The position numbers and the translations under genes are program-made. Of a DNA stretch of 34,825 bases, positions 1 to 34,825 are shown piece after piece; position 1 is the first letter of the stretch, and the number at the start of each line of letters is the position of its first letter. The DNA lies in sequence record SRR22947727_5198; one strand, given 5' to 3'. The notes below the pieces were generated by a model. The model saw only the letters and a program-made list of their open reading frames with translations, was not told where the DNA came from and ran no database searches.

Positions 1-1105
1 AGAGAGCCTCAAGAACCAACAGCGGTGGCGAATTGTGCGCAATCCTCTCGCGAGCCTCGCGGACAGCATCCAAACCTGCCAGTGTCATCTCCGGTGTGCT
101 GGACTGGGCCTTCGCCGTGATGGCGGGACCATGGGACACATTAATAGGATCTACGCCGGCCTGAACCTGAACCATCAGAACATCACGCAGAACAGACATA
201 ACATCGACCATGATGCGATCCAGCGCATCTCGAAGGGTGCGAGTTTTTCTGCGCTTTTGGTCATCCTCAAGACTCTTGAGTTGAGATCGCAACGCACTGG
301 GCACCGCTCCCCCCGGGGCAACACCCAAGGAAGTGAGCAACGCATCTCGCTCTTCCTGATCGGTGCGCTCACCCAAAGCCTTCGCGTCCTCACCGGCAAT
401 TTCGAGCAACGAAGCGGCGACACCGACCGCTCCTGAAACGCTCGCAACACCCAGCACCAGCTCGATGGATGCGGCTCGGCGCGACCGAGCTGCCTCATCC
501 GTCGCGAGTCGCGTCGCCATTCCAATGTGGCTTTGAGCTTCCGTGGCCGCCACCAGAGCGAGATCAGCATCGAGACCTTCTCGTGCAGCAATGAGGTTTG
601 CCACGTCGGTTGCGCCAGGAACCTTCAGCACAACACTGCGTGTTCTGGAGCGAATGGTCGGCAAGACATCAGCAGTCGACGGAGCACACAAAATCCACAC
701 CGTCTGCGGTGGTGGCTCCTCCAGAGCTTTCAACAGAACATTCGAGGTTCGCTCGGTCATACGATCGGCGTCCTCAATCACCACCACGCGATAGTTCGAC
801 GCGGAGGGCGAGAAGTAGGAGAAGGCAACGAGAGAGCGAACCTCCTCGATCGTGATGGTGACTTTGTTCGTCGAGAGGATGGAGACATCCGGGTGCGCAC
901 CGGCGATGACCTGGCGCCATGCCGCTTCGCTCTCACCTGCGCCAACCAGCTCTGCCGCAAACGCGTGGGCGAGAGTCGAGCGACCCGAGCCGGGAGGGCC
1001 TGTAACGAGCCAGGCATGGGTCATGGCGTGGGAGCCGGGAACTGCCGCGGCTTTCATTTGGGCGATGGCTGGCTCTTGGCCTACCAAGTCATCCCAGAGC
1101 GTCAT
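1..1105 (-). CDS. holB: DNA polymerase III subunit delta' (3' end just outside window)
   Basis: Not in the ORF track; translated by hand from ATG at 1105: MTLWDDLVGQEPAIAQMKAAAVPGSHAMTHAWLVTGPPGSGRS..., ending ...NSPPLLVLEAL at the window edge. Lies directly after tmk, as usual in actinobacteria. Confidence 0.93.
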   Translation of the reverse strand, partial: MTLWDDLVGQEPAIAQMKAAAVPGSHAMTHAWLVTGPPGSGRSTLAHAFAAELVGAGESEAAWRQVIAGAHPDVSILSTNKVTITIEEVRSLVAFSYFSPSASNYRVVVIEDADRMTERTSNVLLKALEEPPPQTVWILCAPSTADVLPTIRSRTRSVVLKVPGATDVANLIAAREGLDADLALVAATEAQSHIGMATRLATDEAARSRRAASIELVLGVASVSGAVGVAASLLEIAGEDAKALGERTDQEERDALLTSLGVAPGGAVPSALRSQLKSLEDDQKRRKTRTLRDALDRIMVDVMSVLRDVLMVQVQAGVDPINVSHGPAITAKAQSSTPEMTLAGLDAVREARERIAHNSPPLLVLEAL

Positions 1106-1114
1106 GCCCTAAGG

Positions 1115-1735
1115 CTATCCAAGGAGGTCTGACACCTTGGCGATGATGCTGTGGTGGATCTCTTCGATTGGCAGTTCACCATTCACCACCAAGAAACGCT
1201 CGGGCTCGGCTGCGGCTAGCGAGAGGTAGCTCTCTCGAACCCGGGTGTGGAAATCTTCGGCTTCGGCTTCAAGCCGGTCGTACTCTCGCTCGGTTTGAGC
1301 TTGACGAGCTTTCGCCACAGAGGCTGGAACATCGAGCAACACCGTGAGGTTAGGCATAAGGCGCTCCGTTGCCCAGAGCGAGAGTTCACGAACTTCCTCG
1401 GGGTCCAACACCCGACCGGCACCTTGGTAGGCGACTGAGGAGTCCAGGTAGCGATCTTGGACCACCACCTCACCGCGCTCCAGTGCTGGGCGAACAAGAC
1501 TGTGGATGTGGTGGGAACGATCTGCCGCATAGAGCAGTGCTTCCGCACGAGGAGCGATGAAGCCTTTGCGGTGCAACACAATGTTGCGAAGCTCAACACC
1601 GAGATCGGTACCCCCGGGCTCCCTGGTCAATACGACGGTCTGGCCTTGGGATTCAAGCCACGTCGCCAGAAGGTTGATCTGGGTCGTTTTCCCCGACCCG
1701 TCTCCCCCCTCGAAGGTGATGAACAGCCCAGTCAT
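1115..1735 (-). CDS. tmk: Thymidylate kinase (dTMP kinase)
   Basis: FITFEGGDGSGKTTQ P-loop, TREPGGT and DRY..SS.AYQG motifs. Confidence 0.97.
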   Translation of the reverse strand: MTGLFITFEGGDGSGKTTQINLLATWLESQGQTVVLTREPGGTDLGVELRNIVLHRKGFIAPRAEALLYAADRSHHIHSLVRPALERGEVVVQDRYLDSSVAYQGAGRVLDPEEVRELSLWATERLMPNLTVLLDVPASVAKARQAQTEREYDRLEAEAEDFHTRVRESYLSLAAAEPERFLVVNGELPIEEIHHSIIAKVSDLLG

Positions 1736-1737
1736 CG

Positions 1738-4527
1738 TTAGTCCTCGTCTCGAATCTCTACCGTCTTCGGGGTCTTAGACGAGGGATTCCCTGACTTGGA
1801 TGCCGGCGCTTTCTTCTTCGCCACAGTTTTTGTTGCCGTCTTCTTCGCCGCAGGCTTCTTCTTGGCGGGGGCTTTCTTCTTCGCTGTCCGCTTGGGGGCA
1901 GGCCCCTTGGCGCGCTTATCCGCGATCAACTGAACGGCTGCCTCGAAATCGAGGTCATCCAGGGACATTCCTCGAGGCACCGTGGCGTTGATTTCGCCAT
2001 CGGTCACATAGGGGCCAAAGCGACCATCCTTGAGAAGAATCGGCTTACCGCTCACGGGATCAGCCTCGAAAGTTTTCAACGCTGACGCTTGACGACGACC
2101 ACCGTATTTGGGCTCTGCGTAACGCTGGAGAGCACCCTCCACATCAATCTCGAAGATCTTCTCTTCACTATCGAGCGACCGGGTGTCTGTTCCCTTCTTC
2201 AGGTAGGGACCATAGCGACCGTTCTGAGCGGTGATCATGTCGCCCGATTCTGGGTCAACACCAACCTCTCGAGGAAGCGCGAGGAGACGCAAGGCGGTCT
2301 CCAAATCGATGGTCTCGATCTCCATTGACTGGAACAGTGATGCTGTCTTGGGTTTGGGCGCAGTCGCCTTTTTCTTTTTCGGCGCATCCTCGGCGGGAGC
2401 CTCAGGCTCGGGCAGAACCTCGGTCACATACGGGCCAAAACGGCCCTTCTTGGCCACAATCTCGAGACCGGTGGCGGAGTCAACTCCCAACACACGGTCC
2501 ACCACAGGAGGCTCATCGGCAATCTGCTGGGCCTTCTCGGGAGTGAGCTCATCGGGGGCTAACTCGAGTGGCAAATTGACGTTCTTGACTTCACCAGTGT
2601 CCGGATCCGTCACTTCCAGGAATGGACCGTACTTTCCGACCCGGAGGTTGATAGTCGGGCTGATCTCAAGAGTGTTGAGGGCTCTCGCGTCAATTTCATC
2701 TGTTGCCGCAAGCGCCACCTCTTTGAGGCCTCGGTGCTCGCCATCGCCAAAGTAGAACTTGTGCAGCCACTCGCCGCGCTGGGTTTCACCACGCGCAATG
2801 CGGTCGAGGTCTTCTTCCAGTTGAGCGGTGAAGTCGTAGTCCACGAGGTCGGAGAAGCGCTCCTGGAGGAGACGCGTGACAGGGAATGCGATCCACTGGG
2901 GGACAAGAGCCGTTCCACGGCGTACGACATAGTTGCGGTCGATAATCACCTGAATGATCGAGGCGTAGGTGGAGGGGCGACCGATGCCTTTCTCCTCTAG
3001 CGCCTTCACCAAACTCGCTTCGGTGTATCGAGCGGGAGGTTGAGTGTTGTGTGATTTTGCCTCCACCTCCGAAATGGTGATGGGGTCCCCCACGCTGAGG
3101 GGAGGCAAGATCGCGTCGGCTTCTTTTTCTGGCTCAGCGGTCTCGTCGTCTTTGCTCTCCTGGTATGCCTGGAGGAATCCACGCTCACTCAGGATTGTTC
3201 CTGATGCACTCAGGGTGGCTTTCTGGAAACTCACACCCTCCATCGAAGGAAGTGGCTGAGCTTCGATGGTGATGGAGACAGTTTCACCCTTGGCGTCCAC
3301 CATTTGGCTTGCCACCGTGCGCTTCCAAATCAGGTCATACAGCTTGAGTTCATCTGAGCGCAGAACCGAGGCGAGTTCACTGGGAGAGGCGAAGGTATCC
3401 CCCGCGGGTCGCACCGCTTCGTGGGCTTCTTGGGAGTTCTTGGACTTGCCTTTATACAGGCGGGGTTCGCTCGGCACAGATCCCGCGCCATAGAGAGCCT
3501 GTGCTGCGGCCCTGGCCGCGGTGATGGCCTGCGCGGACAGCGACACCGAGTCGGTACGCATATACGTGATATGACCGTTCTCATACAGACCCTGGGCAAT
3601 ACTCATCGTCTGTGACGCGGAATACCGAAGCTTTCGTCCTGCTTCTTGCTGGAGAGTGGAGGTGGTGAAAGGCGCTGCGGGCCGTCTCGTGTAAGGCTTC
3701 GGCTCCACTTTGGTGACCTTGGGGGACGCCTCCGGCGATTCCAGCACGGCAGCAACAGCTGCAGCTTCTGCTTCGCCGAGGAGCACAGCATCTCCCTCGA
3801 GCACACCGAGATCACTGAAGTCTCGACCACTAGCCACTCGACGGTCGTCCAACCTGGTGAGACTGACGGCAAAGCTCTCGCCCGACGCTTTATGTCCCGT
3901 GGCATCAATGTCCGCGTAGGTCGCAGAGACGAAAGCGCGCCGTTCAAGTTCGCGATCGACAATCAGTTTGAGGGCTGGGGATTGCACACGCCCCGCTGAT
4001 TTAGCTCCGCTGACACGACGCCATAGGACAGGCGACACTTCGAAACCGTACAAACGGTCAAGAATTCGGCGAGTTTCTTGGGCGTCCACCAGAGCAACGT
4101 CCAAGTCTCTGGTGGAATCTGAGGCCTTCTGAATACTCTCCGGTGTGATCTCGTGGAACACCATCCGGCGGACAGGAACCTTGGGCTTCAGCACCTCCAG
4201 AAGGTGCCACGCGATGGCCTCACCCTCGCGGTCCTCATCTGTCGCGAGCAGAATCTCGGAAGCATTCTTGGCGGCGCGTTTCAAATCCGCGACCGTCTTC
4301 TTGCCTCGATCGGTCGTCACATAGAACGGCTCGAAATCATTCTCAATATCAATCGCAAATTTTCCTGCGGGGCTCTTTTTCACCTCGGGGGGAAGATCGC
4401 GGGGGTGCGCGAGGTCTCGCACGTGACCCACAGAGGCCATCACCTCATAGTCATCGCCCAAGTACTTACCAATGGTTTTTGCCTTGGCAGGGGACTCGAC
4501 AATGACGAGTTTCTTAGTGGTGGCCAC
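1738..4527 (-). CDS. topA: DNA topoisomerase I (type IA), actinobacterial form with Lys/Ala-rich C-terminal tail
   Basis: LVIVESPAKAKTI, ATDEDREGEAI, SAGRVQS, HITYMRTDS (catalytic Tyr) and repeated G(R/K)(F/Y)GP(Y/F) C-terminal modules. Start moved to GTG 4527, which follows AAGGAG. Confidence 0.97.
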   Translation of the reverse strand: MATTKKLVIVESPAKAKTIGKYLGDDYEVMASVGHVRDLAHPRDLPPEVKKSPAGKFAIDIENDFEPFYVTTDRGKKTVADLKRAAKNASEILLATDEDREGEAIAWHLLEVLKPKVPVRRMVFHEITPESIQKASDSTRDLDVALVDAQETRRILDRLYGFEVSPVLWRRVSGAKSAGRVQSPALKLIVDRELERRAFVSATYADIDATGHKASGESFAVSLTRLDDRRVASGRDFSDLGVLEGDAVLLGEAEAAAVAAVLESPEASPKVTKVEPKPYTRRPAAPFTTSTLQQEAGRKLRYSASQTMSIAQGLYENGHITYMRTDSVSLSAQAITAARAAAQALYGAGSVPSEPRLYKGKSKNSQEAHEAVRPAGDTFASPSELASVLRSDELKLYDLIWKRTVASQMVDAKGETVSITIEAQPLPSMEGVSFQKATLSASGTILSERGFLQAYQESKDDETAEPEKEADAILPPLSVGDPITISEVEAKSHNTQPPARYTEASLVKALEEKGIGRPSTYASIIQVIIDRNYVVRRGTALVPQWIAFPVTRLLQERFSDLVDYDFTAQLEEDLDRIARGETQRGEWLHKFYFGDGEHRGLKEVALAATDEIDARALNTLEISPTINLRVGKYGPFLEVTDPDTGEVKNVNLPLELAPDELTPEKAQQIADEPPVVDRVLGVDSATGLEIVAKKGRFGPYVTEVLPEPEAPAEDAPKKKKATAPKPKTASLFQSMEIETIDLETALRLLALPREVGVDPESGDMITAQNGRYGPYLKKGTDTRSLDSEEKIFEIDVEGALQRYAEPKYGGRRQASALKTFEADPVSGKPILLKDGRFGPYVTDGEINATVPRGMSLDDLDFEAAVQLIADKRAKGPAPKRTAKKKAPAKKKPAAKKTATKTVAKKKAPASKSGNPSSKTPKTVEIRDED

Positions 4528-4629
4528 GCTTCTCCTTGCACCCACGCTCATACCCTCTGATGCCAGAAGGCTCGAGCAGTGTTTCCCATGAGAGGGAAAA
4601 TCTCAACGGGGCTCACGATACACAACAAT

Positions 4630-4971
4630 TTATTTCTCGCCACTATCCGCGACTCCAGCCCTCGCTGTGGCGAGCGCTGTGTGAATCCCCTTACTCAGCC
4701 GACCCTGGACCACCACGGACTGCTCGTGTTCATCGCACAACACCATGGTTGCTCCTGCCTGAACAAGAATTTGTCGGGCCAGTGAACAGGGCTCTCCGGG
4801 GGTAACACCTCGAGAAACATCCGCGGCGGCAAGCGCTGCCGCATCTACTGCATTACCTATCTGGTGCTGAAGAATCACCCCCGACCCCACCCCCAGCGCG
4901 ACGCTCCCCAGAATGACGATCGCGCAGGCGGAACCCGCAAGCGCCATTGTCGCGCTACCGCGCTGATTCAT
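4630..4971 (-). CDS. TadE/TadG-like minor pilin (Rv3654c family)
   Basis: QRG|SAT prepilin-like N-terminus, hydrophobic helix, AVDAAALAAAD motif, two Cys and a C-terminal ARAG. Confidence 0.8.
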   Translation of the reverse strand: MNQRGSATMALAGSACAIVILGSVALGVGSGVILQHQIGNAVDAAALAAADVSRGVTPGEPCSLARQILVQAGATMVLCDEHEQSVVVQGRLSKGIHTALATARAGVADSGEK

Positions 4972-5288
4972 CCTTCTCGCGAAGGGGAAATGGGGTTGAG
5001 AGCACAGGACCTAGCGCTCAACACGAGCGGATCCAGTGCCCACAATCCCCGGTCCAGAATGTGGTGCGCTTCCACACAGAGCAGATCGCCCTCCTCGATG
5101 ACCCCCTCCACGTCTCCACCGAGCGATGCATAACGCGCCTGCAGGGAGACATCATCCTCCAGGCGCAGTTGGGTGGCACCCGCTTGGACTCCGAGCAGGG
5201 CGACGCCGATCACCGCGGTGAGAATCGGGAGCCCAATCATCATTTCCGCGGTGATCGCGCCACGCTCACCCGGTGAAGGTGAGTGCAC
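4968..5288 (-). CDS. TadE-like minor pilin (Rv3655c-like)
   Basis: ERG|AITAE class III signal-like motif followed by a hydrophobic helix; stop overlaps the next start. Confidence 0.75.
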   Translation of the reverse strand: MHSPSPGERGAITAEMMIGLPILTAVIGVALLGVQAGATQLRLEDDVSLQARYASLGGDVEGVIEEGDLLCVEAHHILDRGLWALDPLVLSARSCALNPISPSREG

Positions 5289-5442
5289 TGCGCACCAGGT
5301 CCGTCAATATTTGGCGCACTTCGTCGCTGCGCATAATCACCACCAGCAAGCCGGCGAATCCCACTGCTGCCATCGTGGCGATGGCGTATTCCGCTGTCGC
5401 CGCTCCCTCGTCATCCTCGAGGTGTGTCTCTGTTGTCTTCAT
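5266..5442 (-). CDS. Flp-like major pilin (DUF4244 / Rv3656c family), 58 aa
   Basis: MKTTETHLEDDEG|AATAEYAIATMAAVGFAGLLVVIMRSDEVR; AAGGAG precedes ATG 5442. Confidence 0.88.
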   Translation of the reverse strand: MKTTETHLEDDEGAATAEYAIATMAAVGFAGLLVVIMRSDEVRQILTDLVRSALTFTG

Positions 5443-5487
5443 GCTGACTCCTTGTGTTTTCCGCGTGGCCAGGTGGCCATCGCGGAC

Positions 5488-5505
5488 ACAGTGACAGGTC
5501 AACAG
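5488..5505 (-). promoter_or_regulatory. Tad-locus promoter motif, copy upstream of the pilin gene
   Basis: Minus strand CTGTTGACCTGTCACTGT; 15/18 identical to the copy at 7449-7466. Confidence 0.5.
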
Positions 5506-5566
5506 GGAGGTACCGAACCTTTTCTCCCCTCATCAGAAACTCTCCGGCAACGGCGGGCTGGGGACA

Positions 5567-6496
5567 TCACAGCGTCAGCCCACCGGTGCCAATGCTCCAC
5601 GCCACAGGGAACACCGCAATCAGGACAAAAGCAGGGAGCACCAGGAGCCCAAGAGGCAGCACCAAATGGACGGACAGTGCCCCTACCGCGCGGGTTGCCT
5701 CTGTCGCCTCCACATCACGATCGTGGTTGACCTGCGCTCTAGCCAGGGTTGCAATCGGAACCCCCGCTCTCCGGGAGAGAGCAATCAAATCCTCCAACTC
5801 ACCAGTGACTGGAGCCTGGAGGCCCCAGTCACTCATCACACGATCGACCTCAACAAGAGCTTTCTGGGGATTCACTCCCCCGCCCAATGCCACCAGAAAC
5901 AAATCGGTGCGCGGCGAGGGTGGAATTCTCTTCTTTATCACCCGCTGGACCATAAGACGCATCCACCACCAGGCAAGACCTAAACAGAGCAATCCGGCCG
6001 CAAGAGCCACTCGACCCGGGGTGGTTCCCACCAAGACAGTCAGAGTGTCTACTCCGCCCAGGGTGCCGCCCACAAGAGCGAACACTGGCAACAAACCCAC
6101 CAGACGCAGGGTTGCCTTCGGAGCCGCCAACTCTGCATCCACCTGACGTGATGTTCGGTCCTGATCCCGCATTCCCTCTGCCAAGGAAGTCAGTGCCGGC
6201 CCCAGAGGAGCGCCCGATACCCGCGCAATCTCCCACGCTGCACCGAGGGTTCTCCAAGCCGGTGATTGGTCACGGGTGGATGCTCTGATCGCGTCCGCAA
6301 GAAGCTGGCCTTGGCGTCGCCGCTGCCAGATCTGGCCGGGAATACTCTCGAGTCCCCTCCGTGTTGATATTTCCTCCCAGGCGCGATCCGGAGTGAGGCC
6401 AGCGCCCAGCAGCACAGCGAGCTCTAAGAGAGCCCACTGCGGCTCTTCGGGTTTTTGAGCTTTAGCTCCCCACGATCTCCTCAATACTGAGCTCAC
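5567..6496 (-). CDS. Tad inner-membrane platform protein (T2SS F family; TadB domain plus TadC-like C-terminus)
   Basis: LAVLLGAGL.P..AW, AW.IA..SGAPL..AL and ELAAPKAT motifs, then a C-terminal LVLPLGLLVLPAFVLIAVFP typical of TadC. Start uncertain. Confidence 0.8.
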   Translation of the reverse strand: MSSVLRRSWGAKAQKPEEPQWALLELAVLLGAGLTPDRAWEEISTRRGLESIPGQIWQRRRQGQLLADAIRASTRDQSPAWRTLGAAWEIARVSGAPLGPALTSLAEGMRDQDRTSRQVDAELAAPKATLRLVGLLPVFALVGGTLGGVDTLTVLVGTTPGRVALAAGLLCLGLAWWWMRLMVQRVIKKRIPPSPRTDLFLVALGGGVNPQKALVEVDRVMSDWGLQAPVTGELEDLIALSRRAGVPIATLARAQVNHDRDVEATEATRAVGALSVHLVLPLGLLVLPAFVLIAVFPVAWSIGTGGLTL

Positions 6497-7442
6497 CTCC
6501 CGAGGTGAGGACGGGGGTCCCGATTCGCAGGCTCCGCACTCCTCGCTCACGACGCTCTATATGGATGACGCGGTGGATGGCGCCCATGACCTGGGACGCA
6601 AGAACCCTGGGACTCATGCCGGCAAGCGCCCCCAGACCCTCCAACCGGGCGGGAACATCGTGGAGAGAGGAGGCGTGGAGGGTGGCTCCGCCACCAGGGT
6701 GCCCGGTGTGAAAAGCCTGCAGCACGTCCGCGATTTCAGCACCACGAATCTCGCCGATAATCAGCCGTGAGGGCCTCATGCGCAGCGACTCCCGGACCAA
6801 CCGGGTGAGGGTGATTTCCCCGGCGCCCTCAAGATTTGCTTGCCGGCACTCCAAAGACACCACGTGGGGGTGATTCAGAGTGATCTCCTGTACCTCCTCG
6901 AGTACTACGAGTCGCTCGACTGGAGTGGCATACGCCATGGCCGCTCCGAGCAGTGTTGTCTTTCCACTTCCGGTGGCACCGGATATCAGCAACGTCTGTC
7001 GTTGTTCCACTGCCGCCACCACCAGCGGAATTACCCGATCAGGGTCGGCGAGGTCCAGCCTGGTCAGCTCGGGTGCACGGTGTCTGGACACCCTGAGGGA
7101 AATCTCTGGACCCCTGGTGGCAACTGGAGGAAGCGTCACATGAACGCGTAGCCCACCCTCCAGTGACACATCAACCAGGGGCTGTGCCTCATCAACGTGT
7201 CGCCCCCCGGACTCGATGAGGCCCCTTGCAATATCGAGAGCGTGAGTGGCGCTGAGGTGGAGGCCCTCCGCGAGGTATGTTCCACTGCCGGTGTCGACAT
7301 ACACCTGACCTCCCCCGAGGACGAACACATCATTCACGCGAGGGTCTTCCACGAGAGTCGCCAGAGGTCCCAACGCGCGCCTAGTCTCACCCGTGATGCC
7401 TCCTGGGCACGGGGTCGGAACCAGCCAGGGGACACCTGTCAT
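6462..7442 (-). CDS. tadA: TadA/CpaF pilus assembly ATPase
   Basis: Walker A GATGSGKTT, SLRMRPSRLIIGEIRGAE and HTGH.GG.ATLHA motifs; probable leaderless ATG at 7442. Confidence 0.92.
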   Translation of the reverse strand: MTGVPWLVPTPCPGGITGETRRALGPLATLVEDPRVNDVFVLGGGQVYVDTGSGTYLAEGLHLSATHALDIARGLIESGGRHVDEAQPLVDVSLEGGLRVHVTLPPVATRGPEISLRVSRHRAPELTRLDLADPDRVIPLVVAAVEQRQTLLISGATGSGKTTLLGAAMAYATPVERLVVLEEVQEITLNHPHVVSLECRQANLEGAGEITLTRLVRESLRMRPSRLIIGEIRGAEIADVLQAFHTGHPGGGATLHASSLHDVPARLEGLGALAGMSPRVLASQVMGAIHRVIHIERRERGVRSLRIGTPVLTSGGELSIEEIVGS

Positions 7443-7448
7443 CGCCCC

Positions 7449-7466
7449 AGGGTGACAGGTCACCAG
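7449..7466 (-). promoter_or_regulatory. Tad-locus promoter motif, copy upstream of tadA
   Basis: Minus strand CTGGTGACCTGTCACCCT contains the palindrome GGTGAC-N2-GTCACC and ends in a CAnnnT -10-like hexamer 6 nt before the ATG. Confidence 0.55.
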
Positions 7467-7600
7467 AGCGCATGGGGAGGGGAGGGTGCACCCTGTGGAA
7501 AACCCTCGTTACACCGAAAGGCTGGCCTGTTCTACACTGGGCGAGTCGGTGTTCGCCTCGCGCCTCCAGGCAGCGCGACCCGGAAGCACAAAGGATAATG

Positions 7601-9556
7601 ATGTCCGAATCTCAAAAAATTGACAGCCTTCTCCGCGAAGAGCGTCGTTTTCCCCCTAGCCCAGAGTTCCAGAAAAACGCCATCGCGGGAGCTGACCTGT
7701 ATGAGCAGGCGGGTGCTGACCGGCTAGGTTTCTGGGCCACCCAATCGAGGGAACTCCTGCACTGGCATAAACCCTTCACCGAGGTTCTTGACTGGTCGAA
7801 TCCGCCGTTCGCGAAGTGGTTTGCTGACGGTCACCTCAATGTGTCCTACAACTGTCTTGATCGCCATGTCCTCGAAGGGCGTGGTGACCGCGTTGCCCTG
7901 CATTTCGAAGGCGAACCTGGTGACACCCGCTCTCTGACCTACGCGGAACTGACCGCGGAAGTCAAGAAAGCCGCCAATCTGCTCACCAGTTTGGGGCTCG
8001 GCCAAGGTGACCGGGTCATTATCTATATGCCCCTCGTCCCCGAAGCCATCATCGCGATGCTGGCGGTTGCCCGCCTGGGTGCTATTCACTCGGTGGTCTT
8101 TGGTGGGTTCAGCGCGGAGAGTCTTCGCGCACGAATTGATGATGCACAGGCGTCCATGGTCATCACCGCCGATGGTGGCCACCGAAAAGGGTCCGTTTTT
8201 GCTCTGAAGACTGCGGTCGATCAAGCTCTTGAGGACGGTGCTACCAGTGTCGAGAAAGTTCTCGTCGTCCAGCGCGGCGGTAACGACGTGGACTGGGTTC
8301 AAGGTCGTGACCTGTGGTGGCACGAGGAGATGGCTCCGATGGTCGCCGACCACGAGGCGAAGCCCTTCGAGGCAGAGAACCCACTGTTCATCCTCTACAC
8401 GTCAGGAACCACCGGGAAGCCCAAGGGAATCCTGCACACCTCTGGGGGATACCTCACTCAGGCAGCCTTCACGCATAAGAACGTCTTTGATCTCCACCCA
8501 GAGACGGACGTTTACTGGTGCACAGCAGACATTGGCTGGATTACCGGGCACAGCTATGTCGTCTATGGCCCACTGGCCAATGGCGCAACTCAGGTCATCT
8601 ATGAGGGAACACCGGACACCCCACACCCTGGACGCTGGTGGGAGATTATCGAGAAGTACGAGGTGACCATCTTCTATACGGCCCCGACAGCGATTCGCAC
8701 CTTTATGAAGTTGGGACGTGAGATCCCGCAGAAGTTCGATCTCTCCAGCCTGCGAGTGCTCGGTACCGTGGGGGAACCCATCAACCCGGAGGCGTGGATG
8801 TGGTACCGGGAGGTCATCGGTGGCAACACCACCCCGATCGTGGATACCTGGTGGCAGACCGAAACCGGCGCCATCATGATTTCCGCCCTTCCCGGGGTCA
8901 CCACCACAAAACCCGGCAGTGCGCAGGTTCCTCTGCCTGGTGTCTCGATCGATGTTCTGACCGAGGACGGGCAGCAGGTCGGCCCTGAAGGGGGCGGCCT
9001 GCTTGTCATCACGGAACCGTGGCCCTCGATGTTGCGAGGGATTTGGGGAGACGACGAGAGGTTCAAGGAAACCTACTGGTCGATGTTCGGCGATCGCTAC
9101 TTCGCGGGCGACGGAGCGCACCTCGATAAGGACAATGACGTCTGGCTACTCGGTCGAGTCGATGACGTCATGAACATTTCCGGGCACCGATTGTCCACCA
9201 TGGAAATCGAATCCGCCCTTGTCGCACACCCGATGACCGCCGAAGCAGCTGTCGTCGGCGCGAGCGATGACACCACCGGTCAGGCCGTGGTCGCCTTTGT
9301 GATCTTGAAGTCACGGTTTGTCGGCACCCTCAGCGATGAGGAGGTCACCGCACAACTGCGGGACTGGGTGGCGCAGCAAATCGGAGCGATCGCGAAACCA
9401 CGAACGGTCTTTGTGGTCGCAGAGCTCCCCAAGACTCGCTCGGGCAAAATCATGCGGCGCTTGCTGCGTGACATCGCGGAAGGTCGTGAGGTCGGTGACA
9501 CCACCACCCTCACCGACACCTCCGTGATTCGCGTCATCAGTGACGGGCTGAAGTAG
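7601..9556 (+). CDS. acs: Acetyl-CoA synthetase (acetate--CoA ligase)
   Basis: YTSGTTGKPKG AMP-binding loop, DTWWQTETG and LPKTRSGKIMRRLL; AAGGA 5 nt before ATG 7601. Confidence 0.97.
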   Translation: MSESQKIDSLLREERRFPPSPEFQKNAIAGADLYEQAGADRLGFWATQSRELLHWHKPFTEVLDWSNPPFAKWFADGHLNVSYNCLDRHVLEGRGDRVALHFEGEPGDTRSLTYAELTAEVKKAANLLTSLGLGQGDRVIIYMPLVPEAIIAMLAVARLGAIHSVVFGGFSAESLRARIDDAQASMVITADGGHRKGSVFALKTAVDQALEDGATSVEKVLVVQRGGNDVDWVQGRDLWWHEEMAPMVADHEAKPFEAENPLFILYTSGTTGKPKGILHTSGGYLTQAAFTHKNVFDLHPETDVYWCTADIGWITGHSYVVYGPLANGATQVIYEGTPDTPHPGRWWEIIEKYEVTIFYTAPTAIRTFMKLGREIPQKFDLSSLRVLGTVGEPINPEAWMWYREVIGGNTTPIVDTWWQTETGAIMISALPGVTTTKPGSAQVPLPGVSIDVLTEDGQQVGPEGGGLLVITEPWPSMLRGIWGDDERFKETYWSMFGDRYFAGDGAHLDKDNDVWLLGRVDDVMNISGHRLSTMEIESALVAHPMTAEAAVVGASDDTTGQAVVAFVILKSRFVGTLSDEEVTAQLRDWVAQQIGAIAKPRTVFVVAELPKTRSGKIMRRLLRDIAEGREVGDTTTLTDTSVIRVISDGLK

Positions 9557-10021
9557 CTAGGGAGCGATCTCCAGAATGAGGTCCACTTCGACCGGGGAGT
9601 CCATCGGTAATACCGCAACTCCCACAGCGGCCCTGGCGTGGAGACCCTTGTGCCCAAAAATCTCCCCCAGCACCTCGGAGGCGCCATTCAGAACCTGAGG
9701 CTGACCAATGAAGTCCGGTGCTGAAGCGACAAAACCATTGACCTTGACCACCCGAGTGACCTTATCGAGAGAGCCCAGCAGGCTGTGTGCAGCGGCCAAA
9801 GCGTTCAGCGCGCACACCCGAGCGAGTTCTGCAGCCTTCGAGGCGGAAACCTCGGCGCCCACTTTCCCCGTCGCCAGGAGTGCACCATCGACGAACGGGA
9901 GCTGGCCCGCAGTGAAGAGAATGTTCCCGCTGATGGTCGCCGGCACATAGGCCGCCACCGGGGTGGCGACGGCGGGAAGGGTGATTCCCAATTCTGCGAG
10001 TCTGGCGTCAATGTGACCCAT
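9557..10021 (-). CDS. RidA/YjgF/UK114 family protein
   Basis: AAYVPA, TAGQLP, VVKVNGFVAS, NGASE and HARAAVGVAVLP motifs. Confidence 0.92.
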   Translation of the reverse strand: MGHIDARLAELGITLPAVATPVAAYVPATISGNILFTAGQLPFVDGALLATGKVGAEVSASKAAELARVCALNALAAAHSLLGSLDKVTRVVKVNGFVASAPDFIGQPQVLNGASEVLGEIFGHKGLHARAAVGVAVLPMDSPVEVDLILEIAP

Positions 10022-10182
10022 TAGTTGTTCTCCTGGACGGGGCGTTTGAAGTACGCAACGAGGCCGCCCTCAGGCCCTGTCACAATCTGAACCAACTCCC
10101 ACCCTTGCTCTCCCCAGTTGTTGAGGATGGCGGTGGTGTTGTGGATGATGAGCGGTGTGGTGATGTACTCCCACTTCGTCAT
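10021..10182 (-). CDS. Small conserved protein (DUF4177-like), 53 aa
   Basis: MTKWEY...ILNNWGEQGWELVQ...AYFKRP; GAGGT upstream; usual neighbour of RidA in actinobacteria. Confidence 0.85.
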   Translation of the reverse strand: MTKWEYITTPLIIHNTTAILNNWGEQGWELVQIVTGPEGGLVAYFKRPVQENN

Positions 10183-10235
10183 GTGTGACCTCATTTCACG
10201 AAAATCATAGGGTTCCACCTTGTACTCTGAGACAT

Positions 10236-12812
10236 ATGTCCGAGAACAAGGATCGGCCTAGGGGCTTGATACAAGCGCTCGCTGGTATCGCTGGATTTGG
10301 TGCACTCGCGGGTGTCATGGTGACCGCGATGATTTCTCCTGCACTGGCGGTTGCCAGTGTGGGCACAAACAGCGCCGTTGGTGTCTTCAATGCCTTGCCT
10401 GAGTTTATTGAGCTGGGCGAACAAGCACAAAAGAACACCTTGTGGGCGCAAAACAGTGCCGACCCCGCCGATGGCTACACCCAAATCGCTGAGGTGTACT
10501 GGCAAGACCGCGAGGAGATTGCCCTCGAGGACATGTCGCCCTATCTCGTGGCCGCGGCCGTGGCCGGTGAAGACCGCAGATTCTATGACCACACTGGCGT
10601 CGACGTGAACTCTGTCGTCCGCGCAGCCCTGGGAAATGTGTTCTCCGGTGGAATCGAGAGTGGCGCCTCCACACTGACCATGCAGTTGGTCAAGAACACC
10701 TATATCCAGAGATCCCAATATTTGCCCACTGAGGAGGAGCGCGAAGCGGCCTACCAGGAAGCCATCGAGACCTCATTCCAGCGCAAGCTCAATGAGATGA
10801 AACTCGCGATTGGAATCGAAAAGCGCTACTCGAAGGACGACATTGTTGAGTCCTACCTCAACATCACCGGTTTCGGCGGAAACACCTACGGCGTTCAGGC
10901 TGCAGCACAAAAGTATTTCGGGAAATCCGCGACAAACCTCACGCCCGCCGAAGCTGCAAGCCTTCTGGCCATCGTCCAATACCCCTCGACCCGAAACCTC
11001 GAGAACCCCGCTAACTACGAGGCGAACCAGGCACGGCGCGACGTTATCCTCGCCGCGATGTATGCCGAGGATTACATCACGGAGGCCCAGTACGAGAGAG
11101 CCATTAACACTCCGGTGAATAGCTCCTTCGTGAACATCTCGCCTCCCCGTGCAGGATGTCTCGCCGGTGATGTCTATGCCCGGTTCTTCTGTGACTACGT
11201 GATCAAGAACGTGGAGAACTTTGAAAGCCTCGGTGCCACGCCCGAAGAGCGCAACGAGCGCTGGCGCAAGGGTGGACTCAACGTCTACACAACCCTCAAC
11301 ATGTCACTTCAGACCACCGCTCAAGATCGCATTTGGGAACTGGTGCCCAACGACGAGGAGCGCTTTGAGCTGGGAAGCGCCTCCACCAGCGTGGAGGTCC
11401 CCACCGGACGGGTCCTCACCATGGCCCAAAACAAAATCTTCAATGACTCCGAAGAGGGAGCCGGACTCCAGGCCACCGCGGTGAATTTCAACACCGATAG
11501 AACCTACGGCGGCTCCAGCGGTTTCCAGGTCGGCTCGACGTACAAGATTTTTGCCCTCATCGCCTGGCTGCAACGTGGCTATGGACTCAACGAGGTGGTG
11601 GATGCGTCCCGCCAAGAGCTTGAGCAGGCCGGGTTTCTCGACACCTGTGGCGATGGTGGCGGACCGTGGGCTGGGCTGTGGGAGTTCAAAAACTCCGCAG
11701 ATTTAGAAATTCCCTCTGCCACCGTCTACGAGGCGACCACCCGGTCGATTAACACGGCATGGGCAGCCATCGCCGAGCAACTGGATCAGTGCGAGATCAG
11801 GACCGCAGCGGAGTCACTTCTCGTCCACCGAGCCGATGGAAGTGTTCTCCAAACGAACCCCTCTGCAGTGCTGGGAACTAATGAAATAGCCCCGCTCACA
11901 ATGGCCACCGCTTTTGGGGGTATCGCTCATGGGGGTGTGGTGTGTGAGCCCATCGTCGTGGACCGCTTCGTCACCGACACCGGTGAGACCATTCCTGGGC
12001 AGGATTCAACTTGCCGACAGGCGATTAGTCCCGAAATTGCGGCGGCGACCGCCTATCCCATGCGCGGAGTCATCACCGGAGGAACCGGGTCCCGCTCCAA
12101 TCCTCGCGGTGACGTCCCCGTTATCGGCAAAACGGGAACCACCGACTCCCAGGTGCAAACCTGGATGGTCGGATCAAGCACAAATGTGGCCACGTCGGTC
12201 TGGGTGGGCAACATCCTCGGAGACTTTAGCCTTCGCGGATATTCCGGGGGAACAGTCCTCCGACACGATATTTGGCGCGTCATCATGGAAGACGCGAACG
12301 AACAGTATGGTGGCGAGGCTTTCCCCAGACCCTCTGAACGCCTACTCCAAGGCAGCGGAATTGACGTTCCCAACATCACCGGGCTCACCTATGACGAAGC
12401 GTCACTCCTGCTGGAAAGCCTGGGCTTGAAACTTGAGGTCGCCGAAGGTGTTGTGGCGGGCCGCGTCGGAATTTTCGAACCCGCTGCCGGCACCTACCTT
12501 GCCCGCGGCATGACGGTGCGTGTTCTTGGCGGAAGTGGTGGTGGAGGCGAAAGCACCGGCAATCTGATTATGCCCAACCTAGTGGGTCTCTCGGTAGCGC
12601 AGGCCACTTCCACGATGGACGGTCTCAATATGACTGGTGCACGCCAGTACAGCTGTGGACCGGGCAGCGTGAGCGCCGACCCTGGGGTAGGCACCATCGC
12701 AAGCCAAAGTGTGGGAGCTGGAGCTCAGGTCTGGAACTACACCGGTGTTCAGATTCAAGTGTCCTGTGGGGTCTTGGCGCCCTCTCCTGAAGATGATGTC
12801 CTCCTGGACTGA
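10236..12812 (+). CDS. Class A penicillin-binding protein (transglycosylase/transpeptidase) with C-terminal PASTA-like repeats
   Basis: EDRRFYDH.GVD, GASTLTMQLVKN and RKLNE glycosyltransferase motifs; STYK, SIN and KTGT transpeptidase motifs; VPNITGLT and MPNLVGLS repeats. Confidence 0.95.
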   Translation: MSENKDRPRGLIQALAGIAGFGALAGVMVTAMISPALAVASVGTNSAVGVFNALPEFIELGEQAQKNTLWAQNSADPADGYTQIAEVYWQDREEIALEDMSPYLVAAAVAGEDRRFYDHTGVDVNSVVRAALGNVFSGGIESGASTLTMQLVKNTYIQRSQYLPTEEEREAAYQEAIETSFQRKLNEMKLAIGIEKRYSKDDIVESYLNITGFGGNTYGVQAAAQKYFGKSATNLTPAEAASLLAIVQYPSTRNLENPANYEANQARRDVILAAMYAEDYITEAQYERAINTPVNSSFVNISPPRAGCLAGDVYARFFCDYVIKNVENFESLGATPEERNERWRKGGLNVYTTLNMSLQTTAQDRIWELVPNDEERFELGSASTSVEVPTGRVLTMAQNKIFNDSEEGAGLQATAVNFNTDRTYGGSSGFQVGSTYKIFALIAWLQRGYGLNEVVDASRQELEQAGFLDTCGDGGGPWAGLWEFKNSADLEIPSATVYEATTRSINTAWAAIAEQLDQCEIRTAAESLLVHRADGSVLQTNPSAVLGTNEIAPLTMATAFGGIAHGGVVCEPIVVDRFVTDTGETIPGQDSTCRQAISPEIAAATAYPMRGVITGGTGSRSNPRGDVPVIGKTGTTDSQVQTWMVGSSTNVATSVWVGNILGDFSLRGYSGGTVLRHDIWRVIMEDANEQYGGEAFPRPSERLLQGSGIDVPNITGLTYDEASLLLESLGLKLEVAEGVVAGRVGIFEPAAGTYLARGMTVRVLGGSGGGGESTGNLIMPNLVGLSVAQATSTMDGLNMTGARQYSCGPGSVSADPGVGTIASQSVGAGAQVWNYTGVQIQVSCGVLAPSPEDDVLLD

Positions 12813-13759
12813 TGGTCTCTAAATCAGGTCTTGCCCTGGCAGGACTGGGAGCGCTCGCAGTCGGGACAGCAGCCTGGGGCTCGATTGTGGAGCGAGAGAA
12901 TTTTCGGGTTCGACGGGAGACCCTCCCTGTGCTCGACCCGGGGAGTGAACCCATTCGTGTTCTGCACCTCAGCGACATCCACATGGCGCCCTGGCACAGC
13001 TCCAGCGTGCGTTGGATTCGAGAGCTGATCGAACTGCGTCCAGATGTGGTGGTGGGGACAGGCGATTTTCTCGGCCACCCGGAGGGTCTTTCCGCACTGA
13101 CCGAAGCGTTGATGCCCTTTCGCGGGGTTCCCGGAGTGGTAACCCACGGATCTAACGACCGAGTAGCACCCAGGGTGAAAAACCCCTTCTCGTATGTCCT
13201 CGAGCCTTCTCGTCCCCACGGCGATCACTCCGGAGAGGCGATGAATTTTGCAGGTCTTCAGGAGCTCTACCAAACGCTGGGATGGAGCGACATTGACAAC
13301 GGTGTCACTCGTATGGACATTCGCGGCAGCTCGCTGGAGTGGGTCGGTGTGGGGGACGCCCACTATGGCCTCGATGATCTACCCGGCCTTCCCGGACTCC
13401 TTGATAAGGAGCGGGAGGACACCGAAGCTGGCGCCACCTCACTCACGACACTGGGTGTGACACATGCTCCTTATCAACGAGTTCTCAACGCCCTCCAGAA
13501 CAACGGTGCTGAGGTCATCTTTGCGGGACACACTCACGGTGGACAGGTGTGTTTGCCTGGAGGCCGAGCACTCACCACCAACTGCGATCTCCCCACGTCG
13601 ATGGCCTCTGGAGTACACGTGTGGACTCACGCGGGCAAAGCGTCCTACCTCCAAGTGTCCGCTGGTCTTGGCACCAGCATCTACGCGCCGGTGCGCCTGT
13701 TCTGCCCACCAGAGGCCGTACTCGTCACGCTCGTGGCGGACGACATCGGGTACGCTTGA
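12812..13759 (+). CDS. Calcineurin-like metallophosphoesterase
   Basis: HLSDIH, TGDFL, HGSND, THAPY and GHTHGGQ motifs; start overlaps the PBP stop (TGATG). Confidence 0.9.
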   Translation: MVSKSGLALAGLGALAVGTAAWGSIVERENFRVRRETLPVLDPGSEPIRVLHLSDIHMAPWHSSSVRWIRELIELRPDVVVGTGDFLGHPEGLSALTEALMPFRGVPGVVTHGSNDRVAPRVKNPFSYVLEPSRPHGDHSGEAMNFAGLQELYQTLGWSDIDNGVTRMDIRGSSLEWVGVGDAHYGLDDLPGLPGLLDKEREDTEAGATSLTTLGVTHAPYQRVLNALQNNGAEVIFAGHTHGGQVCLPGGRALTTNCDLPTSMASGVHVWTHAGKASYLQVSAGLGTSIYAPVRLFCPPEAVLVTLVADDIGYA

Positions 13760-13788
13760 GCCCTGCCTCACAGGGCACTTCCACATCG

Positions 13789-13865
<77 letters not shown>

Positions 13866-14531
13866 CTAACTGAAGTCTGGGTCCGGCTCCGCTAGCTCCT
13901 GGATAATCTCCTGCGGGACGTAGCCACTGGCAAGCCGACCACCACTTTCGTCCAAATAACACTCCCCACACAGCGATTCATAAGTGACCTCGCCGCCATC
14001 AATGGCGACCTGCGCTCCATCGAAGACAAACTGACCATTCGCTTTCCTGGTGTTGAAGACAGCTTTTCGCCCGCAACGGCAGATGGTTTTGAGCTCTTCC
14101 AAGGAATGGGCAATCTCCAAGAGGCGCCTCGAACCGGGAAAAGCCACCGTCTGGAAGTCGGTGCGGATTCCGTAGGCCAACACCGGAATGTTGCGACGAA
14201 TCGCGATGATGAACAGGTCATCGACCTGGCGGGGACTCAAGAACTGGGACTCATCAACGAGGAGACAGGAAATTGTCTCCCCGGTCTGGCGTGCGATGAC
14301 ATCTGCTTCGTTGTCGATCATGTTCACGACATCGGTTGCGGGACCAATGATCAGGTCAACCTCTCGCGACACCCCCAGTCTCGAGACAATCGTGCGGTCG
14401 CCCTTCGTGTCGACCATGGGTTTCGCGAGAACAACTCTCTGCCCACGCTCCTCATAGTTATGAGCAGCCTGCAACAGCGCTGTTGACTTACCGGAATTCA
14501 TCGCTCCGTAGCGAAAATACAACTTAGCCAC
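13866..14531 (-). CDS. tdk: Thymidine kinase
   Basis: [31 protein letters not shown] and the zinc site ICRCG...YESLCGEC. Confidence 0.96.
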
Positions 14532-15408
14532 GACCAGCTACTCCCCTCTGGGCAATCTCCACCACATTCCGAAGAAGAAGAGCTCTCGTCATGGGCCCGA
14601 CACCCCCGGGGTTTGGCGAGACATACCCGGCAACCTTCCAGACATCCGGAGCGACGTCCCCCACAACCTGAGCTTTCCCGCCAACCACCACTCGACTCAC
14701 TCCAACGTCCAAGACCACCGCGCCTGGCTTCACCATGTCTGCAGTCACGATGCCTGCAACCCCCGCAGCCGCCACAATCACATCGGCCTGAGCAACCAAC
14801 TCAGCGAGGTTGGCTGTCTTGGTGTGAGTAAGAGTCACCGTCGCATCTAATCCGCGCCGGGTCAATAACAAACCGATCGGTCGACCCACTGTCACACCCC
14901 GCCCCAGCACCACGACGTGTTTGCCCGACCACGAAATTCCGTGGCGCTCAACCAGCTCCACGATTCCTTGAGGAGTGCAGGGCATGGGTGAGTCCATGTC
15001 GCCACCGACCTGATTCACCAGACGACCCAAGTTCATCGGGTGCAGCCCATCGGCGTCCTTGACGGGGTCGATGCGCTCCAACACAGCGTCCTGGTCAATG
15101 TGATCCGGCAGTGGAAGCTGAACGATGTAGCCGGTCACACCGGGGTTGTCATTGAACTCGTCAATCGCCGCGAGGACTTCGTCCTGGGTTGCGCTTGCGG
15201 GCAAATCGATTCGGTAGGACTCAATTCCCACCTCGCCGCAGTCCTTGTGTTTCCCCGCGACGTACCACGTTGACCCCGGGTCCTCTCCGACCAGAATTGT
15301 GCCCAGGCCCGGAGTCACTCCCACTTCGTGGAGAACACGGACCTGGTCAGCAATTTCCGCTTTGAAGACCTGGGCCGTAGCGGTCCCATCAAGAGTGGTT
15401 GCTCTCAT
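14524..15408 (-). CDS. folD: Methylenetetrahydrofolate dehydrogenase/cyclohydrolase
   Basis: [28 protein letters not shown] and [10 protein letters not shown] motifs. Confidence 0.97.
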
Positions 15409-15414
15409 AGGTGG

Positions 15415-16704
15415 CTAGGAAAGCTCGGGATAGAGCGGCCACGCCTGGGTCAACTGCGCCACTCGCCCCTGCAAAGCCGAGATATCGGGGTTTGGCATCA
15501 GAGTGTGAGCGATGATGTCCGCCACCTCGGTGAATTCCGTCTCACCGAATCCTCGTGTCGCGAGCGCTGGGGTTCCGATGCGCACACCGGAGGTTACCAT
15601 GGGGGGCCTGGGGTCAAAGGGAACCGCGTTACGGTTCACGGTGATTCCCACGTGGTGCAGAAGGTCCTCGGCTTGCTGCCCGTCCACGGGCGAGTTCCGC
15701 AAGTCCACGAGGGCAAGGTGAACATCAGTTCCGCCGGTCAGAACGTCCACTCCGGCAGCCTTGGTGTCATCCTGGACCAAGCGCTCGGCCAGGAGCTTCG
15801 CACCCTGGATGGTTCTCTCTTGACGATCCCGGAACTCAGGAGTCATGGCGAGCTTGAAGGCGACCGCTTTTGCCGCGATCACGTGCATGAGAGGTCCACC
15901 CTGCTGTCCCGGGAACACCGCGGAATTCAGCTTCTTAGCCAGTGACTCATCCCGGCTGAGAATAATTCCAGAGCGAGGACCACCGAGGGTCTTGTGAACA
16001 GTGGTCGAGACGACGTCTGCGTGAGGGATGGGCGAGGGGTGCAGACCGGCTGCGACCAAGCCAGCAAAGTGCGCCATGTCGACCCAGAGCTTTGCTCCCA
16101 CCTCGTCGGCGATGGCACGGAACGCGGCAAAGTCAGTGTGACGGGGATACGCCGACCAGCCTGCAATCAAGACGGTGGGCTTGTGCTCAAGGGCCTTGTC
16201 ACGGACTTTGTCCATGTCAATCAAGAAGGTGTCGGGCTCTACGCCATAGGAGGTGGCGTTGTAGACCTTGCCGGAGAAGTTGAGCTTCATACCGTGAGTC
16301 AGGTGACCACCGTGAGCCAATTCAAGACCCAAGATGGTGTCGCCGGGCTGCGCGAGTGCGTGCAATACAGCGGCACTGGCGCTCGCACCCGAGTGAGGCT
16401 GGACGTTCGCATACGCGGCACCGAAGAGTTCTTTTGCCCGCTCAATCGCGAGGTTCTCGGCGATGTCCACGAATTCGCAGCCGCCGTAGTAGCGCTTACC
16501 GGGGTAGCCCTCGGCATATTTGTTCGTGAGCACGCTGCCTTGGGCTTCCAAGACTGCGTGGGGCACAAAGTTTTCGCTGGCAATCATTTCCAGCGTGCCG
16601 CGCTGGCGACCAAGTTCCTTATCCAGGACATCCTGAATCTCGGGGTCGATCTCGGCGAGCGTTGCAGTAAAAGCGTCGAGTGCTGGGGTTGTTGTGGGGT
16701 TCAC
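15415..16704 (-). CDS. glyA: Serine hydroxymethyltransferase
   Basis: [23 protein letters not shown] and [14 protein letters not shown] (PLP lysine). Confidence 0.98.
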
Positions 16705-16744
16705 GGGGCTCTCCCTTGGTTACACGGATATGGAATTGTCGTGT

Positions 16745-16817
16745 CAGCCCAGGCGTACGGCCAGCACGCTTCCTTACGCTCCCCGATGGTTATCCATCAT
16801 TACGCCAGTTGCGTAGC
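16745..16817 (-). ncRNA. ZMP/ZTP (pfl motif) riboswitch aptamer upstream of glyA
   Basis: Minus strand UACGC-AACUGGCG-UAAU-GAUGG-AUAA-CCAUC-GGGGA-GCGUA...GCCGUACGCCUGGGC gives P1, P2, the conserved ACUGGCG and GGGGAGC, and a P3 able to pseudoknot (GGCG/CGCC). TAGACT -10 at 16826-16821. Confidence 0.92.
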
Positions 16818-16881
16818 TCCAGTCTAACCGAGGTCGCTGGGAGCACCCCGGTGGACCACGCGCAAACCCTAAGCTAGGGGG

Positions 16882-17739
16882 GTGCCAAGCTCTCCTTCTC
16901 ACTTTGTGGTGACGTTCGTCTGTGATGACAAGCCCGGTATTGTTCACGCCGTCAGTGGGGCAATCGTCGAAGCCCACGGCAACATCACCGAGTCTCAACA
17001 GTTCTCCTCGGAGGACACCGGGCGCTTCTTTATGCGAGTGCAGGTGGAAACCACCTCGGACTATGACAGCTTCCAGGCCGCTCTTGCCCCTGTGATTGAG
17101 CGCTATGACATGACCGCAGAGATCAACACCGTGGGTCGACCCCTTCGAACTCTGATCCTTGCCTCAAGCGCCGGCCACTGTCTGACCGACCTTCTGGTGC
17201 GCCAACGAGATGGTCACCTCACAATTGATATTCCCCAGGTTCTTTCCAACCACGACGCTCTCGAGCCCGTCGCACAGTTCTATGGCGTTCCCTTCCGCGC
17301 ACTTCCGATTACGGACCAGGCCAGCAAAGCTCAGTTTGAGGCGGAAGTCCTCGCTCTGGTGGAGAAGCATGACATTGAGTTGGTCGTGTTGGCGCGGTAC
17401 ATGCAGATCGTGAGCCCTGAACTGTGCACAGCACTCGAGGGCCGCATGATTAATATCCACCATTCGTTCCTCCCCGGCTTCAAGGGAGCGAGCCCTTATC
17501 GCCAAGCCCACGAACGGGGTGTGAAACTCATCGGCGCGACCGCACACTTTGTGACGACGGAACTCGATGAGGGACCCATCATTGAGCAGAATGTGGTGCG
17601 GGTGGATCACTCTCACTCTGCCGAAGAGCTTCGGGCTATCGGCCAGGATGAGGAATCTCGCACCCTGACCCAGGCCGTGCGGTGGTTTGCTGAGCACCGA
17701 ATCTTGCTCGATGGTGTGCGCACCATCATCTTTAAATGA
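16882..17739 (+). CDS. purU: Formyltetrahydrofolate deformylase
   Basis: N-terminal ACT domain, VLARYMQI, INIHHSFLPGFKGA.PY.QA and LDEGPIIEQ; TAAGCT 6 nt before the GTG (leaderless). Confidence 0.96.
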   Translation: MPSSPSHFVVTFVCDDKPGIVHAVSGAIVEAHGNITESQQFSSEDTGRFFMRVQVETTSDYDSFQAALAPVIERYDMTAEINTVGRPLRTLILASSAGHCLTDLLVRQRDGHLTIDIPQVLSNHDALEPVAQFYGVPFRALPITDQASKAQFEAEVLALVEKHDIELVVLARYMQIVSPELCTALEGRMINIHHSFLPGFKGASPYRQAHERGVKLIGATAHFVTTELDEGPIIEQNVVRVDHSHSAEELRAIGQDEESRTLTQAVRWFAEHRILLDGVRTIIFK

Positions 17740-17769
17740 CTCATCCCTAGGCCGTGGCCTAGGGATGAG
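17740..17769. terminator. Probable bidirectional terminator hairpin
   Basis: CTCATCCCTAGGCC-GT-GGCCTAGGGATGAG is a perfect 14-bp inverted repeat between convergent purU and the small Cys-rich gene; no long U-tract. Confidence 0.75.
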
Positions 17770-17784
17770 AGAGTCAGCTAAGGA

Positions 17785-17901
17785 CTAGGCGCACTTGCAA
17801 AGCTCGTCTGGTCCGAAACCAGCCAAAGCCTGTTCAATGTGCTCTCCGCAACCGGTCCAGGTGACCTTGCTGCAGCGGTTACAACGCGCTGGGCTACACA
17901 C
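17785..17901 (-). CDS. Small cysteine-rich protein, 38 aa, putative metal-binding
   Basis: GTG...TAG encodes MCSPARCNRCSKVTWTGCGEHIEQALAGFGPDELCKCA. AAGGAG lies 7 nt upstream, with a promoter before it and a terminator after it. Confidence 0.85.
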   Translation of the reverse strand: MCSPARCNRCSKVTWTGCGEHIEQALAGFGPDELCKCA

Positions 17902-17941
17902 GATGGTTCTCCTTGAGTGTTGAAGTAATCACGACTCTCAG

Positions 17942-17970
17942 AGTATATACCCCTGGGGGTATTTTGGCTA
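17942..17970 (-). promoter_or_regulatory. Sigma70-type promoter with a CsoR/RicR/CstR-family operator in the spacer
   Basis: TAGCCA (17970-17965), 17 bp, TATACT (17947-17942); palindrome ATACCCC-TG-GGGGTAT at 17947-17962. Confidence 0.8.
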
Positions 17971-19185
17971 CTAGCCGAGTCGTGCCTTCAGATTCTCATC
18001 CAAGGTGGCCAAGAAGTCCTCGGTGGTCTGCCACTTCTGGTCGCCACCGACGAGCATCGCGAGGTCCTTCGTCATGGCTCCAGACTCCACAGTCTTGATG
18101 ACCACGTCCTCCAGCGTCTGGGCGAAATCAATCAGGGCCTGGTTCGAGTCGAGCTTCCCGCGGTGCATTAGACCCCGTGTCCAGGCGAAGATCGAGGCAA
18201 TGGGGTTTGTCGAGGTGGGGTTGCCCTTCTGGTGCTCGCGGTAGTGACGTGTCACCGTTCCGTGAGCTGCCTCCGCCTCGACAATTGCGCCGTCAGGAGT
18301 GGTGAGCACACTGGTCATCAGGCCGAGAGATCCAAACCCTTGGGCCACCGTGTCGGACTGGACGTCACCGTCGTAGTTCTTGGTAGCCCAGACGTAGCCA
18401 CCCTCCCACTTGAGGGCAGCTGCCACCATGTCATCGATGAGGCGGTGCTCATACGTGATGCCGGCCTTCTCGAACTTGTCCTGGAACTCTGCTTCGAAGA
18501 TCTCCTGGAAAATGTCCTTGAAACGACCGTCATAGGCCTTCAAGATGGTGTTCTTGGTTGAGAGGTAGACCGGGTATCTGCGGTTCAGACCGTAGTTCAA
18601 GGATGCACGAGCGAAATCGCGGATGGAGGCGTCGAGGTTATACATCGCCATGGCAACACCGCCACCGGGTGCCTCAAAGACCTCGAAGCTCTGGGCTTCG
18701 CCACCGTCTTTCGGCTGGAAGCTAATGGTGAGCGTTCCCGGACCCTCGAACACAAAGTCCGTGGCGCGGTACTGATCACCAAACGCGTGACGTCCAACAA
18801 TGATGGGCTTGTTCCAGCCGGGAACGAGCCGGGGGATGTTGGAGATGATGATCGGCTCGCGGAAAATCACGCCGCCGAGGATGTTGCGGATGGTCCCGTT
18901 GGGGCTGCGCCACATCTTCTTGAGACCAAACTCTTCCACGCGGGCTTCGTCGGGAGTGATGGTGGCGCACTTGACGCCGACTCCGTGCTTCTGAATGGCA
19001 TGAGCAGCGTCGATGGTGATCTGGTCGTCCGTCTCGTCACGCTTCTCGATTCCCAGGTCGTAGTACTCCAGGGTGAGATCGAGGTAGGGGTGGATCAGGC
19101 GGTCCTTGATGGCCTGCCAAATAATACGTGTCATTTCGTCGCCATCGAGCTCTACGACGACGCCATCAACCTTGATCTTTTCCAC
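17971..19185 (-). CDS. icd: NADP-dependent isocitrate dehydrogenase (eukaryote-like homodimeric type)
   Basis: [44 protein letters not shown] and [14 protein letters not shown] 19185 follows GAAGGGA. Confidence 0.97.
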
Positions 19186-19252
19186 GGGGAATCCCTTCTC
19201 TACGAACGGGCGCTCTAGCCCGACAAAGTCTAATCTCGATAGGCGCCACATA

Positions 19253-19270
19253 TATCTTTACATAAAGATA
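19253..19270. promoter_or_regulatory. 18-bp palindromic operator (MarR-family TamR/UrtR-like) between icd and the GNAT gene
   Basis: TATCTTTA-CA-TAAAGATA has perfect 8-bp arms and is AT-rich in GC-rich DNA; it abuts the predicted -35 of the icd promoter (-10 TAGACT at 19232-19227). Confidence 0.7.
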
Positions 19271-19308
19271 CTTACCGGATGTTCACGCAAACGCTCTACG
19301 CTGATTTC

Positions 19309-19761
19309 ATGACTGGGTTGATTCTTCGGGAACTCTCTGCCGACACCGCGATGCAGGCAAACTCGCTCGAGTTAAGGCCAGGGCAGGAGCAATTTGAAAC
19401 CCCGGTTACCTATGCCAACGCTGACGCAAGCCTTGATCACTCCAAAACGTGGAGTCGCGTCATCACCCTTGATGACCAGGTGGTGGGCTTCATTCGCGCG
19501 TATTTTGATTCCACTCACCCTGATGAGGCGCTGCGCTGTTGTGTGTGGCGGGTGAGTGTTGCCGCTAACGTGCAGGGACAAGGCGTGGGCCGATTCGCTA
19601 TTGATGCCGTCACCGATGAGGCCCGCGCGCAAGGATTCACCACCTTGCAGGCAGTGTGGTCAGGCGGCGAAGAAGGCCCAGGAGAATTCTTCCGTCACCT
19701 CGGATTCCACGAAACGGGTAGCACCGAATACGGTGACACGATCGGATCGCTCACTCTTTAG
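19309..19761 (+). CDS. GNAT family N-acetyltransferase
   Basis: V....QGQGVG acetyl-CoA motif and FFRHLGF; TACGCT 6 nt before ATG 19309. Confidence 0.88.
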
Positions 19762-21281
19762 TGGAAAAAGTGGCGCTCACCAGTGAGATACATGGTGACT
19801 CCAGCAGCCTGCGCTGCAGCAATCACCTCGTCATCCCGCACAGACCCGCCGGGCTGAACCACAGCCCGCACTCCCGCATCAATCAACAGTTGTAGGCCAT
19901 CAGCAAAGGGGAAAAAGGCATCGGACGCAGCGACGCTGCCGCTGGCCCGCTCTCCCGCTCTCGACACTGCTAGCTGACAAGAATCCACTCTGTTGACCTG
20001 GCCCATTCCAATGCCCACACTCGCGCCACCCTGGGCGAGCAATATTCCATTGGATTTCACGGCCCGGACAGCTCGCCACGCAAACTCCAGGGACGCAAGG
20101 TCCGAGGGGTCAGCCGGATCACCGGCGACCAATGTCCAGGTGGAGGGATCAGCAAAGTGTCGATCTACGTCCTGAACGAGCACCCCACCGGAGATGTGTC
20201 GCCACTCAGTCGTGGCTTGCTCGAAACCCTCAGGAAGTTCGACAATCCGGAGATTAGATTTCGCCGCAAAGACCTCGCGGGCCTCGGGAGTAAAACCGGG
20301 AGCCACCACTACCTCGGTAAAGATCTCAACAATGGAGCGGGCAGTGTCACCATCCAGTACTCGGTTGGCGGCGATCACTCCTCCAAAAGCAGACACCGGG
20401 TCACACGCGTGGGCGAGCTCGTGCGCTGCGACCAGCGACTCCGAAGTCGCTATCCCGCAAGGATTCTGGTGCTTGATGATGGCAATGGCGGGACCCTCGT
20501 GATCAAGAGCTGCGCGAAGCGCCGCATCAGCATCGAGGTAATTGTTGTAGGACATCTCTTTGCCCTGAAGTACCGTCGCCGAGGCAAGCCCCGGTGCAAT
20601 CGCGTACCCGATATAGACGGATGCGGCCTGGTGTGAATTCTCGCCATAGCGAAGCTCGCCCTGCTTGGTCGCATGGAAGCTAAGGGATTCGCCCCCGGTC
20701 AACCACTGAGACACCGCGCTGTCGTATCGCGCGGTCTGGGTGAAAGCCTCCCCGGCGAGTTCGCGCCTCCACTCCAGCGTGGTGCCACCCTCAGCTAGAG
20801 ACTCGATGAGGTTGTTATAGCGTGTGGGGCTGACGACAATGGCGACACTGTGGTGGTTCTTCGCTGCGGCCCGCACCATCGCAGGACCGCCAATATCGAT
20901 CTGCTCGATGATGTCCTCGTCCTCCGCACCGGAGGCGAGTGTCTCCACAAACGGATACAGGTTCACGATCACCCAATCGATGGCCGTGATGCCAAGCTCC
21001 TCGAGTGCAGCAACGTGTTCGGGGTTTCTCCGGTCTGCGAGGATTCCTCCGTGAATACTGGGATGCAGGGTCTTGACCCGACCATCGAGAGCTTCTTGGA
21101 ATCCGGTAACCTCGCTCACTTCCGCGACGGGCACGCCGGCATCGCGCAGGGTGCGGGCAGTCGAGCCGGTGGAGACAATCTCCACTCCAGCCTGCGCCAA
21201 AGCCTGTCCCAGTTCGAGCAGACCGGTCTTGTCACTCACTGACACCAGCGCGCGTCGAGGCATTATCCGTTCATCGGTCAT
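19758..21281 (-). CDS. purH: Bifunctional AICAR transformylase/IMP cyclohydrolase
   Basis: [50 protein letters not shown] and terminal RHFFH. Confidence 0.97.
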
Positions 21282-21286
21282 GGTGG

Positions 21287-21862
21287 CTAGTTTCCCTTCT
21301 CCGAACACAGTTTGGCCAGCACCTGGAGCAGCAGACGCCTCTCGACGACCTTGATCCGTTCGTGCAGAGCCGACTCATCATCACCCGGCTCAAGGTGCAC
21401 CCGTTCTTGGGCAAGAATTTGCCCGGTATCAATTCCCTCATCCACGACAATCACTGACGCCCCCGTCTGGGAGACTCCCGCCTCCAGCGCATCCTTCACC
21501 GCATGCGCTCCAGGGAATTCTGGCAAATAGGCCGGGTGAGTGTTCAGGATGCGGGGGGCGAATCGACTCACCACGCTTGCGGGGAGAAGTTTCATGAAGC
21601 CGCTGAGGATAACCAGGTCAGGACTATAGGAGTCGAGCGCGTCCCCCAGCGCTACTCCCCACTCTTCTCTGGACGAAAACTCGCTCAGTGGGACCACAAA
21701 TGTGGGCAGTGAGCGCTCCGTCGCATAACGAAGCCCTGGTGCGTGAGTCTCGGACCCCACGGCCACCACATCTGCAGGAATGTCAGTCTGAGGCAGGTTC
21801 TCCAGCAGAGAGAGAAGGTTGGTGCCAGACCCGGAAATGAGGACAACGAGTCTCTGGCGCAC
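21287..21862 (-). CDS. purN: Phosphoribosylglycinamide formyltransferase
   Basis: [30 protein letters not shown] and DEGIDTG; start is GTG 21862 (leaderless spacing) or GTG 21868. Confidence 0.96.
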
Positions 21863-21871
21863 CCTCACAGC

Positions 21872-23116
21872 CTATCGAGCAGCCATCTGGCTGCGACGCC
21901 CCAGAGCACCCGAGACCAGGCCCAACAGCACTCCGACAAAGATTTCCACGCCCCACCAGAGCGCGATCTGTGCTGGGTCAGCACCAACATTCTGGAACCG
22001 GCCAGGTCCGGCGGCACCGCTCGTCATCGCAGCGAGCAGAAAACCACCGAAGGCGCCGAGGCCGCCTGCCAAGGCGGAGGCTGCAACAATCCGCAGCAAC
22101 GGTTGTTGGTGAATCTCGGTGCTCTGAACGCTGCGCCACAGACTGCCTGGCTTCTCGCCCAGCAGCATGGCGGTGGCAGCGACTCCTGCAATGAAGGACA
22201 CCGCCAACGGAATGGTTATCACCATGATGGCGCCCACCGGGGGATCCGCCGGAATAATGCCCAAAATCGGCAGCGCTGGGACAGCTTGGAGAGTCGATCC
22301 CAAGGGAGACACCAAGGCTCCAGTTCCCAGAGCGAAGCCAGGGCCGACCATCCACATCACGCTCCACACAATGGCGGTGGGCAAGAGTGCCAGTTGCGCC
22401 ATCGACAACACGATGATGCCCCACACTCCCGGCTGCAAAGACTCATAGAGGGTGATCATGGTGCCAAACGACACCAGGACAAGACCCGCGACACTGAGTG
22501 CCGCAACTCCCACGAGACCAACCAAAGACGCCCCGCCCGCTTTGACTCCGGTTCGAAGAACAGCGAGCAGGCCTTCCGGTAGGACACCCTCCAAGACTTG
22601 CCCTCCAGGAGCTCTCGACCCCACCCAGGTGGCAAGTGCAAGTCCGGCCGCGAGGAACAGGGCTGGCCTCACCAGAGCATCCATGAGCTCCATCGAGACC
22701 ATGTGCGCGGGGAGGAAAAAGACCATGGCGAAGCTCAAAGCCACGAGCGTCCCCACCGCCAAGAACCAGGTAGAGACCGGATAAATGCGAGTGCCACTGC
22801 GTCGACCGATTCGGTAACCCCACAGAAGAGTGAGCAGCCCCACACCCAACAACGCGACGTCAACCACAAAGTTGCTGTTGGTGTCCCCGAGCGACAGGGA
22901 CTGCGCCAGCAGGGGGTCCAACGTAAACGTCAGCGGAACACCGTGGCCCAGCATCCAACCGTCCACTGCGATGGCCCAGGACAACAAGAGATCGGTGGCA
23001 AAACCATCATCAAAAGCCCACACGAGCGTCAGGGGTGCAAAAAACAACCCCAGTCCGAGGCCCACCAGCACCACAACATCCAGCACGGTGGCAAGCGCAT
23101 TAAGACGGGCATTCAT
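21872..23116 (-). CDS. Polytopic membrane protein (PerM / DUF6350-like)
   Basis: Many hydrophobic segments, W.L.HGVP, GPGFALG and SGAAGPGR motifs; usual position between sucD and purN. Confidence 0.8.
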   Translation of the reverse strand: MNARLNALATVLDVVVLVGLGLGLFFAPLTLVWAFDDGFATDLLLSWAIAVDGWMLGHGVPLTFTLDPLLAQSLSLGDTNSNFVVDVALLGVGLLTLLWGYRIGRRSGTRIYPVSTWFLAVGTLVALSFAMVFFLPAHMVSMELMDALVRPALFLAAGLALATWVGSRAPGGQVLEGVLPEGLLAVLRTGVKAGGASLVGLVGVAALSVAGLVLVSFGTMITLYESLQPGVWGIIVLSMAQLALLPTAIVWSVMWMVGPGFALGTGALVSPLGSTLQAVPALPILGIIPADPPVGAIMVITIPLAVSFIAGVAATAMLLGEKPGSLWRSVQSTEIHQQPLLRIVAASALAGGLGAFGGFLLAAMTSGAAGPGRFQNVGADPAQIALWWGVEIFVGVLLGLVSGALGRRSQMAAR

Positions 23117-23159
23117 GGCGACATGAGCCTATCGCTAGCCCCCCACAGGAGGCCCGACA

Positions 23160-24044
23160 CTATTGCGACTGAATAATCTCGCGCATCAGTGCGGCAGCCT
23201 CCGAAGGAGTCTTCCCCACCTTCACGCCAGCAGCTTCGAGAGCTTCTTTCTTCGCAGCTGCGGTTCCCGCAGACCCTGACACGATGGCTCCCGCGTGACC
23301 CATAGTTTTGCCCTCAGGCGCAGTGAAGCCCGCAACGTAACCCACCACGGGCTTGGTCACGTGAGCCTTGATGAAGTCGGCAGCGCGCTCTTCGGCGTCG
23401 CCACCAATCTCACCAATCATCACAATCGCCTTCGTCTCTGGATCATTTTCAAAAGCTTCCAGTGCATCGATGTGGGTGGTCCCCACAATCGGGTCACCAC
23501 CGATACCAATAGCGGTGGAGAAGCCAATGTCGCGCAACTCAAACATCATTTGGTAGGTCAGTGTTCCCGACTTGGACACCAATCCGATGGGTCCCTTACC
23601 GGTAATTGTTGCCGGGGTGATGCCGGCGAGCGCTTCACCAGGGGTAATGATGCCGGGGCAGTTCGGGCCGATGATGCGGGTCTTGCCGACACTTCCCGCG
23701 TGAGCCCACAGCTCGGCGGTGTCTTGAACGGGGATGCCCTCGGTGATGATCACCAGCAGGGGAATGTGGGCATCGATTGCCTCGATGGCAGCATCTTTGG
23801 CAAAAGCGGGAGGCACAAAGGCAACTGACACATCGGCGCCGGTCTTCTCCATGGCCTCTTTCACCGTGCCGAAGACTGGGAGCTCGACATCGCCGTGGGT
23901 CACGGTCGTGCCCGCCTTACGAGCATTCACACCACCCACGACCTGAGTACCCGCGGCCAGCATCAGCGCCGTGTGCTTCGAACCTTCACCACCGGTGATG
24001 CCCTGAACGATGACTTTGGAATCTTTAGTCAGAAAAATTGACAC
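23160..24044 (-). CDS. sucD: Succinyl-CoA synthetase alpha subunit
   Basis: [24 protein letters not shown] and MGHAGA (phospho-His). Confidence 0.98.
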
Positions 24045-24053
24045 GTTCTGTCC

Positions 24054-25217
24054 TTACTTCGACGCTAATTCGGCGGCGCGATCCGCGCCCTGATCCATGG
24101 TGTCGGCGAGAGTGACCAACGGGTGGTTGGCAGCCGCAAGAATCTCGCGACCCTTCTCGACACTGTTGCCATCTAGGCGAACAACGAGAGGCTTAGTCGC
24201 ACCCTCGCCAATCATCTCGAGGGCCTTGACGATTCCGTTAGCCACCGCGTCACAGGCGGTGATGCCTCCGAAGACGTTCACAAAGACGCTCTTGACCTGA
24301 GGGTCTCCCAAAATCACATCGAGCCCAGCGGCCATGACCTCGGCGGATGCTCCACCACCGATATCGAGGAAGTTCGCGGGCTTCACACCCCCGTGCTTCT
24401 CGCCGGCATACGCCACGACGTCGAGGGTGGACATCACCAACCCGGCACCGTTTCCGATGACCCCGACCTCACCATCGAGCTTCACGTAGTTCAGGTCGTG
24501 AGCTTTTGCTTTTTCTTCCAGTGGGTCCGCGGTGGCGGAGTCCGCAAGCTCAGCGTGGTGAGGCTGGCGGAACTCGGCGTTCTCGTCCAGGGTGACCTTG
24601 CCATCCAGAGCGATGATGTCGCCGGACTCGGTCAAGACCAGGGGGTTCACCTCCACCAGGGTGGCGTCCTCTTTCACGAACACGTCATAGAGCTTCACAA
24701 ACACAGGGGCAACGAGGTCGACCAGCTCAGCTGGGAACTTGGCTTGATGAGCAATCTCGGTGGCCTTCGCTAGGTCGATGCCCTGAGAGGGATCAATGGC
24801 AACACGAGCGAGCGCTTCCGGACGCTCCTCGGCAAGCTGCTCAATCTCCATACCGCCCTCGTAGCTACAGAGCACGAGGTAGTTGCGGTTCGCACGATCC
24901 AGCAACACCGAGAAGTAGAACTCCTGGGCGATCGCGGCACCGGCGGCGACCATGACACGGTTAACGATGTGGCCCTTGATGTCGAGTCCCAGGATTGCCT
25001 GTGCGGCGGTGAAAGCGTCCTCAGCTGTGGGGGCAACCTTGACTCCACCGGCTTTGCCTCGACCACCGGTCTTGACCTGGGCTTTCACGACGGTGAGACC
25101 GCCGAGCTTCTCGGCCGCTGCTTTCGCCTGCTCAGGAGTGTCGGCGATGAGGCCTGCCAACACGGGAACGCCGTGTCGCTCAAACATGTCTCTGGCTTGA
25201 TACTCGTATAAATCCAC
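24054..25217 (-). CDS. sucC: Succinyl-CoA synthetase beta subunit
   Basis: [30 protein letters not shown] and [11 protein letters not shown]. Confidence 0.98.
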
Positions 25218-25331
25218 GCCCGAAGGTCCTTCCGGTTATGTCGGTTGGGAGATGATTCCGCCAAAGACTCGCACCGGTGAGAGCGGGGAACCTCCTCAAC
25301 CCTACCCGGTGAGGAGTCACGCCTTGCGCGC

Positions 25332-27677
25332 CTAGAGCTTGGTTATCGGCGCAATCTTGATCAGCAAGCGTTTGCGCCCGGCAGTATCAAAGTCGACTTC
25401 GGCGATGCGCTTAGCCCCCTCACCACTGACCTGGCGAACACTCCCCTGGCCAAAGTCATCGTGCTCGATGCGATCACCCGCAACCAGAGTGAGATCACCG
25501 TTGTCACGAACACTCGACGTGACGCGATTGGCCCAGGCAGTGGACTTCTTGGGTCCTGGGGGAAGTTGATCCCGCATCGTCAGCGATCGACCACCGCCGG
25601 TTCCTGACCCTTGCCACCCCGAGCTGCGAATCGGCCCTCCAAGCTCATGACCGGAGCCACCGGTGGCCGCCCGAGATTCCCTCCAGGAAATGAGCTCTTG
25701 CGGAATCTCGGCGAGGAACCGACTCGGTGAGGCAATCGCGGTGTCCCCAAAGGTGCTCCTGGTCATTGCCAAGGACAGGTGCAAGCGCTGCCTGGCTCGA
25801 GTAATGCCCACGTAGAGCAGACGACGCTCTTCTTGAAGACCGCCGGGCTCGTGTGCGCTCATCCGATGCGGAATGAGATCTTCTTCCAACCCAGTCAGGA
25901 ACACCACATCAAACTCAAGGCCTTTGGCGGTGTGCAAGGTCATCAGCGATACCGTCCCGGTGGCATCATCGAGCTCGTCCGCAGCTGCCACGAGGGATAC
26001 CTCGGTCAGAAAATCACTCAGAGTGCCATCGGGATTGTTGCGTCCAAACTCTCGAGTGACAGCCAAGAGCTCTCCCACGTTTTCTGCGCGGGCTTCATCT
26101 TGGGGGTCACGAGAGTTTTGCAACAGAGCGAGGTACCCGGTGTTGTTGAGAATCTTCTCCAGGGTTGCCACCGGGGGCTCGGTGTAGGAGAGCTTTTCGG
26201 CTTCATCGAGTGATTCCGCCAGGGAGAGCATGGACTGTGTGACTTTGGGACCGAGCCCCAGCTCTCCACTCCGGCGAAGTGCCTCGCGCAGAGTGATGTC
26301 TTCTTTCTCTGCCAGGAGAACGAGAGCATTCTCGGTCGCAGGACCAATACCGCGCTTGGGAGTATTCAAGATGCGGCGGAACGCGAGAGAGTCAGCGGGG
26401 TTCGCAATCGTCACCAAATAGGCAATAGCGTCCTTGATCTCCGCACGCTCATAGAACTTGGTTCCCCCGATGACCCGGTAGGGGATGCCCGAGCGAATGA
26501 AGATGTCTTCCAGGGCTCTGGTCTGGGCGTTCGTGCGATAGAACACCGCCATTTCGGAGTAGGGAAGACCTTCCGAGGAGAGCTGGACGATCTGGTCGGC
26601 AACAAACTGCGCCTCGTCGTGAGCGCTGTACCCGGTAAATCCCACAATCTGCTCGCCCGCACCAAAATCGGTAAAAAGGTTCTTGGCCTTCCGATCAAAG
26701 TTGTTCCCAATCACCGCGTTGGCGGCATCCAAGATATTTTGCGTTGAGCGATAGTTTTGCTCCAAAAGAACAACCTTCGCGCCGGGGAAATCCCGCTCAA
26801 ACTCGGTGATGTTGCGGATATCGGCGCCTCGGAACGCGTAGATCGACTGATCTGAGTCGCCGACCACCGTCAGCGAAGCTCCAGGGACAGACCCATCGTC
26901 CGCGCGTTGGACGGCGGGCTTCTCGGGAACGCGCTCTGGCGGGATGGGCCTGGTGAGTTCTCGAATAAGCGCGTATTGCGCGTGGTTAGTGTCCTGGTAC
27001 TCATCCACCAGCACGTGGCGAAAACGTGCCTGGTAGCGGGCGGCCACATCGGGGAACGCCCGCAGGAGGTACACGGTCTGGCCGATGAGGTCATCAAAAT
27101 CAAACGCCTGTGATCGTTGCAACTGACGCTGGTATCGATCCCACACCTCAATGAACAGAGCATCGGCAGGGTCCTGGGAGTTAGAGGAGCGACGATACGA
27201 CTCCACATCGGCCAGCTCATTTTTCAGCCTCGACATTTTGCCGATGACAGCGTTCGGGGTGAGCCCAAAATCATCGCCCCCAAGTTCTTTGAGGATCCTC
27301 TTCACCAGAGCTCGCTGGTCAGCAGAGTCATAGATGGTGAAGGAGCTCGAGTACCCAAAGCGGTCGTGTTCTGCGCGCAGGATCCGAACGCACGCCGAGT
27401 GGAAGGTCGAGATCCACATTCCCGTTGCCGCATCGCCAATCAATCCGCTGATGCGCTCACGCATTTCTCCAGCAGCTTTATTGGTGAAGGTGATGGCAAG
27501 AATTTGACTCGGCCACGCGTCCCGGGTCTGCAGCAAACCGGCGATGCGCCTTGTCAAAACGCTGGTCTTCCCCGAGCCGGCACCCGCCACAATCAAGAGG
27601 GCGGGGCCCCGATACTCCACCGCCTCCGCCTGCCGAGGGTTCAACCCTTCAACCAAGGGGGACGGGGAATCTGACAT
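25332..27677 (-). CDS. pcrA: ATP-dependent DNA helicase PcrA/UvrD1
   Basis: AGAGSGKT, TFTNKAA, VDEYQDTN, VGDSDQSIYAFRGA, TLHTAKGLEF, EERRLLYVGITRA and a C-terminal H..FG.G Tudor-like domain. Confidence 0.96.
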   Translation of the reverse strand: MSDSPSPLVEGLNPRQAEAVEYRGPALLIVAGAGSGKTSVLTRRIAGLLQTRDAWPSQILAITFTNKAAGEMRERISGLIGDAATGMWISTFHSACVRILRAEHDRFGYSSSFTIYDSADQRALVKRILKELGGDDFGLTPNAVIGKMSRLKNELADVESYRRSSNSQDPADALFIEVWDRYQRQLQRSQAFDFDDLIGQTVYLLRAFPDVAARYQARFRHVLVDEYQDTNHAQYALIRELTRPIPPERVPEKPAVQRADDGSVPGASLTVVGDSDQSIYAFRGADIRNITEFERDFPGAKVVLLEQNYRSTQNILDAANAVIGNNFDRKAKNLFTDFGAGEQIVGFTGYSAHDEAQFVADQIVQLSSEGLPYSEMAVFYRTNAQTRALEDIFIRSGIPYRVIGGTKFYERAEIKDAIAYLVTIANPADSLAFRRILNTPKRGIGPATENALVLLAEKEDITLREALRRSGELGLGPKVTQSMLSLAESLDEAEKLSYTEPPVATLEKILNNTGYLALLQNSRDPQDEARAENVGELLAVTREFGRNNPDGTLSDFLTEVSLVAAADELDDATGTVSLMTLHTAKGLEFDVVFLTGLEEDLIPHRMSAHEPGGLQEERRLLYVGITRARQRLHLSLAMTRSTFGDTAIASPSRFLAEIPQELISWRESRAATGGSGHELGGPIRSSGWQGSGTGGGRSLTMRDQLPPGPKKSTAWANRVTSSVRDNGDLTLVAGDRIEHDDFGQGSVRQVSGEGAKRIAEVDFDTAGRKRLLIKIAPITKL

Positions 27678-27728
27678 AGCTGGCTCAGTCTAAAGCCCAC
27701 ATCTGATGGCCCAAGATACCCTGGGGAC

Positions 27729-28193
27729 GTGAGCATGCCCCCTCCCCCTGCTTCTCCCGACGAAGGTCCAGGTCTGATCGAACCGGAACGCCCTGCGCCC
27801 ACGGTCGATCTCGGGTCCTTGGACACCGGGCGCATTTTGAGAGACACCGGATCACTCCAGATTCCTGACCTCGAAGAGGAGAGCCAAGAGTCAGATTCCC
27901 TCGACGTTGACTCAGCCCCCCGCGAGAGCAGCTCCGACGGGCCCATCGAGTCGGAGCCCAGCCAGGAGACCAACCGGACCGGACTCAACATCCTTTCCGT
28001 CATTTCCTTGATCTTGGCGCTCACGCTCAGTCCGTTCGCGATGGTCTTTGGCTACATCGCGGTCGGACAAACTCGACGATCCCGCCAGCGAGGTGAAGCA
28101 CTTGCCTGGGTATCGGTGGGACTGGGATGGCTCTGGACCATCGGATGGGTGGTTCTGGGCGTCACGCTCGGTGCTACCTGGCTTCAGCTGTAG
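27729..28193 (+). CDS. Membrane protein with acidic disordered N-terminus and DUF4190-like C-terminus
   Basis: N.LSVISLILA...FGYIA..Q.RRS.QRGE.LA...LG pattern; TACCCT 6 nt before the GTG. Confidence 0.72.
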   Translation: MSMPPPPASPDEGPGLIEPERPAPTVDLGSLDTGRILRDTGSLQIPDLEEESQESDSLDVDSAPRESSSDGPIESEPSQETNRTGLNILSVISLILALTLSPFAMVFGYIAVGQTRRSRQRGEALAWVSVGLGWLWTIGWVVLGVTLGATWLQL

Positions 28194-28271
28194 TTAGGGA
28201 ATTCCTCAGCAAGGCTCAAGCAAGCTCTCTACAATAGGAATGTCCCTATTGGTCGAGCGAAAAGGCAGACA

Positions 28272-29057
28272 ATGTCGAACTCCAACCCCGCATTTGCGCG
28301 TTCCCTCGCGTTCCGTGAGAGCTCTCTGGCGACCCCGAGTGCCGACCAACTCGACGAAATGTATGGTCGTCCGTCCGCGTCGAGCACAGACACCGGCCGC
28401 ATGTCCTATGAGGACACCATCATGAAGACCCTGATTTCTTTCGGGATCTTGGTGGCCGGCGCCATTGTCGGATGGATTGTCCCTGTTCTTGCCATCCCCG
28501 GCTTCATCGTCGGTTTTGTCTTGGCCCTGGTCAACATCTTCAAAAAGCAGCCCTCGAGGGGCCTCATCCTGACCTACGCGGCTTTCCAGGGACTCTTCGT
28601 CGGTGGGCTCTCCGCCATCTTCTCCCAAATGTGGGAAGGCATTGTTCCCCAGGCAGTCTTTGGAACCCTCGCGGTCATCGGTGTGACATTGTTCCTCTTC
28701 CTCAATGGAAAGTTCCGCACATCACCTCGCATGACCCGCATTGTGTTGGTGGCCATGGTTGGCTACATGGTGTTCTCGCTGGTGAACTTCGGCCTCATGG
28801 TCTTCGGCGCCACCGATGGCATGTTCGGTCTTCGCAGCATGGAAATCTTCGGAATTCCGCTGGGAGTTTTCCTCGGAATCCTGGTTGTGTTCCTCGCCGC
28901 CTACTCACTGGTGATGGACTTTGAGTCCATTCAGGCCGGTGTTGAGCAGGGCGCCCCTCGAGTATTCGGCTGGCAGGCTGCCTTTGGGATTATGGTCACC
29001 GTTGTCTGGCTCTACGTCGAGATTCTGCGACTGCTCGCCATTTTGCGCGGAGAGTAG
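28272..29057 (+). CDS. Bax inhibitor-1/YccA family membrane protein
   Basis: SNPAF N-terminus, MSYEDTI.KT, LVMDF..I..GV..GAP..W.AAFG and VWLYVEILRLL. Confidence 0.9.
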   Translation: MSNSNPAFARSLAFRESSLATPSADQLDEMYGRPSASSTDTGRMSYEDTIMKTLISFGILVAGAIVGWIVPVLAIPGFIVGFVLALVNIFKKQPSRGLILTYAAFQGLFVGGLSAIFSQMWEGIVPQAVFGTLAVIGVTLFLFLNGKFRTSPRMTRIVLVAMVGYMVFSLVNFGLMVFGATDGMFGLRSMEIFGIPLGVFLGILVVFLAAYSLVMDFESIQAGVEQGAPRVFGWQAAFGIMVTVVWLYVEILRLLAILRGE

Positions 29058-29059
29058 AA

Positions 29060-30637
29060 CTACTCCCACTCAATAGTGCCGGGGGGCTTTGAGGTCACAT
29101 CGAGGACGACTCGATTGACCTCCGCCACCTCGTTGGTGATGCGATTCGAGATTTTCGCGAGCACGTCGTAGGGGAGTCTGGTCCAATCAGCGGTCATGGC
29201 GTCCTCGCTCGAGACGGGTCGCAGCACAATGGGGTGTCCATAGGTTCGGCCATCACCTTGAACACCCACCGAGCGGACATCCGCGAGGAGAACGACGGGG
29301 CACTGCCAAATCTCTGGATCCAGTCCTGCCAGGGTGAGCTCGGCTCGCAGAATCGCGTCGGCTGCCCGCAAAGTGTCGAGGCGTTCCTTCGTAACCTCGC
29401 CAATGATTCGGATTCCCAAACCCGGACCAGGGAAGGGGTGTCGACCAACAATCTCTTCGGGCAGACCCAGCTGGCGACCAATCGCACGGACCTCATCTTT
29501 GAACAGCGTGCGAAGGGGTTCGACCAAGTCGAACTCCAGGTCATCGGGCAGGCCCCCCACGTTGTGGTGGCTCTTGATGACGGCGGTTCCTGAGCCCCCA
29601 CCACTCTCGACGATGTCGGGATAGAGGGTTCCCTGGACCAAGAACTTGACCTCACCACCCTCCTCGGCAGCTTCAGCGACTAAGTCCGCTGCTGCTTGCT
29701 CAAACGTGCGGATAAATTCACGACCGATGATCTTGCGCTTAGTTTCGGGGTCGCTCACACCGGCAAGCGCCTCCAGGAACTGTGCTTCCGCATCGATAGT
29801 GACCAGTCGCACGCCCGTGGCCGCCACAAAATCCTTCTCTACCTGTTCGCGCTCGCCCTGGCGCAGAAGTCCGTGGTCGACGAAGACACACACCAGCTGG
29901 TCCCCCACTGCTTCGTGGACGAGCGCTGCTGCCACAGCGGAATCCACCCCACCGGAGAGACCACAAATAACTCGAGCGCTGCCCACCTGTGTGGAGATGG
30001 CGTCAACTTGAGCGGCAATGACATTGCCGCTGTTCCAGTCATTCGGGAGTCCTGCAATGTCGTGAAGAAAGTTCTCGAGCACTGCCTGGCCATTCTCTGA
30101 ATGCTTGACCTCGGGGTGCCATTGCACACCGAACATTTTCTTCTCCGATGACCCAAACGCCGCGACCGAGGTCGCATCGGTGGAGGCGAGAACATCAAAT
30201 CCGGGAGGCGCCTTCTGGACTTGGTCGCCGTGGGACATCCAAGTCGTTTGGTTCTCGGGCTGACCGGCAAACAGCGGGCTTGCCTCGGGTTTCACAGACG
30301 CACTGGTGGCACCGTATTCCCGCAACCCGGTCTTGCCAACCTCGCCACCCAATTCCCTCGCCATGACCTGGAATCCATAGCAAATACCGAAGACGGGGAT
30401 TCCAAGCTCGAGAATTCCCGGGCTCAGGCTGGGCGATCCTTCTTCATAGACGCTGGAGGGTCCACCACTGAGAATGATGGCAACGGGATTCTTCGCCCGG
30501 ATCTCGTCGGCGCTGGCTTCGTGGGACACGATTTCTGAATACACGCCAGCTTCACGGACCCGGCGCGCAATGAGCTGCGCATATTGCGCGCCGAAATCGA
30601 CAACTAAAACTGGACGAGGCCCTTCGCTCAGAGTCAC
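29060..30637 (-). CDS. guaA: GMP synthase (glutamine-hydrolysing)
   Basis: [42 protein letters not shown] and terminal KPPGTIEWE. Confidence 0.98.
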
Positions 30638-31059
30638 TCCCCACCTCGCAGGTCCACCACGATGGCGGTCACAGTCTTGGTGGCATAGTGCTCAATCACG
30701 AAGGAGAGGATCGGGAGGAGTCCACCCGAAGCCAACCAGAGGAAGCGCCAGAAAGGCCACCGCAGAATGCTCCACACCCGAAAACACGCAAAAAGATAGA
30801 CAACATAGAACCATCCATGGGCGATGACGGTGGCCTGGGACAGGTTGAACGCCTGGACGGTGTCATTCGGGACCAGAGCAAACAGACCTTGATCACCGAA
30901 CATCTCTACCTCATAGCCGTAGCCATATTTGGCGATGATTTCGACGGCGAGAAGGAGGAGCAAAATTCCCGTAATCCAGGCGGCAATCCGATACCACTTG
31001 AGGGCCGTCTGCAGCCTGTCGGGAACCACGGTAGGGGTGCGGGGAGAATCCGTGGTCAT
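30634..31059 (-). CDS. DUF3817-family membrane protein
   Basis: [24 protein letters not shown] and GG..P..SFV.E motifs. Confidence 0.82.
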
Positions 31060-31068
31060 GTCACAAGT

Positions 31069-31794
31069 TTAGGGGGCTCGGGTGGGAGGATTCTCGGCTT
31101 CACGCTCCCACTCGTCACGAACCAGTCGCCACCACAGGTAGAGGGCAAAAACCCCGAAGATGACCCACTGCATCGCATAGAAGAGGTTCAACCAGTTGAG
31201 CTCGCTCTCGGTGGGAGGTGGTTCCGTGCCAATCGTGGAGAGACCGTCGGGAGCGCTCGCGAGAACCACATAGCCGCCATAGACGGGTCCCGGGTTTTCC
31301 CACAGGTTCAGAAGCTCGGGGATAGCGACGGTGGACATTTCCCCGTCCATGAAGTTGGACTGTTGCGGAGACTCCGTGGGTACATAGCGCCCGATGAGGG
31401 TTGTTGTCCCTGCCGGCAGCATTCCCTCGGTCAGACCGGAGGGCGCGAACCCCACCGCGACGGCCAGCGATGAACCATCCTCTGTCATACAGTGGCGCAC
31501 CAGCCACTCACCAACACCTTGGAGCGTTCGCCGGTTGGTGAGCACCACATCATCACCCTCGACATAGTCGCACTCCACACTGACCATCCGGCCCGAGGCC
31601 TCCGAGGTGGTCACACTCTGGGGTGTGGCCACCGACTCCAGCGGGACGACAGTCTCCGTGTCGCGCTCCAGAACAGTGGCCTGTTCAATACTGCGATCAA
31701 GTTGCCATTGGCCCAGGAGGCCGAAAATGGAGGCAACACCAAGGGCAAGGAAGAGTGCCGCAATCCATTTCGGACGCGTCGCTACACGCCACAC
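31069..31794 (-). CDS. SURF1-family membrane protein
   Basis: LGQWQL.R N-terminal motif and N.FYAMQW.IF C-terminal motif, each next to a TM helix. Confidence 0.82.
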   Translation of the reverse strand: MWRVATRPKWIAALFLALGVASIFGLLGQWQLDRSIEQATVLERDTETVVPLESVATPQSVTTSEASGRMVSVECDYVEGDDVVLTNRRTLQGVGEWLVRHCMTEDGSSLAVAVGFAPSGLTEGMLPAGTTTLIGRYVPTESPQQSNFMDGEMSTVAIPELLNLWENPGPVYGGYVVLASAPDGLSTIGTEPPPTESELNWLNLFYAMQWVIFGVFALYLWWRLVRDEWEREAENPPTRAP

Positions 31795-31856
31795 AAGCGA
31801 CCCCCTCGTTTCACAGCCTCCAGGCTAGAGCTCGTGGCTGGGTGTGACCCGAATCC

Positions 31857-32966
31857 TTAGCGTTGGACGATGACGTCCACGCGCTGGAACTCTTTGAGGT
31901 CCGAGTAACCACAGGTTGCCATCGAGTGGCGAAGCGCCCCGACCAGGTTTGTGCGTCCGTCAGCAGAGTGTGCGGGGCCGAGCAAAACCTGTTCCAGGCT
32001 TCCGTCAACACCGACGTGGACCCGATAGCCCCGGGGAAGAGTGGGGTGGTGAGCTTCTGGACCCCAGTGCCAGCCGCGTCCCGGAGCTTCATGGGAGCGA
32101 GCGAGAGTAGACCCGAGCATGACCGCGTCGGCTCCGGTTGCGATGGCTGCCACGATGTCTCCACTTCGACCGAGGCCACCATCAGCAATGACGTGGACGT
32201 AACGACCACCTGATTCATCCAAATAATCACGGCGAGCGCTCGCGACGTCGGAGATGGCGGTGGCCATGGGGGCATTGATGCCCAGTGCAGCTCTTGTGCT
32301 GGACGCTGCTCCCCCACCAAAGCCGACCAGTACGCCAGCGGCTCCGGTGCGCATCAGGTGGAGAGCTGCGGTGTAGGTCGCTGCACCTCCGACGATGACG
32401 GGAACATCAAGGTCATAGATGAACTGCTTGAGATTCAAGGGCTCGCGGTTCTGACTCACGTGCTCGGCGCTCACCGTGGTGCCACGAATGACAAACAAGT
32501 CCACTCCGGCGGAGAGTACGGTGCTGGAGAACTCCTGGGTCCGCTGAGGCGAGAGCGCACCCGCTACCGGGACACCGGCATCACGGATCTGCTGCAGCCT
32601 GGCGGTAATGAGCTCCTCTCTAATGGGCTCGGCATAAATGCGTTGCAAACCTTCGGTCGCGTTGTCCTCAGTGAGATTCGCGATCTCCTCGTAGGCGGAG
32701 GAAGGATCCTCATACCGCGTCCAGAGACCCTCCAAGTTGAGGACTCCCAGACCACCAAGCTTTCCCACGGCAATCGCGGTCTCGGGGGACATCACCGAGT
32801 CCATGGGGGCAGCAATAACAGGCATCGAGAAGGTGAACGCGTCGATACTCCAGCTCACCGAGACATCTTCAGGGTCTCGGGTTCTCCTGGAGGGGACCAC
32901 CGCGACGTCATCGAAGGAGTACCCCCGAATGGCGCGCTTGGTCAGACCAATTTCGACCTCATTCAC
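31857..32966 (-). CDS. guaB3: GuaB3-family IMP dehydrogenase-related protein
   Basis: EIG..K...RGYSFDDVAVVPSRRTRDP, LNLEGLWTRY, ALHLMRTGAAGVLVG; no CBS pair. Confidence 0.92.
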   Translation of the reverse strand: MNEVEIGLTKRAIRGYSFDDVAVVPSRRTRDPEDVSVSWSIDAFTFSMPVIAAPMDSVMSPETAIAVGKLGGLGVLNLEGLWTRYEDPSSAYEEIANLTEDNATEGLQRIYAEPIREELITARLQQIRDAGVPVAGALSPQRTQEFSSTVLSAGVDLFVIRGTTVSAEHVSQNREPLNLKQFIYDLDVPVIVGGAATYTAALHLMRTGAAGVLVGFGGGAASSTRAALGINAPMATAISDVASARRDYLDESGGRYVHVIADGGLGRSGDIVAAIATGADAVMLGSTLARSHEAPGRGWHWGPEAHHPTLPRGYRVHVGVDGSLEQVLLGPAHSADGRTNLVGALRHSMATCGYSDLKEFQRVDVIVQR

Positions 32967-32987
32967 GTGCTCTACCCTACCCGCGGA

Positions 32988-34505
<1,518 letters not shown>

Positions 34506-34712
34506 TTATCGCCGGGTTTATGCCCGGAAAGCGCTCACTGTGGTGTGTCTCCATCGTAACTGGTTAGACCCCAGCGCGATACATCGGCATAATGGGAGAA
34601 CTGTTTACACAGAGGCAAATGACCAAACCCCATGACCCATACTGATCGTGTCAACGACGACGCACAGAGAAACCGCACTCGGTTGTCTGTTGCACCAGCA
34701 CCAGGAGGCCCC

Positions 34713-34825
34713 GTGAGTTCCGCTACTGCAGAGAATCACACTTTCCTTGCTCGAGGAATGAAGATGCTTCTCATCGCCATTCTGGCTTTTGCCGGGGTTC
34801 TGTTCGCCTCACCCGCGATGGCCGA
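34713..34825 (+). CDS. 5' fragment of a secreted or membrane protein (runs off window)
   Basis: AGGAGG precedes GTG 34713; MSSATAENHTFLARGMKMLLIAILAFAGVLFASPAMA looks like a signal peptide ending in AMA. Confidence 0.6.
   Translation, partial: MSSATAENHTFLARGMKMLLIAILAFAGVLFASPAMA

What the first reader, a model, noticed from the sequence alone, without database searches (positions are those of the whole stretch)
17785..17970. Hidden mini-system: 38-aa Cys6/His peptide behind a CsoR/RicR/CstR-type operator
Seen: a complete transcription unit, missed by the ORF track, between purU and icd. It has a promoter (TAGCCA-17-TATACT), an RBS (AAGGAG, 7-nt spacer), the ORF MCSPARCNRCSKVTWTGCGEHIEQALAGFGPDELCKCA (C-x4-C-x2-C-x7-C-x2-H-x13-C-x-C) and a downstream hairpin. 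Established: TAC-C-tract/G-tract-GTA palindromes are the operators of CsoR-family repressors, and M. tuberculosis RicR controls the small copper metallothionein MymT. Inference: this is a Cu(I)- or Zn-binding metallothionein-like or persulfide-buffering peptide. It does not resemble MymT or SmtA as I recall them, and I know of no characterised family for it. No repressor gene is in the window, so it would be a satellite regulon member.
Basis: partly seen in the sequence, partly recalled or inferred. Interest (0 to 1): 0.85.

Follow-up and report, generated by a model that had tools for sequence, protein, structure and literature searches.

The report
Tiny cysteine-rich protein, persulfide-repressor regulon
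A real but unannotated 38-residue cysteine-rich protein gene sits behind a repressor binding site that belongs to the reactive-sulfur (persulfide) stress system, not the copper system, and it represents a large protein family that nobody has characterised.

Summary
On the minus strand, 17785-17901 encodes a 38-aa Cys6His protein (GTG start) with an AAGGAG RBS. Its promoter is TAGCCA-17-TATACT, and the perfect palindrome ATACCCCCAGGGGTAT lies across the spacer and -10. A strong hairpin is shared with convergent purU.

The gene is real. Homologues fall in 376 50%-identity clusters, and a profile search finds 1011 90%-identity clusters. C2, C7, C10, G17, C18, G19 and H21 are invariant. No Pfam, NCBIfam or PDB match exists, and every source name is "hypothetical".

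The copper/zinc metallothionein reading is not supported. The nearest genome (G001) has a single CsoR-family repressor, and it is x-C-x-C (C36/A61/C65), the persulfide-sensing CstR/ScCsoR type. Its other three operators control a CoA-disulfide-reductase-rhodanese plus the repressor itself, a rhodanese lipoprotein and a DUF4395 protein; copZ-copA has none.

- Of 201 family genomes, 80 of the 86 with the peptide also carry this repressor type, and 104 of the 115 without it lack the repressor.
- Of 59 peptide genes examined, 28 have their own operator and 17 more lie next to cstR, CoADR or rhodanese genes.

The biochemical role (sulfane-sulfur acceptor or metal site) is inferred only. This scan reached the same reading twice before on other DNA (e1-5147314, e1-2347761).

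The parts
17785..17901 (-). 38-aa Cys6His protein gene (GTG start 17899-17901, TAG stop 17785-17787)
   Evidence: ORF list and translation. Homologues fall in 376 50%-identity clusters and 1011 90%-identity clusters. Invariant residues are C2 C7 C10 G17 C18 G19 H21. Third-codon-position excess is 109/92/194. AlphaFold2 mean pLDDT is 89.
17909..17914 (-). Shine-Dalgarno AAGGAG, 7 nt before the GTG
   Evidence: Read directly from the sequence.
17942..17970 (-). sigma-70-type promoter TAGCCA-17-TATACT
   Evidence: Promoter scan: 1 found against 0.2 expected. An RNA-library contig of a related strain (X12 record 9) ends about 4-7 nt downstream of the -10. This is a weak hint only.
17947..17962 (.). 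CsoR-family (CstR/ScCsoR-type) operator ATACCCCCAGGGGTAT, overlapping the spacer and -10
   Evidence: Sole match in the window. The same arms, ATACCC-N4-GGGTAT, lie upstream of 28 of 59 homologous genes and at the three other sulfur-gene promoters of G001. It matches the published ScCsoR site ATACCn6GGTAT (PMC7533328, passages read).
17737..17776 (.). Strong hairpin between the stop of the peptide gene and the stop of convergent purU; a probable bidirectional terminator without a T-tract
   Evidence: RNA fold: -29.8 kcal/mol, z -4.5. The terminator consensus scan found none.

Best explanation
The locus is a stand-alone, repressor-controlled gene for a small protein. The protein is probably stabilised by a metal, and it belongs to the reactive-sulfur (persulfide) stress regulon of this small-genome actinobacterium.

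Inferred from family knowledge: a tetrameric CsoR-family repressor of the x-C-x-C persulfide-sensing type (CstR / S. coelicolor ScCsoR type, encoded elsewhere in the genome) sits on ATACCCCCAGGGGTAT. There it occludes the -10 and spacer of the promoter. When persulfides or polysulfides cross-link its Cys pair it leaves the DNA.

Shown by shared operators: the peptide gene is wired to the same operator as three other units:
- a CoA-persulfide-reductase-like CoADR-rhodanese, with the repressor gene itself;
- a rhodanese lipoprotein;
- a DUF4395 membrane protein.

Inferred: the protein folds as a beta-hairpin plus a short helix. Its seven invariant ligands are C2, C7, C10, C18, H21, C35 and C37 (or H38). 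That number does not allow two closed four-ligand sites without bridging. I therefore propose one closed Zn-type site plus a three-ligand site or free thiols, including the always-N-terminal Cys2. This second site would take up sulfane sulfur or sulfide handed on by rhodanese domains, acting as an acceptor, relay or buffer.
For: Real protein:
- Conservation in 376 clusters and 1011 clusters.
- 177 of 183 fetched proteins carry C-x4-C-x2-C-x7-C-x2-H, and 175 of those 177 have the motif directly after an initiator M or V.
- Codon-position bias and a confident fold.

Repressor type:
- G001 has one PF02583 gene (81 bits) with C36, A61 and C65.
- Fakhoury 2021 (PMC8643695, passages) defines Cu sensors as x-C-H-C and persulfide sensors, including actinomycete cluster 3 with ScCsoR, as x-C-x-C.

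Regulon:
- The four G001 operators all overlap a -10. They lie upstream of the peptide gene, CoADR-RHD (Pyr_redox_2 + Rhodanese; both catalytic Cys motifs visible), a rhodanese and a DUF4395 gene.
- This mirrors the E. faecalis CstR regulon of RhdA, RhdB and CoAPR (PMC9405070, passages).

Across genomes:
- Among 201 genomes, 80 have both peptide and repressor type, 6 the peptide only, 11 the repressor type only and 104 neither.
- Of 59 peptide genes in 58 loci, 28 have their own operator. A further 17 have cstR, CoADR or a rhodanese within about 1.5 kb, several directly downstream of a rhodanese domain or of cstR.
- 29 of the 39 operator-regex matches in 178.6 kb fall in the 126-nt zones upstream of peptide genes.
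- Read-through gene calls show adjacency to CoADR, TauE, rhodanese and DUF2892 genes.

Metal ligands rather than only redox thiols: C37 is replaced by H38 in 12 of 177 proteins.

Transcription: RNA-library contigs from 3 of 4 laid runs, from 3 studies, cover the ORF.
Against: - The window's own assembly is not held. The repressor and the other operators come from G001 (74% shared words; the peptide locus is 97-100% identical).
- No binding, induction, translation or metal data exist.
- RNA evidence is from contigs only. These show no strand or start, DNA carry-over is possible, and one contig bridges icd and the peptide gene, so read-through cannot be excluded.
- 14 of 59 peptide genes show neither an operator nor a sulfur-gene neighbour within the 3-kb loci fetched. 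Some carry a different palindrome.
- Related genomes are not independent, so the co-occurrence statistic overstates the case.
- The sulfur-acceptor role is pure inference.
- Homologues exist in eukaryotes that have no CstR, so the protein's core activity may be more general than persulfide handling.
Confidence: 0.72

Rival explanations
1. Copper (or zinc) metallothionein of a copper-sensing CsoR/RicR regulon. The repressor senses Cu(I) and the peptide sequesters Cu(I)/Zn, like MymT under RicR.
For: - The operator shape is shared by Cu-sensing CsoR/RicR (PMC7533328 passage).
- Cys makes up 16% of the peptide.
- There are weak sub-threshold HMA hits for two homologues (E 0.12-0.16, 13 bits against a cut-off of 24.8).
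- MymT is a known Cu-repressor-linked metallothionein (PMC11672702 passage).
Against: - The only PF02583 repressor in G001 has Ala where the Cu ligand His sits.
- The co-regulated genes are sulfurtransferases and a CoADR-RHD, not copA/copZ.
- The G001 copZ-copA locus has no operator match.
- The peptide co-occurs with the x-C-x-C type.
- The sequence is a fixed fold with invariant G, W, K and T, not a low-complexity metallothionein.
- No metallothionein family matched in Pfam at E up to 10.
Confidence: 0.07
2. A metalloprotein of the persulfide response whose job concerns the metal, not sulfur transfer. It could be a zinc buffer or chaperone for Zn displaced from thiolate sites by sulfide/persulfide. 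It could also be a small Fe or Fe-S redox carrier serving the CoADR-rhodanese.
For: - Seven invariant Cys/His ligands, with Cys-to-His exchange at the last one.
- A C-x2-C knuckle sits in the hairpin turn, and C-x2-H precedes a helix.
- A thioredoxin-fused homologue, P0146, suggests a redox partner.
- Membership of the regulon is as in the main reading.
Against: - There is no similarity to rubredoxin, ferredoxin or known Zn chaperones in Pfam, PDB or fold searches.
- The frequent position directly after rhodanese domains points to sulfur transfer.
- Nothing tested here separates this reading from the main one.
Confidence: 0.17
3. The short ORF is not a functional protein. It would be a Cys-rich leader or attenuator peptide, or a chance ORF inside a regulated small RNA.
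For: Cys-rich leaderless short ORFs acting as attenuators are reported in mycobacteria (bioRxiv 10.1101/834739, search listing only). 38-aa ORFs are common by chance: 67 ORFs of at least 25 aa lie in 5 kb.
Against: - No downstream gene lies on the same strand. The ORF runs into a hairpin and convergent purU.
- Non-Cys residues (K12, T14, W15, G17, G19, H21) are conserved across hundreds of clusters, including eukaryotes.
- There is a third-position substitution excess.
- No Rfam family matches.
Confidence: 0.02

Closest known systems
ScCsoR (SCO0620) sulfane-sulfur circuit of Streptomyces coelicolor (Lu et al. 2020, PMC7533328; passages read)
   Same: - An actinomycete CsoR-family repressor with two Cys that senses sulfane sulfur.
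- A palindromic operator, ATACC-N6-GGTAT, at promoters.
- Targets that include rhodanese-type genes.
- TauE and rhodanese also neighbour peptide homologues.
   Different: - The published circuit has four genes (PDO-rhodanese, TauE, rhodanese, repressor) and does not include a small Cys-rich protein.
- Here the enzyme is a CoADR-rhodanese rather than a PDO.
- The peptide gene is an unlinked satellite behind icd.
CstR regulon of Enterococcus faecalis (RhdA, RhdB, CoAPR; PMC9405070 and PMC8643695, passages read)
   Same: An x-C-x-C repressor controls a CoA-disulfide-reductase fused to a rhodanese, plus single-domain rhodaneses. The logic is the same: derepression by persulfides.
   Different: It is from Firmicutes, in a different CsoR sequence cluster (10 against actinomycete cluster 3). 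No Cys-rich mini-protein or DUF4395 member is described.
MymT metallothionein under RicR in mycobacteria (PMC11672702 passage; details otherwise recalled)
   Same: A small Cys-rich protein whose gene is controlled by a CsoR-family repressor at a similar palindrome.
   Different: The RicR repressor is an x-C-H-C copper sensor. The present family has a fixed fold, seven invariant ligands and sulfur-enzyme neighbours.
YyzF-like / TIGR04129 'CxxH/CxxC' small proteins of Bacillota
   Same: A weak local match covers C18-G-x-H21 and the following helix. YyzF is the nearest named cluster in both Atlas look-ups (0.76-0.77). Both groups are tiny and uncharacterised.
   Different: Scores are far below the cut-offs (11.5-14 bits against 27-35). 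YyzF lacks the N-terminal C2/C7/C10 part. The four papers that mention yyzF were seen only as a search listing, and none has the term in its title or abstract.
Earlier reports of this scan on other genomes (e1-5147314, e1-2347761)
   Same: The same unnamed family of tiny Cys-rich proteins was found as a target or partner of the persulfide-type CsoR repressor in other uncultured actinobacteria.
   Different: - Those loci were operon-linked or paired with a rhodanese lipoprotein.
- Here the gene is a lone satellite behind icd, a synteny seen in 8 of 30 family loci.
- This report adds the co-occurrence table, the N-terminal Cys rule and the eukaryotic members.

Membership tests
CsoR-family operator (CstR/ScCsoR type) | GC-tract palindrome of the form ATACC-N6-GGTAT | tested here: met
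   ATACCCCCAGGGGTAT at 17947-17962. The published ScCsoR site is ATACCn6GGTAT.
CsoR-family operator (CstR/ScCsoR type) | Positioned to occlude the promoter of the regulated gene | tested here: met
   It overlaps the spacer and -10 of TAGCCA-17-TATACT. The other three G001 sites have the same layout.
CsoR-family operator (CstR/ScCsoR type) | Cognate PF02583 repressor present in the genome | tested here: inconclusive
   Present once in the nearest held genome, G001. The window's own assembly is not held. None is in the window.
CsoR-family operator (CstR/ScCsoR type) | Repressor binds the site and is released by inducer | not testable with these tools
   Needs EMSA or anisotropy with persulfide donors against Cu(I).
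Persulfide-sensing CstR branch (x-C-x-C) versus copper CsoR (x-C-H-C) | Two conserved Cys, with no His four residues before the second Cys | tested here: met
   The G001 repressor has C36, A61 and C65, read from the translation. The criterion is from PMC8643695.
Persulfide-sensing CstR branch (x-C-x-C) versus copper CsoR (x-C-H-C) | Genomic neighbourhood/regulon of sulfide-persulfide enzymes rather than copA/copZ | tested here: met
   The repressor gene lies in an operon with CoADR-rhodanese. The other operators are on rhodanese and DUF4395 genes. copZ-copA has no operator.
Bacterial metallothionein (MymT/SmtA-like) | Sequence match to a metallothionein family | tested here: not met
   No metallothionein model matched in Pfam or NCBIfam at E up to 10.
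Bacterial metallothionein (MymT/SmtA-like) | Metal-responsive regulation and multi-metal thiolate cluster | not testable with these tools
   The context argues against copper regulation. Metal stoichiometry needs ICP-MS or native MS.
YyzF (PF14116) / TIGR04129 CxxH-CxxC | Score above the curated cut-off | tested here: not met
   11.5 bits against 27, 13.8 against 35, and 14.0 against 27 for a homologue.
Zinc-ribbon / treble-clef / rubredoxin folds | Structural similarity of the model to solved members | tested here: not met

The most novel reading that the evidence does not exclude
The family is a new class of mini-metalloprotein with an obligatory N-terminal cysteine. It has seven invariant ligands: one closed Cys/His site, plus a three-ligand site with an open coordination position. 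That open site binds sulfide or a persulfide directly. The protein would then be a dedicated sulfane-sulfur/sulfide carrier or sink, recruited by the actinobacterial CstR regulon and also used in fungi and rotifers.
Probability: 0.22. Interest if true: 0.8.

Novelty: new variant of a known kind. Interest (0 to 1): 0.6.

Why it matters
Persulfide-sensing CsoR-family repressors of actinomycetes (cluster 3 of Fakhoury 2021) are described there as largely uncharacterised. The sulfur donors and acceptors of the CstR-controlled rhodaneses are stated to be unknown (PMC9405070 passage).

A tiny, mostly unannotated Cys6His protein tracks this repressor almost one-to-one in the 201 genomes sampled. It often sits directly behind a rhodanese domain. 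That makes it an obvious candidate for the missing acceptor or relay, or for a link between sulfide stress and metal handling.

It is short enough for synthesis, NMR and native MS, so the question is directly testable. The case also shows that standard annotation omits a core regulon member.

Tried and rejected
**Searches that found nothing**
- Pfam and NCBIfam gave only sub-threshold hits for the peptide and four homologues.
- The Atlas returned only unnamed clusters, and no structure search was possible.

**Calls that could not run**
A 49-aa homologue and alignment A3 were used instead.
- The search for related loci failed twice: no conserved stretch, then query too short. I did not pursue it.
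- Complex prediction (rhodanese domain + peptide + 2 Zn) was not folded for a policy reason.

**Weak or absent signals set aside**
- Operator matches with 2 mismatches in G001 at C14:30159 and C14:36110 lie inside an FtsK/EccC-like gene and the ATP synthase beta gene, so I treat them as chance. At up to 2 mismatches the pattern is no more frequent than its reversed control (19 against 19).
- RNA run X1 has no contig over 17817-17957. This is no evidence of absence.

**Readings rejected**
- Ribosomal protein L36-like zinc ribbon: the peptide has zero net charge and no Pfam hit.
- RiPP or bacteriocin precursor: no leader, and none of the neighbours identified was a modification enzyme (most neighbouring ORFs were not annotated).
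- Attenuator leader: no downstream gene.

**Literature**
Searches for a description of the peptide found none. Supplementary gene-neighbourhood tables of PMC8643695 and PMC7533328 could not be seen and might list the gene as a hypothetical neighbour.

Full report
**1. Observation.**
- Promoter: TAGCCA (17965-17970), 17 nt, TATACT (17942-17947).
- RBS and start: AAGGAG (17909-17914), a 7-nt spacer, then a GTG start at 17899-17901.
- ORF: 38 codons, ending in TAG at 17785-17787.
- Hairpin: 17737-17776.

The promoter scan finds this one site against 0.2 expected. The hairpin folds at -29.8 kcal/mol (z -4.5), but it has no T-tract and fails the terminator consensus. The 16-nt perfect palindrome ATACCCCCAGGGGTAT (17947-17962) is the window's only match to ATACC-N6-GGTAT. 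Because 14 of 100 shuffles also give a match, the site is not significant on its own. No Rfam family covers the region.

**2. The ORF is a real gene of a large, unnamed family.**
- A full HMMER pass over 1.84 billion cluster representatives gave 376 proteins at E <= 0.001.
- A profile search gave 1011 90%-identity clusters among 1032 candidates.
- Of 183 fetched proteins, 177 carry C-x4-C-x2-C-x7-C-x2-H.
- In a 135-sequence alignment C2, C7, C10, G17, C18, G19 and H21 are invariant. M1, K12, T14, W15 and C35 are at least 90% conserved.
- In 175 of the 177, the residue before C2 is M or V. The domain therefore always starts at the initiator codon, and N-terminal extensions in gene calls look like mis-calls.
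- The last ligand is C37 in 149 of the 177 and H38 in 12. The other 16 are mostly truncated or frameshifted.
- Against 11 orthologues, substitutions by codon position are 109/92/194.
- AlphaFold2 with the alignment gives mean pLDDT 89, with strands 3-6 and 13-16 and a helix at 22-25.
- Every name that appears in the listings seen is 'hypothetical' or 'uncharacterized', apart from one truncated JGI label reading 'phage terminase large subunit GpA-like'. The named records come from actinobacterial genera, a basidiomycete and a bdelloid rotifer.

**3. Which regulator?**
The window's own assembly is not held. The nearest genome, G001 (about 1.2 Mb, 91% complete), carries an identical promoter and 5' part of the ORF, and the peptide match is 97%.
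- G001 has one PF02583 gene. Its product has C36 and C65, with Ala at position 61.
- Fakhoury et al. 2021 (PMC8643695, passages) define copper sensors as x-C-H-C (MtCsoR C36/H61/C65). They define persulfide sensors as x-C-x-C, including actinomycete cluster 3 with S. coelicolor ScCsoR.
- The repressor gene lies directly downstream of a CoA-disulfide-reductase fused to a rhodanese (Pyr_redox_2, Pyr_redox_dim, Rhodanese). Both catalytic Cys motifs are visible.
- G001 has four good operators, all ATACCC-N4-GGGTAT and all abutting or overlapping a -10-like element. They lie upstream of the peptide gene, the CoADR-rhodanese/repressor operon, a rhodanese lipoprotein and a DUF4395 membrane protein.
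- Two further 2-mismatch matches that were inspected are intragenic. At that stringency the pattern is no commoner than its control.
- The copZ-copA locus of G001 has no operator match.
- The set parallels the E. faecalis CstR regulon of two rhodaneses plus CoAPR (PMC9405070). The operator equals the ScCsoR site ATACCn6GGTAT (PMC7533328).

**4. Comparative support.**
In 201 genomes sampled from the same family, the peptide is found in 86, spread over 54 of 101 genera. Hits to the G001 repressor are bimodal: E <= 1e-16, or about 1e-10 and weaker. The strong class is present in 91 genomes. The overlap is 80 with both, 6 with the peptide only, 11 with the repressor only and 104 with neither. Two of the six peptide-only genomes carry copies with in-frame stops. 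Kinship inflates any statistic here.

In 58 fetched loci (30 from the family sample, 28 from a phylum sample) there are 59 peptide genes.
- 28 have their own operator within 120 nt. Seven of these overlap the ATG itself, at -13.
- 17 more have cstR, CoADR or a rhodanese within about 1.5 kb. Several of these lie immediately after a rhodanese domain or after cstR.
- 14 have neither.
- 29 of all 39 operator-regex matches in the 178.6 kb lie in the short zones upstream of peptide genes.

The position behind icd recurs in 8 of the 30 family loci. In the phylum sample the family was found in 26 of 301 genomes, in at least 11 families. Large genomes were under-scored, with only 22 candidates scored each.

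**5. Expression.**
Contigs from RNA libraries of three studies cover the ORF.
- An exact 318-nt contig (X8) spans 17831-18148, bridging the icd 3' end and the 5' part of the ORF.
- A 190-nt contig of a related strain (X12) covers the whole ORF. It ends about 4-7 nt downstream of the -10.
- A 3.1-kb contig (X3) covers the whole region.

Contigs show neither strand nor start, and DNA carry-over is possible. This is only a hint of transcription.

**6. Mechanism.**
- Shown: promoter/operator architecture, repressor type, shared operators, co-occurrence and gene adjacency.
- Inferred from family knowledge: persulfide cross-linking of the repressor's Cys pair derepresses the promoter.
- Inferred for the protein: seven invariant ligands cannot make two closed tetrahedral sites without bridging.
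  - The C7-x2-C10 knuckle sits in the hairpin turn.
  - C2 and C18 lie at the open end of the hairpin, next to H21 at the helix start.
  - The Cys37-to-His38 exchange is typical of metal ligands.

I therefore favour one closed Zn-type site plus a three-ligand site or free thiols, involving the always-N-terminal Cys2. Met removal before Cys is expected from methionine aminopeptidase specificity (general knowledge). That second site would accept sulfane sulfur or sulfide from rhodanese domains. A purely metal-centred role (Zn buffer or Fe redox carrier) is the main rival, and nothing run here separates the two. The copper metallothionein reading is disfavoured. A leader/attenuator reading is excluded by the absence of a downstream gene and by residue-level conservation.

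**7. Novelty.**
The regulatory system is of a known kind. The peptide family is not in Pfam or NCBIfam, and none of the seven literature searches found a description. Supplementary neighbourhood tables could not be seen. Two earlier reports of this scan reached the same reading on other genomes. The present window adds:
- the satellite icd-linked arrangement;
- the genome-wide co-occurrence table;
- the initiator-Met/Cys2 rule;
- the ligand arithmetic;
- the eukaryotic members.

Noticed in passing
window 16740-16822 (-): ZMP/ZTP riboswitch (pfl motif; 55.4 bits against a gathering score of 39) just upstream of the glyA-like gene (15415-16704, minus strand). It is divergent from purU.
   Followed up: no
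window 13789-13862 (+): A tRNA gene (Rfam RF00005, 64 bits).
   Followed up: no
L045, L051, L055 (upstream of the peptide genes): In some other actinobacterial families the peptide gene has no ATACCC-N4-GGGTAT site. It is instead preceded by a different palindrome (TTGTCCGTACAAT / ATGTCCGGACAT). This suggests a different regulator controls the same family there.
   Followed up: no
L047, L052, L053, L056, L059, L063, L064: In seven loci the operator overlaps the start codon itself (GATACCCTATGGGGT|ATG, offset -13). This implies either a leaderless mRNA or a roadblock at the start of translation.
   Followed up: partly
proteins P0050, P0056, P0059, P0084, P0094, P0176, P0178 and others: 12 of 177 family members carry a C-terminal tail ending in G-[FIL]-[FIL]-x2-[LF]-F-G-[KR], often together with the C-x-G-H variant. 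It may be an amphipathic membrane or partner tag.
   Followed up: no
L016 (G182) and the G167 hit: Peptide copies with in-frame stop codons (TGA, TAG) occur in two of the six genomes that have the peptide but lack the CstR-type repressor. This is consistent with decay once the regulator is lost.
   Followed up: partly
proteins P0144, P0146, P0265: Eukaryotic members exist: Adineta ricciae (bdelloid rotifer), Tulasnella calospora (basidiomycete), and an unnamed protein fused to a thioredoxin domain. The origin (transfer or ancient) is unknown.
   Followed up: partly
L003 1136-1149 and ORF from about 1160 (+): A DUF4395 membrane protein gene in G001 has a perfect operator about 10 nt before its likely start. 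This places this domain of unknown function in the persulfide regulon. psuG lies divergently.
   Followed up: partly
L006 1555-2493 (+): An MpaB/Lcp-type oxygenase gene lies divergent from the CoADR-rhodanese operon and shares its operator-bearing intergenic region.
   Followed up: no
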